This document shows, piece after piece, positions 1 through 64,000 of a stretch of DNA of 64,000 nucleotides. This DNA comes from a phage, in the NCBI GenBank assembly GCA_011939005.1, contig GCA_011939005.1_4858.1, one strand, 5' to 3'. The position numbers were made by a program, and so were the translations under genes. The notes below the pieces were generated by a model. That model worked only from the letters and a program-made list of their open reading frames with translations, was not told where the DNA came from and did not search any database. Within the stretch, counting starts at the first letter, position 1, and every line of letters begins with the position of its first letter.

Positions 1-107
1 ATGTCTTTCTGCGTAACGTCCTTCGCAGTGACACGAGTAATAATGTAAGAAAGACGAACCAAAAACGCTTTCTTTGCCAACACAACGGTTTGATGTTTAA
101 AACGCAT
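1..107 (-). CDS. hypothetical protein, 5' end only (gene continues beyond window start)
   Basis: ATG at 107 preceded by the conserved leader AATCGACTATTAATCTAAAGGAGTATT; frame stays open to position 1 (MRFKHQTVVLAKKAFLV...); too short for the ORF track. Confidence 0.3.
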   Translation of the reverse strand, partial: MRFKHQTVVLAKKAFLVRLSYIITRVTAKDVTQKD

Positions 108-158
108 TAGAATACTCCTTTAGATTAATAGTCGATTAGAGAGTTTAGTAGTAACTCT

Positions 159-183
159 CACCTAAGTAATATATATCTGAAAT
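159..183 (-). promoter_or_regulatory. early-type promoter motif TTTCAGATATATATTACTTAGGTGA (copy 1)
   Basis: 25-nt motif shared with 29437-29461 and 37940-37964; contains TATATTAC; lies about 50 nt upstream of the start at 107 and just downstream of terminator 240-263. Confidence 0.5.
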
Positions 184-239
184 TTAGTGGACTGGAAGCA
201 AAAAGCATAAGACTGTTCCGATCTGTAAAAAAGACAATA

Positions 240-263
240 CCCTCTTACCCGAAGGTAAGAGGG
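240..263 (-). terminator. intrinsic terminator hairpin, UUCG loop in transcript
   Basis: perfect 10-bp stem CCTCTTACC/GGTAAGAGG with CGAA loop on + (UUCG on -); A-run on + at 226-231; follows stop of 270-893; sequence identical to hairpin at 27500-27523. Confidence 0.5.
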
Positions 264-269
264 GTACAA

Positions 270-893
270 CTAACCTGCCAGAATACGTTCAACGATACGC
301 GCGGCTTGTAACGCTATATCGTCGTCAGCCGTAACACGCATCAGCGGGAACTTATCGCCGCCATCTGTGGTGATGTGGAAAGCAAAACGGTAGTGGTCGC
401 GTAACGCGTCCCAATCAGTCTGTGAGCGCAGATACTTCGCTGTCAGTACCTCATCATCCCAGTTCTTGCCCTGGGCCTCTGCGCGCTTCTTAAAGCGTTC
501 TGTGGCGGTTTCGTAGGATACATCGGTTGCCACGTAAAGTTTCGGTGCGTTAATGTGGTCTAATACCCGTGAACGGAAAACTTCCCCTTTACCATCGACG
601 CCCTGGTAGACAATAGTCGATTGACAAAAACGGTCAAAAATAACGACATCGTGCTCTGGTACAACGAAATCCATCGTGTATTGGAAATCCAGACACATCG
701 CTTTAGCAATGCGTTCGTTAGAAGCGTGCTGGATAACCAGAGAACGTGCACTAATACCGGCTTCAGTGGTATTCGTCGGGTGATTGACGATGATGACATT
801 AACGCCAGCGGAGCGCAACATCGCTTGAATCATTTTCGCGAGTGTTGATTTGCCAGAAAAGTCCGGACCATCCAGCGCCACTGAGTTTAACAT
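270..893 (-). CDS. tmk: thymidylate kinase-like P-loop kinase
   Basis: P-loop LDGPDFSGKST, DRF and lid-like regions align by eye with bacterial Tmk; start moved to ATG 893 (GGGGAAGAA SD) because a terminator hairpin 971-990 lies inside the longer ORF-track extension. Confidence 0.6.
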   Translation of the reverse strand: MLNSVALDGPDFSGKSTLAKMIQAMLRSAGVNVIIVNHPTNTTEAGISARSLVIQHASNERIAKAMCLDFQYTMDFVVPEHDVVIFDRFCQSTIVYQGVDGKGEVFRSRVLDHINAPKLYVATDVSYETATERFKKRAEAQGKNWDDEVLTAKYLRSQTDWDALRDHYRFAFHITTDGGDKFPLMRVTADDDIALQAARIVERILAG

Positions 894-970
894 TTTATTC
901 TTCCCCAAAAGTTTAATTAATTGTAGTGGTGTCACAATATAGCGACCAAACGTAAAGAAAAAAATAAAAC

Positions 971-990
971 AGGCACCCCGAAGGATGCCT
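971..990 (-). terminator. intrinsic terminator hairpin, UUCG loop
   Basis: stem AGGCACCC/GGATGCCT (one mismatch), CGAA loop on +, preceded on + by A-run 948-968; downstream of stop of 1005-1763. Confidence 0.4.
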
Positions 991-1004
991 GACATTAGAT
1001 GTTA

Positions 1005-1763
1005 TTACTCGATAGCCTTGTGGTTCTTCATTTCTGGTGTCCAGGTGTGCTCAATCCATGCTTCGATGACCGGCTTGATGCCCGGACTTTTGAAGAATGC
1101 ATTTAATGACGGCCATTCCCCTAACGCGTACTTGTTAGTGAAATTGAGCGACATTACACTGAAGCCTTCGCGTTTGTTAAACAACGCAGAAGGGGCCAAG
1201 GAATAAGACAACATGGCCTGCGGCGTATCCGATTCGGGACGCAGCAGTGTCATGCGGCGGGTGACACGCAGTTCAATATCGTTGAAGTTAGCCCGGAGGT
1301 CTTCTTTAAATTTGACACTGCGGAAGAAACGATTTCCTGTTTCGGATGCTTTATTTACCAATCGCTCGGTTTGCATCACGTCTTTAAAATACGCATTGAT
1401 GCATTCTTCAATGAAGACATAGCGTGGTGCAGCTTCACGCAGTGCTTCTAAGTCGAACTCTTTCCATGCAGGGATGAGTTCAGGCTTACGGGCGATGTGT
1501 TTAAAGAACATCCTGGCTGAGACTTCACGCAGTGCTTTCAGCAGCCCGCGAATAACAGTTTCCCGCGTTGCGTTAGTTGCGAAGAACTCAGTCGTGCCAT
1601 GTACAACGGTACCGCCTGTTTTAGCGCTGATGAGCTTATGCTCTATCATAATCGGCATCCCGCCCTTGCCGATCATCTCTTCGTTATACAAAAACACATA
1701 ACGATATTCGCCACAGGCAGTGGGGACGGACAGGAACTTTTTCTTCGTAGTATTAACAGTCAT
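1005..1763 (-). CDS. hypothetical protein
   Basis: 252-aa ORF, SD-like AAGAGAGAAA upstream of ATG 1763. Confidence 0.5.
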   Translation of the reverse strand: MTVNTTKKKFLSVPTACGEYRYVFLYNEEMIGKGGMPIMIEHKLISAKTGGTVVHGTTEFFATNATRETVIRGLLKALREVSARMFFKHIARKPELIPAWKEFDLEALREAAPRYVFIEECINAYFKDVMQTERLVNKASETGNRFFRSVKFKEDLRANFNDIELRVTRRMTLLRPESDTPQAMLSYSLAPSALFNKREGFSVMSLNFTNKYALGEWPSLNAFFKSPGIKPVIEAWIEHTWTPEMKNHKAIE

Positions 1764-1855
1764 GGTATTTCTCTCTTAGTTTAAGTTGGTGAGTTTTAAC
1801 CGACTCACAACGGCTTCTAGCATATGCTAAGGATGAAACGTAAATTTTGTACGTC

Positions 1856-1876
1856 TCCCTAAAATAATATCTATCC
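1856..1876 (-). promoter_or_regulatory. promoter-like motif GGATAGATATTATTTTAGGGAG (class 2, copy a)
   Basis: shares GATAGATATTAT(C/T)TTAGGGAG with 22361-22384; sits between terminator 1894-1915 and the start at 1763. Confidence 0.35.
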
Positions 1877-1893
1877 GAAAAACAATAGAGTCG

Positions 1894-1915
1894 ACCCACT
1901 CCCGAAGGAGTGGGT
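1894..1915 (-). terminator. intrinsic terminator hairpin, UUCG loop
   Basis: stem ACCCACTCC/GGAGTGGGT, CGAA loop on +; minus-strand T-rich tract follows; downstream of stop of 1921-2517. Confidence 0.5.
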
Positions 1916-1920
1916 ATAAC

Positions 1921-2517
1921 TCACTGATGATCAACTTTCGGTTCAGACCACTCGGGGACTGGCGGAAGTTTAATATCAGTTGCGTATTCTGATGGCACCG
2001 CGAGTGTGGTAAAGCCACGACACGCCAAATAGTGCTGCATTCGTGCTGCCTGATTCGGTGTATCGGTGATCACCAAATGGGTCTTACGCATAAGTGCGAG
2101 TACCGCCTGTCCTTCTTGCGGCGTAGGTGTGCGTGGATGCTTACTGATAATGCTCATTAACCAGTCACGCGCAATACCACCTACATTACAACTGGCCTCA
2201 CGCAAATCAACCACGCCTTCACCTTCACCCACCACCTGTTTGGTGGAGTTAGGATAAAAGCGATACGGTGCACGACGACGCTTACGACGTACTTCCGAAA
2301 TAGCACGTCCGAGTATCATCTGTGCATGTTTAACGCTACAGCCTTCCACCGGTCTACGCATGTTCGTTACTAAACAGGCAATCTCTAGTACCTTACCGAT
2401 TTGATAACGACGCTTAAAGCCATGACGACTTATGTCTACGTATTCTGGAAGATTGCCGTTTTTATTGATGTTTGCAACCGTAATCAAAAACAGCGAATCG
2501 AGAATCATCTCAGACAT
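1921..2517 (-). CDS. hypothetical protein
   Basis: ORF with ATG at 2517 (GTG at 2520) preceded by AAGGGGAGA SD. Confidence 0.5.
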   Translation of the reverse strand: MSEMILDSLFLITVANINKNGNLPEYVDISRHGFKRRYQIGKVLEIACLVTNMRRPVEGCSVKHAQMILGRAISEVRRKRRRAPYRFYPNSTKQVVGEGEGVVDLREASCNVGGIARDWLMSIISKHPRTPTPQEGQAVLALMRKTHLVITDTPNQAARMQHYLACRGFTTLAVPSEYATDIKLPPVPEWSEPKVDHQ

Positions 2518-2529
2518 CACAGTCTCCCC

Positions 2530-2901
2530 TTAAAACCCCGCAACGACTGCAGCCATAAAGTCATGTACGACTTTACGTTGTTCTGCAAGCGGGTAGCCAA
2601 ATTTAGTAATGTCGTGCATCCACCGAACCCGGTGAGTCCGACCATCGTGACTGAATGTGGAGCGCAGTACCAGGAAATAATCCGCACTGACTCGAAAATG
2701 TAACGAGCAGCTGCCATGTTTGGCTCGCACGGTCAACTGAATACGCTTTACACCGCCGCCTAAATACTTAGCGTCGATGTCGACCTGGTCAACCTCCGAC
2801 ACAGCCCGTAAGGCTTGCGCGACGTCTTCCAGGTCCCCGTTCTTGCTCACATTAGCGCCATGGAGCGCTGCGGTACAGAGTTGAAGCTCTCGATAGAACA
2901 T
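2530..2901 (-). CDS. hypothetical protein
   Basis: 123-aa ORF; AGGAG SD 8 nt upstream of ATG 2901; start lies 55 nt inside the 3' end of the upstream ORF. Confidence 0.45.
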   Translation of the reverse strand: MFYRELQLCTAALHGANVSKNGDLEDVAQALRAVSEVDQVDIDAKYLGGGVKRIQLTVRAKHGSCSLHFRVSADYFLVLRSTFSHDGRTHRVRWMHDITKFGYPLAEQRKVVHDFMAAVVAGF

Positions 2902-3455
2902 CCTTCTAGTCTCCTGTCCCTCCCATAGTTCAAGGGATTTTTATAATACCAATCTTCATGCACAGGAGTCACGCGGATATACCGGCTGTAAAACAACAAG
3001 TATTTGTAGAAGGTATCAATACTGACGTCTTTGTCTACCGATAAAAAGTAGTTTAAAGACGGGTCGTCTGGGAACGACACAAAGATACCGGTGAAGTACG
3101 CATCGGCATAGGGGCCATTAAACGGCGTCACTTCACACTTCAGGCAAGGTAAGCCAACCTGAAACGCGTTCTGTCCTGTCCAGTAAATTCCACGTGTGGT
3201 TGCATCGCGTGTTTTCCCATCGGGACGACAAACAACCCCTGCCATAAAACTGGAGCGTTGACTTGGGTCAGCCGCGTTTAAGAACCGGGTTATTCTGTCT
3301 ACTGAAAAATATTTTAACGTGCCAGGCGGTAATTGCCAGAACTGTCCCATCGCACGTACCACCTTCCAACCAGGGCGATTTCTTGCCCCGAAACGCTTTA
3401 CACAAAAAGTATATCGCGAGCCAGTCTGATGTGGCACGCTGCGGACAGCCACCAT
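2847..3455 (-). CDS. hypothetical protein
   Basis: 202-aa ORF; ATG 3455 immediately follows stop of GNAT gene (TAAnATG). Confidence 0.45.
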   Translation of the reverse strand: MVAVRSVPHQTGSRYTFCVKRFGARNRPGWKVVRAMGQFWQLPPGTLKYFSVDRITRFLNAADPSQRSSFMAGVVCRPDGKTRDATTRGIYWTGQNAFQVGLPCLKCEVTPFNGPYADAYFTGIFVSFPDDPSLNYFLSVDKDVSIDTFYKYLLFYSRYIRVTPVHEDWYYKNPLNYGRDRRLEGCSIESFNSVPQRSMALM

Positions 3456-3456
3456 G

Positions 3457-3921
3457 TTAAAGCTCCTTTACCATATCCTGGTATTCAGTTCGGAATCCGA
3501 AACGTTCATAAAACGCAATAGCACGGTCGTTATTACCGAGCACGTTAAGCTGCATCCATGCGCAGCCTTTTGATTTGCCGTAGTTTTCTACGGCTTCGAT
3601 TAGTTCATGGCCAACGCCTTGCGAACGAACCGATTCATCTACAAAAAAGTTATATACCCAGAGGAAACGTTGTCCCTTTTTGGTGTAGCCGAAGGTGATG
3701 AAACCAACAGCCACACCACGGTCATCAACGGCGCAAGCGCATAGCGTACCTTCACCCCAAACCTCCTCCAGTTTTGAGATTTGATTAAAACCATCACGAC
3801 CGTTTAAGTCGGCGAGTTTTATTTTCTGATCGTCGTATAACTTGTTGTGTAGTCCTAACAAGTCGGCGTAGTATTTCTTTCCATACGGGGAGTTGGGCTT
3901 GGTGACAAAAACGATTTTCAT
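3457..3921 (-). CDS. GNAT family N-acetyltransferase
   Basis: acetyl-CoA binding motif RSQGVGHELIEAVENYGKSKGC and ...AIAFYERFGF; GGAGGG SD; start ATG overlaps upstream stop (ATGA). Confidence 0.6.
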   Translation of the reverse strand: MKIVFVTKPNSPYGKKYYADLLGLHNKLYDDQKIKLADLNGRDGFNQISKLEEVWGEGTLCACAVDDRGVAVGFITFGYTKKGQRFLWVYNFFVDESVRSQGVGHELIEAVENYGKSKGCAWMQLNVLGNNDRAIAFYERFGFRTEYQDMVKEL

Positions 3922-4382
3922 CACACCCTCCAATACATCTGGTAAGCACCTACCTTAAAGCCAGCTTTGTCGTAGAGCGACTTCGCGGCAGCGTTACCGG
4001 CGTTCACGGACAGGTGAACAACTGTACACCCTTTTTCCGTTGCGGATTTCTTTACCGCATCCATCAACGCGGCGCCGTAACCTTTACCACGTGCGCTGCT
4101 GCTAACGACCAGTGAGGATACCGACATCATCGTCACACCCTCTTCAGTCATCGTGCGGTATTGCGCAAAGCCATACAAGACACCGTCGTCCACGACCGCC
4201 AGTAAACGACCCCGGAAGCGCTCGGCTAACGATTTAGCCGGCGTAAAACGGACATTAATACCCGTCTCTTTTCGATAGCTTTCTATTTCGCTTTTGTCCA
4301 GCTCGTTATAAAGCGCGAGGATATCTGTGGAATATTTCCTGCCGTTAGCCGTGTCTGGCCCCACTATGGTAATAATCTTCAT
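3921..4382 (-). CDS. GNAT family N-acetyltransferase (second, tandem)
   Basis: motif ARGKGYGAALMDAVKKSATEKGC ... AAAKSLYDKAGF; GAGGTGA SD; ATGA overlap with upstream gene. Confidence 0.6.
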   Translation of the reverse strand: MKIITIVGPDTANGRKYSTDILALYNELDKSEIESYRKETGINVRFTPAKSLAERFRGRLLAVVDDGVLYGFAQYRTMTEEGVTMMSVSSLVVSSSARGKGYGAALMDAVKKSATEKGCTVVHLSVNAGNAAAKSLYDKAGFKVGAYQMYWRV

Positions 4383-5515
4383 CAGTTCACCTCGGCCAGC
4401 GATTGCTTCGTCCACTCCATTAGACCCTCCGCCACGCGTACCAGTGCCGTGGTGAAAGCGTCTTCCATCGCCATTGCATTACGGTAACGTAACGTGGCCT
4501 CCTTCAGCTCATCCCCTTCTAGGTTCTTAAGCTCGGACTTCATCGCTTCCACTTCTTCGTAAATGCCGGTGTAACCCACAACACGGTTCTTTGTTCCACG
4601 TGCAGCAATAGATTTGATAAGTGCTTCCACAGCCTCTATTGCTTTCCCACACTGATGCATATCCAGCGATTTAATGGTTTCACCATACTCACCGTCACGC
4701 GCAATTGCCCAACTGACCTTACCACTATGGTGCTCAACCACAACGATATTTCCAGGGACAGGAAAAGCTTCCACCTTTTTAAAGGGATCGATGATGCCAA
4801 GCAACCCAGCAGCACGCTTAACTGCCCAGTTCGTAGACTTGCTGATTTGTTTTAAACCTGGGCCTTCAAATGCTTTACTTTTCTTCAGGGCGGTACGTGT
4901 GTAAACTGTGTACTTTTGCACGACCCCTTCGTACGCGTTTGTCTGTTTAGAAAACTTAACACACGCTTCAAAATCTGGCCGATCTTCAAAACAAATTTTA
5001 GACGTCCAGCTACTCGTGTGAACGTCGACCGCAGCGAGTGTTTTGTGGTCATCCAATAACGACATTCGTGCTTTGAGCTTATTGAGCTTACGCTCCATGA
5101 ATGCGGCTTTCGAAGTTATTTCTTTCAAACGGTCGGCTTGTTCTTTCGCTAGCGCTTCCGCGAAATCGTAAAAGCGTAATGCGAGCTTTTTCGAAAGTTT
5201 ACCCGCGCCCTTTGCGGTTGCGCCTAGTCCAGCACCCACTAACTTTCCAGTACCTTTAACAGCTTTCGCAGTAATGCGCCCTGCTGCGCGATGGATGCCA
5301 GCCCGCGGGTCAGTATCAGTCATAAACTGAGCACGCTCCATCGCTTCGCGCGATTCACGAGCAACCAACATATCTTCACCGTCGTCGGTTAAGCACCAAC
5401 GCTGACGAATCGCGCAAACCGCAGGGAAGTCGGGCTTAACTCCCAGACCTTCGAGTGCGACCAGGCGATCGTAGTCGTCAGTCAGGACTTCTAAATCTAA
5501 ATCGAGCGTCGACAT
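4382..5515 (-). CDS. hypothetical protein, possible virion protein
   Basis: 377-aa ORF, AAGGAG SD; Ala/Gly/Lys-rich central region. Confidence 0.5.
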   Translation of the reverse strand: MSTLDLDLEVLTDDYDRLVALEGLGVKPDFPAVCAIRQRWCLTDDGEDMLVARESREAMERAQFMTDTDPRAGIHRAAGRITAKAVKGTGKLVGAGLGATAKGAGKLSKKLALRFYDFAEALAKEQADRLKEITSKAAFMERKLNKLKARMSLLDDHKTLAAVDVHTSSWTSKICFEDRPDFEACVKFSKQTNAYEGVVQKYTVYTRTALKKSKAFEGPGLKQISKSTNWAVKRAAGLLGIIDPFKKVEAFPVPGNIVVVEHHSGKVSWAIARDGEYGETIKSLDMHQCGKAIEAVEALIKSIAARGTKNRVVGYTGIYEEVEAMKSELKNLEGDELKEATLRYRNAMAMEDAFTTALVRVAEGLMEWTKQSLAEVN

Positions 5516-5525
5516 CCCCTGCTCC

Positions 5526-5798
5526 TTACATCTGCGTCAAAGTATAGTAGTAGTTGCGATGTGGCCATCGAACACACAAGGCAAATATCTCTCCCGTATC
5601 CGGCGTGGTGTAAACTGTCTGAATTGGGTCATTTTCTTGTGGTGCGACTTTCGAATCAAAACCGTGGCGTTCCAGGTAATCGAAGAACTCATCCTCGGAG
5701 CCTGGGAACAAGCGAAGGCTAGTCACCTTCTTAATCGGTTTTGACGGCGTAGGGAAGAATGCTTCCCACAAACGACGAGCTAAACTGGTAGTTTGCAT
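5526..5798 (-). CDS. hypothetical protein
   Basis: 90-aa ORF with AGAGGT SD. Confidence 0.45.
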   Translation of the reverse strand: MQTTSLARRLWEAFFPTPSKPIKKVTSLRLFPGSEDEFFDYLERHGFDSKVAPQENDPIQTVYTTPDTGEIFALCVRWPHRNYYYTLTQM

Positions 5799-5828
5799 AA
5801 TAGCGACCTCTGATTAAAGGCAACGTGG

Positions 5829-6428
5829 TCATAATAAGCACAAGCTCTCAAGCCACAGATGTCCTTCAAGCGCATGGTGGTAACAAGGAATACCACACTG
5901 CTTAGCGTATTTCACGCCCATGGCAGTACCGCCGGTCGGATTACCTTGTTTATCTAAAGGCGCAGAGTAATAAACTGCGTCTACAGGCGTTGCTAAATCA
6001 TCGCCCATAATTATATTCAGATTACGGCCATGAAGCGCCCAGGCGAACTCCTGGAGCTTTTCTGGCGCGGGATGAAGCTTACCTACTATCTCACGATAGC
6101 GGTCATCCTGAGGGATTACACGGAACTCTACGTTGGGATTCTGTTTCTTGAGCCAGAGCTTTTTCTCATCGGGTAGGTAACAAATGAACTCATCATCCCA
6201 CGCCATTTTCTTGCCGGTGTTCTGGTCTATTGTATTCGCCCACTGTCGGGCAAATCGGAATTGCAATTGGTCTGGACCACACCAGCAGCCGCCAGAAGAA
6301 AAACGAATCGTGTAATCTTTGGCGTGCAGCGCATTAAACCCACGTAACAATCGCATGTACATTTCAGACATGGTATCTTCATCAGTCTTCCGAGAACCGA
6401 TTACCGCAATTTTATAAATCTTTTTCAT
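5829..6428 (-). CDS. SLOG-superfamily Rossmann-fold protein (DprA/LOG-like), putative
   Basis: N-terminal KIAVIGSR and C-terminal PTGGTAMG resemble DprA/LOG family signatures; strong AGGAGGT SD. Confidence 0.35.
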   Translation of the reverse strand: MKKIYKIAVIGSRKTDEDTMSEMYMRLLRGFNALHAKDYTIRFSSGGCWCGPDQLQFRFARQWANTIDQNTGKKMAWDDEFICYLPDEKKLWLKKQNPNVEFRVIPQDDRYREIVGKLHPAPEKLQEFAWALHGRNLNIIMGDDLATPVDAVYYSAPLDKQGNPTGGTAMGVKYAKQCGIPCYHHALEGHLWLESLCLL

Positions 6429-6477
6429 GGACTTACCTCCTATACGGAGTGGACGATTCGTAAGAAAAAATAAATAC

Positions 6478-6504
6478 CTACCCTCGCTAAACGGGCGAGG
6501 GTAG
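6478..6504 (-). terminator. intrinsic terminator hairpin
   Basis: stem CTACCCTCGC/GCGAGGGTAG; A-run on + side 6463-6470; downstream of stop of 6509-7126. Confidence 0.45.
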
Positions 6505-6508
6505 TGTC

Positions 6509-7126
6509 TTAAACAAACTCACGATAACGAAAACCGTTAAGCTTCGTGATAGTCACTTCTTCTAACAGCTTACACCCCCAGAAACCAGCCAAGTCGTATT
6601 CCAGACCAGGCAACGTTGTCTTGGTTAAGTCTTGGCCGATATGGTACGGTAGCGTAATGCGTGTGCGCGATTCGTAAACAAATGATTCACATTCATAGAC
6701 GAGGACGTATCGATCAGTCGGGATGTCGTACTCTACGTGGCATTGCGCGGGGTTTTCCCACGCCTTACTTACAACGATGCCGCGTTCTGCACACGCCGAT
6801 TCAAAACTGACCATTGCAGGTTCAGACCATACGCGCAAATCGGCCGGTTTACCTTTCGACAAATCAAACCATGTGAGATGTTCAGGTTTCAACGTGATTA
6901 TATCATTTAGGCTCAATTTGCGGTAACGCACAACCACATAGTCATCTGGCTTACTCTTATTAGTCAGCAAAGCACTTACACGACCGTCCGGTTCCGGTGG
7001 ACCATAACTCTCCACTCGGATACGTTCTGTGGTCAGGGGCGTATAAACGGTTTCAGCATTAAAAGCATTGACTAAATCGAGCAAGGTTTGACTATGATGG
7101 TGGTTAAAGTCAATAACAAAAGACAT
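6509..7126 (-). CDS. hypothetical protein
   Basis: start placed at internal ATG 7126 with AGGAGCGAGG SD; ORF-track start at 7159 lacks an SD. Confidence 0.5.
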   Translation of the reverse strand: MSFVIDFNHHHSQTLLDLVNAFNAETVYTPLTTERIRVESYGPPEPDGRVSALLTNKSKPDDYVVVRYRKLSLNDIITLKPEHLTWFDLSKGKPADLRVWSEPAMVSFESACAERGIVVSKAWENPAQCHVEYDIPTDRYVLVYECESFVYESRTRITLPYHIGQDLTKTTLPGLEYDLAGFWGCKLLEEVTITKLNGFRYREFV

Positions 7127-7186
7127 GCCTCGCTCCTGGTATTTGATTAAGGGGGTCATAATACTTCACAGGAAAATAATAAACAG

Positions 7187-7208
7187 TATAGGGGCCGAAG
7201 CCCCTATA
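7187..7208 (-). terminator. intrinsic terminator hairpin, UUCG loop
   Basis: stem TATAGGGGC/GCCCCTATA with CGAA loop on +; A-rich on + side upstream; follows stop of 7217-7606. Confidence 0.45.
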
Positions 7209-7216
7209 CGCTGTGT

Positions 7217-7606
7217 TTAATAATCGTACAAAGGATACCGTGCGGAAATTTCTTTACCTACCCAAAAAGTTAACTGGTGGGTATTAACGCTGCGGTGTGT
7301 TCGTACTGACGGGACAATTGTCGCTTTAACTTTCGGCGAACATGTACCGGCATCTATTGGCTGGTACGTCTTGCGCTTTGTGTTAACGAGATAAAAGCCA
7401 CCGCCCGGACACAGTTCAGAACGCCCGTAGTTGACCACGGCAAACTCACCCTTCTCCACTGTCACGACTGGTTCATCTTTGTCGCTAAATTTTACAGGTG
7501 CGTCGGTTTCCCACATCGGTTTATACTGCGGGAAGTCCTGAATGGTAAAGGCGTTTACTGGCGCAGTAACGCAGAGTATAAACACAGCTAATACAGCACG
7601 CATCAT
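7217..7606 (-). CDS. secreted/periplasmic protein (signal peptide)
   Basis: N-terminus MMRAVLAVFILCVTAPVNA has n-h-c signal peptide features with AxA-like cleavage site. Confidence 0.5.
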   Translation of the reverse strand: MMRAVLAVFILCVTAPVNAFTIQDFPQYKPMWETDAPVKFSDKDEPVVTVEKGEFAVVNYGRSELCPGGGFYLVNTKRKTYQPIDAGTCSPKVKATIVPSVRTHRSVNTHQLTFWVGKEISARYPLYDY

Positions 7607-7608
7607 AT

Positions 7609-8085
7609 CTAGTCCTCTTCCAGATAGGGTAGAAGCCAGTCCATTTTCTCCAAACGGTGAATCATGTTGCGAGTGTTTGGCGATACCTGTAGGGCATCAT
7701 GGAACTGTTTTTTGAAGTGATGCCAGTGATAAGAGAAAGGTTTTGTTGGATAGCCCGCTTCCTTGAGAACTTCTTCCCACTCCAACCTCTGGATAAGGTG
7801 CTCGTCGACCAAAACCTCAACTAAAGCCTTCCAGGCACTCCGACGAAAATGCCGGGACAACCGACGTTTTAAATCGGCATAACTTTTTCTTTTACTGGAC
7901 CGTATTGCTGGTGAAGTCTTACTGTGATGAAAAGAACGTCTCGTAAGATTCAGAATCTTAACAGGAGTGCCCCTAAGCGAACTGTCTGCAATATTCAGTT
8001 CATGCTGAGGAACAAGCTCCACACGGCGGATGACGTTTATACGGGTTCCATCCGTATCTCGTGTTTCGTAAGCAACACGTATCAT
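7609..8085 (-). CDS. hypothetical basic protein
   Basis: 158-aa ORF, Arg/Lys-rich segment KRKSYADLKRRLSRHFRR. Confidence 0.45.
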   Translation of the reverse strand: MIRVAYETRDTDGTRINVIRRVELVPQHELNIADSSLRGTPVKILNLTRRSFHHSKTSPAIRSSKRKSYADLKRRLSRHFRRSAWKALVEVLVDEHLIQRLEWEEVLKEAGYPTKPFSYHWHHFKKQFHDALQVSPNTRNMIHRLEKMDWLLPYLEED

Positions 8086-8102
8086 TATACACTCTCGCTC
8101 GT

Positions 8103-8585
8103 TTAGACGAAATGACCTTCTGCCATCGAAAGAAAAATGGGAACGCTTTCGGCGTAATGTGTTAAAAGCTTTTCCTCCGGTGGCGTGTGTGACGAAATAA
8201 CATTGTAGTTCGTCATACGAAAATACCGTTGGCCGTCAGCAGCAATATACCATCGGTCAATCTGGAAGCCTTGTTGGTGAAAGAATCCTAGCGCGGGAAT
8301 GTTGGTCGGGTGAACACGACAGCTGACGTGTTTACGATCGGAGTTCTGCTGAAGATACTTAAGCATAAACCTGCCGACACCACCGCGGCGAGATTCTTCG
8401 GGTACAACCATATAGACCAAATGGCCAGGTTCCCATGCCATGATTCCCCGCACGATATCATCCTCAACAAACATCGTGAGTTTAATAGGCTCCTCGCGGA
8501 TACTGTTTAAGTCGCGCACCCATTCAACCAGTTCAGGATAAACATTCGCGGGAATCTTATCCTCGACCACATTAATAACAAGCAT
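8103..8585 (-). CDS. GNAT-like acetyltransferase (third)
   Basis: motif ESRRGGVGRFMLKYLQ ... PALGFFHQQGF; ATG at 8585 overlaps upstream stop (ATGA). Confidence 0.4.
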   Translation of the reverse strand: MLVINVVEDKIPANVYPELVEWVRDLNSIREEPIKLTMFVEDDIVRGIMAWEPGHLVYMVVPEESRRGGVGRFMLKYLQQNSDRKHVSCRVHPTNIPALGFFHQQGFQIDRWYIAADGQRYFRMTNYNVISSHTPPEEKLLTHYAESVPIFLSMAEGHFV

Positions 8586-9223
8586 CACTTCTCTCCACTA
8601 AGCAGGTATATGGCTTCTGCCAATGACAGGGACGGTTTTAACAGCATGTGTAGCGGCAGGATTGTTGAACGGTGAAACTGTGCCGGTGTTTTTGCCAGGT
8701 GTTCCAGATAGCGATTGACTGACATTTCTTGCCAATCGATAGTAGGTCGAACCCAGCTTATCTGTAACCATTTCCCCAATGAGACGTCACGCTTACCGCG
8801 TGGCATAATTATACTTAACTTGTACCCGTGGTCGAACTGACGCGGTGGATGACCTGGTTCCCAAGGAACTTCGGGACCTAACGCATCTGCAAGAAACCCT
8901 TCTTTAATTAACACATTTCTGACGGCAGCGAATATCCGTCCTCGTTGCGCGGTGATCTCTTTGACGTGTGCCATGGCATTTAGTTTACGTTTGGTAATTG
9001 CAGCGGAAAGCGCGCTGACAAACTGCCCTTCAACATACGGGGCGTTTAAGCAGCTACGAAACGGCACTACGTAAAACGCCTCCCACAATACTTCTTCGAC
9101 TGCCGCCAATAACAGCGCTTCTTTCTCAGCTGCAGTAAAATCCACAGACAGCATTTTGGTAAACGAACCTAATATAGCGCTAAACGGTAGTAGTACAGAC
9201 CGTTGACGAAATTGTAATTGCAT
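8585..9223 (-). CDS. hypothetical protein
   Basis: 212-aa ORF, AAGGAA SD upstream of ATG 9223. Confidence 0.5.
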   Translation of the reverse strand: MQLQFRQRSVLLPFSAILGSFTKMLSVDFTAAEKEALLLAAVEEVLWEAFYVVPFRSCLNAPYVEGQFVSALSAAITKRKLNAMAHVKEITAQRGRIFAAVRNVLIKEGFLADALGPEVPWEPGHPPRQFDHGYKLSIIMPRGKRDVSLGKWLQISWVRPTIDWQEMSVNRYLEHLAKTPAQFHRSTILPLHMLLKPSLSLAEAIYLLSGEK

Positions 9224-9280
9224 TTTTTATATTCCTTTTGGGTCGTGCTTACACAGTAATTTACGTAGACGTAATAAAAA

Positions 9281-9304
9281 AAATAAGAAGCCTCTTCCCC
9301 CGGA
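9281..9304 (-). terminator. intrinsic terminator hairpin
   Basis: stem CCTCTTC/GAAGAGG around a CCCCCGGAGGA loop; A-run 9266-9275 on +; follows stop of 9321-9893. Confidence 0.4.
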
Positions 9305-9320
9305 GGAGAAGAGGGCTTAA

Positions 9321-9893
9321 TTACACTTTAGGTGCGGTAGTCTGTTGCTTCGCGTTGCTCTTATTCAGCTTGTATTCAACAACTTTGGCACCAATGGCCA
9401 TCGAATTGTAAGCAAGCGTCTTAATCGGCCATGTAAAGAACACGGCCTGAGCAAACAAAGGTAAGAGCGCCACAATCAGCACATCCGTTAACTCTTCTGG
9501 ATAATGCAGGTGTGTGTCCCAGGCCATCGCGCCAGTAATCACCACAGTGGTCAGCACCAACAAAACGATAAGGACTTTCTGAGGACCTTTTAAATTCGGC
9601 CACAGGGTCAATAACGTTTCTTTGGCAAGCTTTTCATCCATACTCTCCACAGCTGCTTTCGCCTGTGATTCAAACGTCTTCGCCATATTCCCAACCTGTT
9701 CAAGAATCAGGGGGCGTAGTGACGTAAGAATCACGTTAGCAGGCTTAGTGACATCAATTACAACATCACTTCCCAAAGCGGTCTGAGCGGCTTTTTTTAG
9801 TCGGGCGCTCTCTTCCAGGCTTAATTTGTTGGTGCCCGCCTGGATAAGAACATCCAACACATCCGTCGAAGCTTCTTGCAAAGACTGCGACAT
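9321..9893 (-). CDS. integral membrane protein
   Basis: two to three hydrophobic helices (VLIVLLVLTTVVITGAMAW, VLIVALLPLFAQAVFF); GGAGGAAAT SD. Confidence 0.5.
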   Translation of the reverse strand: MSQSLQEASTDVLDVLIQAGTNKLSLEESARLKKAAQTALGSDVVIDVTKPANVILTSLRPLILEQVGNMAKTFESQAKAAVESMDEKLAKETLLTLWPNLKGPQKVLIVLLVLTTVVITGAMAWDTHLHYPEELTDVLIVALLPLFAQAVFFTWPIKTLAYNSMAIGAKVVEYKLNKSNAKQQTTAPKV

Positions 9894-9895
9894 CG

Positions 9896-10513
9896 CTATT
9901 TCCTCCGGCGTCTTCCTTTCCGCTTACCGGCCTTAGCTTTAGGAACCTTAACCTTGGGCGGAAGGAGACTATTTAGGTTTAATAAGTTGACCCTGACGAA
10001 GATATTACCCACCGCCACGGCATCGATACTGTGTTCATCCAATACCGATAAGTCGCACCGGGTATGGTTTGCGTAGAGTTTGGTCACCGCTTGCTGCATA
10101 TGCGATTTATCTGTACCCTTTGCTTCCACACCAACGTACGACTTCACAATAATAGGATTAAACCCATGGAGATATTTTTCGGGAAACACGTCCCAAAGCG
10201 TTCGCCGCAACATCAGTTGCAATTCCACCCCAGATTCGTACGCTGAGAGCTTAGCTCTTCGCATGAACGGAGTTTCGGTAGCGACAAAAGTCGGCCTTGC
10301 CAGTTTTAAAAACTCACGAAAGCGTTCTTCTAATTCTACCAAACGCGCATCGCGTTTCCCTACGCACTCACCAAAAGAGCCATTGTGCGTAGGGTCCGCA
10401 ACATGAGCCGTGCCCGCCCAGACAACTTCACCTTGAGGTTGGCCAAATTCCCAGTCGATAACCGCCATCCCAAGATGGGCAGTACCGGGGTCAACAGCCG
10501 CAATCCTCACCAT
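9896..10513 (-). CDS. RuvC-like Holliday junction resolvase
   Basis: IAAVDPGTAHLGMAVI, VATETPF, KSHMQQAV and DAVAVGN align by eye with RuvC catalytic regions; start set at MVRIAAV (ATG 10513), alternative ATG at 10546. Confidence 0.6.
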   Translation of the reverse strand: MVRIAAVDPGTAHLGMAVIDWEFGQPQGEVVWAGTAHVADPTHNGSFGECVGKRDARLVELEERFREFLKLARPTFVATETPFMRRAKLSAYESGVELQLMLRRTLWDVFPEKYLHGFNPIIVKSYVGVEAKGTDKSHMQQAVTKLYANHTRCDLSVLDEHSIDAVAVGNIFVRVNLLNLNSLLPPKVKVPKAKAGKRKGRRRRK

Positions 10514-10545
10514 ACTGTCGGGTAACCTCGGCTCAGGAATCAGCA

Positions 10546-11433
10546 TCAGTTAGCTGTCCCTAAGAACCACGGTGCCGGCTGGCCGATACGGATGGTCAGT
10601 GACAGACGATCGTTGGTCTGTGCCAGGTTAGTGAACAGGGAGATGTAGTACAACGCCTGCACACCGATAGCTTCGTCGTAGCTGAACTGTGAACCGGTAG
10701 CCGACTCACCCGTTTCAGGGGTATCAACGCCAGAGCACAGCGCAATTTCAGAGATAATCGAACTGCGTGGCGTACCACGTAGAATCGCCGTCACGTTCAT
10801 GTATTCCTGAACATCAAACTCAGTCCATGGAATCACCAGGTCTGCGCCCGATTCAACATAACGACCGTCGGGGATCTCTACAGTGCCGTCATCGTCGTAA
10901 TCGTAGTCTGGGAGTTCTTTCGGTACCGGGTTCAGTTCCGCATCGGTATAGACGAAATCTTTGACGGTTTCAACACCGTTTTCGCGAGTGATATCCAGGT
11001 CAGTGGTCTTCACTGCGCGCATGTCGATACGTTTCAGATAATACGCCCAGTAATCCCGCGCGCCGATAGTTTCACGAGTACGGAAAGCGTACTGTTTACG
11101 TTGCTCATCAGACAAGTCATTATCCAACGTACGCAGTACCAATGGAACGCGCGAGAACATCCCTGACGCAATCGGGGATTTCGCGACGGGAACAACGTCT
11201 GCCACAACATCAGACTGATCAACGATGTGACCACGGTTACCCACGCACATGTATCCTAAATGCGGACGTGTAGCGCCATCGGGAACTTTCGAGGTCATGA
11301 GTTTATAAAACTCGTTCATCGTGGATTTCTGTGGGTACTGCACGTCAGCACCTGTCAATAACGCGGTCGTAAGTCGCATCGCGTTAAGAGTCACTGTTGA
11401 CAGTTTACCATCGTAAACTTTGGTGTTAGCCAT
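10546..11433 (-). CDS. hypothetical protein, possible structural protein
   Basis: 295-aa ORF, AGGAGA SD. Confidence 0.5.
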   Translation of the reverse strand: MANTKVYDGKLSTVTLNAMRLTTALLTGADVQYPQKSTMNEFYKLMTSKVPDGATRPHLGYMCVGNRGHIVDQSDVVADVVPVAKSPIASGMFSRVPLVLRTLDNDLSDEQRKQYAFRTRETIGARDYWAYYLKRIDMRAVKTTDLDITRENGVETVKDFVYTDAELNPVPKELPDYDYDDDGTVEIPDGRYVESGADLVIPWTEFDVQEYMNVTAILRGTPRSSIISEIALCSGVDTPETGESATGSQFSYDEAIGVQALYYISLFTNLAQTNDRLSLTIRIGQPAPWFLGTAN

Positions 11434-11953
11434 TTAAAAATTCTCCTGGGCGAAACCCGTCGAGTGCCCGTTTAGTTACCAGCTGCGCCAGCTTACGGGG
11501 AGTTGGGTCAACAAAAGTAATCGCAATCGTGCCTTTGAAAGATAGATGGTGCGGGATTAAGCGCGCCTCATACGATTCCATTTCCGGGGTAATCGGTTCA
11601 ACCATGATATCATAGGTGTCAAGCTGGAGACCCAGCTCATCGACAATATACGGAACTAATTCATGGCTCCATTCCGCCGCACCCTTCGGGACTTCAACCG
11701 TTACGTCTTTAAGTAACTTGTTTAAGTCCGCGCGAGTCAGGTAAAACTCTTGGGTGCCATGTACCCCATTTACAAAGCGCGCCGCAACTTTAGACTCCAC
11801 ACCTTTAGCGCGTCGCTCTGCTTGGGTTAACGGCCACACCCCACGTGGGTTAAACTCGTAGTTATTTTCACTATACGATAACTTAAAAACGTAATTGATT
11901 CTCTCAATCAGAATCTGTTTCGGGGTTTTTGATAAATCTATACGGTATCCCAT
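11426..11953 (-). CDS. hypothetical protein
   Basis: 175-aa ORF with SD-like AAGTGAGAGA. Confidence 0.5.
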   Translation of the reverse strand: MGYRIDLSKTPKQILIERINYVFKLSYSENNYEFNPRGVWPLTQAERRAKGVESKVAARFVNGVHGTQEFYLTRADLNKLLKDVTVEVPKGAAEWSHELVPYIVDELGLQLDTYDIMVEPITPEMESYEARLIPHHLSFKGTIAITFVDPTPRKLAQLVTKRALDGFRPGEFLNG

Positions 11954-11960
11954 AAATCTC

Positions 11961-14144
11961 TCACTTTGGTAATTGGTCTAACCGGAAGCCATCCATGTCA
12001 CGGTCGGCCACGCGCTCGGCAAGCGTCAGCTCCTCAAATGACGTCCGCACACGGATAATATCAATAGGCGGCTGTACCATATCGACCACAACATCCTGCT
12101 CGACCTTCACGCGGATACCAGGGTAGACATTCATCCGCAACTTAATACGTTGCGGGATTGCCATTTCCTTTATCACGGGAGCGACAGGGATGGGCTTATC
12201 CGTCGTCATGAATGAACTACGGCTCACACGCTGCACGTCTGTCAGAGGGTAAATGATATTTGTTGTATCGGCAGCCTCTGCGAGAATATCATCCAGAATC
12301 GGGATGACTGGGTCGGTGACATCGTAGGTGTCAGAACCCATACGTGCGGCAAAATGGACAGTGTACGACGAAAGCTTCGTCATTAACCGCACCATCGCGC
12401 GTTGTATTTCAGCTTGTGAGACAGACGCACGTGTTTCCAGATTAGTGGCCACGTTTAAAGCGTCGGTGGCGATATCCTGCCAGGTTTCCGCGGAGACTAA
12501 CTCGTAATCAAAACCAAACGTTTTGAAGAACTCGTCGTAATCGCGGTAAGGTAGGTCAAGATCGCACTTATAGTCACGGTAATGATAGGTAAACAGCATT
12601 GTGCCGGCAGCACGGTCGGCTAGCTTGTGTCGATTATACGAGTAACGGTAACGACGACGCTTCTGCACCATGATTTCGCTGATTTCATCGTACAGCTCAT
12701 CTGCAGACATCAAATTACCGATAACTTCATGATGCGTGTCCGTGTAATAGTTAATCAACGCATTAAAACGACCGGGCCATGAGCTTGGCAGATGCTGCTC
12801 CATCTCATCAAAACCAACCCAGCGTTTGATTAACACACCAAACACGTTCCACACCGGGATCTTATCCAGTGCTACGCCAGAATAACCTTTGAAGCTCGCA
12901 TACAAGAACAGTGCCAGCAGCTCTTTTGAAGTGAGCTTTAGCGTATCCCCGTTCGTTGGGTTAAGAATTTCGTGGTAAATGTTGTACTGTCCACGTGCCA
13001 CGATATGCATCCACTCGTTGAACAAGCCATGCATAAATTCCCAACGTTCGATGGCCTCTGGGTCAATCGCCGTTACCTCAACTAACTTCGTTGGCAGGTT
13101 CGGATACTGCGTCAAGCTCAAACGCCGATCGAGGTCTTCCTGATAGTCAGGTTCGTGCACTGGGTTATTGTACGCCAGTTTGATTTCTTTCTGGATGATG
13201 TCAGTTGTGCTAACAATGTCCAGGTCACGGCCCGAGTCACGTTCAGTATAGTTAAGCGACGACTGGTAGCCGATCGGGAGTGGTGTCAGGTCATCGTCGC
13301 TGCCCGTCGTCGGGTCGTGAATCTGCTGGGCGACCTTATATCCAACAGCAGGCATACCCCAACCTGTCAGCAGGGTGTCAATCATCCAAGTAAAGATTTC
13401 TTCCTTACCAGAGTTACGTTCCCAGTAACGGATATTGCGATACAGTGTGAATTTCTGCTTGAGGGTCAGGTACGGCATGAACTCGTGCAGTTCTTGGTGC
13501 GAAGCCAAGAACTCGGTCACGTAGTAGGAGTGCGTTTCGGTCGTAAACTGTAATCGTTTGCGGATGTACATGATAAGCCCCGGCCACACCGGGTACTGCT
13601 GCATGTAAAAGGCCAGTACGAAACAGTCGTTGTGAACTTTCCAGCCATCGGCCATGAAACGTACATGTGCCGCACGAATAAAGTTCTCAATATGTGTAAT
13701 TAACGACGTCTCCTGCGGTTCAACTAAAGCAGGATCGTAATACAAAATTGAGCAGTCATCGACACGTATCGCGTATGCAATATCAATCGGATTGAAAGTG
13801 CCGCGAATGTATACTGCGTAGTCCGGATACTCGGCGATTAAGTCATCGATATACTCCGGGTTAGAACGATATACGTTTGAGGTCTTTTTATGACGGGAGA
13901 GGTTCTGCGTCGTTAACTCTATCTGCTCTTGCGTGTCGAGTGACGTAATGTATATCGGCTTGTCGATTGCATGTCGTTTACCTGCTAAGTGTAGGTAATA
14001 CCGCCACGTCTCACGGTTCTCGGAAACGAAACCGCCGTTTTTGGTTATTGCCAGGTTCATCTGTTGTGCGATGCTCTCTGATTTGACAATCAGGGATTTC
14101 GCTAACTGGATAGCCTGGTCACGAAAAATGTTAAATCTCTGCAT
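11961..14144 (-). CDS. hypothetical large protein (727 aa)
   Basis: long ORF; first in-frame ATG at 14144 (ORF-track start 14156 is TTG); diverges from the plus-strand gene starting at 14156. Confidence 0.5.
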   Translation of the reverse strand: MQRFNIFRDQAIQLAKSLIVKSESIAQQMNLAITKNGGFVSENRETWRYYLHLAGKRHAIDKPIYITSLDTQEQIELTTQNLSRHKKTSNVYRSNPEYIDDLIAEYPDYAVYIRGTFNPIDIAYAIRVDDCSILYYDPALVEPQETSLITHIENFIRAAHVRFMADGWKVHNDCFVLAFYMQQYPVWPGLIMYIRKRLQFTTETHSYYVTEFLASHQELHEFMPYLTLKQKFTLYRNIRYWERNSGKEEIFTWMIDTLLTGWGMPAVGYKVAQQIHDPTTGSDDDLTPLPIGYQSSLNYTERDSGRDLDIVSTTDIIQKEIKLAYNNPVHEPDYQEDLDRRLSLTQYPNLPTKLVEVTAIDPEAIERWEFMHGLFNEWMHIVARGQYNIYHEILNPTNGDTLKLTSKELLALFLYASFKGYSGVALDKIPVWNVFGVLIKRWVGFDEMEQHLPSSWPGRFNALINYYTDTHHEVIGNLMSADELYDEISEIMVQKRRRYRYSYNRHKLADRAAGTMLFTYHYRDYKCDLDLPYRDYDEFFKTFGFDYELVSAETWQDIATDALNVATNLETRASVSQAEIQRAMVRLMTKLSSYTVHFAARMGSDTYDVTDPVIPILDDILAEAADTTNIIYPLTDVQRVSRSSFMTTDKPIPVAPVIKEMAIPQRIKLRMNVYPGIRVKVEQDVVVDMVQPPIDIIRVRTSFEELTLAERVADRDMDGFRLDQLPK

Positions 14145-14155
14145 CGGAGACCCCA

Positions 14156-16900
14156 ATGGAAGATATTAGTAAATTAACGGGCGACCCCGCGGTAGCTGCC
14201 ATACTGCGTAAGTCCACGAGCCCGTCGGCTCAGCAGCAACGCGGTAAGCGTGAAGATGGCGGTGTTACACCAACCCGTACAGAACTCACGGGCATTGCGA
14301 GTAGCCGCATTCGCACCGTTAAAAATGCCGAACGTATCTTTGATGCGCTCCCTGAGTTAGAGGTCATTGTTACCATCGCGACCTCCTCACTCCTGTCCAC
14401 AAAAGATTTGATTAACACCACGCTGATTTACGACAACGTGGCTGATATCCCGATCGACCTGCGTCAGCAGTTATTGGAACCTGTGCGTGAATTCCATGAC
14501 CACACGCGCCAGTTGCCCAACAAACTGTATCAGTGGATTTACGATGCACTGAAATCCAAAGGCGCGAGCCCAGTGTTGCTGATTTCAGATACCGGATTCG
14601 ATGAACTCTTCGGCTTAAAGCCGTCTGTTGCAACCGAATCGTTGCGCCGTAGCCAATCTGACTTCTTTGAACGTCAGTTGGGTATCCTGGGCAAGATTGG
14701 CGGTGAGAACAAACCGAAGGTTGGTGTAGAAAGTATTCTGGGCCGTGCACGTGGCGCTGACAAGCCCACCAAGCCACAAACCATTAAACTTAACTTTGCA
14801 TCAGCCCCTAACAGTCCGTTTAAAGCAGACGGTATGTTAGCTTCCCTGGATATCGTTATCACCGACAACCCGCGTATTACCCTGCTACCAGAGGCTTATC
14901 GCCGTGTGGCACAGGAGAATGCTCGCACCGGCCTGTTCGGTCAGTTAGAGCAGTACGCATATGAACAACCTTCTACGCCGACAGGTGCGTCAGAGTATAA
15001 CGCTGACCAGTTCACAGACAGCGAACAAGAGAAGGCAAAACTCGGTTTAATCAACATCGGCGACCTCAACGAAGCGTACCAGAAAACGCCTGAGCAAAAG
15101 CTTTACGGCGAAGTACCGAAGATGAGTTTCTCCGATGCTAACAAAATCGAATACACGGAACGATTACTGCCAGCAGAGTCCACACTCCCGCTCGTTATCG
15201 GTGATGATGTTCGTAACCCCATAGGTTATCTGGCCATCGTTGACGAAATGGGTAACTTCATTAACTCGCGTTCCACACTTTACGGGGATGCGAACTTCAT
15301 GAACTACCTGAACAACGACGGTATGGTAGATTCGACAATCAACCGTGCGAATCTGGGGATGGGCAACACAACCAGAATCACACCAGACATTGCTAACCGC
15401 TTAACAGCGCGTTATGGTGAAATTGCTGAAGACCAGCTAACCAAAGCTCTGGGTGAGGCGTTGGGTGGTGCTGAGATTAGCATGACAGTAACCGAAACGT
15501 TCAGCCGTATCATGCTGGCGCGCCATCTGGCAAAACGCCATACGCAGGTTATTTATATTCCTGCGGAAAACCTTTGCTACTTCGCCACGGACTTTGATGA
15601 AGACGGCATCGGTGTGTCTATTACCGAACGTTCGTTCGTTATCTCTACTGTCCGTATGGCGCTGCTGTTCGCTACCATGAACTCTGCGGTGTTAAACTCT
15701 GCCCGTCACATGCAGTACGACATTGAGTTGGCGCCAGACGACATGAACGGTCAGAAAACAATTGACCAGCTGAAAACAGACATCATGAACTCCTATAACC
15801 GTCGTCAACCGATGTGGGGGGACATGAACGACACCTGGGCAATGACGACAAACGCAGGTATTGCGTTTAACGTTATTGGTAACGACTACTACGGTAGTAC
15901 CAAAGTGTCTGTGTCGGATACTACGCCGGATTATAAATACCCGGATAAGGATTTCGACGAAGGTCTGTTACGTCGCACTTGTCACATCGCAGGTGTTGAC
16001 CCTGACCTGGTAATGACCCCCGAGAACATCGAATTCGCTTCACAGATTTTCTCTAAATCGTTACTGGTCACCCAGCAGGTTGTTAAGAAGCAAGAGATTC
16101 TCTCTAAGCCACTGACACGTTACGTAGTTAATGGGATGTTGGCCTCTCCGTCGTTGCAATCAGCGATGATTAAAATCATTGCAGAGTACATCAACGCTAA
16201 CGGTAATGGGATGACTACTGACCAGATTACGAAAAAGGTCTCTGAGTACCTGGCTGCGTTTATCAACGGTATGAAAGTAACCTTACCACCGCCAGACACC
16301 TCTGCAGCAGCTTCGCAGATGGAGCTGTTCGATAAACGTACGGAGTTCTTTGAGAAGCTGGCTGATCTGGTTGTAACGGATGACATTGCTGCGCAACTCC
16401 AGCAAGAAGGCATCACGATGGACCCGAACGATCTGAAGACGATGATCAAGTCCTTCTATACGCGCAACTGGCTGCGTAAACAAGGCATTGAAACTGACTT
16501 CTTCGATCTGGTTTACGACGATAAATCTCGTCAAGACAACATCACCATGATGACTGATGAAGCGATGGCTGCTTCGAAGACGCTGATTCAGTTGGCGAAA
16601 CGTTTTACAGGTCGTCTGGAAACGTTGGCGAAAAATGCTGACCTTGACCCTAACGAATCTGCTGGCGGATTCAGCGGTGGTTTTGATGCGGGCGGTGACA
16701 CCGGTGGCGGCGAGGGAGATCTCGGTGGTGGAGGTGACGATGATTTAGACCTCGATTTCGATACGGATAACGGAACCGACGGGGATAGTACAGGGGAAAC
16801 GACTGAGTCGACCGAAACCACGGAAACAACTACCGAGGGAACGGAAGGCACAGAAGGTGGTGAAGGAACTACCGACGACAACCCAGACAACGTCCTCTAA
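14156..16900 (+). CDS. RNA polymerase beta-prime N-terminal-like subunit, variant catalytic motif DFDED
   Basis: SRIMLARHL...CYFATDFDEDGIGVS...RMALLFATMNSAVL parallels bacterial beta-prime NRAPTLHRL...NADFDGDQMAVH...ALMMSTNNIL; C-terminal Gly/Asp/Thr/Glu low-complexity tail; GGAGA SD. Confidence 0.5.
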   Translation: MEDISKLTGDPAVAAILRKSTSPSAQQQRGKREDGGVTPTRTELTGIASSRIRTVKNAERIFDALPELEVIVTIATSSLLSTKDLINTTLIYDNVADIPIDLRQQLLEPVREFHDHTRQLPNKLYQWIYDALKSKGASPVLLISDTGFDELFGLKPSVATESLRRSQSDFFERQLGILGKIGGENKPKVGVESILGRARGADKPTKPQTIKLNFASAPNSPFKADGMLASLDIVITDNPRITLLPEAYRRVAQENARTGLFGQLEQYAYEQPSTPTGASEYNADQFTDSEQEKAKLGLINIGDLNEAYQKTPEQKLYGEVPKMSFSDANKIEYTERLLPAESTLPLVIGDDVRNPIGYLAIVDEMGNFINSRSTLYGDANFMNYLNNDGMVDSTINRANLGMGNTTRITPDIANRLTARYGEIAEDQLTKALGEALGGAEISMTVTETFSRIMLARHLAKRHTQVIYIPAENLCYFATDFDEDGIGVSITERSFVISTVRMALLFATMNSAVLNSARHMQYDIELAPDDMNGQKTIDQLKTDIMNSYNRRQPMWGDMNDTWAMTTNAGIAFNVIGNDYYGSTKVSVSDTTPDYKYPDKDFDEGLLRRTCHIAGVDPDLVMTPENIEFASQIFSKSLLVTQQVVKKQEILSKPLTRYVVNGMLASPSLQSAMIKIIAEYINANGNGMTTDQITKKVSEYLAAFINGMKVTLPPPDTSAAASQMELFDKRTEFFEKLADLVVTDDIAAQLQQEGITMDPNDLKTMIKSFYTRNWLRKQGIETDFFDLVYDDKSRQDNITMMTDEAMAASKTLIQLAKRFTGRLETLAKNADLDPNESAGGFSGGFDAGGDTGGGEGDLGGGGDDDLDLDFDTDNGTDGDSTGETTESTETTETTTEGTEGTEGGEGTTDDNPDNVL

Positions 16901-16930
16901 ACAAAAAAAAAAGAAAAAGAAATAAGGTTT

Positions 16931-16952
16931 ACCTCTCCCTTCGGGGAGAGGT
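16931..16952. terminator. bidirectional intrinsic terminator between convergent genes
   Basis: stem ACCTCTCCC/GGGAGAGGT with TTCG loop; T-run on + after (16955-16967) and A-run before (16902-16920). Confidence 0.55.
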
Positions 16953-16964
16953 ACCTTTTCTTTT

Positions 16965-17267
16965 TTAATCTTCTGTAGCAGCTTTGGGTTTATTAACCAG
17001 TTCGTCGAGCATGATACCAATCGCCAGAGGGTCGTTCTGGAAAGGTTCTAGCTTTTCCAATACCTTTGTATCCTTTGCTGCTTTTAACGCCTTCAGGAGG
17101 CCTTTACGGGCGTTATAGAAGATTTGCCAGCGACGTCCATGACTGATCGCTGTTTTGGCTTTGTGGAAGTCGGCTAAGAAAGCTTCAGTCGCTTTGTTTT
17201 CAGGTAACTCAAAGCGAAAACGCACACTACGCTCAAAATCCATATTGACAACAATGAACTTTACCAT
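16965..17267 (-). CDS. hypothetical protein
   Basis: 100-aa ORF with GAGGT SD. Confidence 0.45.
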   Translation of the reverse strand: MVKFIVVNMDFERSVRFRFELPENKATEAFLADFHKAKTAISHGRRWQIFYNARKGLLKALKAAKDTKVLEKLEPFQNDPLAIGIMLDELVNKPKAATED

Positions 17268-17301
17268 GCTCGAACCTCATTATAGAGCTACTCTATAATA
17301 A

Positions 17302-17568
17302 TTACGCCAGCGTAATGTGGTACTTATCAATGTCAGGGAATCGCTCTTTGATCATCCCGCAGAACATATCCAACACCGGATCAGTTTTTGCGGCCTTCTC
17401 CATCTCAGGAAAAACACTACGCAGTGGCACGCCAGGGTTCTGCCCTGCCGTTTTCTTAAGCTCTTCTTTATACTTTGCCAACAGAGATTTAACCCCTGTT
17501 GTCTTCGGGAAGCCACACCCTGCGACCCCATCGTTTTCAAAATAGATTACTGCTTCAACACTAGACAT
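17302..17568 (-). CDS. hypothetical protein
   Basis: start at ATG 17568 with AAGGAG SD (ORF-track start 17586 is GTG). Confidence 0.45.
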   Translation of the reverse strand: MSSVEAVIYFENDGVAGCGFPKTTGVKSLLAKYKEELKKTAGQNPGVPLRSVFPEMEKAAKTDPVLDMFCGMIKERFPDIDKYHITLA

Positions 17569-17608
17569 TTTAATACTCCTTTTCACGATAAAATAAAAAA
17601 TAATAATA

Positions 17609-17626
17609 GGAGACCCGAAGGTCTCC
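17609..17626 (-). terminator. intrinsic terminator hairpin, UUCG loop
   Basis: stem GGAGACC/GGTCTCC with CGAA loop on +; A-rich tract 17591-17608 on +. Confidence 0.5.
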
Positions 17627-17633
17627 GTATTAC

Positions 17634-19304
17634 TTAGTACAACACTGGTGCAGTTTTCTCACCATTGCTCAGAAGCAGGTAGGTGCGCTGCGGCAGCTGC
17701 ATTAACACAATTGCATGTGGCACGTTTTCCTGTACTGCTTCGTAGATAGACACAACCGGGTCTGCGGTATTGCCCAGAGACGCTACCGTAACTACGTCGT
17801 GTTTATCAACAGAATGGTACATGCCTGGAATCACGATGGTGAACTGGCTCTGAATCAGGTTAACCACCTTGCCAGAATCGCTCAGCTTGATAGTCAGTTT
17901 GCGCAGAGAGTTCGCTACCATCAGGAACAGGTCACGGAACCAGTCTTCATATTCACTTACGCCGTTGTCGCCAGCGGTTGCTGTGAACAGATCTTTTACG
18001 AAGAAATCAATATCGCTGATTTTCCGTTCGAAATCGATAGCTTTGAACTTCGGCACATCTTTACCGCGCTTAGTGCCCAGCGACAGCGCGTTGTGTACCA
18101 GGAAAGTGATATTCGCCAGGTACGCATTAGCAAAGCGAGAAATCTCACTGATAACCACTTCTGCTTCACTGCTGTTCGCAATCGCATATTCGTGCAGTTC
18201 TTTCGTGTTCTTACGCAGTTCATCGATCGTACGTTTCACCTTAGCCATGATAGTTTCAACATCTTCTACCAGTGCCAGGTTGTCGAGATCGGATTTCAGT
18301 GCGTCGTGCTTAGCAACAAATTGCTTCATGCGTTCGCACATGTCAGTGTTAACACCGACCAGATACGCGCGATAGCTATCACGTGCACGCACAATCAGGT
18401 CAGCCCCGTCGTAGAAAACAACCTCTTCATTACCGTTAAAGATATCTTGCAACGGTGTAGCCCAATCACGCGTTTCCGCGTAAACAGATTGCTTAATGCG
18501 ACTGTTAGCTTCCTTCGCTGGAATCGACATTTTAAGCTCGGGGGTTTTCAGCTCGTGAAGTGCGTAGTCTTCCATCAAATCAATCTCCTGCAGAATGTTG
18601 TTAATTGGGCCATTGATAGTGTCCTTCTCGGTTTCTTCTGTTGCGCCGAGTGGGGAAAGCACTGGGTTATTAACTGTAGCATTAGACACCGGCATTGGTT
18701 GTACAGGCACCGGTGCTGGTTCAGGCCGGGGCTGTTGTGCTGGGGCTACTTGCGCCGGTTGTGGGTTCAGAATAGGATCATTGACCAGGTTAAGACCTTC
18801 ACCGCCAGCAATCACGGTTAGTGCCGCATCTGTGTTACCAATCTTAACACCACCAGATGGCGCAGAAGACATGGTCAGGCCATCAGTAACACGAACACCG
18901 CCAGAACTGTTACCGCCCAGTAACCCACCTGCGTTGCTACCACCACCTAAACCACCACTGCCACCCAAACCGCCAGACTGCTGAGAACGAATTTCGGCAA
19001 GAATCTTACCGACTTGTTCCCAAGCATTAACCAGTTTGGTGTGACGATCGTCGTTATACGCGTCGCCTGCGTTATGCACCTGCTGATAGGCAGCTGCTTT
19101 ATACGCATCGACCGCATATGCGATAACCTGTGCTTCACTACCCCCTTTGGATGCTGCCCATGCCGCAACATACGTCGCAATCTTTAACGCCTGATCTGGC
19201 GGAATGCTACGGCTGCGCATCACATTATTCAGCTGCGACAGTACCGCGTCCTGATCGAGGTGTTTAACGATGACGTTTTTGATTTGTTCAACAGTAATGC
19301 TCAT
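17634..19304 (-). CDS. hypothetical protein with Gly-rich and Pro-rich linkers
   Basis: 556-aa ORF, AAGGAG SD; GGLGGSGGLGGG and PQPAQVAPAQQPRPEPAPVPV low-complexity segments; strong codon periodicity. Confidence 0.5.
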   Translation of the reverse strand: MSITVEQIKNVIVKHLDQDAVLSQLNNVMRSRSIPPDQALKIATYVAAWAASKGGSEAQVIAYAVDAYKAAAYQQVHNAGDAYNDDRHTKLVNAWEQVGKILAEIRSQQSGGLGGSGGLGGGSNAGGLLGGNSSGGVRVTDGLTMSSAPSGGVKIGNTDAALTVIAGGEGLNLVNDPILNPQPAQVAPAQQPRPEPAPVPVQPMPVSNATVNNPVLSPLGATEETEKDTINGPINNILQEIDLMEDYALHELKTPELKMSIPAKEANSRIKQSVYAETRDWATPLQDIFNGNEEVVFYDGADLIVRARDSYRAYLVGVNTDMCERMKQFVAKHDALKSDLDNLALVEDVETIMAKVKRTIDELRKNTKELHEYAIANSSEAEVVISEISRFANAYLANITFLVHNALSLGTKRGKDVPKFKAIDFERKISDIDFFVKDLFTATAGDNGVSEYEDWFRDLFLMVANSLRKLTIKLSDSGKVVNLIQSQFTIVIPGMYHSVDKHDVVTVASLGNTADPVVSIYEAVQENVPHAIVLMQLPQRTYLLLSNGEKTAPVLY

Positions 19305-19335
19305 TGTAAATAATACTCCTTAAGAGATGTAATAA

Positions 19336-21114
19336 TTAGCGGCCGATTTTAGCAATGTCTTCTTCGGTCGGTCTGATGTACGGGTCCAGTTTAGGATTCC
19401 GCATCATTACCAAACTTGGGTTGGTCTTCATGTACGGGTTGAGGATGTTTGCCTTAAACGGTGCCGACTTAGGAATATAGTAGACGTTACCACATTCCAG
19501 ATGCGACGCAGATGCGTGCTTAGTACGGTCGTTCAAGTTAACGGTCTTGCCTCCTTTCTTCGAACGCTTAGCATCGGTTTCGGTTTGACCGATGGCGTGC
19601 GTAGACACTGCCAATACCATTGATTCTGTAGAGGCATTGAAGAAACTGATACCGCCGTTGCTCGTAATGGTGCGCATCACCAGATTGAGCACGATCTGTT
19701 TGTTCAGTGCGTCTCGAATAGACTTCGCCGCTGTCTCTGGAGTCCGATGTTCCAACTGCCCCAGCTTCCAACGTATTTTCGAGATCGTTGTGGTAAAGCC
19801 ACGTTGGCCCAACAGTAAGTAATCGGTTACCGTGAGACGTTTTCCGTACATAGACGGAATATCATCTTGTTTGGTAAGACGAGTACGCACCATCAGCTGC
19901 GTGGTGTACCAGAGGAAATCAAACATATCCAAATCATCAGGAATGGACGGATCGTTTGCCATCAGCTCACCACGGAAGGTGCTGTTGACATAGCGTTCAC
20001 ATTCCTGGAAGTGGCTGTCCATACTGCGACTCAGTTCGATATCCGAAGGCTTCAGTCCGCGAATACTACGACCCAACACTTCGCGCCAGGAGGCTGCAGA
20101 ATTGAGGTTCGCAATATCTTCGTCCATTGCCATTTCGTTAATCTGTGTAAACAGCCCCGGCAGTGTTGGTGCACGACCGTTCTTACTGTTCTGTTTACCT
20201 GCGTAGTAGTGCGCTGCTTTGAAGAATGCGGCAGTCGCTACCAGCAACAGATGTTCATTCTGATCCCAACGCCCTGCATCGGTGTTAGGCATATCTTCAC
20301 GTTTAACCAACAGTACGTACTGGATGGTCTTCGCGAGTTGTGGCTCACCGGACTGAATCACCACATACTTCGTTAAGTCCACATCACGTACTTTAATCGC
20401 TGGCCAAATCGTCACATCAACGCCCGCATAACGCTTCACGGCTTGTTTAAAGCCATAACGCCCAAAGAGCCAATACATCAGTGGCTTCTCATCGGTGTCG
20501 TGTCCAATCTGTCCAGTTGAGACAAACAGATTCGATGTACCTGGCAAGAACAGCTGCTCAGGGCGACCATTCACCAGAATCTTCGTTGGTTTCTTACAGA
20601 ACTTGATCGACACCTTGCGGGTGAAGTCAAAGTTAATAAAGATACCACCATGCTCACGACAAATACCAGGTTGGTGGATTACAGGTGCTACGTGGTACGT
20701 TGTACCGTAGTAGTTCATTAAGCCGCCACGACGAATAAATGGTAAGCTCATCGGTCGTTGCACCGGACGGGGGTCGCCTGGAACACGGAACGAGGCCATT
20801 ACCATATACGTGTCAGTGGATGAGATGTTAATAATTGACCGGCCACGATTGTTTCGTGAATTGTTATCCGACTTCGATAACTTAAAGATAAAAGCTTCAA
20901 ACGGGGACATCTGACGGCAGCCTAACACCGTTAACCCTTCTGGTAATTTCGGGTTATCGATTTCATCATACGTCAACTCACGACGTAGAATGGTTGCCAC
21001 ACGATCATGTATCCCGTCTTTAGCTTGTGTGTACCCAACTCCTTCTGCAATTGCACGATTAAAAGGCACTATTTCGCCTGCCTCTTTAATCTTCCTAATC
21101 GCATCTTTAAACAC
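19336..21114 (-). CDS. RNA polymerase beta N-terminal-like subunit, putative
   Basis: KILVNGRPEQLFLPG resembles beta FIINGTERVIVSQLHRSPG; C-terminal SHLECGNVYYIPKSAPFKANILN resembles [20 protein letters not shown]; GTG start at 21114 with GAGGGAGG SD. Confidence 0.4.
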   Translation of the reverse strand: MFKDAIRKIKEAGEIVPFNRAIAEGVGYTQAKDGIHDRVATILRRELTYDEIDNPKLPEGLTVLGCRQMSPFEAFIFKLSKSDNNSRNNRGRSIINISSTDTYMVMASFRVPGDPRPVQRPMSLPFIRRGGLMNYYGTTYHVAPVIHQPGICREHGGIFINFDFTRKVSIKFCKKPTKILVNGRPEQLFLPGTSNLFVSTGQIGHDTDEKPLMYWLFGRYGFKQAVKRYAGVDVTIWPAIKVRDVDLTKYVVIQSGEPQLAKTIQYVLLVKREDMPNTDAGRWDQNEHLLLVATAAFFKAAHYYAGKQNSKNGRAPTLPGLFTQINEMAMDEDIANLNSAASWREVLGRSIRGLKPSDIELSRSMDSHFQECERYVNSTFRGELMANDPSIPDDLDMFDFLWYTTQLMVRTRLTKQDDIPSMYGKRLTVTDYLLLGQRGFTTTISKIRWKLGQLEHRTPETAAKSIRDALNKQIVLNLVMRTITSNGGISFFNASTESMVLAVSTHAIGQTETDAKRSKKGGKTVNLNDRTKHASASHLECGNVYYIPKSAPFKANILNPYMKTNPSLVMMRNPKLDPYIRPTEEDIAKIGR

Positions 21115-21125
21115 ACCGGCCTCCC

Positions 21126-22130
21126 TCAGAGAATCATCCCAACGAGTGCTACCCCTGCAGCCAAATACGCGGGAATGGATTTCAAGAACTCCGAGCTATC
21201 TTTTCGCTGATAAGCTCGGGACTCGTATTGGTCTTTACGAACATCGGAACGCAACTTAAGCTCATTCGTCTGGATTGTGTTAAGGGTGTTAATCCTCTCC
21301 TTCTCTAGCGCCAGATTATTAAGTTGTGTACGATAATCGAGGTCTTGCCGATTCTTTTTCTCATCGAGATCTTGCAACTTGGCCTGATACGTGGCTTCCA
21401 GCTTCGCACGAACATCTCGCAACTCTGGAATGTTATCGAGCCACCGATAACGCCTCGCTTCATCTTCAGATGCAAACGCCCGGAACGGGGACATCGGGTC
21501 ATCGAAAGAGTACATTATCATTTTACCCCCTTCGACACACTCCGCACCACCGATTACCATGTAAATACCCTCGTCGTAATACTTCGATCGAATCGGTTCG
21601 ACTTCCAACATCGTTGTATAGAACCTCAGCCACTTTAAAGGTGCTGGGTCTTCGTACTTCTGCACAACTACCACGCCCAAGGCAAATTCTTTACGATCCC
21701 CTCCCGGCTTACCAATAACCTCAGAATCGAGTTTTACTGGTTGGGTAGAGAAAGCCATTCCTAGCTTCTTCAACACCACCAAGTCGCCACGCATTAACGC
21801 ACCGATATCATCAACTACATACATCAGCGTTGTTTCGCCGTTCGTAGTTAATTCCTTACATATCTGCGCATACTGCTTTGGCGAATGTGCGTCGCGCAAA
21901 CCAGATAGGTTAGCACCGTTCGCAAACACCGTATAGGTCACGTAAATAACAATCCCAAATTCCGCCGCTGTGGTGGACGACGGGGCTAAAACAAAATGCC
22001 CGCCACTGAGTTCAGTGACGTAAATGGGAAACCCGGTATTATTTTCGTACGTGATAGTCTTCGACACGGCACCACGGTGCATGGGCCGCTGGGTTAGCGT
22101 TGGCTGAACGTCTAAATCATAACGGTTCAT
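21126..22130 (-). CDS. hypothetical protein with coiled-coil region and C-terminal membrane anchor
   Basis: first in-frame ATG at 22130; C-terminal hydrophobic IPAYLAAGVALVGMIL. Confidence 0.45.
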   Translation of the reverse strand: MNRYDLDVQPTLTQRPMHRGAVSKTITYENNTGFPIYVTELSGGHFVLAPSSTTAAEFGIVIYVTYTVFANGANLSGLRDAHSPKQYAQICKELTTNGETTLMYVVDDIGALMRGDLVVLKKLGMAFSTQPVKLDSEVIGKPGGDRKEFALGVVVVQKYEDPAPLKWLRFYTTMLEVEPIRSKYYDEGIYMVIGGAECVEGGKMIMYSFDDPMSPFRAFASEDEARRYRWLDNIPELRDVRAKLEATYQAKLQDLDEKKNRQDLDYRTQLNNLALEKERINTLNTIQTNELKLRSDVRKDQYESRAYQRKDSSEFLKSIPAYLAAGVALVGMIL

Positions 22131-22166
22131 TGAACATCCCAGTAATAATACCAAAAGAATTATTCA

Positions 22167-22185
22167 CGTAGATAATATCTATCTC
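22167..22185 (-). promoter_or_regulatory. promoter-like motif GAGATAGATATTATCTACG (class 2, copy b)
   Basis: GATAGATATTATC core about 40 nt upstream of ATG 22130. Confidence 0.35.
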
Positions 22186-22243
22186 AGATTACTTTGGGCA
22201 CGGGTTCATACCCAGTGCCCTTAACGTAAAAAACTTTAGGGTA

Positions 22244-22327
22244 TCAAACGTGGTGACCGTTCGCCATAGAACCGCGCCCATCAAACATCGGTGCAACTAG
22301 TCTTGATCTCTCTAAATTGACTTCCAT
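22244..22327 (-). CDS. small ORF (27 aa), candidate
   Basis: AAGGAGA SD 7 nt upstream of ATG 22327 (MEVNLERSRLVAPMFDGRGSMANGHHV); about 40 nt downstream of class-2 motif copy c. Confidence 0.2.
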   Translation of the reverse strand: MEVNLERSRLVAPMFDGRGSMANGHHV

Positions 22328-22360
22328 TACTGTCTCCTTAAGTTAAAACCGAATGACTTT

Positions 22361-22384
22361 CTCCCTAAGATAATATCTATCTAT
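22361..22384 (-). promoter_or_regulatory. promoter-like motif ATAGATAGATATTATCTTAGGGAG (class 2, copy c)
   Basis: near-identical to copy a (1856-1876); directly downstream of terminator 22408-22431. Confidence 0.35.
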
Positions 22385-22407
22385 AAATTTTTAGAAAAAA
22401 AGAAAAA

Positions 22408-22431
22408 GCTTACTCCCCGAAGGGAGTAAGC
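22408..22431 (-). terminator. intrinsic terminator hairpin, UUCG loop
   Basis: perfect 10-bp stem GCTTACTCCC/GGGAGTAAGC, CGAA loop on +, A-run 22394-22407 on +; follows stop of 22463-24763. Confidence 0.55.
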
Positions 22432-22462
22432 TAATCTTAGGCAACGTAATCCTTACGGATTA

Positions 22463-24763
22463 TTAGCCGCCAGCGCCTTCACCGCCAGTACCTGGCTGGG
22501 TAGCGCCGCCGCCAACATCACCCGCATTACCGCCATTAGTACCGCCAGTACCGTTGGAAGTAGTAGTGACGTTGAACGCCAGTTTCTCTTCCACGAACTT
22601 GGTGATACCTTTAATCCAGATCAGACCAGTGATCGGGCAGTGGCAGATGTGCGCGTTACGAGGCTGTACTGCCAGCTCTTTGCTGGTAGCGCCGTTACGC
22701 TGGATGTTGATGTTGGTTACCATGATCGGAGACCAGAAGTGGTTACCCCAGTTCAGAACACAGTAAGAACCGTCATCAGCGGTTGGAACTTTCAGAACCC
22801 ACTGCAGGCGGCGAGTCCAGCTGCCGTCAGCTTCGTTCTTCACACGCCAGCGGTCATCGTTGGTGGTGATAACTTCGTACTCGTAGCGATCGCCCAGCAG
22901 ACGCTGGTCACCCTGAACCAGCAGCAGCATTGCAGCAGTCGGTTCGTCAGTTGCGATAACAACTTTCGGCAGTGCGTTCGGGTCCGCAGTCAGCAGGCGC
23001 AGAGCCGGCATGAAACGAGAATCCTGGATAGCACGAGTTACCTGGTCGCCGATACGCTGTACCAGACCCTGACGGGCGTTGATGAGCGCATCTTTGGTAT
23101 CCAGAGACTGGATCACTTTGTCCACTTCGTAGTCGCTTTCGCTGTACCACGGAGCAACCCAGTGACGGCCCAGGCCGCGGATAGCAGGTTTGTCCCACGG
23201 AGTGATCATGGACGCAGCTGCGTTCTTAACCGCTTCGGTGTAAGACAGAGTCTGAGTGATAGCCAGCATTTCGTTACGGATGTTAACCGCAGAAACGAGG
23301 TCGTCCAGACGTTCGGTGTCGTCGTATTCAACGCCAACCGGAGATTTGGTCATGATCGGAGAACCGTACTGCAGTTTGTAGTTCTCTTGTTCCCAAATCG
23401 GGTCGAGCAGAAGGCCCTGGGTTCTCCGGTTCTCGTTGGTACGAGTACCGTCGAAGCGCCAGCCCAGCAGCTCCAGTTTCAGGTTGTCGATGATGACTTT
23501 GCCGGTGCCGCTTTCGATATCAACAGCAGTACCAGTTGCGTCGTACAGACCTTCGATTTCCAGAGACGGTGCAGTCACGTCAACACGACCAGAGAACTGA
23601 CCGTTGGTGAACAGAGACATGCTGATGTTCATGGAATAACGAATGGTGTAATCGTTCTGTGCCAGAGCGGCCAGTGCCGGGATTTCAGCACCTTTCCAGT
23701 CCAGAGACTTGGCGTTCAGGGAGAACACAGTGCGACGGAACTGCAGGACCAGCTCACGGCCATCACCTTCAGGAGGACGCTGGAAGGTAGCGAACTGCAT
23801 GTCGCGTACGTTCAGTTTGATCAGCGCGCCATCTTTCGCTTCTTCAGTCGGCTTACGCACAGACAGCAGCAGGCTACCCAGCGCTGCACCCGGTGCGATT
23901 TCGTCGGTTTCATCGTAACCTTCCTGCACGATACCCGGATGGGCAGACAGCTGGAACAGGTTCAGACGACGTTCAGAGAAGCTCAGGTAGTTGGTCGGAT
24001 ACGCCGGCACACGACCCAGCTGAACGTTTTCGTTTTCGATGATGTCTTCGGATACGAAGAACTTCGCGTTCTCACCGGTTTCCATCACGTAAGGTACGAT
24101 ACGGATAGCATCGTCCTGCAGGACTTTGTGGTTAGACAGCGCGTTATGCAGCGGCTGACGGTTGTCTTCAACCACGTCTTTGGTCAGCAGGGCGTTCAGG
24201 ATACCACGAGTTACAGTAGTAACTTTGGTACGAACGGTGATGCCGACGTCGTTGGTGTCCACAGTGATGGTCGGGAACAGGGTTTCTGCAAACTTGGATT
24301 GAGTTTCCAGAGCACGCACGTTCAGCGTCCAGGTCAGACCCAGGTTTTTGTCCAGGTCTTTGTTGGTGTAGTATTCAGTTGCGACCAGCGGAGTTTTACC
24401 GTAGTCAGCAGCCAGAGATGCTGCACCAGAAATAGCGATCGGCATGTAGCTGGCGTATTCCGGCTTCGCGCTCTCGGCAGCAACACGGGTCATGAAGTCG
24501 TCTTCGTGACCGGCAGCAGCCAGAATCATCGCAGAAGCAACCTGAGCAGCGTGGCTCATGGTTTTGCCAGGGTTTACAGCTTCGTAGTGCTGCTGAGCAG
24601 TGTCACGCAGGTTGGTGAAGCCGGCAGCATTTTTACGTACAGATTCGCCAACGGCTACGGTTTGCCATACGTCATTAGCGGAAGAGCCTGCCTTGGCAGC
24701 AGCGACCAGAGCATTGCCCTGCTGAACCAGCTGGTCCAGACTAGCGATACGGGTATCTTTCAT
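22463..24763 (-). CDS. major virion structural protein (major capsid protein candidate)
   Basis: 766-aa ORF with AAGGTAAA SD and strong terminator; codon periodicity strong enough to leave a 715-aa antisense frame open; Gly-rich C-terminal tail. Confidence 0.4.
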   Translation of the reverse strand: MKDTRIASLDQLVQQGNALVAAAKAGSSANDVWQTVAVGESVRKNAAGFTNLRDTAQQHYEAVNPGKTMSHAAQVASAMILAAAGHEDDFMTRVAAESAKPEYASYMPIAISGAASLAADYGKTPLVATEYYTNKDLDKNLGLTWTLNVRALETQSKFAETLFPTITVDTNDVGITVRTKVTTVTRGILNALLTKDVVEDNRQPLHNALSNHKVLQDDAIRIVPYVMETGENAKFFVSEDIIENENVQLGRVPAYPTNYLSFSERRLNLFQLSAHPGIVQEGYDETDEIAPGAALGSLLLSVRKPTEEAKDGALIKLNVRDMQFATFQRPPEGDGRELVLQFRRTVFSLNAKSLDWKGAEIPALAALAQNDYTIRYSMNISMSLFTNGQFSGRVDVTAPSLEIEGLYDATGTAVDIESGTGKVIIDNLKLELLGWRFDGTRTNENRRTQGLLLDPIWEQENYKLQYGSPIMTKSPVGVEYDDTERLDDLVSAVNIRNEMLAITQTLSYTEAVKNAAASMITPWDKPAIRGLGRHWVAPWYSESDYEVDKVIQSLDTKDALINARQGLVQRIGDQVTRAIQDSRFMPALRLLTADPNALPKVVIATDEPTAAMLLLVQGDQRLLGDRYEYEVITTNDDRWRVKNEADGSWTRRLQWVLKVPTADDGSYCVLNWGNHFWSPIMVTNINIQRNGATSKELAVQPRNAHICHCPITGLIWIKGITKFVEEKLAFNVTTTSNGTGGTNGGNAGDVGGGATQPGTGGEGAGG

Positions 24764-24775
24764 TTCAAGTTTACC

Positions 24776-25300
24776 TTATTTAGATAAATGACATGCGTAC
24801 AACTGCGTCAGCACTTCGTGCGCAGCAAACTGCGTCGACGTACTGAACGTATCATCCACGACACGAGTCTTGGGACGCATATATTTAAAAAGTTCTGCGC
24901 AGAACATCTTTTTCGCAGCGTGGTCTTCACTTAAAGAAAAACCCGGTCCGGATTTAGCTTCTGCAAAAGACGCCACAACAACATCGCCACGTTGTGAGAA
25001 CACCCAACGTAAACGACCGTCGAATGATTCCCCATATAAATCAGCAAGGGTTTCATTCGTACCTTTCTCAACCAGGTTTAAGACCTGGTCATAATAAAGA
25101 GTCGGAAGTGCAGGTGGTGCCATAATCGATTTATAAATCGAAATAGGGTCACTCACTGGCAGTATGATGGAACTAAAGCCCGACGAGCAGTCATATAACC
25201 AGTTAAAGAAGCTTGCTTGGAGTTCCTCCAACTTTTTAACGCCAGCCCCTTTATCTATGTTAGATTGAACTTCCCACGGTGGACTAAAACGAATTTGCAT
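24776..25300 (-). CDS. hypothetical protein
   Basis: start at ATG 25300; diverges from plus gene starting at 25315. Confidence 0.4.
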   Translation of the reverse strand: MQIRFSPPWEVQSNIDKGAGVKKLEELQASFFNWLYDCSSGFSSIILPVSDPISIYKSIMAPPALPTLYYDQVLNLVEKGTNETLADLYGESFDGRLRWVFSQRGDVVVASFAEAKSGPGFSLSEDHAAKKMFCAELFKYMRPKTRVVDDTFSTSTQFAAHEVLTQLYACHLSK

Positions 25301-25314
25301 TTTAAGGATGCTCC

Positions 25315-26877
25315 ATGAATAGTAAAATGATGTTGATAACCGCCTTAGCCGCACTGTATACAGAATCTATGCTGACGGACCCTAGCAAGGATCATGATGT
25401 CATAAGAAAAGTTCTGATGCAGATCAAGCTTCCGGAATATGCGGAAGATGGCGAAGAGCGCTTTGCACTCATCGAGATCAAGGACATTATCACATCTATC
25501 ATAGACGGCGGCATGGAATACGACCACGCGAGCGTTATGAAGCGCTTGAAGCTGGCCACCACTCAAGTACGTCCTCTATACGATACGATTACCAAATTCC
25601 TCGAAGACGATTTGCCCGAGGAAGAAGACAAACGTACCGAGCATCTTAATCGACAACTGTCTCAATATTATTTCCAACTACGTCAATGTTTACAGAGCGT
25701 CGAACTAAAAACAAAAATGGGTCGCGCGTTTGGAGCATTGAATGGAACTGAGACACGTGTTGATCTGAACACCGCAGTGCTCGAACTCAAAGAGGCGCTA
25801 TCTACGTTCGGTGAACGCTCTCATAATAAGATTCCATCACTGGTCGGTGAGCTGGTTACAGATAATCGGGCTCCGTTTGTTAAAGTGTTCGACTCGATTA
25901 ACAAGAAAGCAGCAGGTAATGGTTTGCAGACGGGCTGGAAAGCCATTAACCAAATGCTCGGTTGTAACAAAGGGATTACCGAAGAACTGTGGCTAATGCC
26001 GGCGTTACCTTTTAACTGTAAGTCTTTGTTCAGTCTCTTACTGAGCTTATCGATTCCTATCTTCAACACGCCTGAGAAAGTAATGGCGGATGTGAAGGGC
26101 ACACTGCAACCAATTATTCTTGACTTGAGTTTAGAAAACGAACTCGACGTTAACTTAGCTTACGGCTATCAAGCACTGTACGGTCATTTTGAAGGACAAG
26201 TTCCACAGATGACCATTGCACAGGATGCAACCGCTGAAGAGAAGTTAGCACACACAACAGCAATGTCTGATTACCTCTGTGGTAAGATTCGCGCAAACGG
26301 TTGGGACTACGTTTTCCAAAAGCACACCAACTCCGATTTTAAAGTGCACTACATCAACGACCTTATTCTCGACTTACGTCGTCGCGGTTATCATGTTGTT
26401 GGCATTCGCGCAGACTACTTAGGCACAATCAGCAAAGCAGGACACGGCAACGGCATTGCCGGGAGTGATATCAAAGAAATTTATCGTATTGCTCGTAACA
26501 TCCAAGTGGTACGCAACCGTGGGTTCTTAATTGCCCCACACCAGATTTCCCCAGAAGGTAAGCGCTTAAAAGCGTTAGACCCGGTAGGTTTCTGTAAGAA
26601 CTTACCTGGTCGTGGTCTTTACGATAGTTGTTCGAGCCTTGATAACGAGGCCGATGGTGAAATGTATTTTAACAAGCGTGTGGTCAACGGCCATAGCTTC
26701 TTAGAAGTTCAACGCGGTAAACACCGCACCATTATCGATACTAAAGAATCTTATCACTACACAGTGATACCTTTCCAGGATGTTGGCATCCTACCTTGGG
26801 ATTGTGATAAAGAAGAAACCGTAACAGCGTCGTCTATCAACTTCTTCACCGGTGGAATGGGTGATGATTTGTTCTAA
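25315..26877 (+). CDS. hypothetical protein
   Basis: 520-aa ORF, AAGGA SD 8 nt upstream. Confidence 0.5.
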   Translation: MNSKMMLITALAALYTESMLTDPSKDHDVIRKVLMQIKLPEYAEDGEERFALIEIKDIITSIIDGGMEYDHASVMKRLKLATTQVRPLYDTITKFLEDDLPEEEDKRTEHLNRQLSQYYFQLRQCLQSVELKTKMGRAFGALNGTETRVDLNTAVLELKEALSTFGERSHNKIPSLVGELVTDNRAPFVKVFDSINKKAAGNGLQTGWKAINQMLGCNKGITEELWLMPALPFNCKSLFSLLLSLSIPIFNTPEKVMADVKGTLQPIILDLSLENELDVNLAYGYQALYGHFEGQVPQMTIAQDATAEEKLAHTTAMSDYLCGKIRANGWDYVFQKHTNSDFKVHYINDLILDLRRRGYHVVGIRADYLGTISKAGHGNGIAGSDIKEIYRIARNIQVVRNRGFLIAPHQISPEGKRLKALDPVGFCKNLPGRGLYDSCSSLDNEADGEMYFNKRVVNGHSFLEVQRGKHRTIIDTKESYHYTVIPFQDVGILPWDCDKEETVTASSINFFTGGMGDDLF

Positions 26878-27010
26878 CGAACACTGGGGAGCTTAGGCTC
26901 CCCTACGGGCAGTTTATGCGTCCTGCCAAGATCAAAAAAAAATACGACGAAGTATTTATATGCATGGAATTACCCGAGTGTTCCAGCACTCGGGTAAGAG
27001 TTATTTCATG

Positions 27011-27157
27011 TTAACTTTTGTTTAGTAGTATTTCACCTCCTAAACCCTTGATACGACGAACAGTGTTCTGCTTGGGCGCAGTCAACTGTTGTACACGTTG
27101 GTTGAATTGGGTTTGCTTAACGTAATAGTTAAGTATTTGCGAACGTAGTTGTTCCAT
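27011..27157 (-). CDS. small protein (48 aa), tandem paralog A
   Basis: AGGAGG SD; MEQLRSQILNYYVKQTQFNQRVQQLTAPKQNTVRRIKGLGGEILLNKS; paralogous to 27270-27416. Confidence 0.45.
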   Translation of the reverse strand: MEQLRSQILNYYVKQTQFNQRVQQLTAPKQNTVRRIKGLGGEILLNKS

Positions 27158-27173
27158 GTAGTGCCTCCTTAGG

Positions 27174-27196
27174 CAGGTTGTTAATATATCGCTGCG
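27174..27196 (-). promoter_or_regulatory. early-type promoter motif variant CAGCGATATATTAACAACCTG
   Basis: ATATATTAAC differs by 1 nt from the ATATATTACC core of the three main copies; about 20 nt upstream of the SD of 27011-27157. Confidence 0.3.
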
Positions 27197-27269
27197 CTGT
27201 GGTGGTACACAATGCACCGATATACTGTCACGGGAGTTAAAAGGGGTGCTCGAACACCCCTGGTTAGTG

Positions 27270-27416
27270 TTACTTCTTATTGAAGATGATGTCACCTCCT
27301 AGTCCTTTAATGGTACGGGTGGAAGTCTGCGGTTGGCGGCTAACCTCTTGCAGACGTTGTTGAAAAGCGACATGTTTCAGCTGTTGCTGACGCAGTTGTT
27401 GCATAAAGGTATTCAT
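27270..27416 (-). CDS. small protein (48 aa), tandem paralog B
   Basis: AGAGGT SD; MNTFMQQLRQQQLKHVAFQQRLQEVSRQPQTSTRTIKGLGGDIIFNKK. Confidence 0.45.
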   Translation of the reverse strand: MNTFMQQLRQQQLKHVAFQQRLQEVSRQPQTSTRTIKGLGGDIIFNKK

Positions 27417-27442
27417 GTTAACCTCTAAGTGGATGTGAATAA

Positions 27443-27464
27443 GCTCTCTCCTTCGGGAGAGAGC
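27443..27464 (+). terminator. plus-oriented intrinsic terminator (hairpin followed by T-run on +)
   Basis: stem GCTCTCTCC/GGAGAGAGC with TTCG loop then GCCTTTTATTTTCTTTT; nearest upstream plus-strand gene ends at 26877. Confidence 0.45.
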
Positions 27465-27499
27465 GCCTTTTATTTTCTTTTCGGAAAATAAATATAAAA

Positions 27500-27523
27500 C
27501 CCTCTTACCCGAAGGTAAGAGGG
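27500..27523 (-). terminator. intrinsic terminator hairpin, UUCG loop
   Basis: identical sequence to hairpin 240-263; follows stop of 27530-28390. Confidence 0.5.
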
Positions 27524-27529
27524 GTACTA

Positions 27530-28390
27530 CTACGGTTTATAATCAACTTCGTTGATCTTACCGCAAGCCGGACAAGTAATGTTCATTGTCTGCGAAGTGT
27601 AGCGATGGGTTCTCGGTACGGTAGCGACATGGTTGCGGTTACAGCCGGAACACGTCCAGCCAACCACTGGTGCCTTCGATTGTTTCTGGGCAGGTGTGTC
27701 TTCTTTTAACAATGCGACTACCGCGTGAAATTTACGAAGCTCTGCGTTAACATGCGCTTCCCAGTCGGCGTCCAAACGCGCCGTGAACCAACGTTGAATC
27801 TTCTGGCCAAGTCCGTCTTGATTTTCTTCTTCATGGGACATCACAAACTTGAGATTTGCGCGACCCCATTGCACGACGTTCTCTACTTTAATCCCGTCTA
27901 CGGTGTCGCTGATTGGCGTATAGTTAAAAGTTGGATAGGTGAGATAACAAGCTTCAGCTGTTGCAAAGACAGTATTGCCTTCAAACAGTGCCATGGCCTC
28001 ATCGCCCTTAGCATCCTTCTGTGCGGCTTCCAATCGTGGGCAATGGAAACCTTCAAGTTGTTGGATTTTGGTCGTTAGCGCATTGATACCCTGTAGCACG
28101 GCAATGCGCTTTTTGCTGTCTGTGATCGTCGCCATTACCTTGCACAACGCGCGCGAGATAGCGCTATACATTGACGTTTTGCGGTTTTCATCGAGGAAGC
28201 GCTCTTGCTGCTCCAGGTCGTAAGAAGACAGGCCGTAGCTCTGCCCTTCGACCAACACGACGTAAGTACGACGTTTGTCACGGTCCAGCTGGACAATGGC
28301 CGCATCGGTTAACGGATCGCTAGCCAATACTTCGTGGTCTGGAGGTAGGGGGAAATCTGAACTTTTGATAAAATCAGTAATGCTGTACAT
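27530..28390 (-). CDS. hypothetical protein with C-terminal zinc-ribbon
   Basis: start at ATG 28390 with AAGGA SD; C-terminal CSGC...CPAC (two CxxC pairs). Confidence 0.5.
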   Translation of the reverse strand: MYSITDFIKSSDFPLPPDHEVLASDPLTDAAIVQLDRDKRRTYVVLVEGQSYGLSSYDLEQQERFLDENRKTSMYSAISRALCKVMATITDSKKRIAVLQGINALTTKIQQLEGFHCPRLEAAQKDAKGDEAMALFEGNTVFATAEACYLTYPTFNYTPISDTVDGIKVENVVQWGRANLKFVMSHEEENQDGLGQKIQRWFTARLDADWEAHVNAELRKFHAVVALLKEDTPAQKQSKAPVVGWTCSGCNRNHVATVPRTHRYTSQTMNITCPACGKINEVDYKP

Positions 28391-28394
28391 TTTT

Positions 28395-28811
28395 TTAGTC
28401 CTTAAGAGAGTTAATAAAGTCATCTAAACTAATATCACGGAATGGGAAGTAAACACCTTCAAGCGGAATCGTGTAGTGTTCACTAATGGCACGTTGCCAA
28501 TCCAGAACAGTTGCGGGGTAGTTCACAACCTCAAAGTTAGGATGCGTAATTGGCGGAATTGCGTTGTAAACATAGCCGTTAATATTTTTCGATGGGAACG
28601 CTGCACGGAACTTCGGCTCCATGTAGAACATTTCCTCTTTTACTTCCTGGCCTTCCCAGAAACGATAGCCACCCTTACCGTCAGGAATATAAATCGCCTT
28701 GTCACGGGGTATAGGGGAATCCTTGGATAGCGGAACAAATCGTCCGTACTGGTCAAGGACCATCCAGTCGGTGTCATTCTTTAAATACTTTTGGAGCTTC
28801 TCATTAATCAT
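28395..28811 (-). CDS. hypothetical protein
   Basis: 138-aa ORF. Confidence 0.5.
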   Translation of the reverse strand: MINEKLQKYLKNDTDWMVLDQYGRFVPLSKDSPIPRDKAIYIPDGKGGYRFWEGQEVKEEMFYMEPKFRAAFPSKNINGYVYNAIPPITHPNFEVVNYPATVLDWQRAISEHYTIPLEGVYFPFRDISLDDFINSLKD

Positions 28812-28836
28812 TTTTCACGTTCCTTAGGCAAAAAAT

Positions 28837-28858
28837 AATACCACCCGTAGGTGGTATT
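28837..28858 (-). terminator. intrinsic terminator hairpin
   Basis: stem AATACCACC/GGTGGTATT with CGTA loop; A-run 28829-28836 on +; follows stop of 28871-29059. Confidence 0.45.
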
Positions 28859-28870
28859 AAATTAGCTATA

Positions 28871-29059
28871 CTACTTCTTCCCGAGTTCCCCACGGAACTT
28901 CGCCAGCTCTTCTTTCCAGTCCGGCTTCGGTAGTGCGCTTTTCGGCCCCACGATAAATGTGCGTTCTGAGGTTTGCGGATTCACCTCTACTGCTTCATTA
29001 TCTTCCACTTCACGAAGCACGATTCCGTTTTTACCATCGTAATTAACTAAAACACCCAT
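28871..29059 (-). CDS. hypothetical small protein
   Basis: 62-aa ORF; start overlaps upstream stop. Confidence 0.4.
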   Translation of the reverse strand: MGVLVNYDGKNGIVLREVEDNEAVEVNPQTSERTFIVGPKSALPKPDWKEELAKFRGELGKK

Positions 29060-29241
29060 TAGTAAATCTCCTGCTGCATTGGAAACACATTACCTGTCGG
29101 TGAGACGAGTAAGACTTGTGCGGTAACGTGAACGATTTCTTCTTCGTCCTGACGACGAACACTGTTAGTGAGATTATCCCACTCACGTTTAACACGCGGG
29201 TGAGATAAGAACTCGGCAAACTGCGCATCAGAAAAGTCCAT
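29059..29241 (-). CDS. hypothetical small protein
   Basis: start set at ATG 29241 (MDFSDAQ...), overlapping the upstream stop as TAATG. Confidence 0.35.
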   Translation of the reverse strand: MDFSDAQFAEFLSHPRVKREWDNLTNSVRRQDEEEIVHVTAQVLLVSPTGNVFPMQQEIY

Positions 29242-29384
29242 TAGCCGCGACCTGTACACATGGCAACAGAGTTACCGTTATCGATGCACTTGTTGTAATC
29301 TTGAGTTACAGTGATAGACAGTACCGCGAAAGCAACAACAGCAACGATGGCGAAGATGGCACGTTTATGGTTACGAGTTAACAT
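29241..29384 (-). CDS. small hydrophobic membrane peptide (47 aa)
   Basis: ATG 29384 preceded by conserved leader ...CTAAAGGAGTATTACC; single hydrophobic helix AIFAIVAVVAFAVLSITV; below ORF-track length cutoff. Confidence 0.35.
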   Translation of the reverse strand: MLTRNHKRAIFAIVAVVAFAVLSITVTQDYNKCIDNGNSVAMCTGRG

Positions 29385-29436
29385 GGTAATACTCCTTTAG
29401 ATTAATAGTCGATTGTGTTGATAGATTGTCTTCTAT

Positions 29437-29461
29437 CACCTAGGTAATATATATCTGAAAT
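29437..29461 (-). promoter_or_regulatory. early-type promoter motif TTTCAGATATATATTACCTAGGTGA (copy 2)
   Basis: 25-nt motif, identical to 37940-37964 and 1 nt different from 159-183. Confidence 0.5.
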
Positions 29462-29480
29462 TATTTTTATTCAGAGTACA

Positions 29481-29532
29481 CCCTCTATAACGCTCTCAAA
29501 CGCGTTTTGAGAGCTTTTATCACTATAGAGGG
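29481..29532 (-). other. nested palindromic stem-loop element
   Basis: outer 9-bp stem CCCTCTATA/TATAGAGGG enclosing inner 8-bp hairpin CTCTCAAA-CGCG-TTTGAGAG; lies between terminator 29597-29619 and promoter 29437-29461. Confidence 0.35.
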
Positions 29533-29596
29533 TCGTTCTACCGTTAGAGAGGCTTTAGAAGGTTGTGAGTGCGTTTAGAGGGCTAAAATAAAGAGA

Positions 29597-29619
29597 CCTG
29601 GTCTCACAAGGAGACCAGG
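29597..29619 (-). terminator. intrinsic terminator hairpin
   Basis: stem CCTGGTCTC/GAGACCAGG with ACAAG loop; A-rich 29584-29594 on +; follows stop of 29627-30424. Confidence 0.5.
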
Positions 29620-29626
29620 CACACTT

Positions 29627-30424
29627 TTACATCAAATCCAGGCTCTGTGAGACCGCAACTTCCGGTTCACTGATGCCGCTGGTCACTGACAATGTAAAGC
29701 GACGATCGTTAATCACTTCAACTGCTTCGCTCGCACGCAGTGAATACTTGTCGGCGATTGGCAGTACACTGTTATCGTTCTGTGGCGGCAGAATCTGCGC
29801 CGGGAACGGAATGTACGAGTTGAAAGTGATATACGGACCGACTTGCATCATCGGGAACACTTCGTTCACGTTATTCGACATCCCTTCATCCGAAGAGATA
29901 ACGGAGTGACGCAGACAGGCACGCAAGCCAACGGTGTACTCCGGATCGCGCGATTCGCCGATCAGTGCGAAACGGAACACATTGAAATCGTAGTCGTCTG
30001 CAGCGAAGTGTTCTGGCAGGATACGCTGTACGTATTCAGGGTAAGTGGTCACGTCACCCGGAATAACATTCACGGCGAGTTTCTGTGCCAGGAAATACGC
30101 ATTCGCGAAACCATACTGACCCGCCAGCGCGGCTGAAATCGGTGCTGTGGTTACGCAGTGCAGGAATAAGTGATAACCCAGCCCGCCTTTATCTTCGATT
30201 GCCAGGTCCTTCTTACTCTGCACACCGTCAGCAGTATAAATAACTGCTACTGTCTTATCCAACGTCGACGCCATGACAAAATCCAACTGCACCTCACCGC
30301 TCTGCGGTAGTACCTTAACCAGGCGATCCCAGAGCTTGGTCGGTTTGGTGAAGTTAGCGGCTTCATACGCGTCAATGTCGAGAACAGTTTGGCCGGTCAT
30401 GCGAAAGGTGTGAATCGCTTTCAT
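29627..30424 (-). CDS. hypothetical protein, possible structural protein
   Basis: 265-aa ORF with AAGGAAAA SD. Confidence 0.5.
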   Translation of the reverse strand: MKAIHTFRMTGQTVLDIDAYEAANFTKPTKLWDRLVKVLPQSGEVQLDFVMASTLDKTVAVIYTADGVQSKKDLAIEDKGGLGYHLFLHCVTTAPISAALAGQYGFANAYFLAQKLAVNVIPGDVTTYPEYVQRILPEHFAADDYDFNVFRFALIGESRDPEYTVGLRACLRHSVISSDEGMSNNVNEVFPMMQVGPYITFNSYIPFPAQILPPQNDNSVLPIADKYSLRASEAVEVINDRRFTLSVTSGISEPEVAVSQSLDLM

Positions 30425-30467
30425 TGCAATATTTTCCTTAAGGTTACTTACGGGTCATACTAGATGA

Positions 30468-31781
30468 CTAAGCTGTAAATTTTTCATCTTTGAGCCAAAG
30501 GCTCAGTTGTGATTGGGTGTTATAGCGTCCCGATGCCATCGTTTGACCGTCGATAGCAGACTGGAACACCTCCCCCACCAACGTGCCGTAGCGGGTATAG
30601 ACCCCATACTCGTTGGCAAAAACGTATTTTACTGGCATACCGGGATATAGGATACCGTGCGTTGAACGGTTCCAGGTTGTTTGCACAATCGTACCCAGAC
30701 TCATCTCTAGTTTAGACCGCTGTGGTTTATCGGTATCACTAAAGTGTTTATCAGGATCGATGGGTGCGTTAACTACGCCACCGGGATACGCAGCAGGGTC
30801 AGCCTGTGCCACAAATTTATCAGGTGTGGTCATACTGATGTCGCCAGGCGTAAATGAACTACTACGCCCATCCAACACACGTACAGACCCTACCCGGTAA
30901 CCCGTACCCTGGTTAAGCGCAGTCTGGTCACGGTATTCCAAACTACTGGTGTCGCCGCCACAAATCAGATAGATAACATTACCCGCGATATCGGTGGTGC
31001 GGTCAATGTGAGCAGCCTGTTCACGAGGCAAGTTATAAATGACCAGTTTAGGCTTAGTTGTGTTATTAAACTTCAACGAGTCCCAAGGTCGATACAGATA
31101 CCAACGTTGTAGGTATTGGAAGACTCCAATACCTTTGCTGTAAACACCGTAGTGGTTCTGCAGATAATCAAACACGCTTAAGAAGTCTTCGGAGTCTGGT
31201 ATAACGATGTCCCGATATGCCTGCTGTTCTTCTTCATCGTATTCAATCCCTTTCAACTGCCCCTCTGCAGCCACCCCTTCCGGCAACGTATCCGCCAATA
31301 TCGAGCGAGCCACTGTTAACCCATCTGTTTCGTGGTAGATGCCGCCCACTTGACGATTACGCAGGAACCACATCGACTCATCCATCAGCTCCAATGTTAC
31401 CAAAGCGATAGATTTCTCATCAGACTGACTCAAGAACATCGTCGGTGTTTCCGCGTTGTGGTCGCGGTTATTTATCACGATGCCGCGGTAGTTAAAGACC
31501 CCCGCGATTTTCTGTCCACGACGCAATAACAGCTTTACCTTCAAATCCCCTTCTGCGGACGACGTGATCATTCGCATGTGGCTGTAGGGGATAGCCAAGG
31601 TGAGATGTGTCAACAAACAGATATCACGCGTAAAGTGACCGGTGTGAATAATAGACAACATCTTCAACACCGTCACTGGGGCACCGTGCACCGTGAGGAA
31701 TATCCCGTAGTCGATAGCCGGTAACCCCCGAGCATTAGCGATGTGACCGTTCGCCATCTGTTGTAACCGACCAAACGACAT
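30468..31781 (-). CDS. hypothetical protein, possible structural protein
   Basis: 437-aa ORF with GAGGAGGT SD; TAATG overlap with upstream gene. Confidence 0.5.
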   Translation of the reverse strand: MSFGRLQQMANGHIANARGLPAIDYGIFLTVHGAPVTVLKMLSIIHTGHFTRDICLLTHLTLAIPYSHMRMITSSAEGDLKVKLLLRRGQKIAGVFNYRGIVINNRDHNAETPTMFLSQSDEKSIALVTLELMDESMWFLRNRQVGGIYHETDGLTVARSILADTLPEGVAAEGQLKGIEYDEEEQQAYRDIVIPDSEDFLSVFDYLQNHYGVYSKGIGVFQYLQRWYLYRPWDSLKFNNTTKPKLVIYNLPREQAAHIDRTTDIAGNVIYLICGGDTSSLEYRDQTALNQGTGYRVGSVRVLDGRSSSFTPGDISMTTPDKFVAQADPAAYPGGVVNAPIDPDKHFSDTDKPQRSKLEMSLGTIVQTTWNRSTHGILYPGMPVKYVFANEYGVYTRYGTLVGEVFQSAIDGQTMASGRYNTQSQLSLWLKDEKFTA

Positions 31782-32320
31782 TAGCGACCTCCTCGGGCTC
31801 TATAAGCGTACTCAATACGTTTCATAATCGTATCATTAAAACGGTGGAGTTTAGACTCCAGGCGGACCTGTCCAAATAACGACTGAACACAGTCCGCCAT
31901 CGTTGCGGTGGGTTTCTTGAAATACCCGTAGCGGTTAGCCACAGGAAACAGTTTCGAAGCCAGCACATTGAACTGACGCAACCCTTCGATAGGGACTTCC
32001 CGGTAAATCAGCGTCGGGTTCTCCAGATAGTTCAGCCAGTCCGCAAGGTGTTCCATAATCCACCCGTACACTTTAATCCCGTCATGCGGGTCGTGTACAT
32101 CTAACGCACCACCGGTCGCTAAATACTCAGCAGCTTCCGAGGGGTGCAGATAGATAGGCTTCATGTTCAGTAACAACGCTTGTCGTTTCTTCGGGTCTTC
32201 TGGCAAGAACAATCCGTGTTCCTGACTGGCGTAGGTTGTGATGGTTGCGTATTCCGGTACCCGGAAGAACACCCACGCTTTAAACAGCATAAATGCTGCA
32301 CTGCGCTTCTTCTCCGACAT
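31781..32320 (-). CDS. hypothetical protein
   Basis: 179-aa ORF with GAGGTAGTA SD. Confidence 0.5.
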   Translation of the reverse strand: MSEKKRSAAFMLFKAWVFFRVPEYATITTYASQEHGLFLPEDPKKRQALLLNMKPIYLHPSEAAEYLATGGALDVHDPHDGIKVYGWIMEHLADWLNYLENPTLIYREVPIEGLRQFNVLASKLFPVANRYGYFKKPTATMADCVQSLFGQVRLESKLHRFNDTIMKRIEYAYRARGGR

Positions 32321-32322
32321 TA

Positions 32323-33678
32323 CTACCTCGCGTATTTCAAAATCACGTAGACCATCGGGACGTAATAGAACTGACTGTCCTTCGGTAAAGCCAGCACCAA
32401 TTCTGCTAAACGTGCAGCCACTTCACTAGGTACTGGTTGTTTGTTCAGATACAGGTACAAACAATGCTCCAGAACCGAGCTGTACGAGCCGCTATAGAAC
32501 GTTTCGCTTAACAGGTAGGGTTTATACGTCAACGGCAGAAAAGCCACCATATCCTCGCCTGCGTTGCCCTGATACTCAGGGAACATAACCGGTTCGAATG
32601 CTTCGAACTCTGGCCACTCCCCATCGTACGTTGCCAACTGACGAATCTGTGATGTAAAGTAACGCGTCGAACTGAACTGTGACCATGCAATAGTGTTGCG
32701 GGTCTGCATCGTTCTGAATGTGCGCGGGTTAACTGCGCTGCATTCTTTCTCGACGTACGGTAGCAGTTCTGGCTGTTGATTTAACAACACCGTGAACAGT
32801 GTTTCGATATCCTGCACAGGTTTCGGCGGGTGTGGGTAAATACGGATATCTTTACCAACGGTTCGAAGACCAATAGCCTTCACAAACATCGCCAAGAAGA
32901 CGTCGTAGTAGCCACCTGCCTTTAACCCGTCGAGTTTCCAGTCGCGTGGATAAGCAAGGGTTTCTAAACTGGTATCGTAGAAACGGCGAACAAACGTCGT
33001 CTCAATGTCCTTAATGCGGTCTCCCAGCTCCAGGAACGTACGATACTCGTTGGGGGTCAGTAAGGTATCACCACCGGTCCACGCGCGCTCACGGACGTAA
33101 TGGAGCGTTCTCACAGTGCACAGACGAATCGTCTCTGCAATCTGCGGTGTAATCTCGTACAACATCGTGTAACGTATCTGGTACGTTGCAATTTTGTTGT
33201 TCGACATTCGGGTAACGGCAGTGATGTTAAACAGTCCGTGTCGATGGTCGCCTATCGGCGCAACAAAGAAGTCACCCTCGTTCGGTGTAATCGATGCTAC
33301 CAGGGTCGACGTCCCGGTCAGTTCGAAAGTCTTACGTTGTTCGTCCTGCGTACGGTCGAGCGGTGCGTTAACACGTAATGACAGATTAACAATCTTAAGC
33401 AGCTGTTGCGTAGGGCTGTCATTCTGAGTATCGAACATCGTCTTCGGATCGTTGCGACCCGACAACGCGTGATAAAAATCAACCGGCCATTCAGAACCTT
33501 CGTTGTATTGCAGGAGATACTGTTTCGGAATCCTGTCGAAGTCCGTTACCGTGGTGCGGGTTGGAATCGTTACCAAGTTGCTGGCTTCTTTTACCCCGTC
33601 CTGCGGTTTATTGATAATCGGAATCTCAGGTTCAACAGGAACGAATTTAGTATCACCCCTCTTGTTCGCCTTGAGCAT
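32323..33678 (-). CDS. hypothetical protein, possible structural protein
   Basis: 451-aa ORF with GAGGAG SD. Confidence 0.5.
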   Translation of the reverse strand: MLKANKRGDTKFVPVEPEIPIINKPQDGVKEASNLVTIPTRTTVTDFDRIPKQYLLQYNEGSEWPVDFYHALSGRNDPKTMFDTQNDSPTQQLLKIVNLSLRVNAPLDRTQDEQRKTFELTGTSTLVASITPNEGDFFVAPIGDHRHGLFNITAVTRMSNNKIATYQIRYTMLYEITPQIAETIRLCTVRTLHYVRERAWTGGDTLLTPNEYRTFLELGDRIKDIETTFVRRFYDTSLETLAYPRDWKLDGLKAGGYYDVFLAMFVKAIGLRTVGKDIRIYPHPPKPVQDIETLFTVLLNQQPELLPYVEKECSAVNPRTFRTMQTRNTIAWSQFSSTRYFTSQIRQLATYDGEWPEFEAFEPVMFPEYQGNAGEDMVAFLPLTYKPYLLSETFYSGSYSSVLEHCLYLYLNKQPVPSEVAARLAELVLALPKDSQFYYVPMVYVILKYAR

Positions 33679-35155
33679 TATCGGCTCCTCTGATGGCTAT
33701 AATCGTGGTATTAAATTGCGTCAACAGGACACGGCGATAGAACTTCGTGATTTCATCAATCACACTTGGTGGTAACACAGGTTTATCCCACCACCAATCC
33801 GGGCAATCCCAATCTGGGAATAACCACTCAATAAGCACTTTTGCCGCTTTTGGATAAAGATGCAGTGGCCATAAGTCCATATTACGCCAGTCGTGTATTG
33901 CCGACTCTGTTAAGTAGTACGCTTTCTCGACATGAACTTCACGGTTACGTAGCGAGAAGACACCGTTTTCCCAATGGTAGAAACGTGGTTCAATGATTTG
34001 ACCATTCTCGAACAATTCCATACGGATAATGCCCGTCTGACCTGTCGGGTCTATCGTGCGACAGTGCTCGATATAAGGAACCACGTCGGCATTCCAGACA
34101 TACGGTAAATCATCGATACTACAAACCTCAGGGTCGATCATGTTTTCTTCACCGAAGGCTACATCGGTGCCGAACACATGCAGAAGCTTTGCTTTTAGCG
34201 GCGAGTGTGTACGTTCGAACTGTTCTGTCGGTGACAGCAGATACGGTAGGCGTAAGAACTGGCGAGATTCATTAATCCACCAAGTGCCGTCAAGGTTCTT
34301 TTGCTGTTGGTGACGTTGCACGCCCTCTTCATTACTCACAAACGGTGGGTCTATCTCAGGCCACCATTCATCAGGCAACGGTGTCTGGTTGATAATGTAC
34401 GGGTAGGTAATCACCACCTCTTCGGGTCGCTGATACGAGAAGCGTATAACGAAGCTGGTCTCGTAATGGTTTTCGTCGTTATCCCAGGTAGGAGAGATAA
34501 CATCGTAAACCGTCTCGATACGGGTTGGTGCATAACGCACCGCTAAGACATTCTGGCCACCGGCGACATTGCCTGTGGTGAAAACGTCGGGTGTGAAATG
34601 TGCCTTTAGATAGGCTTTAAAGTCATCGTATTTCGGCACACGGGTCCCTGCGGCGATATAGCATTCGTTCAATAGCTTAAGCGCAGGTTTTGGAATCAAG
34701 TAATACGCTTCGGATTCTGTCATGGTCGAATAGCGACCCATGTCGATAAGTGAATCCAGGCGGTTCGCCCAACGTAACAATTCGTCACGCGATGGGCCGA
34801 CACGCCGTAGCGTGATAGTCACGTTATACATTACGCGGACAGGAGCGGCGCGTACTTGGTCTTCGGGGTTATGGAAGAATGGAATCTCTGCCGCTAACCC
34901 AACTTGACGGTTAATGCGTGCGCGTTCATCACGTTCTTCTTCCACTTCGACGTAGACACGGTTCGGTGCTGAATAGTCCACCGGTGTCTCATCGCCGAGC
35001 GTAGAGCCTGGCTGATGGGCGGTGTTGAAGCTATCCGTGAAAACAACACTGGCACGTTCAATACCAGATTCGTTTAGCACACGTTCTACGACGCCGTCGA
35101 CCACAGCTTTGCGCATGGTCTTGTCCAACGATGGAATTTCAAAATACTGTTGCAT
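33653..35155 (-). CDS. hypothetical protein, possible structural protein
   Basis: 500-aa ORF with GAGGGACAG SD; 26-nt overlap with downstream gene. Confidence 0.5.
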   Translation of the reverse strand: MQQYFEIPSLDKTMRKAVVDGVVERVLNESGIERASVVFTDSFNTAHQPGSTLGDETPVDYSAPNRVYVEVEEERDERARINRQVGLAAEIPFFHNPEDQVRAAPVRVMYNVTITLRRVGPSRDELLRWANRLDSLIDMGRYSTMTESEAYYLIPKPALKLLNECYIAAGTRVPKYDDFKAYLKAHFTPDVFTTGNVAGGQNVLAVRYAPTRIETVYDVISPTWDNDENHYETSFVIRFSYQRPEEVVITYPYIINQTPLPDEWWPEIDPPFVSNEEGVQRHQQQKNLDGTWWINESRQFLRLPYLLSPTEQFERTHSPLKAKLLHVFGTDVAFGEENMIDPEVCSIDDLPYVWNADVVPYIEHCRTIDPTGQTGIIRMELFENGQIIEPRFYHWENGVFSLRNREVHVEKAYYLTESAIHDWRNMDLWPLHLYPKAAKVLIEWLFPDWDCPDWWWDKPVLPPSVIDEITKFYRRVLLTQFNTTIIAIRGADNAQGEQEG

Positions 35156-35204
35156 TAGCTGTCCCTCGTTGTAGTCATATCACTGGCCTAAAACGCAAAA
35201 AAAA

Positions 35205-35227
35205 GAAAGGGAGCCGAAACTCCCTTC
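35205..35227 (-). terminator. intrinsic terminator hairpin
   Basis: stem AGGGAG/CTCCCT with CCGAAA loop; A-run 35196-35204 on +; follows stop of 35233-35562. Confidence 0.45.
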
Positions 35228-35232
35228 GTGTT

Positions 35233-35562
35233 TTAGTGGGCCAGCCAAGCCAGCTGCCACTTCTTACATTTTATTCCGCTGTGCCCAACCGGATTGCGGA
35301 TAATGTCCATCGTTTGCCCGACAACGAATTCAATCATCTTGTCTGATAGCATTTTACCCATCGCGATAGAGAGGGCCGTAATTTGATCAGGGTCATCGAT
35401 GTACGCATAGACCGGCTCATTACTGCCGAAGATAAGATAGAAGGAACCCTCGCACACCACGATTGAGGTCAGTGGCACGATACACCCGGTATACTCTCTC
35501 GCCAGTTCAGCCGCTTTTGGGGTTACTTCCATCACGTAACCCTTAACAGATTTCTTTTCCAC
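35233..35562 (-). CDS. hypothetical protein
   Basis: ORF begins with GTG at 35562 (GGAG SD) right after DHFR stop; alternative ATG at 35532 with AAGGG SD. Confidence 0.4.
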   Translation of the reverse strand: MEKKSVKGYVMEVTPKAAELAREYTGCIVPLTSIVVCEGSFYLIFGSNEPVYAYIDDPDQITALSIAMGKMLSDKMIEFVVGQTMDIIRNPVGHSGIKCKKWQLAWLAH

Positions 35563-35563
35563 T

Positions 35564-36115
35564 TTAAACTCCAGCGATACGATTTAAAATTTGATACGTC
35601 CAACGGTGCGTGTGTTTCTGGCCGTCGGGTAAATGGGTCATGGTGTAGTCGACTTGAAAAACATCTCTGTCGATTTCTGGGAAGAAAGCATCTGCACCTT
35701 CAACGGCAATGTCAATACGCGATAGATAAATACGATCCGCACGAGCGAGGGTTTGTTGATAAACTGATGCGCCACCAATAATCATCACCTCTTGCTCTTT
35801 TCCGGTATCTTTCTCGATACGTTCCAGAGCTTTGATGGCTAAATCAATACTCGTGTGAAACGTCACCAAACGCATGTCCGTGTGTTCTTCCCGGCCACTG
35901 ATATACCCTTCTGGGTTACGAGTAACAATTAAGTTGCCGCGGTTAGGCAAAGGACGACAACCTAACGATTCCCAGGTCTTACTGCCCATGATAACGTTCT
36001 TCCCTGTGGTGATTGCCTTAAAGTTAGCCAGGTCGGCAGGCAGACGCCACGGCAGTTCATTGTTTTTACCGATGGCGTTGTTGCGGTCCATCGCGACGAT
36101 AATAGAGAGTTTCAC
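35564..36115 (-). CDS. frd: dihydrofolate reductase
   Basis: IIVAMDRNNAIGKNNELPWRLPADLANFKAITTGKNVIMGSKTWESLG..RPLPNRGNLIVTR and IIGGASVY match the DHFR signature regions closely. Confidence 0.85.
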   Translation of the reverse strand: MKLSIIVAMDRNNAIGKNNELPWRLPADLANFKAITTGKNVIMGSKTWESLGCRPLPNRGNLIVTRNPEGYISGREEHTDMRLVTFHTSIDLAIKALERIEKDTGKEQEVMIIGGASVYQQTLARADRIYLSRIDIAVEGADAFFPEIDRDVFQVDYTMTHLPDGQKHTHRWTYQILNRIAGV

Positions 36116-36483
36116 GGTTTGCTCCTACGGGCTTTAGATAATTCTTTCATTGCGTGGCGTAAATGGCGACTAAATTCAAGACGGCTATACGAGAATGTCA
36201 CCGGATAGTCCAGAATCACCGACAGTGATACCGTTCTGGCATCCACATCGACCAACAGACTGTTCGTACAGCAACCTGCAAACATCCCACTACCAACCAA
36301 CGGCCTCTTAAGCCTAATAGTTAGCGTACCAAGCCATTCTCTGTCGCCGAGCAGCAACAAGGCCTCTGCCAGGTCTTCTTCAACTACCGCTAGACAGTAT
36401 TCGTCATCTCGTACACGGAGGCGAATCTGCGGTTCTACGTTTGCGGTTTCTGGCGTCATCTCAAATTTAAATTTATCGGTCAT
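36112..36483 (-). CDS. hypothetical protein
   Basis: ORF with ATG 36483 (GTG 36486); its stop overlaps the DHFR start. Confidence 0.45.
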   Translation of the reverse strand: MTDKFKFEMTPETANVEPQIRLRVRDDEYCLAVVEEDLAEALLLLGDREWLGTLTIRLKRPLVGSGMFAGCCTNSLLVDVDARTVSLSVILDYPVTFSYSRLEFSRHLRHAMKELSKARRSKP

Positions 36484-36501
36484 CACACAATCCCAAAAAA
36501 G

Positions 36502-36524
36502 AAGGTGGCATGTTAGGCCACCTT
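36502..36524 (-). terminator. intrinsic terminator hairpin
   Basis: stem AAGGTGGC/GCCACCTT; A-run 36495-36501 on +; follows stop of 36531-37076. Confidence 0.45.
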
Positions 36525-36530
36525 ATTAAA

Positions 36531-37076
36531 TCATTGAACCATACGCTGCGCGTCGTAAGACGGTGCGAGGTTCACAACACGACCATGTAGAGTTTGCTCT
36601 GCTTCGTCTAACAGGTCATCACGTACGAGTGTCTGGCGAATATAGAGTGTTGCACGCACCCCTTCTGCATTATAAGGAGCGGTGACCATTTTGGTCTGGT
36701 AACCATCAATCGTCACCGGAACACGCTCACCGTTACGACGAACAAAATGCTCCAACTTACCGTAATCGTGACTGCAGACTTTAGACATGTCAGACAATCC
36801 CGCATCGATTAAATATTTCCAAAGTGCGATGATGCCTTCTGAGCAATGTTTGTTAAGTTCGCCTTCGACGACAAACTCGTACCCACCGTACGTTAGAATG
36901 TGCGTGCCTGCTGAGCGACGGTCACATTCTAAAATAAACACACCTAGACCAATCATAACTGGACGTGGAATTGTCATGACACTGGTACTAAATTGCAGCG
37001 TAGTAACCTCATCCCAAAGGGGCGATGATTTATCGTTACTTACGCTAACAATATCTTTAAGATTGACACGTTTCAT
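36531..37076 (-). CDS. hypothetical protein
   Basis: 181-aa ORF; start preceded by conserved leader AATCGACCATTAATCTTAAGGAGTATT. Confidence 0.5.
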   Translation of the reverse strand: MKRVNLKDIVSVSNDKSSPLWDEVTTLQFSTSVMTIPRPVMIGLGVFILECDRRSAGTHILTYGGYEFVVEGELNKHCSEGIIALWKYLIDAGLSDMSKVCSHDYGKLEHFVRRNGERVPVTIDGYQTKMVTAPYNAEGVRATLYIRQTLVRDDLLDEAEQTLHGRVVNLAPSYDAQRMVQ

Positions 37077-37114
37077 TATAAATACTCCTTAAGATTAATG
37101 GTCGATTACATACG

Positions 37115-37130
37115 GTTTCGGGCTAACGTA
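37115..37130 (-). promoter_or_regulatory. possible degenerate early-type promoter (GTAAATATTACGTTAG)
   Basis: ATATTAC core followed by the conserved leader of 36531-37076; no terminator between it and the upstream gene. Confidence 0.25.
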
Positions 37131-37134
37131 ATAT

Positions 37135-37896
37135 TTACGCTGCTGGTTCTTCAGCGGTTTTCACTTCAACTGGTTTCATCAGCGAGTTCGCACAGTCGAA
37201 GATAGCATCCAGGAAACCACGGAACGGCTTCATGGCTTCACGCTGGGCGTTCTGACGTTCTTCTTCAGCTGCGACTTCTTGCGCCTGAATTTCTTCAGCA
37301 GTCAGCTCCGGGTGTTCCGTCATGCTTTCTGCCAGCGTCATCACTTTCGGCTGCGCATTCCGAATCGGAATACGGCGGATGACCTTGGTGATGTTCCCGA
37401 GCTTCATGCCACCCAGCACGGTTTCGAACAGCGTACCGAAATCCTGCAGTGGATCTTCGCTGACTTCCAGTACCGCCGGAGTCGCAACCAGACCAATGGC
37501 AATGACCAGTTCAACAACAGTGTCAGTGACGTGCACAGCGAACGGGGTGTCTTCCATCTGCAGGTAAGTGTTACCATTATAGGTCACCGGAATGAATTTG
37601 ATTTCTTCCCCTTTCTTCAGTCGCAGTGTATCGACTGCGGCTTTGTACTGAACTTCGTACAGTTCCGGTTTAACACCGTCAACGTTATCCAGTGTAAAGA
37701 GCAGGTCACCAACCGCCATACGGCGCGGCAGTTTGCGTTTGTTGATTTCGCGCAGCCAGACTTGTAAGCCTGTGAATTGAATTGGGGACAGTATAATTTT
37801 AAAGCCGTTGGTTGCTTGCAGGATAGCACCGTCGTCTTCGTTACGTTCGATAGAGCCATTAGCCAGAGTGAGCAGATTGATAGTTTTCATTTTCAT
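37135..37896 (-). CDS. hypothetical protein with acidic C-terminus
   Basis: 253-aa ORF downstream of promoter copy 3. Confidence 0.5.
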   Translation of the reverse strand: MKMKTINLLTLANGSIERNEDDGAILQATNGFKIILSPIQFTGLQVWLREINKRKLPRRMAVGDLLFTLDNVDGVKPELYEVQYKAAVDTLRLKKGEEIKFIPVTYNGNTYLQMEDTPFAVHVTDTVVELVIAIGLVATPAVLEVSEDPLQDFGTLFETVLGGMKLGNITKVIRRIPIRNAQPKVMTLAESMTEHPELTAEEIQAQEVAAEEERQNAQREAMKPFRGFLDAIFDCANSLMKPVEVKTAEEPAA

Positions 37897-37939
37897 ATTC
37901 CTTAAGTGATAGTCGGTTAAAAGATTACCAATGCAATCT

Positions 37940-37964
37940 CACCTAGGTAATATATATCTGAAAT
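37940..37964 (-). promoter_or_regulatory. early-type promoter motif TTTCAGATATATATTACCTAGGTGA (copy 3)
   Basis: 25-nt motif identical to copy 2; directly downstream of terminator 37999-38020. Confidence 0.5.
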
Positions 37965-37998
37965 CTTTTCTAATCCGAGACAAAAAAAGAAAGGGTAA

Positions 37999-38020
37999 AT
38001 CCCCCACCGAAGTGGGGGAT
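37999..38020 (-). terminator. intrinsic terminator hairpin, UUCG loop
   Basis: stem ATCCCCCAC/GTGGGGGAT with CGAA loop on +; A-run 37982-37993 on +; follows stop of 38033-39292. Confidence 0.55.
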
Positions 38021-38032
38021 TCGCCAGTCTAA

Positions 38033-39292
38033 TTACTTAGACTTTTCGTACGCACCGATACCAGCGCTGATGTAGCCGTTAACGCCGGCGATCAGGTTTT
38101 TCTGGCCGGTTGCAACGCAACGTTCGGTCCAGGAGATGTACTGGTTCGCAACGGTGATTGCACGACGTGCAACACGGACGTTGGAAGTCAGTTCTGCGTT
38201 GTCGTCGATCTTCACGCCGTCGATACGTTTCAGCAGTTTCTCAATAGCCTGCTCGTAACGCTCTTGAGCCTGGTTATTTTTGTGGTATGCTTTCACGTTC
38301 TCTTCGACTGCTTTACCCAGCTGGTTGAAGAACGCAACCAGGGAAGACAGAGTCTGAGCAGACGGAGTAGAAACAGACTGCTCTACGCTACCTTCGGCGT
38401 CGATAACAGTGAAGGAAGCTTCCAGGTCATCCCCATTCACTTTCACTTCGGCTTTACCGATCTGGTTGCCCAGCAGCTGAACTTCGCCCGCTTTACCTGC
38501 GGTTGCTTTGTTAACCGCTGCTGCAAAGCCAGAGCCCAGTTTGCCGCCTTCAACTGCGCCAACCATAGCGGTAGCGGCTGCAACAACTGCATCCTGCTCA
38601 GCGTAAATGCTGCCGATAGAAGACATAACGCCTTTCAGGGTGTTGATGTCGTCACCGACGAACTTACCACCGGTGGTCAGGTTCTTAATGAACCCACCGC
38701 TAACGGTGTCTTTCTTCTGCTTGCCCAGGCCACGCAGAGCAGCGTCATATTTCTTAGCACGCGCCTGAATGGATTTACCCTGGTTGCTGAACTTCAGCCA
38801 ACGGTCTTTAACCTTACGGCCTTGTTCTTTCAGCCAGTCGTAGATGCGCTGCAGGAACGCTTTGATGTCGTCCCACAGGCTTTCACGAGCAACCTGGCGG
38901 CGCTTACGTGCACCGTAAGATTCCTGCGCGACGCTTACGCGGTGGTCGAATGCCCAACGTTTACGGATAGATTCCTGCGCAACGTCCAGCTGCTCAGCAG
39001 CTTCGTCAGGCATATCTTCTTCCACTTCCATTGGCTCTTCGCCATCTTCACCTTCACCGTCAGCGGCAGCTTCAGCAGCATCGACTGCTTCCAGCTGCGC
39101 GTCGGTTTCGTCGCCGTCTTCTGCCAGCACATCTGCTTCAGCATCCAGCTGGTCGATCGGTTTGGTGTCGTGCTCGATGTCAGCCAGAGTACCTTCTACG
39201 GACTCAGCCGGCAGCTCGATACCGTCCGGAACGACAGTACCTGTACCTTCGACAGATTCACGCGCGAGTTTACTTTTTACAAAGTTTGCCAT
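38033..39292 (-). CDS. abundant virion-type protein, paralog 1 (acidic N-terminal region)
   Basis: 419 aa; N-terminus MANFVKSKLARESVE and C-terminus GIGAYEKSK shared with 39370-40647; strong codon periodicity; GAGGA SD. Confidence 0.5.
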   Translation of the reverse strand: MANFVKSKLARESVEGTGTVVPDGIELPAESVEGTLADIEHDTKPIDQLDAEADVLAEDGDETDAQLEAVDAAEAAADGEGEDGEEPMEVEEDMPDEAAEQLDVAQESIRKRWAFDHRVSVAQESYGARKRRQVARESLWDDIKAFLQRIYDWLKEQGRKVKDRWLKFSNQGKSIQARAKKYDAALRGLGKQKKDTVSGGFIKNLTTGGKFVGDDINTLKGVMSSIGSIYAEQDAVVAAATAMVGAVEGGKLGSGFAAAVNKATAGKAGEVQLLGNQIGKAEVKVNGDDLEASFTVIDAEGSVEQSVSTPSAQTLSSLVAFFNQLGKAVEENVKAYHKNNQAQERYEQAIEKLLKRIDGVKIDDNAELTSNVRVARRAITVANQYISWTERCVATGQKNLIAGVNGYISAGIGAYEKSK

Positions 39293-39369
39293 CTTTTTCT
39301 ATCCTCTAGGCGGTACGCCGTGTACCGCCATTAATGATTTGTCAACCGACGTTTGGTACGTAAAGCGGA

Positions 39370-40647
39370 TTAAGCTTTAGACTTTTCGTACGCGCCGATA
39401 CCAGCACCGATGTAGCCGTTCAGACCGCTGATAACAGTGTTACCAACATGCGCCACGGCACGGTTCAGAGTCTGGTAGTTACGCACAGCCTGGTCGGCTG
39501 CAGTACGTGCATTACGCAGTGCTTCCCACTCGCCTTCGTCGTTGGATTTATCCAGGGCAGCAGCAGCTTTGGCAGCAGCCTGCTCCAGTTTCTCAACTTC
39601 GGCGTCATAGGAGCGGAAGTCCTGCAGCACTTTCTCGAAACCTTTACCGATCGCATCAAGAGCGGTTGCTGCAGACGCCAGTGCGGTAATTGCCGGGGTA
39701 GCAATCTCTTTCGTGTCGGTAGAGTCGCCAGTTGACAGGAACGCCACCGCAGTGTACTCCTGGCCGCCGGCCAGAGTTTTGCTACCGATCTGCACATAGG
39801 CGTTGCCTGGCAGTGCCAGAACTTTCTGACCGCCTTCGCCATCTTCGAACTGCGGCAGGGTGCGCAGTTTCTTAGCAGCGGTACCGAACAGGGCAACATC
39901 AACAGCGCCTTTAGCAGCCGTTGCAGTACCTTCTGCAGTTTTGGTGATCGCTACGGCAGAGTCAGCCGCCTGAGAGGACAGCTTGTTGATAGCGTCTTTC
40001 GCTTTACCGCCGGTCAGCTCTTTCGCGATAGCGATGGAGTTGGCCACATCGAAGTCGCCTTCGATAGACAGTTTGCTAATAAAGCCGCCAGAGATGTTTT
40101 CTTTCTTCTGCTTACCGAGCTTACGCAGCATCTCTTGGTAAGCTTTCGCACGTTTCTGTGCAGACTTACCAACGTTGATGTATTTCAGTTTCAGCTCTTT
40201 CGCTTTCGCGATAACTGCTTTACACAGTTCAACGAAGCGCTTGAACAGATCTTTCAGGGTTTCTTTCCAGCCTTCCTGAGCTGCTTTGGTCATGCCACGG
40301 CCACGGCGATAAGATTCGCGCGCCAGTTTGGTACGATCGATAGCCCAACGCTTACGGATAGATTCCTGCGCCACTTCGGTGTGAGCGATGGCTTCTTCAG
40401 GCATCTCTTCACCGTTTTCGATTTTTTCGTCAGCAGCGTCGATAGCAGCTTCGGTACGCTCGGTATCAGCAGCCAGAGTTTCCTGGTCACCATCGAGCTG
40501 TTCCAGCTGACCGTCAATAGACGCAACTTCTGCCAGCTGAACGTCGATGTTCTCTTCTGCCGGTTCAACGTTGCTCAGACCGTCGATTACGTCGCCGGTA
40601 GCTTCAACGGACTCGCGGGCGAGTTTACTTTTTACAAAGTTTGCCAT
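39370..40647 (-). CDS. abundant virion-type protein, paralog 2
   Basis: 425 aa; same termini as paralog 1 with near-identical nucleotide sequence at both gene ends; AAGGAA SD. Confidence 0.5.
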   Translation of the reverse strand: MANFVKSKLARESVEATGDVIDGLSNVEPAEENIDVQLAEVASIDGQLEQLDGDQETLAADTERTEAAIDAADEKIENGEEMPEEAIAHTEVAQESIRKRWAIDRTKLARESYRRGRGMTKAAQEGWKETLKDLFKRFVELCKAVIAKAKELKLKYINVGKSAQKRAKAYQEMLRKLGKQKKENISGGFISKLSIEGDFDVANSIAIAKELTGGKAKDAINKLSSQAADSAVAITKTAEGTATAAKGAVDVALFGTAAKKLRTLPQFEDGEGGQKVLALPGNAYVQIGSKTLAGGQEYTAVAFLSTGDSTDTKEIATPAITALASAATALDAIGKGFEKVLQDFRSYDAEVEKLEQAAAKAAAALDKSNDEGEWEALRNARTAADQAVRNYQTLNRAVAHVGNTVISGLNGYIGAGIGAYEKSKA

Positions 40648-40703
40648 TTGTTTCGGTTCCTTTGGTTATAACCCAATTACACGCCCCTAGATAAGGGGCC
40701 CCC

Positions 40704-41261
40704 TTAGGGACGTGCGATTTTTAAAAACACTGCTAACGACGAGATCATATCGGATAACCCGTTCGGACGTGTCAACCAACGTGCCAGCAGTTCGTGGTCT
40801 GCATAAGATAATAGACGCCGGTCAGGCGTGTACGTCTGATGCGCAGTTCCCATACGGCGAACTTGCCCACTACGACCGTAAGCCGCAGCAAGAAGTCGTG
40901 AGCCCAGGGAACCGGTTCGCTCTACTTGCTTAGTAGAGTGGATATCGTTCATGTACGATACCAGAAGAACGGACCACTGTCCTGTTGACACTGTACGGCG
41001 TTTACCGTCAAGTATGAACGATGCAGATTCGTTATAAAACGTATTAAACGTAAAACCGACCTGCGGATATTCGTCATATAATACTTGTTGGACAGAGTCA
41101 GCGCCCATCATGCGGAAATACGGCAGCACGACGGCTGCAGCTTCCAGGGTTTCATGTATCAGTTCGTCGTCATGAACCAGCACGGGGTTTTGGGTCAGTT
41201 TCGCCATGTAGTTTTTAATCAACTTCTCGGCGAGGTTAAAATTCTGGTCATTGTCAAACAT
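40704..41261 (-). CDS. hypothetical protein
   Basis: 185-aa ORF with AGGAGAG SD. Confidence 0.5.
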   Translation of the reverse strand: MFDNDQNFNLAEKLIKNYMAKLTQNPVLVHDDELIHETLEAAAVVLPYFRMMGADSVQQVLYDEYPQVGFTFNTFYNESASFILDGKRRTVSTGQWSVLLVSYMNDIHSTKQVERTGSLGSRLLAAAYGRSGQVRRMGTAHQTYTPDRRLLSYADHELLARWLTRPNGLSDMISSLAVFLKIARP

Positions 41262-41284
41262 GAGACTCTCCTGATAATACGGTC

Positions 41285-42217
41285 TTAGACCAGACCGTAT
41301 TTTTTCTCCAGACGTTCACGTTTGTACTTGAGTTCCATCAAGCGCTTTTCGTGCGCTTCGATGAGTTTCTCAATGTGCACGTCCCCTTCACCGGCAGCCA
41401 GTTGTTTCTTGTACAACAGAATACGCAGCTCAGTCGCTTTCGCGGCTTCCACGCACTCGTCATAACGATCCATTTGCCATTCTGCAATATTCAGACGCAC
41501 GCGGTAGACGATCGACAGCGGGAACGGAACGGAGGACATACCCAGTGGATCAGTGGTGTTCGAACCGAACTGCTGAACCAATTGGCTATATGTCTCTTCG
41601 TCAAACACCGCTTCGGGTATCTCAGCGTAGTCTGCTTTCAGTTTGGTAATGGGGGTTGCCAGGACGCGCACCGCAATACAGAAAGACGTCTTACGAGTTT
41701 GCAGATACTGAAGGTCTTTCGGACCGATTCCCTTCACTGCAATGTTCGAGTCTTGTACAGCGGCAATCTCTTCGGCCGTGATGTAGTTAATCAGGGTGCT
41801 AGCGTAACCGACGAAGAACTCGATCATATCCAGCAACTGCAACACGGTTTGTTTGTTGAACGTTAGAGATGACGTCACCAACGTCTTCCCGATATCGCGG
41901 TCGATACACTGCTCCAGGAAAGGTCGCAGCGCCTGTACGTTCTGCATAGACGCGATGACGTACTCCAGCATACTTGCGTTACGTAACCCTTTAACTTCCA
42001 AACCGGAGCTATGCAGGTACTTAACGATTTCAGTAGAAAGGTCTGCAACAGGCTTCGCTTTAAATGGCTTACCCTGGACACTTCCCACCAGTTCCTGGAG
42101 GTTCTGGAACTGTGGCTCTAATGCAGCAATCGAGTCGCAGTTAGATGACAGTTGGTTTTTTAAGTTCGTGGCTTCGAAGCTCGGCAGCAACATCGCCAAC
42201 ATATTCGGAATCGGCAT
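41285..42217 (-). CDS. hypothetical protein
   Basis: start at ATG 42217 with AAGGGGAAAAGA SD (ORF-track start 42262 overlaps upstream gene). Confidence 0.5.
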   Translation of the reverse strand: MPIPNMLAMLLPSFEATNLKNQLSSNCDSIAALEPQFQNLQELVGSVQGKPFKAKPVADLSTEIVKYLHSSGLEVKGLRNASMLEYVIASMQNVQALRPFLEQCIDRDIGKTLVTSSLTFNKQTVLQLLDMIEFFVGYASTLINYITAEEIAAVQDSNIAVKGIGPKDLQYLQTRKTSFCIAVRVLATPITKLKADYAEIPEAVFDEETYSQLVQQFGSNTTDPLGMSSVPFPLSIVYRVRLNIAEWQMDRYDECVEAAKATELRILLYKKQLAAGEGDVHIEKLIEAHEKRLMELKYKRERLEKKYGLV

Positions 42218-42227
42218 TCTTTTCCCC

Positions 42228-43346
42228 TTACAGTACCGGATTCGCGCCGACGCGATAGGCATCGATGATTTTGTTTACATCGCCGCTACCGGACTTCGCC
42301 TTGCTAAAGTCTGATTTGTCGAGTTCTTGAGACCCGGTCTGGCCACGCGTATAAATGGTTACACGGTTCCAGGTCTGGTCGACAACCACGTAGTAAACAG
42401 TCAGGGTGTCTTTGAACACACGCTGGCGGATATTGTAATCATCGAAGTCACCGCCCAGCTGAGCAGTCAGATCGTCGATAGTTTCTTGAGAAACCACCAT
42501 AACCGAAGACGCGTTGTTGATGGATGGGCTCAGCGTCAGTAGGCCAGACAGCCAGTTGGCGTTTTTCTTTTCCATCATCTTGCGGTAATAACCGGACTTA
42601 TCACGGAAGCGGTTCTTACGGTATTCTTCGATAAGGTCATTACACAGCGCGATATCTTTCGCGTAGCTGAGAGAACCGACCTTCGCACGCAGCACGCGTT
42701 CCCAGAAGGTTTTAGTCTGATCGCTGAACGCAATCAGTGTTTTCATTTCGTCGGTTGGCAGAGACTTCACATCAAGACGCAGACGCATCGGCAGCTCAAC
42801 TTTATTACCGTCACGTTCGAAGGTAACAGAGAACACTTTACCGTTGGACAGTCCTTCTTGATCATGCAGGAGCTTCAGTGTGTTGTTCGGCAGCACAGAA
42901 CCTGCGGATGATTCAGTCGCTACTTTGTTATCGGATTTCTGGCGACGGGATTCACCGACCGCAAGCCCGATTTTATCGTATGACGGCAGCGCGTGACGGG
43001 AGGACTCGCCGATTGCGAAAGACGCTAAGCGAGAACCCGAACGTGCAGCCGCGTCGAGGGCATTACGACGGGTGCTAACCTGGTCAAGCGTACCAAGGAT
43101 ATCAACCTCAGGAACACCTACCAGAATTGAGATGGCGGTAAGTTGGTTGCCCGCGAGCAGGATTTGGATTTTCTCCAGAATACCTGGCAGGTAATCTAAG
43201 CCCAACAGACTTTGTTCAACCAGCGTGGTGTGCTCGTTGTACAGCACAGAGTTGAATTCTTCCGTCGATTCCGCCCGCTGGCGAAGCAGCATGGGAAACT
43301 TAGAAAGAAAGGAGACGAGCGATGTCTCAAATGTTTTTTCTGCCAT
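42228..43346 (-). CDS. hypothetical protein
   Basis: 372-aa ORF; diverges from plus gene at 43369. Confidence 0.5.
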   Translation of the reverse strand: MAEKTFETSLVSFLSKFPMLLRQRAESTEEFNSVLYNEHTTLVEQSLLGLDYLPGILEKIQILLAGNQLTAISILVGVPEVDILGTLDQVSTRRNALDAAARSGSRLASFAIGESSRHALPSYDKIGLAVGESRRQKSDNKVATESSAGSVLPNNTLKLLHDQEGLSNGKVFSVTFERDGNKVELPMRLRLDVKSLPTDEMKTLIAFSDQTKTFWERVLRAKVGSLSYAKDIALCNDLIEEYRKNRFRDKSGYYRKMMEKKNANWLSGLLTLSPSINNASSVMVVSQETIDDLTAQLGGDFDDYNIRQRVFKDTLTVYYVVVDQTWNRVTIYTRGQTGSQELDKSDFSKAKSGSGDVNKIIDAYRVGANPVL

Positions 43347-43368
43347 TTTTAACTAAACTCCGGAGTTA

Positions 43369-44631
43369 ATGATGAGTAACGAGACCGATAAGAACGATCC
43401 GGGGTATGACCCGAATACCGACTACGACAATTCGTATCAAAACCCGAATAATATCGATGCAGTACCATCGGTCGCCGACTACTTTGACCGTCGACTGTCC
43501 GATGCGAAACCCACCACGGCGTACAACGTTAATGATGAGTTATCGGGTTGGAATGACCGTATCCGTCTTACGTTAGGTTTGGGTCTGGCTGCGCAGCGTG
43601 TGACCAACCCCTACATGGGGTTCAACCATATGATGGCGTCGAACCCGACGCCTGTTAACCGTGAGTACGGTGGCCTAACCTTCATTACCCGCCCTGACTT
43701 CAACTTGTGCTTTGACAACATTGCCAACTCGCGCAAGATGTCGAACATGGCTTCTCAGCCGAAATCGTCACTCGACTATTCCATTCTGGCAGCGTTAGAC
43801 CCAGATTTTGAATTGGGGTTCTCTGATTCACCGATGGAAGATGGGCGAAGAAAGAACCGTTTGGGCACGCCATTCATGAAGGACATTATGTTTGACAATC
43901 TTCAGGCATTCATACCATTGCTGAGTACACAGATGCTGAGCCTCTCGGGGATGCCTGACCAGTCTGTCGATAACTGGATGTCTGAAGAAGGTTTAATGCG
44001 CGAACAGTGGGGTATGGTTGACTCCACACATGAAATCAATAACCAGTACAGTATGTCGATGTCGCTGAACAACCCATACGGCAACCCAATCATGCGAATG
44101 ATGGGCGTGTGGCTGGAGTATATGTCCGGCATTAAGATGGGTAAGTTCAAACCGAAGATGCGTAATTCCATCCAGCGTCGCATTGACTACCAATCGAGGA
44201 TGTACGGGTTTAAATACGACGCGCTCGGAAACATCACTCGTTTCTGGACAGCGTGTGTTTGTTGGCCGATGAACGATAACGCCGGTCAAATGGCGAATGT
44301 CGATAACACCAAGCCTCAATTAAATGACGACACCACAATTAACCTCAACTGGCAATGCATCGGGGCGCGCTTCGATGACCCATTGTACATGGAGATGTTC
44401 AACTTGACGGTGTCTATGTTTAACCCGGATATGATGCCGCAACCAGGGAGCGTTGCAGCGGGCAACTTTATCCCGATTGCTGAAGACCAGCTTGTGCCGA
44501 TTGCACCACAGCTACTACCGCTGTTCAACTACTACGGCTATCCGCACATCGACTCCCTGCGTCGTAAACTGACCTGGTATGTTTATCAGGCAGATTACCA
44601 ATTCATCCTTAAACGAGCGGGCTTACTGTAA
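43369..44631 (+). CDS. hypothetical protein, possible structural protein
   Basis: 420-aa ORF, GGAG SD; stop overlaps next start (TAATG). Confidence 0.5.
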   Translation: MMSNETDKNDPGYDPNTDYDNSYQNPNNIDAVPSVADYFDRRLSDAKPTTAYNVNDELSGWNDRIRLTLGLGLAAQRVTNPYMGFNHMMASNPTPVNREYGGLTFITRPDFNLCFDNIANSRKMSNMASQPKSSLDYSILAALDPDFELGFSDSPMEDGRRKNRLGTPFMKDIMFDNLQAFIPLLSTQMLSLSGMPDQSVDNWMSEEGLMREQWGMVDSTHEINNQYSMSMSLNNPYGNPIMRMMGVWLEYMSGIKMGKFKPKMRNSIQRRIDYQSRMYGFKYDALGNITRFWTACVCWPMNDNAGQMANVDNTKPQLNDDTTINLNWQCIGARFDDPLYMEMFNLTVSMFNPDMMPQPGSVAAGNFIPIAEDQLVPIAPQLLPLFNYYGYPHIDSLRRKLTWYVYQADYQFILKRAGLL

Positions 44632-47591
44632 TGACTACGAAAACGTACGACGCATTATCGAAAGACTTGCTGCTGATGGCACATAACCCATCGGCAATGC
44701 AGTCATTAATGCTGAACCAGCTCCAAGACGTGCAGGACGCCGACGGGCAAATCCTGCTACGTGACCCGACCGACCCGGTGGTCTACATGACCGAGGTCGG
44801 AATTACGATGGGCCACACGATTATCCAGGGCGATCGGGACACCATTCCGAAAATGTTCCCCTCTATGGCACAAACTCACGACGATCTGTTCCGCCACATG
44901 TCTGACGTGGATTATGTCGATGTTTTTGCCCAGCCATCACAAGCGACCTTACTGCTGCTTCTAGATGTCGACTCTCTATTAGCGAAGGCGATGCCGTTAA
45001 ACGTGGCAGGTATTCGTAAAGTCGTGATTCCACGGGATACCGTCTTTACTGTTTCAGGTTACAACTTTGCCATCCAGTATCCTATCGAAATTCGAGTGCT
45101 GCCGTATGGTACCGTTGATAATCCAGCCTTCCAGGTCTTGTGGATTACCGAAACCCAGTCACCGATATCGCCCGTAACCACTAACGCGTTGGACTGGGAG
45201 TTGACAAGTGTTCCTAGCACACCGTCGCAGATACTGGCCATCCGTATTCCGGTGATGCAGTACAGTGTAAAGGACGAGAACGATACGTTGTTGGGGCAGA
45301 ACACGTTTGTGATGACGCGCACGTTCACCAACAAGTTCTTCTACGCACGGGTGTGGAATAAACCGTCCAATTCAAACACCTGGACAGAAATCCATCACAC
45401 GCACAGTCGTGACGTTTACGATCCAAACACACCTACGGCGCTGATTCAAGTCGTTAACCAGTCCATTCGCTGTACGATACCGTCTATCTACATGGCGAAG
45501 AACCTGGTAAGTGGTGAAATCCGCATGGACGTATATACGACCATCGGGCCACTCGACCTCGACGTTTCTGCATTTCCGGCGGACGAGTACACCTTCTCAT
45601 TGCGCGACTTGAACGGTGAATACGATGCGGGATACATCAACCCGTTGAAATCATTCTCCATCAAAATGCTGGTTGCGGAAGAAGGCAGTTACGCCACTGG
45701 GGGGCGTACACAACTTTCGTTTGATGAGTTGCGTGACCGTGTGGTAAACAATGCAGTGGGGATTCGCAAACTGCCAGTAACAGAGAAGCAGTTAGAAGCC
45801 ACGGTATCGGATTACGGCCTGACCTTGTCCAAGCCGAACGATTACGTAACTGGGCGTACTTACTTCCTGACTGCGCCGATGCCGGAGTCCACGTTATCTA
45901 AAGTGAGTTCCCCTATCGGGACCATCACCGCCCCGCTGTACTTTAGCTGGGATGAACTGGTGAAACTGCCGACGGTCCGTATTAACGGCAACCGTTTGAC
46001 GATTGAGCCAGATACACTGTATCGCTTTACGGATACCAGTCTGCAAATCGATGCGGAGATGACCATCCTTGCGAAGACCATGCGTAAAGAAGATTTGGTT
46101 AACGCGGGTAACACTAACCGTTACCTGTTCACGCCGTTCCATTACGTGGTGGACATTAACAACAAATCTTGCGATGTTCGTATTTACCAACTCGATAAAC
46201 CGCAGCTAAACTCAAAACGTTTCGTTAGCACCAACGTGACAACGGAGCTGAGTGTTGTCACTGCAGATTATCAGATTGAGAAAACGGCCGAAGGTTATAT
46301 CCTGCGCACTGTGACTAAATCAGAACCGCCATACCAGGCGTTAAGTGATGACCAGGTCTTTGCGCAGATTTCCTTCTCGCCACGCAACGCAGACGGTAAG
46401 TTGGCGTACATCAACGGCACCTTAGTGGGTCGTCAAGGTTCGGAGCGTGTATGGGAATTCTTGTTGAAAACCAATCTCGATGTTGACCGTAACGATGAGT
46501 TGATTATCAACAACACCCGAATCACCACCGAAGTGGATGTGGACACACCTGCACCGTTGTTAACCGAGTATAACGTGTTCTACGGCTGTACGGGTTACTA
46601 CCCCGGTAATTACGAACGCGCTGAAATGGATACAATGATTGTACCGCCTGCGCGCGATGGTATTGGGATTACTCATGAGATTTTCAAAATCGAGCTGGGT
46701 AAAGCCATGTCCTATTACTGGCGAAAAGCACGTGCAGTAACGGACAGCATCAACTACGAATACTACCAGAAGGATGTTCTGGCGTATTGGGAAAAGGATG
46801 TTATTAAAACCAAAGACGACGGTGTAACGCCTGAGTATACGTACGACCCTAATGCTGTTCCACCGTTGCAAATCACGTACCTGCATCGTAAAGGCGATCC
46901 GAAAATAGACCCGGCCACCGGTGAACAAGAAATCGCACACCACGTTGGGGAGCAAATCTTCGACGGGAACGGTCAGCCTATTATTGCGAAACCGCGCAGT
47001 ATTAAGTTCCGTAGTGAAATGGCTGTCTTCGATGCCCGTTATAAGTTCGCAACCTCGAAAGCGGTTAAAGCGTACCTTGATAGCGTAATTGACAACATCA
47101 TCAACTATGTTACGGTGGTACTGCCTAATTTGAAACCACTGCTGTTGGAGCAAACTGAAGGCTTCTTTGTTCCTATCACCACGATGGGTTATATCGACGT
47201 ACGTACCGAAGACGGGGTTGTGTCACCACTGCCTGCTGAAAACCAGTTCACTGTCAAATATTACCTCACGGCAGCGAACCGCGCAAACAGCGAGCTTCTG
47301 GCACAAATCCGGAAACGGACTTCGCAAGTCATTAACGATTATCTGTCAACACATCTGACCGTTTCAGCAACCGAGATTGGTAATGCGCTACGCACCACGC
47401 TTAACGATGCCATTATCGGTGTTGAACTCGACGACATGGGGCCAGATAAAGACCTGCGACTGTTCACTGTCATTACCGAAGCGGCACGTGCCACGATTGG
47501 TAAGAAGCTCGATATCGAAGCCAACGGCGACATCGGTTTGAAAGATGACATCGTACTGTCGTACAACCGTCACGATACCGAAAAAGAATAA
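44631..47591 (+). CDS. hypothetical large protein (986 aa), possible structural protein
   Basis: long ORF translationally coupled to 43369-44631; followed by bidirectional terminator. Confidence 0.5.
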   Translation: MTTKTYDALSKDLLLMAHNPSAMQSLMLNQLQDVQDADGQILLRDPTDPVVYMTEVGITMGHTIIQGDRDTIPKMFPSMAQTHDDLFRHMSDVDYVDVFAQPSQATLLLLLDVDSLLAKAMPLNVAGIRKVVIPRDTVFTVSGYNFAIQYPIEIRVLPYGTVDNPAFQVLWITETQSPISPVTTNALDWELTSVPSTPSQILAIRIPVMQYSVKDENDTLLGQNTFVMTRTFTNKFFYARVWNKPSNSNTWTEIHHTHSRDVYDPNTPTALIQVVNQSIRCTIPSIYMAKNLVSGEIRMDVYTTIGPLDLDVSAFPADEYTFSLRDLNGEYDAGYINPLKSFSIKMLVAEEGSYATGGRTQLSFDELRDRVVNNAVGIRKLPVTEKQLEATVSDYGLTLSKPNDYVTGRTYFLTAPMPESTLSKVSSPIGTITAPLYFSWDELVKLPTVRINGNRLTIEPDTLYRFTDTSLQIDAEMTILAKTMRKEDLVNAGNTNRYLFTPFHYVVDINNKSCDVRIYQLDKPQLNSKRFVSTNVTTELSVVTADYQIEKTAEGYILRTVTKSEPPYQALSDDQVFAQISFSPRNADGKLAYINGTLVGRQGSERVWEFLLKTNLDVDRNDELIINNTRITTEVDVDTPAPLLTEYNVFYGCTGYYPGNYERAEMDTMIVPPARDGIGITHEIFKIELGKAMSYYWRKARAVTDSINYEYYQKDVLAYWEKDVIKTKDDGVTPEYTYDPNAVPPLQITYLHRKGDPKIDPATGEQEIAHHVGEQIFDGNGQPIIAKPRSIKFRSEMAVFDARYKFATSKAVKAYLDSVIDNIINYVTVVLPNLKPLLLEQTEGFFVPITTMGYIDVRTEDGVVSPLPAENQFTVKYYLTAANRANSELLAQIRKRTSQVINDYLSTHLTVSATEIGNALRTTLNDAIIGVELDDMGPDKDLRLFTVITEAARATIGKKLDIEANGDIGLKDDIVLSYNRHDTEKE

Positions 47592-47597
47592 AAAGCA

Positions 47598-47623
47598 CTA
47601 CCCTCTCCCGAAGGAGAGGGTAG
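47598..47623. terminator. bidirectional intrinsic terminator between convergent genes
   Basis: 11-bp stem CTACCCTCTCC/GGAGAGGGTAG with CGAA loop; T-run on + after, A-run before. Confidence 0.6.
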
Positions 47624-47632
47624 CCTTTTATT

Positions 47633-49366
47633 TTATTCGCCGTCAAGCATGTTTTTGCGATTATTGCCTTTCACCAACGGGTTACGTTTGGCCAGGTTCA
47701 GTATCGTCTGCAATGTAGCGGCAGCACTGCAACAACGACGCACCAACGACAGGTTACGACGCAAGCCGACGAAGAGGTCTTCGTCACCGTCTGGGGAGAA
47801 TAACACCATCGAGAGTTCACGACCGTCGGTACGCAGGCCAGAAGGCTGATTAAGCTCATTCATGATGACTTCGCTAATCAGGTTAACGTATTCAACGTTA
47901 TCCTTGGTTGCTTTCTGGAACTGCTCCAACACTTTAATCGTGTTGTTAACCGCCTTATCCAGTGCACTGTAACGATTCAGGTTAGTCGCAGCGGTGTCGT
48001 TGGTAAAGCCTTGTTTACCTAACGTTACCACTACAGCCAGCAACTCACGTTCGTCACCAACCGATAACGTGCCTGCCTGGCGCATTTGCTCTAAGCACTC
48101 GCGTCCCAAGAACGCAGATGCTTGTGCGTTGACCAATACCTTACCAGGCACGAAGTCCACACCATCGTCATGACCCACTAAACCACGAACTTTGTTTTCT
48201 GGGATAACGACCAAAGGTGCAGTAGCGTATTCGAATCCTTTGCGGGAAACGTCGCTGATGATGAAGTTCATCGTGGTGTTCAGCTGCGCTAACGCCTGAC
48301 CGAAAATAAGCGCGGTGTCGTGTGCTGCTTTGTTAACTTGCTTACCGTTGTGCGTGGTGGTTGAACCTTGCTGATTCTTAAAACCTTCGGCGACGCTTGG
48401 GTCAATCATCGCTTTAAAGGCACTCTGGAGCGAGCCAAAGTAACCGATAAGTTCGCTGGCAACATTCGACATCTGATGGAAGTTCAACAGGTTCGGAATA
48501 CGCACACCGGCTTCGCGAGCAGACTTCGGTAACGCCTGCCAGGCTTTCTTACCCACTTCAATCGGGTAGATACCGTACGTCACGTTGTGTTGTAACAGGG
48601 TGTCTAACAGATCGTGAATAACCTGCTGGCTTGACTGACGTTTCTTAGTGTAGCCTTTGAACAACTCAGTGAACGGCGAACGACCCAGCGCGCTACTCAA
48701 GTCGTTCAGATACTCTTCCGCGTTCATGTTCGTAAACACTTCGTCGGCCATCGCGATAGCCAAGTTCAGGTTTTCCAGGTCACGACCTTTCAGACCCTTA
48801 GAGGCTTCGATGTATGCATCTTTCACTGCGCTGATTTTCAGCTGACCAATGATAGTATTTTCGGTCTGGGAGAAACTCTCTGCTTTTTCGCCGACTTTCT
48901 CAGCGTAACCTTCGCCGTCAAATTCGCCATTACCAGCAAACCCGTTACCGTTGCTGATAATCCAACCGATGATTTTGATAATCGCGGTCATGATCAACAC
49001 AACCAATCCCACTTTACCTGCATTTGCCCAGGATTCGAGCGCAACAATAGTCTCTTTCTGGTGCGTGCGGGTATAGTTCGAGGTCAGGATTTTGCGAACG
49101 GCTTCGGGAATTGTACCTGGGCGAGAAGATTCAACAGCGACAGCGACATCTTTCGACAGACCTGCGCGACGCACTTCGTCAAGAATCGCGTCAATTTGCA
49201 GAATCAGTCGAGAGCCGTAGATTAAGTCAGCTTCGTTGCGTTGCATGTACAGATTGAGCTGGTTGACAGAATCAATACGCTCGGCCATACGTGAACGCAG
49301 GACTTCACCGATCTCCCCCAAACGCCATTTGGGGTGGGTGGCGTTACCTGTCATTTCCATGCTCAT
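47633..49366 (-). CDS. hypothetical membrane-anchored protein
   Basis: 577-aa ORF; hydrophobic segment VGLVVLIMTAIIKIIGWII; stop of upstream gene overlaps start. Confidence 0.5.
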   Translation of the reverse strand: MSMEMTGNATHPKWRLGEIGEVLRSRMAERIDSVNQLNLYMQRNEADLIYGSRLILQIDAILDEVRRAGLSKDVAVAVESSRPGTIPEAVRKILTSNYTRTHQKETIVALESWANAGKVGLVVLIMTAIIKIIGWIISNGNGFAGNGEFDGEGYAEKVGEKAESFSQTENTIIGQLKISAVKDAYIEASKGLKGRDLENLNLAIAMADEVFTNMNAEEYLNDLSSALGRSPFTELFKGYTKKRQSSQQVIHDLLDTLLQHNVTYGIYPIEVGKKAWQALPKSAREAGVRIPNLLNFHQMSNVASELIGYFGSLQSAFKAMIDPSVAEGFKNQQGSTTTHNGKQVNKAAHDTALIFGQALAQLNTTMNFIISDVSRKGFEYATAPLVVIPENKVRGLVGHDDGVDFVPGKVLVNAQASAFLGRECLEQMRQAGTLSVGDERELLAVVVTLGKQGFTNDTAATNLNRYSALDKAVNNTIKVLEQFQKATKDNVEYVNLISEVIMNELNQPSGLRTDGRELSMVLFSPDGDEDLFVGLRRNLSLVRRCCSAAATLQTILNLAKRNPLVKGNNRKNMLDGE

Positions 49367-49806
49367 GAAATTTGCCCTTTCAGTTCTGCCATGTAGAAAC
49401 CAACCACTTCCATAAAGCGGCTAATCCACAGACCGACGGTTTCCCAGATATCTTCCCCGAGTGCCTGGTTGAAAATCTCACGAACAGAGAAACTTTCCAG
49501 GGCTTTAGCGCCGCCATACACGTTGCAGTAACGATTGCAGTACAGACCCACGGTCATGTCCTCAATCACGCCCAAATCAACACAGTACAGCTCGTTAACG
49601 TCAGAGACGATATTACGCATTACCGGACGTAAAAACGTCCCAGCGGCCTCTGCAGCGCCATATTGGCCATTATCAGCCAGTACCGCGTTATACGCCAGTG
49701 AGAAAGCAACCAGGCCGGTCAAAGCACGCTGGGCGTGTACGCCTTTCCCTTCGTTGGTACGTTTGAAATCCAGTACCAGGTTATTTAAAGAAACTTTATG
49801 CGTCAT
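49363..49806 (-). CDS. hypothetical protein
   Basis: 147-aa ORF with AAGGGTA SD. Confidence 0.45.
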   Translation of the reverse strand: MTHKVSLNNLVLDFKRTNEGKGVHAQRALTGLVAFSLAYNAVLADNGQYGAAEAAGTFLRPVMRNIVSDVNELYCVDLGVIEDMTVGLYCNRYCNVYGGAKALESFSVREIFNQALGEDIWETVGLWISRFMEVVGFYMAELKGQIS

Positions 49807-49821
49807 GTTAAGTACCCTTAC

Positions 49822-51174
49822 TTAGGAAGAAGTCGCCTGACTAAGCTTCGCAGAAGCCACACGCAGGTCATTAGAAAGATAGCGCTCCATCGTACGCTGA
49901 TAATCCACCCCAGCACGTTCACGGCGACCGCCAGGGGTCAGCGTTTTCATGATGAAGCTAAAGACGTTGTCTTTGTCTTTCACGGTTTTCAGTAGTTCGT
50001 CGATAGACGCAATGCCCTGCAGAATACGTTTACGATGTTCGTTCGCTTCTTTCGTGGTACTGCCTTTTAAGGTGTTCAGCTCTTCCACTAAGTTACGACG
50101 CATCGTCTCAAAACGTTCCTGCGGCGGATCGTAGATGGTGTTGCGTGGGTCGTTCACAATCAGGCCGAACGCGACTGAGATAGTCGTGAAGAACAGGCCA
50201 ACTGGATTAGTCGAAGCCACAATCAGCAGCGAAACGTTAAGCATCTCCAGCATCAGATGCACGCCGTAGTTCATGTACGACGCGTTCCGGCAGAGATAGA
50301 ATTGAGACGTTTCGATTTTGTACAGGGCTGACGCCAGGTACGGGGCTGCACCAAAGCGAGCTGCGAAGTCATCTGCAGCACGTTCCCAGGTACGGTTAGC
50401 GAACCCTTCCGAACCGGTAACAAACGGACGCTCAAGCAGAATGTCTGTCACTAGATGCATGTAGATGTTCTCTTTAGACATCTCTTTGCAGATAGTTTCC
50501 GGCTGATTCACTTTGGTGTTCAGCATACGTTCAACGTCTTTTACGACTTTTAAACGCACGGTCGGGTCTTCTGTTTGCATCATGCGGTTCGCTGCAGCAT
50601 CCGCAATCAGGTTCGTTACTACCGTACGCATCAAGGTACGGAAATAGTAATAGATGTGGCCGACTTCATGTAGAATAATCGCCGCGACTTCTAAATCCGT
50701 TAACTCGATACCGGTCAGTAGTTTCGGGGTCAGCCAAAGTGGGGACGGCACCTTGCTGAGTTCGCCTGAAAGCTTCGCATTTTTATCGTCGAACTCGCCG
50801 TTCAGCTCGTTCTCTTTTAAGAACTTACTGTAGACATCCAGGTCGATGTTACCCTGCACCATCTTGCGTTGCAGGTCGGCGATGATTGGGTTGTTCGCGT
50901 CGAGCTTCGGTGGCTCCACACCCGCAAACACAACGTCCGCCACACCTAAGTCGGACCCGTTACGAGGCAGGACTGTAATACCGTTGTTGTCAAAGACCCA
51001 GGCAGCAATACCAGAACTCTGATAACCCGCTGGCGAGAAGTCGCCCGCATCACGGAACTTACGTACCACTTCCGCCAAAGAGGCGAGTTTCTTTTTATCT
51101 TGGAATCCGATGGATTCCGAGGCCACGGCTTTCGCGTCGGCCAACGAGGTTATGTGCTTTTGCCAGTGTCCCAT
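49822..51174 (-). CDS. HExxH zinc metallopeptidase-like membrane protein, putative
   Basis: AIILHEVGHIYYY contains HExxH; C-terminal hydrophobic helices (VSLLIVASTNPVGLFFTTISVAFGLIV); AAAGGAACG SD. Confidence 0.4.
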   Translation of the reverse strand: MGHWQKHITSLADAKAVASESIGFQDKKKLASLAEVVRKFRDAGDFSPAGYQSSGIAAWVFDNNGITVLPRNGSDLGVADVVFAGVEPPKLDANNPIIADLQRKMVQGNIDLDVYSKFLKENELNGEFDDKNAKLSGELSKVPSPLWLTPKLLTGIELTDLEVAAIILHEVGHIYYYFRTLMRTVVTNLIADAAANRMMQTEDPTVRLKVVKDVERMLNTKVNQPETICKEMSKENIYMHLVTDILLERPFVTGSEGFANRTWERAADDFAARFGAAPYLASALYKIETSQFYLCRNASYMNYGVHLMLEMLNVSLLIVASTNPVGLFFTTISVAFGLIVNDPRNTIYDPPQERFETMRRNLVEELNTLKGSTTKEANEHRKRILQGIASIDELLKTVKDKDNVFSFIMKTLTPGGRRERAGVDYQRTMERYLSNDLRVASAKLSQATSS

Positions 51175-51244
51175 TTAGACGTTCCTTTTAGAAAATACGT
51201 TACCCACAAATCAGTATAGCAGACACCATATTTGAGAGTAGACC

Positions 51245-53029
51245 ATGGAAATCAATACCTATTACGCACCCGAGGATGTCATCGCTAAAGAGTGCAAGCA
51301 CGTCGCTTATGCGACGGACGAAGAAAAAGAAAATGACTTTGTCCTCATCAAAGAGGTCATCCATACTAAGGATGGCAGGCTTATCCCGCGCTTGGTAATG
51401 CGTGAGAATTTAAAGCGTCCGGTGTACGTTACCCGTGAAGAATATCGTAACCACCAGGAGAAAAAAGAGTTCGAAGAAAAAGGAAAATGTCAAGAACTCT
51501 GGACTACTGATGCGCAGATGGCGAAGACGTTGCAGATGGGTTTAGGTGCACGTTTCCCTGACCCGAAAAAGAACCTGCGCCGAGTCTGTACTAGCCCGTA
51601 CGTTTATTGGGCCGACTTACCGATTACCAGCTGGATTAAACAGAAATACTTAAAGCGCTGGCCGAACAATATCAGTCCTAACCGTCTTTGCGTATACGAC
51701 GTGGAGACTAACGAAATGGACGGCACGAAGGAACCGTGGATCGTGTCATTTATCTTAGACGATGAAATCCATTTCTTTGGTGCTAAGAACTACATGGACC
51801 GCATCGGTAAAAACGCGGAAGAAGTCATTCTCAAAAAAGCGCAGGAACTCTTAAGCAAAATCGAATTCGATGAGAAAGACAAAAAGACTGGCGAAAAGGT
51901 GACAAAGACCAAAGACATTATCAGCGGTTATAAAATATTCACCTATACCTGCGCTACGGCAGGGCAGTGCATCGTCAGGATGTTCGAAGAAATTCATCCA
52001 CGTCTTCCTGATTTGCTGGTCGCATGGAACCACCAGTTCGATATTTCACGCATGTTGGAAACCTTGCAGAAAGAAGGTATCGATCCACTGGGCGTCTTTA
52101 ACCATCCGGATGTTCCGGAGAAATACCGTCGTCTATGGTTTAAAGAAGACCAGGCGAACAAAAAGACAGAATCCAAGTCACTCACCAAAGCACCGTCACA
52201 ACAGTGGCACGTACTCTACTGTACTGCGTCTTTCTACTGTGTGGATGCCATGGTGCTGTTTCGTTCGTTGCGTGTCCACGAAGGGCAACGTCCTTCGTAC
52301 AAGTTATCTGCCATACTGTACACCGAACTCGGTTTACACAAACTCGACATTCCTGGACTGCCGTATGAAGATAACCTGCAATGGCACATAAAAGCACAAC
52401 GGGACTACCCTGCCGAATATGCCGTATACAACATGATGGATAACTTGTTAATCGTGTTGCTGGATAAGAAGACGAACGACCTGTCTTCAGCAATATCCAT
52501 TCTGGCAGGTTTCTCAATGTACGATATCTTCCCGTCGCTACCAAAACGTATCTGCGTGGCCTTTACCTATTATCTGTATGACAAAGGATACGTCATCGGT
52601 TCCGTAGGGTCTGCAATGCGTAACGATTACGATGAAGAGGTTATCGGTACAGACGGTTGGATTGTTACCCTGACAGCATGTATGAATGCTGAGAACGGTC
52701 TGAATAACATTCTGGAGGAGATTGACGAATATTACTCTGCGTTCCGTGGACAAACTGCGGATGCGGACTTAACCCAGGCTTACCCATCGGCCACAAACAT
52801 GATGAACCAGTCTCGTGAGACCACACTCATTGAGCTGCTATCCATCAATGGGGTTAGTGAAGAGATTCGACGTCGCACGGGCGTCAACTTAACTGCTGGG
52901 CGAGTTAATGCCATGGAAATAGCGACAGACTTCTTCTGCTTACCGGACAAAGACACTGTCCTGTCTACGTTCTTACGTAAGCAAGGGGAAGTAGTGACAG
53001 AGCCTATGGAGTACATCTGCGGGTTCTAA
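51245..53029 (+). CDS. DEDDy-type 3'-5' exonuclease domain protein
   Basis: Exo I VYDVETNE, Exo II NHQFDISRM, Exo III YNMMD at family-B-polymerase-like spacing; no polymerase motif A (DxxSLYPS) or C (DTD) seen. Confidence 0.45.
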   Translation: MEINTYYAPEDVIAKECKHVAYATDEEKENDFVLIKEVIHTKDGRLIPRLVMRENLKRPVYVTREEYRNHQEKKEFEEKGKCQELWTTDAQMAKTLQMGLGARFPDPKKNLRRVCTSPYVYWADLPITSWIKQKYLKRWPNNISPNRLCVYDVETNEMDGTKEPWIVSFILDDEIHFFGAKNYMDRIGKNAEEVILKKAQELLSKIEFDEKDKKTGEKVTKTKDIISGYKIFTYTCATAGQCIVRMFEEIHPRLPDLLVAWNHQFDISRMLETLQKEGIDPLGVFNHPDVPEKYRRLWFKEDQANKKTESKSLTKAPSQQWHVLYCTASFYCVDAMVLFRSLRVHEGQRPSYKLSAILYTELGLHKLDIPGLPYEDNLQWHIKAQRDYPAEYAVYNMMDNLLIVLLDKKTNDLSSAISILAGFSMYDIFPSLPKRICVAFTYYLYDKGYVIGSVGSAMRNDYDEEVIGTDGWIVTLTACMNAENGLNNILEEIDEYYSAFRGQTADADLTQAYPSATNMMNQSRETTLIELLSINGVSEEIRRRTGVNLTAGRVNAMEIATDFFCLPDKDTVLSTFLRKQGEVVTEPMEYICGF

Positions 53030-53045
53030 AACAAAAAAAGAAAGG

Positions 53046-53069
53046 CCTCTCTACCCTAGGGTAGAGAGG
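53046..53069. terminator. bidirectional intrinsic terminator between convergent genes
   Basis: stem CCTCTCTAC/GTAGAGAGG; T-run on + after (53072-53080) and A-run before (53030-53045). Confidence 0.55.
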
Positions 53070-53078
53070 TACTTTTAT

Positions 53079-53579
53079 TTAACCGCCAAAGGCGTGCATA
53101 ACCAGCGAACGCAGGTCCGGGTCGTTCAGGCGACGGGCCAGGCGGTCAACATCGTTGGTATCACGAAAACGGCCTTTATCGGCGCAACGTGCGTAACGAA
53201 TCAGCATGTTAATAAAGATAACGAAGACTTCACGCTCGTCACGATTCGGGAAGTTCTCACTGATACGGTTATTAGCAGCCGGTGCGTAGAAAATACCGTT
53301 ACGGTGCTTATTAGCCGCTTCTACAAAGGCGTAGAAACCGTCCAGGAAGGCCTGACCGCGCAGTTTAAACAGCTCACGGAAAGAGTGATGCAGCTTATTA
53401 TACGCATCTTTCTCAGCCTGGGTACCAGATGCTTTGCGTGGACCGGCATTGTTACCTGCTTCATCGAGCATCGTGGTGATCAGTTTAACACGATATTGGT
53501 CGTCGTTGCTGTAAGAAGCGCTATCACGGACCACGCCTTCTGTACGCGGGTCAAGGGTAGTAGTGTCTTTCTTAGTCAT
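53079..53579 (-). CDS. hypothetical protein
   Basis: start at ATG 53579 with AAGGA SD. Confidence 0.45.
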   Translation of the reverse strand: MTKKDTTTLDPRTEGVVRDSASYSNDDQYRVKLITTMLDEAGNNAGPRKASGTQAEKDAYNKLHHSFRELFKLRGQAFLDGFYAFVEAANKHRNGIFYAPAANNRISENFPNRDEREVFVIFINMLIRYARCADKGRFRDTNDVDRLARRLNDPDLRSLVMHAFGG

Positions 53580-53592
53580 GAGGAAACAATCC

Positions 53593-54891
53593 TTAGGTGA
53601 TGTGGAATTTAGGGATGTACTCTTTAACCACGGTTTCACGACCGTGCATCGCACCCATTGCAGTGGTCATAACGTTCGAGAAGCCGGAAGAGATATCCGC
53701 AGCGATTGCCCGTGGCTCTTCTGCTTTGTGTGCAGAGGAGCACGCCGCACAACAGTCTACGTGACCTTGCTGACATAAGATGGGTCGGCGGAGTCGAACA
53801 ACTTTACCAAATTGAGTTTTCAAATACTCTTCGGTGAGTTGGGTAACTTTACCGTTAACCATCGCGTTCATGCCAACATAACGCTTGTAGTTATACTGGT
53901 TAATTACAACTGCATGTGTCAGTTTTGTCCCGCAATCACCAGGTACGATTTTGTGGTTCTGGAAGATCATCTGGATGATACGTACTTGCTCACCACCCTT
54001 AGCGGTTTCTGCACCACGCATGAAGGAACCTTCACGAGTGTCATTGAACTTCTCTACCAGGTACTTCATCCCGGTCTGATCAACTTCCATCAGACTCGTT
54101 GGGATTAAGGTAAAATCTGCACCTTCTTTAAAAGCGGTCTGAATACCATACATCAGCATCAGCTTACGGCGACGCATACGCGCTTTAGGCGAGCTGTAGA
54201 ACTCAACGGACTGGTCGCCACTCAACCACTCTTTATCAAGTTCGTCGAGAGCTTTTTCAATCATAACGATAACCGCAGGGTTATCCAGTTCGTCTTTGTG
54301 CTTCAACAGCAACGCATCACGTACCTTATACGCGTCAGGATGCGTTGTAAGGCTTCTAATTGTTCCTGTTGGGACAATCCCACGACACAACGGAGCAAGC
54401 TCGTGTAGACCCCCTACAAAGCGTCCTATCATGTACGGTCGAATCGCGTCTTCGTTGTCTGGATCGGTGTCATCATATTCCACACAACGCTCATACATCT
54501 CTTTACGGTAGGCTAGTGGGTCACGAGACTCTGCCAGATACGGGAGACGGGTACCGAAAGCGTAATAGATAGCAATCCAGTTAAAGACATAGCGACCCAC
54601 GGTAGTCGGAATGGGACCAGCTAAACCTGGGTACATCTCAGGACGCAATTCAAACTGCTCTTCCGGCACGAACAGCCCTTCATCTTTTTTGCACCCTTCA
54701 ATCGGCACCCATTTAATTTCTTCGTTTTCCCAGTAGTGGGGCAAGCCGTCAATGTAGTTCAGGTCGTATTGCTCAGGTGGCTCACCTTTTTCATTAAAGA
54801 TAGCCACGTTGAAAACCGCAATACGCCACACCAGTCTACGCCAAGCTTCTGCTTTACACGCAGCGACCAGATAATCAATCTTGTTCATCAT
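53593..54891 (-). CDS. RNA polymerase beta-prime C-terminal-like subunit (paralog 1)
   Basis: GDCGTKLTH and RLRRPILCQQGHVDCCAACSS parallel beta-prime DDCGTHEG and VRSVVSCDTDFGVCAHCYG; GGAGGTAG SD. Confidence 0.45.
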   Translation of the reverse strand: MMNKIDYLVAACKAEAWRRLVWRIAVFNVAIFNEKGEPPEQYDLNYIDGLPHYWENEEIKWVPIEGCKKDEGLFVPEEQFELRPEMYPGLAGPIPTTVGRYVFNWIAIYYAFGTRLPYLAESRDPLAYRKEMYERCVEYDDTDPDNEDAIRPYMIGRFVGGLHELAPLCRGIVPTGTIRSLTTHPDAYKVRDALLLKHKDELDNPAVIVMIEKALDELDKEWLSGDQSVEFYSSPKARMRRRKLMLMYGIQTAFKEGADFTLIPTSLMEVDQTGMKYLVEKFNDTREGSFMRGAETAKGGEQVRIIQMIFQNHKIVPGDCGTKLTHAVVINQYNYKRYVGMNAMVNGKVTQLTEEYLKTQFGKVVRLRRPILCQQGHVDCCAACSSAHKAEEPRAIAADISSGFSNVMTTAMGAMHGRETVVKEYIPKFHIT

Positions 54892-55759
54892 CTACCTCCG
54901 CGTCCCCACTAGCGTATATGACTTTCAACGCTTCCAATCCTTTCCGCAAGATTTCTCCAGGCGGGACGTTGTCGACGTTCAACAGGGCAAGGTTCTTTTC
55001 TAAGTCACCGTAAGCCCCATCAAACTCCGCATGAGGAATAATCGATAAGCCCACCGCATACATCGTCAGCAAATCAATTTCGCTAACATCTTCTACGCGA
55101 AACTCTAACGACTGCTGCACCACCGTTAAGTCTGGCTCAGCAGGCAGATTCATAAAGACAAACGCTGACGGGTTCTCAGGGAACAACCGCAAGTAAGCGA
55201 CGATACGCTGTTGACGCTCGTCGTCGCCGTTTCGTTTCTGGCTTTCCAACGACTCTGCTGCTAAGAAGTTCTCCATCACGGTAAGCACGCGTGGGCTGAC
55301 AACAGTAATCAGGTCTTCGAAGTGCAGGTTTTCGTCACCGTAAACATAACGACACATGTTCTCCAGGATATACTCTGGTGTCTCACCAGAGGAGACAATC
55401 CCGTAAAGGGCATCACTGTCTTCGAACTCTTCGAAGGCTTCCAACACACCGTGAAGGATACGTACGGTTTCTTTCGGTTTCTGGAAGACGATTTGTGGAT
55501 TAAGTCCGATACCGAGGCGGTTGCCTAATCCAACCGCTACCTTCACGATAATGGATTCCAGACGGACAGTTTCGTCCGCGGGGTCAGACAACGGGTTGCT
55601 ATAAACATCGGATAACGCCACATCGTAACCGTAATCCATACCGAGCGTCACTAAATCTAGCATCGGTGCTGCACGACCTTCGTGACGGTTGACTGTCAAT
55701 ACAGCCGCATAGTCGGTATAAATATCAATCATGGCTCTGTTCCATAGTGAAAAGGGCAT
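54875..55759 (-). CDS. hypothetical protein
   Basis: 294-aa ORF; start uncertain (ATG 55759 or 55732). Confidence 0.4.
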   Translation of the reverse strand: MPFSLWNRAMIDIYTDYAAVLTVNRHEGRAAPMLDLVTLGMDYGYDVALSDVYSNPLSDPADETVRLESIIVKVAVGLGNRLGIGLNPQIVFQKPKETVRILHGVLEAFEEFEDSDALYGIVSSGETPEYILENMCRYVYGDENLHFEDLITVVSPRVLTVMENFLAAESLESQKRNGDDERQQRIVAYLRLFPENPSAFVFMNLPAEPDLTVVQQSLEFRVEDVSEIDLLTMYAVGLSIIPHAEFDGAYGDLEKNLALLNVDNVPPGEILRKGLEALKVIYASGDAEVDDEQD

Positions 55760-55788
55760 TCATACCAAGGCGAATAAAAAAAAGAAAA

Positions 55789-55804
55789 CGGGGCCGAAGC
55801 CCCG
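55789..55804 (-). terminator. intrinsic terminator hairpin, UUCG loop
   Basis: stem CGGGGC/GCCCCG with CGAA loop on +; A-run 55775-55788 on +; follows stop of 55813-56184. Confidence 0.5.
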
Positions 55805-55812
55805 AATTTCTA

Positions 55813-56184
55813 TTAATGTCCCGTCAGATCTTTCTCCAGCTCTTTTAGCGCACGTTCACCTGCCACCTGCTCGCCGGCTTTGGCGATAATCGCTTTGCGA
55901 CGACGGATATTGTCGAGCATCAGCAGTATCTGCCAGCGGGGGCGGTCGAGGAACTCGTCTATCGACATCCGGTAGTTTTCACCGACCTCTTCACGTAAGT
56001 AAGTGGCGTACCAGATATCGTAAAGACTACCGTATACCGGGTTTTCAAAATCCGACAACCCTACCTGATGGTCGCCGGTATTAAGAGCCAGTGTACGGTC
56101 ATACGCTTCCAGAAGCTCGTTATGGGCTTCCTGATACGTAATAGGACGTGTGCTACGCTGCTTGAAGAGAGAGGTGGTATCCAT
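55813..56184 (-). CDS. hypothetical protein
   Basis: 123-aa ORF; no clear SD. Confidence 0.4.
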   Translation of the reverse strand: MDTTSLFKQRSTRPITYQEAHNELLEAYDRTLALNTGDHQVGLSDFENPVYGSLYDIWYATYLREEVGENYRMSIDEFLDRPRWQILLMLDNIRRRKAIIAKAGEQVAGERALKELEKDLTGH

Positions 56185-56228
56185 CTTGAGCGTTGTAATG
56201 ATTTGCTCGGACGGAACGTCTTCCTGGT

Positions 56229-58199
56229 CTAGCCAATATCGGCGTATTGATCCAGCAAGAATTTCTGAATCTCGGACACCACTCGAGAGAGCACGAAAAA
56301 AACCCTGTCCGGTGAGATGGTAACAATACCACGATACAGACCGTCTTTCTCGCCGTGTGTTTTACCGCACGCCGGGCAGCGTTTACCCATGTAACCGAAT
56401 ACCGCTAAACGTGTACGTTCGTTGTATTCAGCAATTGCGTTTTCAAACTGACCAACGTAGATACGGTCGGAAGACAGCTCTTCCAGCATCTCAACGATTT
56501 TCGCTGTGTCGGTTTCAGTTTGTGGGATAACCTGCATTTCACCGTTTACTTCACGTTGCTCATTAACAGTGATAGATTTCACCATGTGAGCGTAGCGCGT
56601 TAAGCGACGGGCTTCCGCAGTTAAACGCATATGGGATTCACGTTCACGCTCGGTAGCAAATTCAGACAGCGCTGCCGTAGTTGACGCGTTAACGTCTTCA
56701 ATCCACTTCTCGGTGGAGTCAAAGAAGCTACCCAGGGTAGAACGGCCAAATTCAACACGCACGTCGTGGTATTCAAATACCGAGGATGGGTCAACCTGAT
56801 GCGCCGCGATATATTCGCGCTGTTCAGCAATAGAAATCACTGGACGCTCAGTACCGCGTTGACGTGCCCACAGTTGTTTCTGCAGGTCGCTAAACAGACC
56901 GGAACCGAAACGGATACAGCGTGCGATATTCAGCTTCACATCTTCCTGCTGGTTGCAGCCGTCTTCGCCACACATCAGCGTCCATGGAATACCAGACGGC
57001 CACTTCGCCTGCAACGGACCCAGAATAACCAGCCAGTAGTCAGCCAGATCAATGGTATCCAACAGCACAGTACGCAGATCGTTACCCGCACAATCGATGG
57101 TTGCTTCGGTAACAAACTGAAGTGCGAATTCAACCATGTGGCGCATGTACACGCCAGAAGACGACGACAGCATCAATCCGTAGGTCTGCATACCGATGGT
57201 CGCAGTTTCCAGCGTTAGACGCATGTCGAAGTCACAAAGGTCACGTTCATGCGGTGCGCGGAAGCCCACGTAGATACCTGTGGCCGGCAACCAAACCATG
57301 TTCGGAATACCCGACTTACGTACACGACGCAAAGCAGCCAGCGCGCCAGTGTGCATATTGTCACGCGGTGCAATAGCACCAGATGCCTTGCCGTCCGGCA
57401 ACATCACGCGCTGTTCCCAAGCGGTGTCACCACGGTCCAGTGCACCAGCGAATGCCGGTACGCCGTCCTGTAGACGTGGCGGTGTCATGTTCAAAGCGCG
57501 ATAGATGTCGTCGTAAACCTGTTGCTGTTCAGGGCTTTCGAATAGCAGCCGGCCGTCTTTCGGTGAACGTTTAATATTACCGAGGAACTTTTGCAGGGAG
57601 TCTGCAATGATGTTAGGGTCTTGTTTCAGACCAATCAACATCTTCGACTGTGTCAGAATACGATCGGCTTCATCTTCACCCATTTCGGCGGTTTCAGCTA
57701 AATGGGTATTACCGAAGTCAATCTCACGCATCTGTTGTTGTTCCGGAACCTTCGGTGCTGCATCTTCCATTTCTTTTACAGCCGGCTGTGCCGGTGCAAC
57801 CGCTTCCGGAGCTTTTGGCTGCGGAGCAGGTTCTACCGTAGGCGCTTTCTCTACTACCGGTTCCGGGGCACGATGTAGGTGCTCCTGCACCTGTTCAGCA
57901 AAAGTCTGAGGTGCCGGTGGTACAGGCGCAGCAGGTTCAGGCAACGCCTCTTCTACAAACGTCGGACGCTCAAGCTTAGGCTCCGGACGATGATAGTGTT
58001 GGTGATAAACTTCTTCTGCACGGGCAAAAGAAAAATCGGGGTTGGCTTGTTTAATAGCCATGATGATTGCATCCGAGGTCGCGTCATCAGGCACGGTCGG
58101 AAGAATCATCTCTTGTTGGGTAGCAGCCGCCACAGGGGCTGGCTGGTCGGGATTAGGGCGACGGGCATTACCCGGACGCTGATCTTGGATCTCAGACAT
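56229..58199 (-). CDS. hypothetical protein with Pro/Ala-rich N-terminal region
   Basis: 656-aa ORF with GAGGAAG SD; low-complexity PAPxP repeats near N-terminus; CPACGK near C-terminus. Confidence 0.5.
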   Translation of the reverse strand: MSEIQDQRPGNARRPNPDQPAPVAAATQQEMILPTVPDDATSDAIIMAIKQANPDFSFARAEEVYHQHYHRPEPKLERPTFVEEALPEPAAPVPPAPQTFAEQVQEHLHRAPEPVVEKAPTVEPAPQPKAPEAVAPAQPAVKEMEDAAPKVPEQQQMREIDFGNTHLAETAEMGEDEADRILTQSKMLIGLKQDPNIIADSLQKFLGNIKRSPKDGRLLFESPEQQQVYDDIYRALNMTPPRLQDGVPAFAGALDRGDTAWEQRVMLPDGKASGAIAPRDNMHTGALAALRRVRKSGIPNMVWLPATGIYVGFRAPHERDLCDFDMRLTLETATIGMQTYGLMLSSSSGVYMRHMVEFALQFVTEATIDCAGNDLRTVLLDTIDLADYWLVILGPLQAKWPSGIPWTLMCGEDGCNQQEDVKLNIARCIRFGSGLFSDLQKQLWARQRGTERPVISIAEQREYIAAHQVDPSSVFEYHDVRVEFGRSTLGSFFDSTEKWIEDVNASTTAALSEFATERERESHMRLTAEARRLTRYAHMVKSITVNEQREVNGEMQVIPQTETDTAKIVEMLEELSSDRIYVGQFENAIAEYNERTRLAVFGYMGKRCPACGKTHGEKDGLYRGIVTISPDRVFFVLSRVVSEIQKFLLDQYADIG

Positions 58200-58812
58200 T
58201 AGCCGCTTCCTCGGTTTCTACTACAACGTCGTTGTGATCGACGATGGCGTTTTTAGGGAGTTCTTTCGAATTATTAGCCAGAGCTTCAGCCAACAGAACC
58301 TCGGCTTGTTCCACGGTATGACCGTTATTCAGCGCCTGCTTCACGAACTTCACTTTCGCGTTATACGTGGAGAAGATTTCGATACTGGTGCCCTGAATAT
58401 CCATCGCAAGCATGTTTGCCCGCTGGTCAATCAGGGACAGTTCGGTGTGGTCGACGTGGAACTGGTCTTTGATTTCTTTCCACGTTTTGCTGTTATCGTT
58501 CAGCATGTCAAACACCGGCACAGCCTTAGCATCTGCCTCAACAATCAGTTTACCGAACAGCTCTTTGCCTTGCTGACACATGCCAAGGAAAGCCGCCTGT
58601 GCTTCATCCAGCGCTTTCAACGTAAAGGCTTTCAGCTCTTCGTGCGTAATGGCTTCAGTTACTTCACGCTCCCGATCAATTCTGCCTGACAGGAATTCGG
58701 TACTTTCGATAAACACAGCTTGTTTTTTCAACACAGACTGCATCATCGCCTTGACGAAATCGCGGGCGTCTTTACGTGGGTTATAAGCGGGTTTCTTTTT
58801 GCGACGACTCAT
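58192..58812 (-). CDS. hypothetical protein
   Basis: start at ATG 58812 with AAAGGA SD (MSRRKKKPAYNP...). Confidence 0.45.
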   Translation of the reverse strand: MSRRKKKPAYNPRKDARDFVKAMMQSVLKKQAVFIESTEFLSGRIDREREVTEAITHEELKAFTLKALDEAQAAFLGMCQQGKELFGKLIVEADAKAVPVFDMLNDNSKTWKEIKDQFHVDHTELSLIDQRANMLAMDIQGTSIEIFSTYNAKVKFVKQALNNGHTVEQAEVLLAEALANNSKELPKNAIVDHNDVVVETEEAANV

Positions 58813-58872
58813 CGTAATAATCCTTTTGAAATTAGGGGTTGGGTGTATACACAATATACACCCAAAACGTGA

Positions 58873-59256
58873 TTAACTTGCATCGTGTGGAACAGTCACC
58901 CAATCGTGCCATTTTTCAGAGTAAAGACGATAAGCCATCTTTGGATTCTGATCGACACTACCGGCCGGGTTCTCATTCCACAACACGTACGTATATAACT
59001 CGTACGACGAAATGTTACGGATACTTGACGTGCGGGTGACGTAATACGTCAACCCGCGTTGGTTAAGGAACAGGCCGCTGTAATGTTCAGTGACCATGTA
59101 GTAATGAAACGCCTGGTTGATAGTGGCGTCGGTACAGAGTTTCTTAGCGACGTCTTCTACGCCGGGATACGCCTTTAGAATGTTTTCGAGAAAACTTGCT
59201 AAAGTCATTCCGATGTAGGGTGGCAGCGGCTCTGCTGGACGCGGCGGAGTGAGCAT
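58873..59256 (-). CDS. hypothetical protein
   Basis: 127-aa ORF whose 5' part overlaps the 3' end of the helicase gene; start uncertain. Confidence 0.35.
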   Translation of the reverse strand: MLTPPRPAEPLPPYIGMTLASFLENILKAYPGVEDVAKKLCTDATINQAFHYYMVTEHYSGLFLNQRGLTYYVTRTSSIRNISSYELYTYVLWNENPAGSVDQNPKMAYRLYSEKWHDWVTVPHDAS

Positions 59257-60850
59257 GTGATTTCCTTACAACGTAGGGGGATGTCGCGATACGGAACGAC
59301 AATACGACATCCTTGAGTGATTTCTGGCGGGCATTCAAGTAATTGCAATGCTTCGGTACGTTATACGCATGGAATAACCACACCGTTGGGTCTATTTCAC
59401 CCCACTCGTTGTGGAGAATCTTACGTGGACGACCAGCCATCTGTTCGTTCAGTTGCTGGTCTTCTACCGGGGTTGAGATGTACATGTGCACCAACCCAGG
59501 TTTATCGACCGCAGTCCCCGCTTTCCCCGGTGTGGAGATAGAGAAGTCTGCTTGGATAAAGTCGTCATACGAATCACCTGCATTATATTTCGACACCATT
59601 AAGGCGTGGAATATAGGGTCACGCGACAACTTATCTTTCACATACTCGGTAAAGAACTCACACATTGCAACGGTTGCAAAGAGTATCAAACATTTCTGAC
59701 CCGGCTGGTACCGCTTAAGAAACGATTTCTCAACCACATCCCAAATCATGTTTGCGTATTCTAAGTGTAAGTTCTCTTTAATCAGTTTCCCTTCGAAGAG
59801 TTTGTGGTTATACGGCGTCATCTTCGACGCCCACCACGCAAACTTCTTATCATCTAAACGGTAGTACAACGCTTTCACGTCGACTACCGGAACGATAGGG
59901 ATACTGATACGGCACTCCATTGGGAAACGCTCCATGTACCGTTCAGCGATAAACGCTTTACTGGAACCAGGAGTTAGCGTTGCAGACATTTCAATACTTG
60001 GTGGCGGGTTAAGCATTACGCCTGCCATGTAGACCAGGTGGAAATGCTCATGTACCTCATCCATTCCCAACAACCCGATACCCAGTACGTCGTAAAACGT
60101 ATCCAAGTCTACAGGGTTTGTTGCGGCTGTGTTAATGTACTCCTTCAGGAAACGCTGTAGCGTCACCGTAGGGAGGATTATCAGCTTAATCCCACGTCTA
60201 TCCAGCTCACCCGATTTACCCATCTCCAGGGCCTCGTAGATGGCCTGCACGCCGGTACAAACCAGCACGCCATCGCGAGATTCCCTTAAGCCCGTCGGGT
60301 CGTCAGTGGTATCGAATATCCACTTCGGAACATAGGTCGGTCGAATGATAAGACCTGTCCTAACGCCCTTCTTAACAACCACTTTCATGAAGCTTTTAGA
60401 TTTCCCGGCTCCGGTCTGGATGGCAAATATCGTCTGCTGTCGACCTGGGGTCATCGCCGCTTCGCTAACTTCGTTCTGATAATAGAAACGTGAGTTAGGA
60501 TCGGTGACCTCGAGATCGAATCCGTAATTATCAAACGTGCACTTATAAGGTTCTGCACGTTCGGGATGGTGCTCTGTCAGCTTGTACTGAAAAGCATATT
60601 CAATTGCTGCCCGTTGGAGGATATGTTTAATCTTCTCAGCGAACACTTTATGGAAAATGAATGTCCTTAAAGACGGAATGTGGGCGTAGTACGCGTCACC
60701 GCGTTCCGTAGTTATTCGTCCATGTTGCTTGCCCATCTTTGGGGCGTGCATATTCTCTTCGGCCCACGCGAGTATGGCCCTTTCAGCCTGGCGGATGGGG
60801 ACTTCAACCCGTACCCCCATACTCGTGTAAGTCATTTGAATTTCTACCAT
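59144..60850 (-). CDS. SF2 DExH-box helicase
   Basis: motif I IQTGAGKSKS, motif II GMDEVHE, motif III SAT; start at ATG 60850 just downstream of terminator 60875-60893; Arg-rich C-terminal tail. Confidence 0.55.
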   Translation of the reverse strand: MVEIQMTYTSMGVRVEVPIRQAERAILAWAEENMHAPKMGKQHGRITTERGDAYYAHIPSLRTFIFHKVFAEKIKHILQRAAIEYAFQYKLTEHHPERAEPYKCTFDNYGFDLEVTDPNSRFYYQNEVSEAAMTPGRQQTIFAIQTGAGKSKSFMKVVVKKGVRTGLIIRPTYVPKWIFDTTDDPTGLRESRDGVLVCTGVQAIYEALEMGKSGELDRRGIKLIILPTVTLQRFLKEYINTAATNPVDLDTFYDVLGIGLLGMDEVHEHFHLVYMAGVMLNPPPSIEMSATLTPGSSKAFIAERYMERFPMECRISIPIVPVVDVKALYYRLDDKKFAWWASKMTPYNHKLFEGKLIKENLHLEYANMIWDVVEKSFLKRYQPGQKCLILFATVAMCEFFTEYVKDKLSRDPIFHALMVSKYNAGDSYDDFIQADFSISTPGKAGTAVDKPGLVHMYISTPVEDQQLNEQMAGRPRKILHNEWGEIDPTVWLFHAYNVPKHCNYLNARQKSLKDVVLSFRIATSPYVVRKSHAHSAASSRAAATLHRNDFSKFSRKHSKGVSRRRRRR

Positions 60851-60874
60851 GCTGCCCCTCTTCGCACAAAAAAA

Positions 60875-60893
60875 GAGGGGCGCAAGGCCCCTC
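60875..60893 (-). terminator. intrinsic terminator hairpin
   Basis: stem GAGGGGC/GCCCCTC with GCAAG loop; A-run 60867-60874 on +; follows stop of 60897-63002. Confidence 0.5.
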
Positions 60894-60896
60894 GGT

Positions 60897-63002
60897 TTAC
60901 AACTCAATTACCACAGCGGCTCCTAGGTCATCGTACAACGATGCCGGGATTTTGTACTCGGTATAAAAACCAACGCGATCGATATTCCCCTGCTGTCCTT
61001 CAAACAACAACATCGGAATTGCTGAGCGCAAACTAATGAGCGTGTTGTGATCGACAAACCGTTTCCCGGTGGCATTAGTAGAATCCTCACTGTCAAATCC
61101 TACTGCCGGGAACGGATTGGTTGGCGACTCTACACGAGATATCGCCAACATAATCGCAATATGCGTCATCGGTATACCACTCAGCTTACGCTGGATATAC
61201 TTAAACGTGTCCATCAACGCATAAGTACACTGTTTCTCTGTAGCACCACCCATCTCAACCAACGTCACTGGTTTCACACGACCTTGTTTCTTGTTCAGCT
61301 TCACAGTCGATGCTGTGTTGATGATTTCCACAATGTCTTCGTTCTTATCAGCTGCAATCGAACGGAGCTTGGTTTCTAAGCCGGCTACGAACTCCGCCAT
61401 CGATTCAGAACGGTTGGTGTAGACCAGGACCGGGTGTTTCGGGTTCCATCCTTTCAAAGGAATCTGAACCGTCTTCTTCTCGATACGAATGTTCGCACGT
61501 TGTTTCAAGAAGTAATGCAAGAACGGTTTAGAGAAGTTCCCACAAACACCCATTCGCACATCGATAGAATCCGCAGCGATTATCTGCCCATCTTCTAAAC
61601 GACGTTGGAAAGTTAAGTCGGTGATTTCTGGTAATGCCGTTTCATCAATTGCATCGAGATCTTCATGATACGCAATCTGGCTCAGCTCCGAATAAACTTT
61701 GTCGGTAACAACCAACTCGTATTCTGACCAATTCCCACGCTGTGGTTTTGGCAGCAAGCACAACCCTTTCAGAGAGTTATGTTTGTATTCGGTCATATAC
61801 TCACGCATACGTGGGGTGAGTACCAGGTTGAGCAGATAACGCAAGAAGTCAAGGTGCTTGGTAGAGAGAATTCCCTGTGTACCCTTTTCCGAGATGGACG
61901 TGGATGCCAGATGACCTGGTGACGTACCTTCAGAGAGGTTATAAATCAAATCCCCCATACAGGTCGCACAGATGGACTGATTCGCCATCTCTTTACAGGT
62001 CATGGCACTACGGAAGACCAGCGGTTTGCCAACCAGGTCTGCGTATCCGCCTTTCTCAAATCTCAACCACGGACCATTATCGCCTTCTAAACGATAACGC
62101 ATCCCCACCATCGCTTTATAGGCACGCTCATCCAGCTGCGTATCCTTAAACGTGTAGCGGTGTGCGTGAGTTGTACCGCAGTCGTCGTACGTGAAATACA
62201 TCAGTACGTTTGCTGCCAACTGCAGTTTACGTGAGGCGTATTCTGCTTCGGCAATCTTGTCAGTGTTGTACAAGTGGGAACGTGAAGTTGCACCGGATTC
62301 TTTCAAACGCGAAATAACCGAATGCATTCCGGTAAAGAAGCCTTCCCACACCTGATTGGTGTATACACGTGAGTCAATTTCTGATGTTTTACCACGCACG
62401 AAGGCTTGCAATACCTGGTTCATCTTCACAGTACCGTCCAGTACCGACATCACGACCGGGTTATACCGTAGCGCAGGGTCTTTGAAGATTTTCTCGATAA
62501 GCTTGTACGCTTCTTCAACCATATCCCGACCATCTTCATCGTAGCCAGTAGGATATTGCACTTCCCACTGACGGATGAGTTCGAAGTTCGGATGGTCGTA
62601 GATCTCCATCATCGTATCAAAGTCGATTGTCGTGCAATAGGACAGCAGGTTCTTCACTGTCATGTTGAACGCATCGGCGTAGACATGTTGACTCAGGATA
62701 TAACGCGTTTCAGCAAGGTCGACACCTGCTTTACGGGCCAGTACCGCTGCTTCCGACATAAAGTCCAGATGCAGGTCATCTGTTGCTACCTGACCTGGAC
62801 GATACGCCATGGTCGATGGAGTGGGCACCTGCGGATACAGACGCGACACACCCCAATACGGCCAGCTGAGTTTGATGTGGCGACTAGACATTTCCAACGA
62901 CTTACCATCGTCGAAAGTCACGTAATAACGCCCGCGTAGTTTCCACACCTGATCAGAGTTAAGCATACGCAAATCACGCACGTGTACAGAACGACCCGCC
63001 AT
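60897..63002 (-). CDS. RNA polymerase beta-prime C-terminal-like subunit (paralog 2, trigger-loop region)
   Basis: YDDCGTTHA, RSAMTCKEMANQSICATCMG and SISEKGTQGILSTKH parallel beta-prime DDCGTHEG, RSVVSCDTDFGVCAHCYG and SIGEPGTQLTMRTFH. Confidence 0.5.
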   Translation of the reverse strand: MAGRSVHVRDLRMLNSDQVWKLRGRYYVTFDDGKSLEMSSRHIKLSWPYWGVSRLYPQVPTPSTMAYRPGQVATDDLHLDFMSEAAVLARKAGVDLAETRYILSQHVYADAFNMTVKNLLSYCTTIDFDTMMEIYDHPNFELIRQWEVQYPTGYDEDGRDMVEEAYKLIEKIFKDPALRYNPVVMSVLDGTVKMNQVLQAFVRGKTSEIDSRVYTNQVWEGFFTGMHSVISRLKESGATSRSHLYNTDKIAEAEYASRKLQLAANVLMYFTYDDCGTTHAHRYTFKDTQLDERAYKAMVGMRYRLEGDNGPWLRFEKGGYADLVGKPLVFRSAMTCKEMANQSICATCMGDLIYNLSEGTSPGHLASTSISEKGTQGILSTKHLDFLRYLLNLVLTPRMREYMTEYKHNSLKGLCLLPKPQRGNWSEYELVVTDKVYSELSQIAYHEDLDAIDETALPEITDLTFQRRLEDGQIIAADSIDVRMGVCGNFSKPFLHYFLKQRANIRIEKKTVQIPLKGWNPKHPVLVYTNRSESMAEFVAGLETKLRSIAADKNEDIVEIINTASTVKLNKKQGRVKPVTLVEMGGATEKQCTYALMDTFKYIQRKLSGIPMTHIAIMLAISRVESPTNPFPAVGFDSEDSTNATGKRFVDHNTLISLRSAIPMLLFEGQQGNIDRVGFYTEYKIPASLYDDLGAAVVIEL

Positions 63003-64000
63003 TATTTATCCTCCCGAATTGGACGCACTAATTCAAAACCTTCACAGCGATGGATGTTACGTATCATCCTGTCAATCTGCGAATCACCCATTGGTAGTTT
63101 CTTACGATCGACCAGCACCCCTGGATTGGTTGGTGTTGGCGAGTTATACAGCCCCGTTACGATCGCACGGTGTACCGCAGGGTTATTAGCGCGGTCATGA
63201 GTTTCGGGGAAGTTGCCCGGACCAAAGCCGTCGGTAAGACGCTGCTCGGAAGGACCACCCCACTTCAACCCTTTCAGGTTAATCGGATATGAACCACGTC
63301 CTTGGTTGGATGCATCAATACAACCCAAATAGTTCGTGTACATCGACGAGATACTGGAGAACTCACGACCGGTTTTATCCAGGCGCAGAGTCTCTACCAT
63401 GCCGACGTAGAACTGGTTCTTCGTCCACTCTTTCTCACCCTGATAGTTAGTAATCAGTAGCTTAGACTTGCGTGGTGCATACTCGCCTAGAGCACGGCAG
63501 ATTTCTACCTGGGTAGCATTCAATTCGTGGGGAAGCCAGATACGAATCGTGAAGTCGTAAATCTCTTTAAAGAGTTCCAGACGTGACCCAGTATCCGGGT
63601 GACTGGAATTGAGATAGAATGTCCAGCGTGGGTTATAGCGATCGATATAGTCCATCAGGATTTCCCAGGCTTCGTCAACCTGGTTGGCGGCAAGTAATGG
63701 TTTCAACCGCATCTTCAACTGCTCGGATGCAGCAGACCAATACATGTGGAACAGCGCAGCATAAGTCGAACGACGAATTACGGCGTTCATGGAACGAATG
63801 ACATGCACACGTTCTCCGAACTCGTTAATCGGCATTTCTTCATCAGGCCGCACTGCGCCCACGATACCTTTTGTACCTGAACGGTCGGTGATTTTCGATG
63901 AGACGGTAACTGGGATTGGATAACGTACCACGATGCGTATCGTGTAGCTACCAATTGGGTCCCAGAGACCACGCTGAACCGGCTGCGCCAGTTTGTTCAA
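63002..64000 (-). CDS. RNA polymerase beta C-terminal-like subunit, 5'-truncated by window edge
   Basis: SSKITDRSGTKGIVGAVRPDEEMPINEFGERVHVIRSMNAV parallels beta [46 protein letters not shown]; ORF open to window end. Confidence 0.45.
   Translation of the reverse strand: MNKLAQPVQRGLWDPIGSYTIRIVVRYPIPVTVSSKITDRSGTKGIVGAVRPDEEMPINEFGERVHVIRSMNAVIRRSTYAALFHMYWSAASEQLKMRLKPLLAANQVDEAWEILMDYIDRYNPRWTFYLNSSHPDTGSRLELFKEIYDFTIRIWLPHELNATQVEICRALGEYAPRKSKLLITNYQGEKEWTKNQFYVGMVETLRLDKTGREFSSISSMYTNYLGCIDASNQGRGSYPINLKGLKWGGPSEQRLTDGFGPGNFPETHDRANNPAVHRAIVTGLYNSPTPTNPGVLVDRKKLPMGDSQIDRMIRNIHRCEGFELVRPIREDK

Follow-up and report, generated by a model that had tools for sequence, protein, structure and literature searches.

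Between the gp70 operon of a jumbo phage and a convergent gene for a DnaB-like replicative helicase lie two very small genes, and the locus raises the question of whether these are real and, if so, whether transcription of the helicase strand runs antisense across both. The DNA analyzed here, a stretch of 64,000 nucleotides (the window), is ~98% identical to the Salmonella jumbo phage SPN3US. The helicase gene (gp73, plus strand, 25315-26877, by annotation) forms one of four inverted plus-strand islands in the window, and gp70 (minus strand, 27530-28390), which encodes an essential non-virion protein (PMC5105663), is the last gene of the operon on its other side.

Coding status and distribution of gp71 and gp72

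The initial annotation had placed two minus-strand ORFs at 27011-27157 and 27270-27416, and both the coordinates and the peptides given for them were reproduced. The first is a gp72-type gene (SPN3US_0072) encoding the 48-aa protein MEQLRSQILNYYVKQTQFNQRVQQLTAPKQNTVRRIKGLGGEILLNKS and the second a gp71-type gene (SPN3US_0071) encoding the 48-aa protein MNTFMQQLRQQQLKHVAFQQRLQEVSRQPQTSTRTIKGLGGDIIFNKK. Both proteins are 98-100% identical to those of SPN3US and match the PHROG 18219 profile over residues 1-48 of its 48 positions (E = 6.8e-27 for gp72 and 4.9e-27 for gp71). They are not new, as the SPN3US annotation already contains both as hypothetical proteins; the literature we searched does not mention them. 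With 45% identity between the two peptides (E = 4e-12), their description as tandem paralogs was confirmed, as was the suspicion that one had been fused into a longer frame in the ORF list: the downstream ORF was merged into a 94-aa, GTG-started frame (27011-27295), while all homologues are 47-49 aa long and the gp72-type start is the ATG at 27157. A strong Shine-Dalgarno sequence had also been claimed for each ORF. Read from the sequence, the gp72 ribosome-binding site is AAGGAGG (27164-27170, minus strand), 6 nt from the ATG, and that of gp71 is AGAGG (27422-27426, minus strand), at a position kept in all orthologues. Because the latter site is weaker, the claim is fully true for gp72 only.

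Across the family, dN/dS was 0.06-0.35 in 10 pairs, with synonymous change saturated; the values were 0.18-0.35 for gp72 compared to its orthologues and 0.33 for gp71 compared to JN03. Together, the low dN/dS, the conserved length and ribosome-binding site, and the full-length PHROG 18219 matches indicate that gp71 and gp72 are real protein-coding genes. The ORFs are nevertheless tiny, and a search for proteomic evidence gave none, as would fit a conserved element that is untranslated and acts as a noncoding RNA or as a gene on the opposite strand. We consider this very improbable, given the dN/dS values and saturated synonymous change, the conservation of the ribosome-binding site, and a sense frame that is open throughout while the antisense frames are not. 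Moreover, an Rfam scan of 26700-27700 returned only chance-level microRNA-like matches, with scores far under the gathering scores. Opposite-strand ORFs were rejected, both a 32-aa frame on the plus strand (26916-27014) and those antisense to the small genes, as they do not stay open in other genera.

The family comprises ~30 clusters, all on contigs of ~240 kb, and is limited to three related genera of phages, whose genomes carry 0, 1, or 2 copies; an exhaustive profile search detected no further relatives. The IKGLGG motif shared by the two peptides, which had been proposed as something to look for in other jumbo phages, is therefore confined to one clade and is not general. The small gene is missing from Asesino, Caitlin, Kwan, and Phobos, single-copy in JN03, SPAsTU, Machina, and pEa11, and two-copy in SPN3US-type phages. 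The spacer between gp71 and gp72 is present in two-copy phages only, and a search for its origin gave no match outside them. The possibility that the single copy of JN03 is a simple deletion recombinant of the two-copy state was rejected, its 3' end and downstream flank being SPAsTU-like and not gp72-like. In all 20 gene-bearing loci compared, from three genera, the small gene follows a gp70-like operon and is convergent with a DnaB-like helicase gene, and its leader and downstream spacer are conserved at least as strongly as the gp70 coding sequence. The small genes are thus an optional module inserted between the gp70 operon and the convergent helicase gene, which would be bracketed by outward-stopping signals.

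Properties of the small protein

The AF2 model consists of an amphipathic N-terminal helix (residues 3-26) and a C-terminal beta-hairpin (strands at residues 35-38 and 41-44), joined by a basic linker, with the KGLGG motif forming the turn of the hairpin. The family is very basic (pI 10.4-12.0, median 11.1), its mean hydrophobicity is negative, and its longest hydrophobic run is 4 residues, with no signal sequence and no membrane segment. Neither Pfam, PADLOC, and PDB sequence searches nor Foldseek of the AF2 model detected credible similarity to any characterized family. The weakest of our inferences is that the protein may be soluble, form oligomers, and bind either nucleic acid or an acidic partner, serving as an accessory early factor; this proposal is weak because the homology and structure searches give it no support.

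An acidic residue and a 7-residue tail come after the conserved GG, which might suggest that the peptides are precursors cut at this site, with the conserved C-terminus as the peptide set free. They could be double-glycine leaders from which a 7-residue signal is cleaved, or substrates of the prohead protease, and GGE would fit the phiKZ protease motif S/A/G-X-E. However, the motif of the SPN3US protease (gp245) is AXE, whereas the peptides carry G-G-D/E, roughly half of the family having D, and the proteins are absent from the SPN3US head and prohead supplementary tables searched. In the consensus for double-glycine leaders, positions -4 and -7 ahead of the GG are hydrophobic; here the GG is preceded by I-K-G-L, the residue at -4 is G, which is not hydrophobic, and that at -7 is R or T. 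Since there is also no Pfam family match and no signal sequence, and the AF2 model puts the GG at a beta-turn inside the hairpin, processing at this site is scarcely credible. Two further candidates were rejected: an arbitrium-type signaling propeptide, as there is no hydrophobic segment and the N-terminus is a polar amphipathic helix, and a type I toxin of the small hydrophobic or membrane-active kind, given the short hydrophobic run, the high pI, and the negative mean hydrophobicity.

Hairpins and transcription signals around the module

Between 25000 and 29500, 10 terminator-like sites were detected, compared to 4.1 +/- 2.1 in shuffled sequence. Two of these face each other upstream of gp71. 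Hairpin A (27500-27523), which together with its T-run spans 27485-27523 on the minus strand, is the terminator of the gp66-gp70 operon; compensatory changes are found in 7 of its 10 pairs, and its G.U wobbles favor the gene strand in 4 lineages. The second, hairpin B, lies in the 5' leader of gp71 and on the plus strand (27443-27482), where our scan recovered the hairpin of the initial annotation at 27443-27464 together with its plus-strand T-run. It has a 9-bp stem with 6 G-C pairs, a TTCG loop, and the tail GCCTTTTATTTTCTTTTC, with the T-run TTTTATTTTCTTTTC at 27468-27482. The two hairpins are ~35 nt apart, and their facing T-runs form an AT palindrome, TTTATTTTC-N6-GAAAATAAA (27469-27492), in all genera examined.

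Hairpin B and the two hairpins on the helicase side of the module (hairpins 1 and 2, below) were compared among relatives by per-sequence folding, rather than by RNAalifold on MAFFT alignments, because stem lengths differ between genera. The covarying stem of hairpin B occurs in six sequence versions, all of which keep the pairing, and is accompanied by a T-run (A-run on the gene strand) that stays invariant in three genera. In the Huxley-type variant, folding is stronger on the helicase strand (-19.3 kcal/mol) than on the gene strand (-14.4 kcal/mol); this is the only asymmetric version, found in 4 related loci and probably representing one or two mutational events. The CTTTTAT tail of hairpin B is common to the other three plus-strand terminators of the window, each of which directly follows its gene. 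Based on the invariant T-run, the covarying stem, the strand asymmetry, and the common tail motif, hairpin B is best read as an intrinsic terminator for the helicase strand and the mirror of the gp70 terminator A.

The same element could instead serve the sense strand, with the A-rich block as a promoter or upstream element and the hairpin as a regulatory or stabilizing 5' stem-loop, in which case there would be no meaningful antisense transcription. It is always directly upstream of the small gene, even where the helicase gene has its own terminator, and the short sequence TCACA is kept at 4-8 nt beyond hairpin B; in addition, phiKZ middle promoters carry an AT-rich element near -24 (PMC7598289), and 201phi2-1 has small RNAs derived from 5'UTRs. 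However, the A-rich block is unlike the recurrent promoter motif of the window and present only once, it is an exact mirror of the T-run of terminator A with a tail as in the other plus-strand terminators, the Huxley-type change produces a C.A mismatch on the gene strand and G.U pairs on the opposite strand, and Asesino and Caitlin carry the same A-run and hairpin without a small gene. A sense-strand role is accordingly improbable. The AAAGAAAATAAAAG block was also considered as a recurrent promoter and rejected, since one exact copy (at the small-gene locus) and one match with 2 mismatches in the window are at chance level.

On the helicase side, hairpin 1 (26886-26903) directly follows the helicase stop at 26877 and, as initially annotated, is not followed by a plus-strand T-run; the same is true of every Seoulvirus, Machinavirus, and Erskinevirus locus examined. 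The helicase 3' region further contains a T9/A9 run (26934-26942) and a near-invariant block, GGCAGGACGCATAAACTGCCC, which together occupy 26906-26942, are conserved with or without the small gene, and are unique in the window. The GGACGCATAAACT block was rejected as a recurrent motif, as the window contains one exact copy and the other 18 matches (2-3 mismatches) do not exceed what chance would give. Close behind the stop of gp72 lies hairpin 2 (26970-26997, 11 bp), which has no proximal T-run on either strand; its stem covaries, and its loop flips between close relatives. With a moderately T-rich tail on the plus strand, GAGTTATTTC, hairpin 2 could end a fraction of the helicase transcripts ahead of gp72. 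Relatives that lack the small gene likewise have their first proper terminator for the helicase strand beyond the helicase-proximal hairpin.

As the hairpin after the helicase gene is without a T-run, read-through across the small genes is the natural expectation in this phage, and antisense transcription across gp72 and gp71 is plausible because the hairpin upstream of them appears to be a conserved terminator of the opposite strand. A transcriptome for SPN3US-like phages, whether strand-specific RNA or start sites, was not found in the literature. We infer that RNA polymerase on the helicase strand would run antisense through gp72 and then gp71 and stop at hairpin B, and that stopping there would keep antisense transcription out of the essential gp70 operon. 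Sense and antisense transcription would then overlap, most likely reducing the amounts of small protein made at any time that the helicase strand is transcribed, via polymerase collision or double-stranded RNA. Taken as a whole, the model of real small genes in an optional module, closed by terminator B and covered over gp72 and gp71 by helicase read-through, is one that we hold slightly more probable than its negation. No shared promoter motif was seen by eye upstream of the four plus-strand islands.

The source of sense transcription can be proposed with similar caution. No sense promoter was identified for gp71, and terminator A looks strong; transcription of the small genes would most likely arise by read-through of terminator A from an early-type promoter at 29445-29455. 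For gp72, a candidate promoter is provided by ATATATTA (27182-27189, minus strand), the core of the early-promoter-like motif of the window, which occurs in only 4 copies there, all on the minus strand. Compared to GATA[T/G]ATATTA, the core matches at 8/8 positions and the GATA prefix is missing, and compared to the extended consensus TTTCAGATATATATTACCTAGGTGA, the match is weak (~15/25 positions). This degenerate copy of the early-type promoter may add to gp72 transcription. Between the two copies, a hairpin with a short TTT tail after gp71 (27242-27261, minus strand) is a weak terminator of the sense strand.

The conservation of hairpin B cannot be ascribed to helicase read-through alone. 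In Wellingtonvirus relatives, the helicase gene has its own proximal terminator, composed of an A-run and hairpin, yet the small gene keeps hairpin B, and for this reason we assign hairpin B to the small-gene module. One explanation would be that the module carries its own helicase-strand promoter for a dedicated cis-antisense RNA. A TATG (26959-26962, plus strand; CATA on the gene strand) lies 7-9 nt from hairpin 2 and fits the phiKZ late-promoter motif, T(-3)ATG(+1) at the start site (PMC7598289), making it a candidate phiKZ-type start. An RNA initiated here, with the A9 run ~24 nt upstream, would begin 7-9 nt before hairpin 2, which would form its 5' stem-loop, and would extend across gp72 and gp71 together with their ribosome-binding sites as far as hairpin B. 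Its size would be ~510 nt in this phage and ~250 nt in phages with one copy, and its role would be to silence, at middle or late times, a small protein made early. The TATG is invariant in 11 aligned loci and in all further gene-bearing loci read, at this fixed distance from hairpin 2 and inside an otherwise variable spacer, and it is absent in Asesino and Caitlin, both without the small gene. Such an RNA would account for the retention of hairpin B in Wellingtonvirus despite the helicase-proximal terminators, as well as for the conservation of hairpin 2 without a T-run on either strand, and phiKZ has antisense RNAs with defined start sites. However, a 4-nt motif is weak evidence, the spacing from A-run to TATG varies from 12 to 19 nt, and the promoter rules come from phiKZ and not from the SPN3US clade. 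We therefore regard a dedicated promoter as possible but rather unlikely. Slightly more doubtful still is a broader proposal, in which the module would be a self-contained sense/antisense unit that moves between jumbo-phage genomes, pairing an early, very basic 48-residue protein with such a dedicated cis-antisense RNA, made from the invariant TATG by the phage non-virion RNA polymerase, and thereby providing a timed off-switch for a host-takeover or anti-defense factor.

Significance and relation to known systems

If antisense transcription across gp71 and gp72 does occur, the locus would be a compact, clearly bounded example of antisense control in a nucleus-forming jumbo phage, a group in which transcription and translation occur in separate compartments and regulation at the RNA level is little known. 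The natural 0-, 1-, and 2-copy variants are ready-made controls, and the arrangement would offer a first handle on an uncharacterized family of small basic proteins adjoining the replicative helicase. The value is modest, as the genes are already annotated, the family is narrow, and the layout resembles known convergent-terminator and antisense arrangements.

PHROG 18219 and SPN3US gp71-gp72 are the same family as the genes described here, without difference, and carry no description of function, expression, or regulation. The module also resembles morons (self-contained cassettes of accessory genes, which are defined in temperate phages and expressed from the prophage) in that a small gene is patchily present in variable copy number between terminators, in an intergenic position with its own flanking signals. 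In contrast, the jumbo phage here is lytic, and for the upstream copy, gp71, a sense promoter of its own was not found. Type I toxin-antitoxin systems are similar in having a protein of <60 residues, here possibly covered by a cis-antisense RNA with stable end hairpins, but here a strictly lytic phage encodes a hydrophilic, very basic protein, and both toxicity and the antisense RNA are hypothetical. Excludon-type overlaps, in which long 3'UTRs create antisense overlap between convergent genes, occur in Listeria and other bacteria, and share with the proposed arrangement a long transcript of one gene lying antisense over its opposite-strand neighbor with negative coupling. Here, however, the overlap is predicted from sequence features, the genes covered are tiny and accessory, and the polymerases are phage-encoded.

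A further parallel is found in phiKZ-type phages, which like the SPN3US group are nucleus-forming jumbo phages with their own RNA polymerases. Intrinsic terminators, opposed pairs of termination sites, and antisense RNAs have all been described in them. In phiKZ, such paired sites lie between convergent genes, 23-183 nt apart, and most phage 3'UTRs are <100 nt (Putzeys et al. 2024, PMC10914365). The locus described here likewise has two GC-rich hairpins, each with a T-run on its own strand, facing at ~35 nt. It differs in that the helicase stop (26877) is separated from hairpin B (27443) by gp71 and gp72, and the predicted helicase 3'UTR would consequently be ~590 nt long and antisense to coding sequence.

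Coding status and range of the small genes

Across 26000-28500, the Salmonella jumbo phage SPN3US and its closest relatives are 98.3-98.4% identical to the window, and both 48-aa genes, gp71 and gp72, are already annotated in SPN3US as hypothetical proteins, SPN3US_0071 (27270-27416, minus) and SPN3US_0072 (27011-27157, minus), so they are not new. The pair is flanked on one side by gp70 (27530-28390, minus), an essential non-virion protein in SPN3US (PMC5105663), and on the other by the DnaB-like helicase gene gp73 (25315-26877, plus). On re-reading of the window, the ORF sequences, coordinates, and hairpins of the initial annotation all checked out, and the 94-aa ORF of the mechanical list was, as proposed there, an artefact, with an upstream GTG extension absent from every homologue. 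The strong Shine-Dalgarno sequence ascribed to both genes was confirmed for gp72 (AAGGAGG), but gp71 has a weaker AGAGG.

Several lines of sequence evidence indicate that gp71 and gp72 are real genes. They are paralogs, as previously claimed (45% pairwise identity, E = 4e-12), and both match PHROG 18219, a 48-position profile, end to end (E ~1e-27). Orthologues of 47-49 residues are found at the equivalent position in Seoulvirus, Machinavirus, and Wellingtonvirus phages, and the distance from either ribosome-binding site to the start is conserved. Pairwise dN/dS among the small genes is 0.06-0.35, with synonymous sites near saturation between genera, and the sense frame is open at all loci, while no antisense frame is kept open.

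A word-indexed profile search returned ~30 clusters, every one on ~240 kb contigs or their fragments, and when 1.84 billion representatives were searched exhaustively with an HMMER profile, no credible match emerged apart from three of the same clade. The xIKGLGG ending, suggested earlier as a motif to seek in other jumbo phages, is therefore the signature of one clade's family rather than a general jumbo-phage motif. Judging from its distribution, the small gene is dispensable and mobile: it is missing in Asesino, Caitlin, Kwan, and Phobos, whose helicases are 67-87% identical to that of the window, and is present as one copy in most relatives and as two copies only in SPN3US-type genomes. 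The two copies in the window are two alleles, each found singly in other Seoulvirus genomes, the gp71 type in JN03 and the SPFM phages and the gp72 type in SPAsTU and two metagenomic contigs; the JN03 allele is a mosaic across the conserved KGLGG-coding segment. In GenBank records LR535901, LR535903-LR535908, LR535911-LR535913, and LR535917 of SPFM phages, the window is matched in 31-40 separate pieces and the small ORF appears as 65-68-aa 'fused' versions (P0008-P0010), which look like products of indel-rich assemblies and not real variation.

AlphaFold2, using a 30-sequence alignment, modeled residues 3-26 as a helix (pLDDT ~85), followed by a linker of low confidence and a C-terminal beta-hairpin (35-38 and 41-44) in which the GG of KGLGG forms the turn (mean pLDDT 69.8). 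Helix positions 4, 8, 18, 22, and 25 form one fully conserved hydrophobic stripe, and Q20, R21, K37, G38, G41, and I43 are invariant in the family. Net charges among its members range from +4 to +9 and the median pI is 11.1; cysteine is nearly absent, and hydrophobic runs never exceed 4 residues. No credible similarity to a characterised family was detected in Pfam, PADLOC, a PDB sequence search, or Foldseek. Given its features, the protein is not a membrane toxin, secreted propeptide, or double-glycine leader, and its G-G-D/E site does not fit a substrate of the SPN3US prohead protease, which cleaves after AXE. Both proteins are absent from the SPN3US head and prohead supplementary tables, which is uninformative if the protein is non-virion. 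Our best guess, purely by inference, is that the protein is soluble, forms oligomers, and binds nucleic acid or an acidic partner.

Hairpins and probable termination on the helicase strand

The order of leader elements on the gene (minus) strand is fixed across genera: hairpin A (27500-27523), then TTTATTTT, a few bases, AAAATAAA, hairpin B (27443-27464), ~25 nt, the ribosome-binding site, and ATG. Together, the AT runs TTTATTTT and AAAATAAA form a perfect palindrome, so that hairpins A and B each carry the same T-run on their own strand. The leader and the downstream spacer, both noncoding, show conservation equal to or above that of the gp70 coding sequence (86%, 82%, and 71.5% identity, respectively, to SPAsTU; 67.5%, 70.6%, and 55% to Machina). 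Hairpin A displays compensatory changes in 7 of its 10 pairs, and its G.U wobbles confer greater gene-strand stability in four lineages, as expected for the gp70-operon terminator.

Hairpin B occurs in six stem versions across relatives, with pairing kept in all. The only asymmetric version, in Huxley, pSal-SNUABM-04, pEa_SNUABM_43, and one metagenomic contig, forms G.U pairs on the helicase (plus) strand (-19.3 kcal/mol) but is mismatched (C.A) on the gene strand (-14.4 kcal/mol). The tail of hairpin B is (N)CTTTTAT, and the window's three other plus-strand gene islands each finish with a hairpin and this tail immediately past the stop codon. The A-rich block beside hairpin B was considered as a recurrent promoter motif and rejected, as it has one exact copy in the window. 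Based on the paired stem variants, the strand asymmetry, the common tail, and the lack of recurrence of the A-rich block, we conclude that the plus-oriented terminator proposed at this site is real by comparative criteria and that hairpin B would serve as an intrinsic terminator of helicase-strand transcription.

The earlier observation that the hairpin following the helicase stop (hairpin 1, 26886-26903) lacks a T-run holds here and in all Seoulvirus, Machinavirus, and Erskinevirus loci examined. In Asesino and Caitlin, which have no small gene, hairpin 1 is followed by the near-invariant block GGACGCATAAAC, an A9 run, and one bidirectional hairpin that has a T-run on either side, an order implying that the usual end of the helicase unit is the first hairpin with a T-run beyond the block. 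In this phage that element is hairpin B, 565 nt downstream, past gp72 and gp71; hairpin 2 (26970-26997), just past the gp72 stop, has a moderately T-rich, unconserved plus-strand tail. Because hairpin 1 has no T-run, the tail of hairpin 2 is only moderately T-rich, and hairpin B is the first hairpin with a T-run, helicase-strand transcripts likely read through antisense to gp72 and gp71. A search of the literature found no transcriptome for SPN3US-like phages.

The T9/A9 run and near-invariant block GGCAGGACGCATAAACTGCCC (26906-26942) beside the helicase stop is unique in the window, and relatives retain it whether or not they carry the small gene. The putative stem of the block has lost pairing in SPAsTU and pEa_SNUABM_29, with no compensatory change, so the block probably represents a sequence signal rather than a structural one. 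In the near-identical Huxley (L009) and pEa_SNUABM_43 (L010) loci, where hairpin 2 lies 17 nt past the small-gene stop, its loop is inverted from one to the other (GTG-TTACAG-CAC versus GTG-CTGTAA-CAC) with the inner GTG/CAC pairs of the stem invariant, which looks like a loop flip between inverted-repeat arms.

The antisense read-through initially proposed is expected from the terminator layout in this phage, but is insufficient to explain the conservation of hairpin B, as Wellingtonvirus illustrates. In pEa_SNUABM_11 and two metagenomic contigs, Wellingtonvirus genomes with the small gene, a separate A-run and hairpin terminator for the helicase lies near its stop and is homologous to that of the gene-less Kwan, and pEa_SNUABM_11 and the SRR27258056 contig have an additional A-run and hairpin after the T-run that follows hairpin 2. 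Hairpin B and its A-run are still found upstream of the small gene, and their retention despite a helicase-proximal terminator argues that hairpin B belongs to the small-gene module, where it would stop any helicase-strand RNA leaving toward the gp70 operon. Downstream of the Wellingtonvirus small gene (L008, pEa_SNUABM_11, 1750-1900; L022, ~850-1050), ~150 nt without a conserved ORF lie between two helicase-strand terminators and may represent a noncoding RNA or a small transcription unit on the helicase strand.

Candidate promoters in both directions

A candidate source of antisense RNA in those Wellingtonvirus genomes is the module itself. CATA on the gene strand, reading TATG on the helicase strand (26959-26962), lies 7-9 nt from hairpin 2, is invariant in all gene-bearing loci within an otherwise variable spacer, is absent from Asesino and Caitlin, and resembles the phiKZ late-promoter motif T(-3)ATG(+1) (PMC7598289). 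An antisense RNA made from this TATG, starting with hairpin 2 and ending at hairpin B, is conceivable but improbable, and, a four-base motif being weak evidence, we rank it below read-through from the helicase.

For the sense direction, GATA[T/G]ATATTA (extended form TTTCAGATATATATTACCTAGGTGA) has six exact copies in the window, all intergenic, on the minus strand, and upstream of genes (167-177, 1865-1875, 22173-22183, 22371-22381, 29445-29455, and 37948-37958); allowing one mismatch gave 7 matches versus 1.2 expected. RNA-polymerase-encoding jumbo phages have AT-rich, phage-specific early-promoter motifs (PMC7598289), which GATA[T/G]ATATTA fits, and it is probably the early (virion RNA polymerase) promoter consensus of this phage. 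One copy (29445-29455) stands at the head of the operon whose last gene is gp70, and since gp71 and gp72 both lie behind terminator A, they are probably reached by its read-through. A ATATATTA core lies 25 nt before the gp72 start codon, with the extended motif matched weakly (~15 of 25 positions), and no promoter was identifiable for gp71.

A possible unannotated small gene is the 27-aa ORF MEVNLERSRLVAPMFDGRGSMANGHHV (22244-22327, minus), which is preceded by an AAGGAG ribosome-binding site. It sits directly behind the motif copy of 22371-22381, within the 332-nt gap that follows the major capsid gene (22463-24763, minus). Plus-strand islands begin only 11-22 nt from a divergent minus-strand gene start (25300-25315, 14144-14156, and 43346-43369). 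With such gaps, promoters of both directions must lie inside the neighbour's coding sequence, and the gp74 and major capsid transcripts must start inside the helicase gene or past it, running antisense to that gene.

Comparison with phiKZ-type phages

Phages of the phiKZ type use intrinsic terminators, place opposite termination sites in pairs between convergent genes (spacing 23-183 nt), and produce antisense RNAs with defined starts (PMC10914365). The family described here is narrow, and its locus is arranged in a variation on known layouts. The locus falls within the general phiKZ-type layout, its own feature being one or two small accessory genes placed inside the helicase 3' region, upstream of the helicase terminator.

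Follow-up and report, generated by a model that had tools for sequence, protein, structure and literature searches.

A tandem array of GCGTTnnAGAG units, a possible protein-binding site, in an SPN3US-like jumbo phage, unrelated phages, and IncX plasmids

An intergenic region of an SPN3US-like jumbo phage carries seven copies of one 10-11-base unit, GCGTTnnAGAG(G), in a block of about 100 nt, and a three-unit form of the same array recurs in non-coding stretches of numerous unrelated phages and of IncX plasmids. The spread of one array family over so many unrelated elements is invisible from the window alone (the whole 64,000-nt stretch of DNA analyzed here). We tentatively favor a head-to-tail protein-binding DNA array as the explanation.

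The window shows an SPN3US-like genome in reverse complement, and the genes around the array lie on its minus strand. The intergenic region (29385-29626), given as 240 nt in the first-pass annotation of this DNA, measures 242 nt and has a minus-strand ORF on either side. Read along the gene strand, it contains a terminator, repeats, a nested palindrome, and an early-type promoter, all located where that annotation had placed them. The features are listed below, each with its basis.

29596-29620, minus strand: intrinsic terminator of the upstream 265-aa gene (terminator scan and inverted repeat)
29571-29582, plus strand: unit R1, reversed, GCGTTTAGAGGG (sequence and unit map)
29553-29562, plus strand: unit R2, reversed and degenerate, CTTTAGAAGG (sequence and direct repeat)
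29541-29552, plus strand: unit R3, reversed, CCGTTAGAGAGG (29541-29551 matches the unit with one mismatch)
29524-29533, plus strand: unit R4, reversed and truncated, TATAGAGGGT (inverted repeat)
29504-29514, plus strand: unit R5, reversed, GTTTTGAGAGC (sequence, inverted repeat, and unit map)
29494-29503, minus strand: unit F2, forward, GCGTTTGAGA (exact match to GCGTTNNAGAG, within the profile hit)
29481-29493, minus strand: unit F3, forward, with a G-rich end, GCGTTATAGAGGG (unit search, alignment, and profile hit)
29480-29533, unstranded: nested palindrome with outer 10-bp and inner 9-12-bp stems (units F3/R4 and F2/R5)
29436-29461, minus strand: early (virion RNA polymerase type) promoter module, ATTTCAGATATATATTACCTAGGTGA (repeated in the window)
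29388-29414, minus strand: conserved leader and ribosome-binding module, AATCGACTATTAATCTAAAGGAGTATT (repeated in the window)

Three plus-strand repeats had been described beside the palindrome: TTAGAGAGG (29544-29552), TTAGAAGG (29555-29562), and TTAGAGGG (29575-29582). They are present, but they are copies of the same unit as the palindrome arms, and there are seven copies rather than three. Two are forward on the gene strand and five are reversed. The outer inverted repeat (ACCCTCTATA at 29480-29489 and TATAGAGGGT at 29524-29533) is 10 nt long and 100% complementary, where a 9-bp stem had been reported; unit F3 is its promoter-proximal arm and unit R4 the promoter-distal arm in the gene direction. 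Units F2 and R5 make up the inner hairpin (GCTCTCAAA at 29492-29500 and TTTGAGAGC at 29506-29514). Its stem, first called as 8 bp with a CGCG loop, has 9 perfect pairs (12 nt at 92%) and a 5-nt loop, CGCGT. The canonical first unit of the array, an A-rich run followed by CGCTTAGAGA, is absent in the window. Unit R5 occupies this place as the inverted copy GCTCTCAAAAC and is aligned opposite GCGCTTAGAGA of the relatives. The inverted first unit is a lineage variant within the array family.

The cluster departs from chance. Three of the four CCCTCTA heptamers in the window lie within 102 nt, and 3 of the 16 matches to GCGTTNNAGAG with at most one mismatch fall in about 100 nt, where about 0.03 would be expected (Poisson P of about 3e-6 by hand arithmetic). 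Outside 29480-29582, CCCTCTA, CCYTCTAWA, and GCGTTNNAGAG showed no excess over chance in the window. A profile derived from the arrays of IMG/VR viral contigs, which may include the SPN3US-type relatives L136 and L114, found a single significant site in the 64 kb, at 29503-29478 on the minus strand (E = 0.0015). Two consecutive forward units, GCGTTTGAGA followed by GCGTTATAGAGGG, are read at 29503-29481 on that strand, within non-coding DNA of a mobile element (29385-29626), and the array thus belongs to the family both by sequence and by placement. The first-pass annotation had called the arrangement unique in the window. This holds for the unit array but not for nested inverted repeats as such, a second of which is the A/T-tract-flanked terminator at 16908-16957.

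Comparison with related phages had been suggested as a check, and the region is conserved there, so the initial observation stands. The conserved part is the repeated unit and not the palindrome. At the orthologous locus, 13 relatives carry a forward three-unit array with a period of 10-11 nt. They come from four genera (Seoulvirus, Machinavirus, Erskinevirus, and Wellingtonvirus), and their flanking 265-aa protein is only 47-80% identical. From the terminator to the promoter or start codon, no block other than the array is conserved. Derbicusvirus has no array at this locus. A search of IMG/VR with the 265-aa protein gave two loci only. Unit F2 is conserved across genera. Among five Seoulvirus genomes, the only difference in the forward units is an A-to-G change in SPFM2; unit F3, which corresponds to the Shine-Dalgarno unit of relatives with the Nlig-Ia gene, does not vary at all. 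The reversed units vary more than the forward ones. Unit R3 is the most variable, and unit R1 is kept in all five genomes with one substitution, in MET_P1. In the SPN3US lineage, unit 1 has given way to an inverted copy and four further inverted copies have been gained, and these changes create the palindromes.

The nested hairpin is confined to SPN3US-type genomes, and no comparable palindrome was found in ChrisDB, Caitlin, Wellington, or L013. In the five Seoulvirus genomes, no pair of the hairpin has changed on both sides, and one pair of the outer stem (the eighth) is broken in four of them. A scan of 29300-29700 against Rfam 15 (E <= 10) returned only spurious matches far below the gathering scores. 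The Rfam noise, the zero compensatory pairs, and the palindrome missing from relatives argue against a structured non-coding RNA, which was among the options first suggested; conservation of the unit favors another of those options, a binding array. A link to replication is suggested only by the context in other elements, as arrays adjoin the IncX origin and the DnaA-box region of T5-like phages, and nothing in the results points to packaging.

The hairpin itself could be functional in this lineage as an antisense (plus-strand) terminator, a site for RNase III or other processing in read-through late transcripts, or a cruciform, and we regard this as quite improbable. The palindrome is stable (-29.6 and -40.1 kcal/mol), with folding z-scores of -2.2 on the gene strand and -2.95 on the plus strand. 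The inner hairpin on the plus strand is followed by TTTTAT and was called terminator-like in the terminator scan, and in Huxley an inverted first unit has arisen independently, with a 9-bp perfect repeat. These points are opposed by the missing compensatory changes, the outer-stem mismatch, the relatives that have no such palindrome, the lack of any Rfam match, and the fact that no plus-strand gene lies upstream. The actual minus-strand terminator is a separate hairpin at 29620-29596, GCCTGGTCTC-CTTGT-GAGACCAGGT followed by CTCTTTATTT. It adjoins the 265-aa gene, whose stop codon is at 29627, and the same hairpin is kept 3' of the homologous gene in all relatives.

On the other side of the array, the early-promoter module (29436-29461) has further copies at 158-184 and 37939-37964. 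Its core, CAGATATATATTAC, has three exact copies in the window, each upstream of a minus-strand gene, compared to 0.4 expected for matches with up to two mismatches, and the motif is conserved in Erwinia jumbo phages. Early-promoter motifs of jumbo phages, used by the virion RNA polymerase, have been described (PMC7598289). By its sequence, the module looks like a member of this class, in which an AT-rich motif of about 10 nt is repeated upstream of presumed early operons, and early transcription is predicted to start just 3' of TATATTAC. The leader module AATCGACTATTAATCTAAAGGAGTATT lies upstream of a 47-aa ORF (ATG at 29384) and recurs at 111-137 and 37081-37107. The array is located upstream of the early promoter in the window and seven relatives, and in L158, L190, and L194 it adjoins the -35 element of a sigma-70-type promoter. 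A sigma-70 promoter inside the array was rejected by eye, as the hexamers match at no more than three of six positions and have the wrong spacing.

At E <= 0.01, a search of a phage collection yielded 300 records, of which 172 were near full length, against six weak partial matches for a shuffled query. The family size rests on this set, and the 890 records at E <= 10 are an overstatement, because some short BLAST matches are coding-sequence coincidences, such as rI.-1 in ECD7 and MobV in a small plasmid, both discarded as false members. A second copy of the array is present at another SPN3US site (site 2), at about 137.5 kb. Further members are found in T5-like phages, in which the annotated "inverted repeats B/B'" of T5 are copies, as well as in FelixO1-like phages, Vequintavirinae, Vibrio T5-like phages, and lambdoid prophages. 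IncX plasmids carry two copies between the origin and stbDE. In viral contigs, exact two-unit matches have strongly patterned flanks; in bacterial genomes the flanks are flat among the at least 111 matches listed, which look like chance.

Among out-of-frame unit spacings, 10 nt is dominant and 11 nt is next, which is the one-helical-turn spacing of iteron- and operator-type arrays. A crude ORF call placed 36 of 50 viral matches in intergenic DNA, and with the same crude caller the orientation relative to neighboring genes was noisy and gave no usable bias. Both unit orientations occur in the window, Huxley, T5, and L138/L070. The full-length matches in phages and plasmids are, among the matches listed, unannotated or placed under "hypothetical protein". 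No Rfam family or paper describing the array was found; multi-unit strings in full-text searches matched guide-RNA scaffolds only, and papers on IncX plasmids and on T5/BF23 contain no description of it.

The genes neighboring the array differ between elements. A shared downstream gene family was considered and rejected, as Pfam shows DHFR, Dam, Nlig-Ia, weak HNH matches, and uncharacterized proteins. In sense orientation, the array lies upstream of Dam, DHFR, HNH-like, and uncharacterized genes. At SPN3US site 2, as in FelixO1-like phages and lambdoid prophages, a terminator comes immediately after it. In SPAsTU, pEa_SNUABM_29, pSal-SNUABM-04, pEa_SNUABM_4, and pEa_SNUABM_6, the array is followed by GGAGG or GAGGG and then by the ATG of Nlig-Ia, a standalone protein (PF22745), and pEa_SNUABM_11 also has the array and this gene. 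The array is kept without the gene in the SPN3US type, ChrisDB/Caitlin, Huxley, Erskinevirus, Wellington, and L013. The ChrisDB sequence reads as that of pEa_SNUABM_4 with the ORF cleanly deleted, and the window reads as a deletion relative to SPAsTU.

These contexts bear on the main rival explanation, which we consider unlikely. The array would be an RNA-level leader and ribosome-binding region that travels with mobile accessory-gene cassettes and serves in mRNA, where it might load ribosomes or hold them on standby, stabilize the transcript, or make the polymerase pause; the array in the window would then be a remnant of a locus that has lost the Nlig-Ia gene. In at least six independent gene contexts, a start codon in sense orientation follows the G-rich last unit at a distance of 5-9 nt, and the unit there acts, by its sequence and position, as a Shine-Dalgarno sequence. 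This fits an RNA-level role equally well and counts against a binding array. The abutting Nlig-Ia start codon in the five relatives named, the two apparent gene deletions, and the sense arrays before Dam, DHFR, and the other genes agree with such a leader, and an array followed by a terminator fits an emptied cassette. By our inference, ribosomes and RNases are also the only machinery obviously common to jumbo phages that bring their own polymerases, phages that use the host polymerase, and plasmids. However, the array is highly conserved in several lineages without the gene, and reversed units are meaningless as the same RNA motif. In the window, the seven relatives, L158/L190/L194, and the T5-like phages, it would lie outside the downstream transcript, because it is upstream of the promoter or between divergent operons.

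The Nlig-Ia presence/absence difference starts at most about 10 nt from the 3' edge of the array in three of the four genera. This would also be expected of a recombination junction, or of a target for a homing or recombination enzyme, at which co-infecting elements swap accessory genes and which persists through repeated re-introduction. Very different genes follow the array in different genomes, and the HNH-endonuclease insertion of T5 is bracketed by the inverted copies IRB and IRB', which agrees with this explanation as well. According to Davison (bioRxiv 10.1101/866236), the T5 insertion splits one ancestral repeat region. We nevertheless judge recombination improbable as the role of the array. 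The arrays have no recombinase or endonuclease as a regular neighbor, their orthologous position in four genera suggests vertical inheritance, and 35-40 bp is short for efficient homologous exchange. The inverted copies face outward in the window and inward in T5, unlike transposon-like ends. A miniature inverted-repeat element or transposon ends were rejected on the same ground, with copies also outward in L138/L070; most members of the family have no inverted partner. The length and architecture of the unit likewise do not suit integron attC/attI sites, CRISPR solitary repeats, type III antitoxin repeats, or transposon ends.

The array may well be a binding platform for a putative factor. 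In the binding-array explanation, the unit GCGTTnnAGAG(G) would be a double-stranded DNA recognition site for a putative sequence-specific protein. The core of the cluster is the head-to-tail array on the gene strand, with three forward units in most relatives. Because successive units are one helical turn apart, the bound molecules would share one face of the helix, and their binding could be cooperative. The units may function in either orientation. The bound complex would mark the boundary between a late structural operon and the next early operon, and might be an operator or insulator that controls the early promoter next to it, or the accessory gene found after the array in some relatives. 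Protein binding, the identity of the protein, and the effect of the binding are what we infer.

A cognate protein is hard to name. The genes near the arrays, which differ between elements, include no candidate, and the finding that the elements with arrays have almost no genes in common speaks against a binding array. SPN3US-type phages have their own RNA polymerases, and they probably house their DNA inside a protein shell from which most host proteins are kept out. With few common genes, own polymerases, and the shell, a common DNA-binding partner is difficult to identify. Of the matches examined on E. coli chromosomes, all were either partial or part of a prophage, with no site seen in the core genome, which argues against an ordinary host regulator; a host transcription-factor regulon was rejected on this basis. 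To our knowledge, the conserved positions of the unit fit none of the consensus sequences of OmpR, PhoB, PhoP, CpxR, ArcA, PmrA, Fis, IHF, H-NS, DnaA, Tus, LexA, CsrA, the cold box, or ops. A broader proposal, which we put forward with somewhat more doubt, is that the array is a previously undescribed cis-element of virulent phages from many families, prophages, and IncX plasmids of Gammaproteobacteria that is read by one conserved factor. The factor would be either host-encoded or carried promiscuously by mobile elements, and the array might serve as a common "handle" for accessory or early gene control, for replication, or against host defence. The seven-unit palindromic cluster of the SPN3US type would be the most elaborate known form of the array.

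The reverse complement of the unit, CGCTCTnnAAC, resembles boxA/nut. It agrees at every conserved position with boxA, GCTCTTTAAC, and the antisense strand, rich in C and poor in G, has a CUCU every 10 nt, which could indicate antisense tandem boxA-like (Nus-factor) or Rho-utilization elements. This is barely credible. None of 50 viral matches has A at the second N of the unit, and a true boxA is never formed, because the central positions equivalent to TT are never AA on the unit strand. The array therefore differs from boxA/nut in having no central TT, and also in its tandem triplicate form and in reading antisense to every adjacent jumbo-phage gene. The boxA, Nus, and rut readings were rejected for the missing TT and the antisense orientation. 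SPN3US-type jumbo phages are, moreover, independent of the host RNA polymerase (PMC7598289).

Several known systems have a comparable layout. Direct-repeat arrays, such as R1 ParR/parC, the TP228 ParG boxes, the pSM19035 omega heptads, the R388 StbA repeats, and the P2 Cox boxes, as well as plasmid iterons, consist of 7-11 bp units arranged head to tail at about one helical turn. They sometimes tolerate either orientation, and they are non-coding and located near promoters or origins. Each plasmid iteron, centromere, or operator array is, as far as is known, specific to one element and its own protein. In contrast, the GCGTTnnAGAG array has the same sequence across unrelated elements and no known cognate protein, and its unit differs from those of all iteron and operator arrays. 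Among phages, the SAS/ESAS of cluster K mycobacteriophages are conserved short non-coding sequences before start codons, of which SAS overlaps the ribosome-binding site, and the PeSL cassettes of T4-type phages bracket exchangeable accessory genes with early promoters and stem-loops. Neither of these is known outside its one phage group, and neither is known to consist of tandem decamers. The GCGTTnnAGAG array, unlike both, also occurs away from start codons and in plasmids.

Non-coding sequences conserved across unrelated phage families and plasmids are rare, and where they occur they are usually a sign that the elements engage something fundamental, be it a host machine, a defence system, or a mobile sub-element. 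The array is short, easily synthesized, and present in tractable T5-like phages, Felix O1, IncX/R6K-type plasmids, and SPN3US, and a partner could therefore be found by a simple pull-down. The middle and late promoters of jumbo phages have so far been poorly defined, and the array could explain the expression or exchange of small accessory genes such as Nlig-Ia, Dam, and DHFR in these phages. As an aid to annotation, it offers a searchable signature of an element that is not labeled as such in any of the records examined. A function for the array would also explain the T5 repeat IRB, which was named long ago.

IRB/IRB' (pre-early repeat regions 1 and 2; AY587007) is of the same sequence family as the array and, like the array in the window, is non-coding and conserved among its relatives, the T5-like phages. 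It has been named only as a repeat, without an assigned function (Davison, bioRxiv 10.1101/866236), and is not previously connected to other phage families or plasmids. In T5-like phages, the array lies in the untranslated spacer between divergent pre-early operons, a region discussed in the same work, with DnaA boxes and a LexA box next to it. In T5 itself, the copies are degenerate, with two units each, and lie about 900 bp apart around the HNH insertion, whereas the window has seven units within 100 nt. IRB of T5 reads CGCGTCAGAAAGCGTTTTAGGCGGC; in EH1, a T5-like phage, the corresponding place is taken by a full array, GGCGCTTAGAACGCGTTACAGAGCGTTTTAGACCC.

The window belongs to an SPN3US-like jumbo phage (Seoulvirus) in reverse complement orientation. 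Between 29000 and 30000 it is 98–99% identical to SEGD1 and SPN3US, and its position 29500 matches NC_027402 at about 65.4 kb. All genes near the repeat block are carried by the minus strand, and the 242-nt intergenic region is arranged as follows, in the direction of transcription:

29627, minus: stop codon of a 265-aa gene
29620-29596, minus: intrinsic terminator after this gene
29582-29480: repeat and palindrome block, after the terminator
29461-29436, minus: AT-rich stretch and early-promoter module ATTTCAGATATATATTACCTAGGTGA, after the block
29388-29414, minus: conserved leader with AAGGAG, between the promoter module and a 47-aa ORF
29384, minus: ATG of the 47-aa ORF

The promoter module and leader are also found at two other intergenic sites of the window, with copies at these positions:

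within 111-184, within 29388-29461, and 37939-37964, minus: early-promoter core CAGATATATATTAC with flanks
within 111-184, within 29388-29461, and 37081-37107, minus: leader ending in AAGGAG

The core has three exact occurrences in the window, against 0.4 expected even when up to two mismatches are allowed. Jumbo phages with a virion RNA polymerase have an early promoter motif that is recognisable bioinformatically (PMC7598289), and the CAGATATATATTAC module, judged by its sequence, fits this type. At the two other module sites the promoter follows a terminator almost directly; an extra ~100 nt between the two is peculiar to the site described here. The leader copy at 37081-37107 stands apart from any promoter copy, the two-part module being otherwise reused.

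Comparison with relatives made the unit anatomy clear. The comparison covered the sequence that follows the homologue of the 265-aa gene (47–80% protein identity) in Seoulvirus, Machinavirus, Erskinevirus, and Wellingtonvirus. Every relative compared from these four genera carries on its gene strand a head-to-tail array of three units, occasionally four, and this array is the sole conserved part of the region in a 14-sequence alignment, which answers the proposal of the first-pass annotation to look for conservation in related phages. Examples, all on the gene strand, are:

ChrisDB: GCGCTTAGAGA, GCGTCTGAGG, GCGTTATAGAGGG
Caitlin: GCCCGTAGAGA, GCGTTATAGA, GCGTTTTAGAGGG
window: GCTCTCAAAAC, GCGTTTGAGA, GCGTTATAGAGGG

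Derbicusvirus (Phobos, CR5, EarlPhillipIV) has no array at this locus, and its early promoter adjoins the terminator. Since relatives show a head-to-tail array, the palindrome in the window can be read as unit copies: each pair of arms joins a forward unit to an inverted copy (F2 with R5, F3 with R4). The nested palindrome described earlier lies where it had been placed (outer inverted repeat 10 bp, inner 9–12 bp), and the three plus-strand repeats reported beside it are present as well; they are further inverted copies, R3, R2, and R1, which brings the total to seven units across about 100 nt. Three of the four CCCTCTA heptamers of the 64-kb window fall within 102 nt, and outside the block the repeat motifs occur at chance frequency only. 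A different nested inverted repeat at 16908-16957, a G+C-rich terminator hairpin between long A and T runs, is probably a bidirectional terminator.

Of the interpretations first offered, a binding array is supported and a structured RNA is not: the palindrome shows no compensatory changes among five Seoulvirus genomes, and the region matches no Rfam family. Folding energies do beat those of shuffled sequences (z = -2.2 and -2.95). Among the five genomes, the eighth pair of the outer stem is broken in four and intact only in the window, and the two inner-stem substitutions are both one-sided. Forward units are invariant save one A-to-G change in F2 of SPFM2, and reversed units are more variable. 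Outside the genus, no equivalent of the palindrome was found in ChrisDB, Caitlin, Wellington, or the relative L013; in Huxley the first unit was inverted independently (AAACGCTCT/AGAGCGTTT), and Asesino has one reversed unit upstream. The conserved feature of the region is not the hairpin. A lineage-specific role for the hairpin, such as antisense termination, is considered only as a very unlikely explanation of the block. On the plus strand, the inner hairpin plus TTTTAT (29492-29514) scores as a terminator, antisense to all local genes, and might stop antisense transcription. A boxA- or rut-like antisense element is barely credible and was rejected, as the central TT of boxA is never formed in the viral matches.

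The motif was further examined in large collections. In viral contigs, exact AGAGCGTTNNAGAGCGTT matches have strongly patterned flanks (T at -3, 76%; A at -2, 70%), with A-rich positions further upstream and, downstream, T and A followed by a G-rich run and another T; the viral consensus is ...AAAAnCsCTTAnAGAGCGTTwbAGAGCGTTTwAGrGGGTAT. In a bacterial genome collection, the flanks were compositionally flat (111 matches among those listed), as expected for chance. When two AGAGCGTT cores were searched with a variable gap, the in-frame periods (9, 12, 15, 18, and 21 nt) were repeats within coding sequence; of the periods out of frame, 10 nt leads, with about 15 of the first 80 matches listed versus 0–8 for the others, and 11 nt comes next. 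By ORF calls that are crude around the IMG/VR arrays, 36 of the 50 viral matches fall between genes.

Exact-pattern scans of IMG/VR viral contigs also recovered multi-unit arrays in contigs unrelated to SPN3US. In an annotated phage collection, a 40-nt consensus query matched 300 records at E <= 0.01 (172 near full length) and 890 at E <= 10, E-values for such queries being approximate and the broad counts not to be over-read because some short matches are coincidences within genes. A shuffled control query gave six weak and partial matches. The array was located in the following settings:

second SPN3US-type site, L140:2495-2532 (JN641803 about 137,540-137,580, outside the window): near-consensus array, then bidirectional terminator
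phiEaH2: upstream of a Dam methylase
T5-like phages of Salmonella, Escherichia, Klebsiella, Pectobacterium, and Vibrio: untranslated terminal-repeat spacer
FelixO1-like phages: 1.6-kb non-coding region, then a hairpin
Vequintavirinae, e.g. SalP219 and PVP-SE1: array present
lambdoid prophages: between replication genes and nin-type genes, then terminator
IncX plasmids: two copies 190 bp apart, between the iteron/DnaA-box origin and the stbDE (phd-relE) operon

The second SPN3US-type array sits between convergent genes 0158 and 0159 and is preceded by TTTATCATCTAAT, which resembles TTCATCGTCTTAT upstream of the first-locus array in Machinavirus. In T5-like spacers the array adjoins DnaA boxes, a LexA box, and a Chi site. 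The pre-early spacers of EH1 (Salmonella, T5-like, L141:1100-2210) and Vibrio phage VCPH (L144) hold a perfect LexA-type box CTGTATAAATATACAG, the Chi octamer GCTGGTGG, and several DnaA boxes besides the array. The annotated "inverted repeats B and B'" of T5 are degenerate array copies on either side of an HNH insertion; the T5 literature names IRB without assigning it a function (bioRxiv 10.1101/866236). In IncX plasmid NZ_CP055050 (L195:1570-2850), both arrays are in direct orientation, lie within a GATC-rich stretch, and are unannotated; its origin has six 22-bp iterons and two DnaA boxes. Matches in E. coli number 1327 on plasmids versus 454 on chromosomes, and the chromosomal ones examined are partial or within prophage. 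In L138 and L070 (IMG/VR; the latter from a 255-kb contig), reversed units CCCCTCTAAACCCTCTCAGG have a two-unit array ~90 nt downstream; they share the window's divergent arrangement, yet are unrelated contigs in which the array precedes different genes (a 93-aa ORF; DHFR). In L030, a 5.5-kb IMG/VR contig, the array lies amid many copies of an iteron-like repeat, GCGACTATCAA(G/A), which together might form an origin of replication.

Binding arrays built from direct repeats are an established class of element, and T5 has a member that already bears a name. No annotation of the element was present in the phage and plasmid records examined, and no description of the array was found in the literature. 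As far as can be determined, it is new that a single array sequence recurs in prophages, IncX plasmids, and phages of many unrelated families; in sampled bacterial chromosomes the sequence does not exceed chance level.

In several relatives the array borders an accessory gene. In SPAsTU, pEa_SNUABM_29, pSal-SNUABM-04, pEa_SNUABM_4, and pEa_SNUABM_6, the final unit has the sequence GGAGG or GAGGG, with an ATG 7–9 nt later, and the protein behind it (131–136 aa) is a standalone Nlig-Ia domain (NAD-binding ligase N-terminal, PF22745), named "putative DNA ligase" in some records. Both array and gene are also present in pEa_SNUABM_11. The gene lies between array and early promoter (relatives L004, L005, L010, L011, L017, and L018), so that in carriers the promoter comes after it. 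It occurs in some Seoulvirus, Machinavirus, and Wellingtonvirus genomes and is cleanly missing in others, including the window. ChrisDB resembles pEa_SNUABM_4 minus the ORF (GAGGGTATTAC, ACTGTAG, TTTGATTAAAAAAG versus GAGGGTATTACGCATG...GCTGCTAC, TTTGATTAAAAAAG), and the window looks like a similar deletion relative to SPAsTU. The gene is thus polymorphic for presence or absence, the difference starting no more than about 10 nt from the 3' edge of the array, with the array retained either way. That the array is a recombination junction for cassette exchange seems improbable.

We infer the function of the array, in this phage or elsewhere, from its architecture. In each unit eight bases are conserved and the next two are semi-free, the period is a strict helical turn with three units as the norm, inverted copies are tolerated in several lineages, and placement is non-coding, beside promoters, terminators, start codons, or origins, in mobile elements only. 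Given these properties and the lack of RNA structure, we tentatively favour a double-stranded-DNA platform for a putative sequence-specific protein that would bind cooperatively on one helix face. What weakens it is the absence of a candidate binding partner: array-bearing elements have almost no genes in common, E. coli genome searches gave no array site in the core genome and hence nothing to suggest a host regulon, and jumbo phages of the SPN3US type are thought to keep most host proteins out of their DNA compartment. This missing partner strengthens the main rival, an mRNA leader with a ribosome-binding region, moving together with small accessory genes and acting through host translation or RNA-decay machinery, the one machinery common to all array-bearing elements. 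That the last unit serves as Shine-Dalgarno sequence, together with the deletion scars, speaks for such a leader, and arrays with a terminator directly behind them fit emptied cassettes; the leader is nevertheless rather unlikely, since some arrays lie upstream of promoters or between divergent operons, some units are reversed, and several lineages have kept the array after losing the gene. With a DNA-binding platform, the seven sites in this phage would span the boundary between the late structural operon and the early operon, and the early promoter could be insulated or regulated by the bound array, as could the accessory gene in relatives. In the homologous region of Salmonella phage SPFM2 (L318), the early promoter is doubled by a 27-nt tandem duplication, with AGATATATATTACCTAGGTGATAGAAG present twice.

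What the first reader, a model, noticed from the sequence alone, without database searches (positions are those of the whole stretch)
38033..40647. Paralogous pair of abundant virion-type proteins with near-identical gene ends and candidate protease-processing sites
The two genes encode 419- and 425-aa proteins with the same N-terminus (MANFVKSKLARESVE) and C-terminus (GIGAYEKSK), acidic N-terminal regions, and AQE-S motifs (VAQESIRKRW) like the S/A/G-x-E cleavage sites of phiKZ-type prohead proteases. About 30 nt at the 5' ends and 45 nt at the 3' ends are nearly identical at nucleotide level while the middles diverge, suggesting gene conversion or selection on the termini. This fits inner-body or ejection proteins of jumbo phage heads.
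Basis: partly seen in the sequence, partly recalled or inferred. Interest (0 to 1): 0.5.

Follow-up and report, generated by a model that had tools for sequence, protein, structure and literature searches.

The report
Known jumbo-phage internal head protein pair
These two neighbouring genes are the counterparts of gp53 and gp54 of Salmonella giant phage SPN3US, whose abundance in the head and trimming by the phage protease are already published; the one new point is that the matching gene ends are partly kept alike by short copy-and-paste events between the two genes.

Summary

**What it is.** The window comes from an SPN3US-like Salmonella jumbo phage (99% nt to JN03, 92.9% to SPN3US).
- ORF 39370-40647(-), 425 aa, is 96.2% identical in protein sequence to SPN3US gp53.
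- ORF 38033-39292(-), 419 aa, is 95.5% identical to gp54.
- Both match Pfam PF12699 (phiKZ internal head proteins).

**What is published for SPN3US.**
- The identical 15-residue N-terminus.
- More than 600 copies of each protein per head.
- An inner shell made of both proteins in immature capsids.

All these sites are conserved in the window.

**What I added.** Across 8 phage lineages the paralogs evolve in concert only in codons 1-10 and the last ~5 codons (exact permutation p=1.5e-4 each). The ARES(V/I)E block and the NGYIxAGIGAY motif are ordinary purifying selection plus codon bias. One sister lineage carries a clear 47-nt gene-conversion tract at the 5' end. For the window itself, conversion is plausible but not proven.

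**Verdict.** Already known; low to moderate interest.

The parts
39370..40647 (-). Gene for the 425-aa internal head (ejection) protein, ortholog of SPN3US gp53. It encodes a precursor made of a 12-aa leader, an acidic propeptide and a basic helix-rich mature domain (residues 126-425).
   Evidence: ORF. 96.2% protein identity to SPN3US gp53. PF12699 E=1e-76. AlphaFold2 model with pLDDT 83 and pTM 0.81, mostly long helices.
38033..39292 (-). Gene for the 419-aa internal head (ejection) protein, ortholog of SPN3US gp54 and tandem paralog of the upstream gene. The mature domain is residues 138-419.
   Evidence: ORF. 95.5% protein identity to SPN3US gp54. PF12699 E=1.7e-58. 35% identity to its paralog.
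40612..40647 (-). Leader of the gp53-like protein, MANFVKSKLARE|S. It ends at the ARE-12 protease site. Its first 29 nt (40619-40647) are identical to the gp54-like gene.
   Evidence: ARE-12 cleavage was seen in SPN3US gp53. N3, F4, A10, E12 and S13 are invariant in 59 homologs. Concerted evolution of codons 1-10.
39257..39292 (-). Leader of the gp54-like protein, MANFVKSKLARE|S. Its first 29 nt (39264-39292) are identical to the gp53-like gene.
40360..40371 (-). AQE-95|S site (VAQE|SIRKRW) in the gp53-like protein.
   Evidence: Motif position. The site is cut in SPN3US gp53. E95, S96, R100 and W101 are invariant.
40312..40323 (-). ARE-111|S candidate site (KLARE|SYRR) in the gp53-like propeptide. 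It repeats the leader's KLARES.
   Evidence: E111 and S112 are invariant. Not reported as cut in SPN3US Table 2.
40270..40281 (-). AQE-125|G maturation site of the gp53-like protein. The mature N-terminus is GWKETLKDLF.
   Evidence: The SPN3US semi-tryptic peptide (E)GWKETLKDLFER marks this site.
38969..38980 (-). AQE-107|S site (VAQE|SIRKRW) in the gp54-like protein. It is a candidate site only and has not been reported as cut.
   Evidence: Absent from the SPN3US gp54 site list.
38918..38929 (-). AQE-124|S propeptide site of the gp54-like protein.
   Evidence: Cut in SPN3US gp54, seen in chymotrypsin data.
38879..38890 (-). ARE-137|S maturation site of the gp54-like protein. The mature N-terminus is SLWDDIK.
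   Evidence: The SPN3US peptide (E)SLWDDIK marks this site.
39376..39420 (-). 3' conserved block of the gp53-like gene (NGYIGAGIGAYEKSK), 41/45 nt identical to its paralog.
   Evidence: The NGY..AGIGAY part shows no within-genome excess (p=0.38); only the last ~5 codons are concerted (p=1.5e-4).
38036..38080 (-). 3' conserved block of the gp54-like gene (NGYISAGIGAYEKSK).
39309..39329 (-). Conserved intergenic stem-loop (GGCGGTAC-ACGGC-GTACCGCC) directly before the gp54-like ribosome-binding site TAGAGGA.
   Evidence: Sequence. Seen in 14 phage lineages, with compensatory changes in 5 of 8 pairs. Function not determined.
37997..38022 (-). Intrinsic-terminator-like hairpin (CCCCCAC-TTCG-GTGGGGG followed by a T-rich tail) after the gp54-like stop codon. 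It probably ends the two-gene transcript.
   Evidence: A hairpin is kept at this position with changed stem sequence in other genera.
40664..40682 (-). Conserved motif GTGTAATTGGGTTATAACC upstream of the gp53-like gene, containing the palindrome GGTTATAACC. It is a candidate phage promoter or operator.
   Evidence: Conserved across genera. Occurs once in the window. Function not tested.

Best explanation
The two genes are the orthologs of SPN3US gp53 and gp54, the two most abundant internal head ("ejection") proteins of this jumbo-phage group. They are an old tandem duplicate of the phiKZ internal-head-protein family.

**Shown here from sequence.** Each protein is made as a precursor with four parts:
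- a 12-residue leader, M-A-N-F-x5-A-R-E|S;
- a very acidic region;
- a cluster of A-x-E|S protease sites;
- a basic, helix-rich domain of about 280-300 residues that ends in NGY[IL]xAGI[GA]AY-x-K.

**Published for SPN3US, and inferred for this phage by 95-96% identity.**
- Both proteins are loaded in hundreds of copies under the capsid shell.
- The prohead protease gp245 cuts after Glu at the A-x-E sites and fragments the propeptide.
- The mature domains stay in the head with the DNA.

**Inferred by homology to phiKZ gp93.**
- The stretch just after the leader may stay bound to the inner capsid surface.
- The helix-rich domain leaves the head with the DNA.

**Why the gene ends match at nucleotide level.** Three effects combine:
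- protein-level selection on the leader, the cleavage sites and the C-terminal motif;
- strong codon bias in highly expressed genes;
- occasional short-tract gene conversion between the two tandem copies, confined to roughly codons 1-10(16) and the last few codons.

The third effect is shown directly in a sister lineage and is only inferred for this phage.
For: **Identity.**
- Megablast gives 99% to phage JN03 and 92.9% to SPN3US over the whole 2.6 kb.
- The RefSeq SPN3US annotation calls both genes 'internal head protein'.
- Protein identity is 96.2% and 95.5%. Both match PF12699.
- The neighbouring gene (40704-41261) matches PF25618, the phiKZ gp91 family. The three genes preceding the pair on the - strand lie in the same order as phiKZ gp89-gp91 before gp92-97.

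**Function.**
- Abundance, paralog family A and the shared N-terminus are in PMC5694885.
- The mapped cleavage sites are in PMC10052503.
- The T=1 inner shell made of gp53 and gp54 is in PMC7552025.
- Every mapped site is present in the window proteins at the same residue numbers, and the site residues are invariant or nearly so in 59 homologs.

**Homology to phiKZ gp93.**
- The alignment is colinear: KLARE12|S matches gp93 KLSLE13|S, VAQE95|S matches VGME119|S, and AAQE125|G matches ISLE156|D (hhalign probability 92.6%).
- gp93 residues 14-84 line the inner capsid surface (PMC11297242).
- gp93 is injected with the DNA (bioRxiv 2024.03.24.586471).

**Concerted ends, across 8 lineages.**
- Codons 1-10: within-genome paralog nt identity 0.86, against 0.66 across genomes and 0.66 between orthologs (exact permutation p=1.5e-4).
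- Last 5 codons: 0.78 against 0.52 (p=1.5e-4).
- All other segments show no excess, p=0.13-0.83.

**Conversion tract in a sister lineage.**
- In L018 and L024, the first 47 nt of gene 2 equal gene 1, synonymous sites included. The 5' UTR and the rest of gene 2 stay gene-2-type.
- The sister loci L015-17 and L025-27 keep a different gene-2 leader (MANFYKNKI).
- 17 of the 73 differences between L015 and L018 gene 2 fall in the first 60 nt (P=4e-8).
Against: **No experimental data for this phage.** Virion presence, copy number and cleavage are all transferred from SPN3US by homology.

**Conversion in this particular phage is not proven.**
- At residues that are identical, the same-codon rate within a genome is barely above that between genomes: 0.78 against 0.72 in codons 1-10, and 0.65 against 0.68 in the C-terminal motif.
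- The changes from pEa29-type AQRKI to SPN3US-type VKSKL are all single-nucleotide steps. Parallel adaptation of both leaders to one partner could therefore give the same codons.
- The untranslated flanks show no concerted similarity, p=0.22-0.47, so any tract has very little outer homology to anchor it.

**Other weak points.**
- Capsid binding by the N-terminal arm is extrapolated from phiKZ at about 28% identity.
- The 3'-end conversion in the L015 lineage rests on 4 of 95 differences falling in the last 21 coding nt. That clustering is weak on its own (my binomial estimate, about 0.07).
Confidence: 0.9

Rival explanations
1. There has been no gene conversion in this phage. The matching ends reflect only purifying selection plus co-evolution. 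On this view the leader and the C-terminal tail of both paralogs dock on the same lineage-specific partner (prohead core, capsid inner surface or protease), so both copies track that partner's changes. Codon bias accounts for the synonymous identity.
For: - The same-codon rate at identical residues is similar within and between genomes.
- The lineage differences in the leader are all single-nucleotide steps.
- The UTRs are not concerted.
- Some genomes tolerate clearly different leaders on the two paralogs: Asesino, phiEaH2 and L015.
- The phiKZ paralogs gp93, gp94, gp95 and gp97 have similar but non-identical 11-13-residue leaders ending in SLE, which looks like a functional tag kept by selection.
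Against: - L018 and L024 show a 47-nt tract that is identical even at synonymous sites, with sharp breakpoints. Conversion therefore does occur in this gene pair.
- Several unrelated lineages have perfect 5' runs of 23-29 nt that stop near codon 10: the window, L037, L033 and L028.
- Four of nine leader residues changed identically in both copies between SPN3US-type and pEa29-type phages, whose gp53 proteins are otherwise 88% identical.
Confidence: 0.35
2. The pair is a recent duplication whose middle has diverged rapidly under diversifying selection, with the ends simply lagging behind.
For: The genes are tandem and the middle is only about 47% identical at nucleotide level.
Against: - Both copies are present, in the same order, in every phage genus examined.
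- In the body of the genes orthologs are much closer than paralogs (0.60-0.73 against 0.37-0.54 nt identity), so the duplication predates the divergence of these genera.
- Synonymous sites in codons 10-14 all differ in the window.
Confidence: 0.02
3. The proteins act mainly as a scaffold or core for building the very large capsid rather than as cargo delivered to the host. The leader and the C-terminal tail would then be scaffold-to-shell contacts.
For: - gp53 and gp54 form an ordered T=1 inner shell in protease-deficient capsids.
- Heads become unstable when gp53 and gp54 are not incorporated, as in the gp243 amber mutant.
- The N-terminal part of phiKZ gp93 cements hexamers together.
Against: - The mature domains remain in the finished SPN3US virion at high copy number, whereas a classical scaffold is expelled.
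- phiKZ gp93 is seen entering the cell with the DNA.
- The two roles do not exclude each other.
Confidence: 0.3

Closest known systems
Salmonella phage SPN3US gp53 and gp54 ('paralog family A', high-abundance ejection proteins)
   Same: - Orthologs with 96.2% and 95.5% protein identity, the same lengths (425 and 419 aa), and the same gene order and neighbours.
- Identical 15-residue N-terminus.
- All mapped protease sites at the same residue numbers.
   Different: Only 16 and 19 amino-acid substitutions, none at a cleavage site. One lies near a site: K136 here against E136 in the gp53 mature N-terminal peptide. No experimental data exist for this particular phage.
Pseudomonas phage phiKZ gp93 and its paralogs (gp92, 94, 95, 97, 162, 163), Pfam PF12699 inner-body proteins
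   Same: - Same Pfam family.
- Same layout: a short leader ending in x-x-E at residue 11-13, a long N-terminal region with several protease sites, then a helix-rich domain.
- Colinear alignment of the cleavage sites.
- Same genomic neighbourhood after gp89-gp91 homologs.
   Different: - About 28% identity.
- phiKZ has seven or more paralogs against two here.
- The phiKZ protease prefers S/A/G-x-E (mostly SLE), while the SPN3US protease is stricter (A-x-E).
- phiKZ builds a cylindrical inner body. SPN3US shows an inner shell in immature capsids.
- Estimated copy numbers are higher in SPN3US.
Phage T4 internal proteins (IPI, IPII, IPIII, Alt) with their capsid targeting sequence, removed by the gp21 protease
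   Same: The working analogy is a roughly 10-12-residue N-terminal tag shared by several packaged proteins. It ends at a Glu that the prohead protease cuts after, and the cargo is later injected with the DNA. The SPN3US authors drew this analogy themselves; the T4 details are from my own knowledge.
   Different: There is no sequence or fold relationship. Targeting by the SPN3US-type leader has not been tested. Here the leader is followed by a further propeptide of about 110-125 residues, which the T4 internal proteins lack.

Membership tests
Pfam PF12699 (phiKZ-like phage internal head proteins) | Profile HMM score above the curated gathering threshold (27 bits) over most of the profile. | tested here: met
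   259.1 bits (profile positions 2-387 of 387) and 199.2 bits (2-387 of 387).
Orthologs of SPN3US gp53 and gp54 | High full-length identity and conserved gene order. | tested here: met
   96.2% and 95.5% protein identity, 92.9% nt identity over the pair, and the same flanking genes.
Substrates of the phiKZ-type prohead protease (MEROPS S80; SPN3US gp245) | A-x-E motifs at the positions where cleavage was mapped in SPN3US. | tested here: met
   ARE-12, AQE-95 and AQE-125 in the 425-aa protein, and AQE-124 and ARE-137 in the 419-aa protein, are all present. The site residues are invariant or nearly so in 59 homologs.
Substrates of the phiKZ-type prohead protease (MEROPS S80; SPN3US gp245) | Actual cleavage in this phage's heads. 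| not testable with these tools
   This needs virion mass spectrometry. It has been shown only for SPN3US.
High-abundance internal head / ejection proteins | Present inside the head in hundreds of copies and released into the host with the DNA. | not testable with these tools
   Abundance is published for SPN3US. Injection has been shown only for the phiKZ homolog gp93.
Capsid-targeting-sequence type tag (T4-like, functional class only) | A short N-terminal peptide shared by packaged proteins, ending at a protease site. | tested here: met
   The 12-residue leader is identical in both paralogs, and ARE-12 is cut in SPN3US gp53. No other ORF longer than 100 codons in the 64-kb window carries the leader.
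Capsid-targeting-sequence type tag (T4-like, functional class only) | The tag is necessary and sufficient to load a protein into the prohead. | not testable with these tools
   No experiment was found in the papers read.
Gene conversion between tandem paralogs | Within-genome paralog similarity exceeds ortholog similarity in a bounded segment. | tested here: met
   Codons 1-10: 0.86 against 0.66. Last 5 codons: 0.78 against 0.54. Both p=1.5e-4. No excess elsewhere.
Gene conversion between tandem paralogs | The tract is identical at synonymous sites and has clear breakpoints relative to a close relative that lacks it. | tested here: inconclusive
   Met for the sister lineage L018/L024 against L015 (47 nt; P=4e-8 for the clustering of differences). 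For the window itself the 29-nt run is not clearly beyond what codon bias predicts.

The most novel reading that the evidence does not exclude
The extreme ends of the two paralogs (the leader before ARE-12 and the last 3-5 residues) are kept matched by recurrent micro-conversion between the tandem genes. They must stay matched because both proteins present the same lineage-specific docking peptides to one partner during prohead loading. If so, the 12-residue leader, perhaps together with the C-terminal tail, would be a portable and lineage-specific packaging tag for loading foreign proteins into SPN3US-type heads.
Probability: 0.4. Interest if true: 0.45.

Novelty: already known. Interest (0 to 1): 0.22.

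Why it matters
For genome annotation the region can be labelled confidently: two internal head (ejection) protein precursors with known protease sites.

The only part that goes beyond the literature I could search is the evolutionary pattern. Concerted evolution is confined to the first ~10 and last ~5 codons, and there is one clear 47-nt conversion tract in a related lineage. This points to the short leader and the C-terminal tail as the parts of these very abundant proteins that are read by a common partner. That gives a direct, cheap experiment on how giant phage heads load more than a thousand copies of cargo: leader swaps, or leader-reporter fusions.

Tried and rejected
- **Sequence search of PDB chains with the 425-aa protein:** no hit at E<=1.
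- **Test for concerted similarity in the untranslated flanks:** negative, p=0.22-0.47.
- **Synonymous-codon test for conversion across 8 lineages:** no clear within-genome excess. I therefore do not claim conversion for the window itself.
- **Search for the MANF...ARE leader or KLARES-like sites on other ORFs of the window:** only these two genes.
- **Sigma-70 promoter scan:** nothing above the shuffled expectation. It was not expected to be informative for a phage with its own RNA polymerases.
- **C-terminal AYE|KSK as a protease site:** the Glu is not conserved in ChrisDB, Wellington, Machina and Derbicus-type orthologs, so rejected.
- **Literature search for gene conversion in jumbo-phage paralogs:** no paper found. 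A search for newer SPN3US structural work also found nothing.
- **Recent duplication with fast divergence:** rejected because orthologs are much closer than paralogs across genera.
Full report
**1.

The region carries two ORFs on the - strand: 39370-40647 (425 aa) and 38033-39292 (419 aa). Both begin MANFVKSKLARESVE. They end GIGAYEKSKA and GIGAYEKSK. The proteins are 35% identical overall (BLASTP, 9e-54).

At nucleotide level:
- The first 29 nt are identical. Codons 10-14 then each carry a synonymous change.
- The last 45 aligned nt are 91% identical.
- Aligned positions overall are 50% identical.

Residues 16-95 hold 25 and 29 acidic against 2 and 1 basic residues, while the mature parts are net basic. 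VAQE|SIRKRW is present in both proteins, with Glu at position 95 and 107.

**2. What it is.**

The 2.6-kb region is 99.0% identical to Salmonella phage JN03 and 92.9% to SPN3US. It matches 57 phage records, all SPN3US-like phages of Salmonella, Escherichia, Proteus and Erwinia.

- In RefSeq SPN3US both genes are annotated 'internal head protein'.
- The window proteins are 96.2% and 95.5% identical to SPN3US gp53 (425 aa) and gp54 (419 aa).
- Both match Pfam PF12699, 'phiKZ-like phage internal head proteins', over the whole profile (E=1e-76 and 1.7e-58).
- Each phage has exactly two copies, always in tandem and in the same order.
- The gene just before the pair on the - strand (40704-41261) matches PF25618, the phiKZ gp91 vertex-binding protein. 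The three genes preceding the pair lie in the same order as phiKZ gp89-gp91 before gp92-97.

**3. What is already published.**

- *Ali et al. 2017 (PMC5694885).* gp53 and gp54 are 'paralog family A', similar to pfam12699. They are the most abundant virion proteins after the capsid protein, with more than 600 copies each. Their first 15 residues (MANFVKSKLARESVE) are identical and contain AXE-12 and SXE-15. The authors compare this with the T4 capsid targeting sequence. A gp243 amber mutant that fails to incorporate them gives unstable heads.
- *The 2023 mass-spectrometry study (PMC10052503).* It maps cuts by prohead protease gp245 at ARE-12, AQE-95 and AQE-125 in gp53, and at AQE-124 and ARE-137 in gp54. 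The mature N-termini are GWKETLKDLF... and SLWDDIK..., and both are present in the window proteins. Recombinant gp245 cuts gp53 in vitro. Propeptide fragments of gp53 are not fully cleared from the heads.
- *Heymann et al. 2020 (PMC7552025).* In protease-deficient 'mottled' capsids, gp53 and gp54 form a T=1 inner shell that disappears on maturation, although the proteins stay in the head.
- *phiKZ homolog gp93.* Residues 14-84, which begin right after the SLE-13 cut, form fibre-like cement on the inner capsid surface. The helix-rich remainder is assigned to the inner body (PMC11297242). Tagged gp93 is injected with the DNA and marks the early infection vesicle (bioRxiv 2024.03.24.586471).

The one exception is the gp54 copy of VAQE|SIRKRW (AQE-107), which is not in the published list of cut sites.

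**4. Anatomy and likely mechanism.**

An alignment of 59 family members shows these residues invariant: N3, F4, A10, E12, S13, E95, S96, R100, W101, E111 and S112. E125 and the C-terminal G-Y-x-x-A-G-I-x-A-Y are invariant or nearly so.

An AlphaFold2 model built from that alignment is confident (mean pLDDT 83, pTM 0.81). It shows:
- a short helix over the leader;
- a disordered stretch at residues 15-30;
- long helices through the propeptide and the mature domain;
- a small beta insertion at about residues 277-316;
- the C-terminal motif closing the last helix.

Alignment with phiKZ gp93 is colinear, including the cleavage sites:
- KLARE12|S matches KLSLE13|S.
- VAQE95|S matches VGME119|S.
- AAQE125|G matches ISLE156|D.

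The phiKZ paralogs gp93, gp94, gp95 and gp97 also carry 11-13-residue leaders ending in SLE.

My reading of how the proteins work:
- The precursor is loaded under the shell through its N-terminal part.
- The protease removes the leader, cuts at the A-x-E cluster and frees the basic helix-rich domain, which stays with the DNA.
- Capsid binding by residues from about 13 to 95, and delivery into the host, are inferred from phiKZ and are not shown for this group.

The transcript layout is also inferred:
- A conserved motif lies upstream of the first gene (40664-40682).
- A conserved stem-loop sits just before the second gene's ribosome-binding site (39309-39329). It has compensatory changes in 5 of 8 pairs across 14 lineages.
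- A strong terminator-like hairpin follows the second gene (37997-38022).

**5. Gene conversion or selection? (my own analysis)**

I extracted both paralogs from 12 annotated phages in 8 lineages and codon-aligned them.

*Where the paralogs are concerted.*
- Within-genome paralog identity exceeds cross-genome paralog identity only in codons 1-10 (0.86 against 0.66) and in the last 5 codons (0.78 against 0.52). The exact permutation p is 1.5e-4 for each.
- In codons 1-10 the paralogs within one genome are even closer than orthologs are (0.66).
- Codons 11-15 (ARES(V/I)E), the whole middle and the NGYIxAGIGAY block show no excess, p=0.13-0.83.

*How the leaders vary.* Leader types differ between lineages but are usually shared by both copies within a genome:
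- VKSKL in SPN3US-type phages;
- AQRKI in pEa29, SPAsTU, pEa8 and L037;
- AQRKV in L033;
- AQRNL in L028;
- MQ(K/Q)RA in Derbicusvirus.

The last residues behave the same way (KSK, KA, KG, KK, KQ).

*Evidence against conversion as the general cause.*
- At residues that are identical, the same-codon rate within genomes is hardly above that between genomes: 0.78 against 0.72 in codons 1-10, and 0.65 against 0.68 in the C-terminal motif.
- The untranslated flanks are not concerted.

*Direct evidence that conversion does occur.* It comes from a 225-kb metagenomic sister lineage.
- In L015-17 and L025-27, gene 1 starts MANFAKTRAARESMEA and gene 2 starts MANFYKNKIARESMES.
- In L018, L019 and L024, the first 47 nt of gene 2 are identical to gene 1, synonymous sites included. 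The gene-2 5' UTR and the gene-2 body are unchanged.
- 17 of the 73 differences between L015 and L018 gene 2 fall in the first 60 nt (P=4e-8).
- The pattern recurs in many independent samples, and it is a patch inside unique flanks, so it is not an assembly artefact.
- A weaker case exists at the 3' end. In L015, the end of gene 1 (21 coding nt plus 2 nt past the stop codon, 23 nt in all) equals gene 2, whereas in L018 the end of gene 1 differs at four coding sites.

Perfect 5' runs of 23-29 nt ending near codon 10 occur in the window and in L037, L033 and L028. This fits recurrent short tracts, but it does not prove them for this phage.

**6. Comparison and novelty.**

The pair belongs to PF12699 and is orthologous to SPN3US gp53 and gp54; both were tested and met. 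It works like the phiKZ inner-body proteins and, by analogy only, like the T4 internal proteins with their targeting sequence. It has no relationship to T4 in sequence or fold.

The finding is already known. The concerted-ends pattern and the conversion tract are a modest addition that I did not find in the searchable literature.

**7. Verdict.**

- Observation: confirmed.
- Interpretation: supported, but published in 2017 and 2023 for the sister phage.
- Interest: low to moderate (0.22).
- Most novel reading not excluded: the leader and tail are shared docking peptides kept matched by micro-conversion, and usable as a packaging tag (probability about 0.4).

Noticed in passing
window 39309-39329 (- strand), between the two paralogs: A conserved stem-loop (GGCGGTAC-ACGGC-GTACCGCC) sits directly before the ribosome-binding site TAGAGGA of the second gene. 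Across 14 phage lineages the stem sequence changes but stays complementary, with compensatory changes in 5 of 8 pairs. It could be a processing site, an mRNA stabiliser or an attenuator; its function is unknown.
   Followed up: partly
window 40664-40682 (- strand), upstream of the gp53-like gene: The motif GTGTAATTGGGTTATAACC, with the palindrome GGTTATAACC, is conserved in this position across several phage genera. It occurs only once in the 64-kb window. It is a candidate phage-specific promoter or operator for this very highly expressed gene pair.
   Followed up: partly
window 37997-38022 (- strand): A strong terminator-like hairpin with a TTCG loop (CCCCCAC-TTCG-GTGGGGG plus a T-rich tail) follows the second gene. 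A hairpin is kept at this position with a different stem in other genera, for example GGGGCC-TTCG-GGCCCC in Derbicusvirus.
   Followed up: partly
window 38033-38050 and 39370-39390 (C-termini of both proteins): The C-terminal ...GAYE|KSK(A) also fits the A-x-E protease motif. Cutting there would remove only 3-4 residues. The Glu is not conserved in several orthologs (ChrisDB, Wellington, Machina, Derbicus types), so it is probably not a conserved site.
   Followed up: partly
window 40312-40329 (gp53-like residues 107-112): The propeptide repeats the leader's KLARES (TKLARE|SYRR). E111 and S112 are invariant in 59 homologs, but ARE-111 is not among the published SPN3US cleavage sites. It is a candidate additional site.
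   Followed up: no
window 40704-43346 (- strand): The three genes before the pair (372, 325 and 185 aa) lie in the same order as phiKZ gp89-gp91 before gp92-97. The 185-aa protein matches PF25618, the phiKZ gp91 vertex-binding protein (E=4.9e-7).
   Followed up: partly
[not shown]
   Followed up: no
loci L015, L018, L024, L026 (225-kb metagenomic phage lineage): The gene-2 body comes in two types that are about 86% identical, and the body type is uncoupled from the leader type. The gene-2 leader type tracks the gene-1 type instead. This indicates exchange between phages with breakpoints inside or next to these genes, in addition to the paralog conversion.
   Followed up: partly
GenBank records of Salmonella phages SPFM5-10, 12, 14, 15, 20 (hits H24-H30; P0053-P0059): In these records the same region aligns only as about 40 short pieces at 98-99% identity. 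The annotated proteins there have odd lengths and no precomputed Pfam match. This looks like indel-rich sequencing or assembly rather than biology.
   Followed up: no
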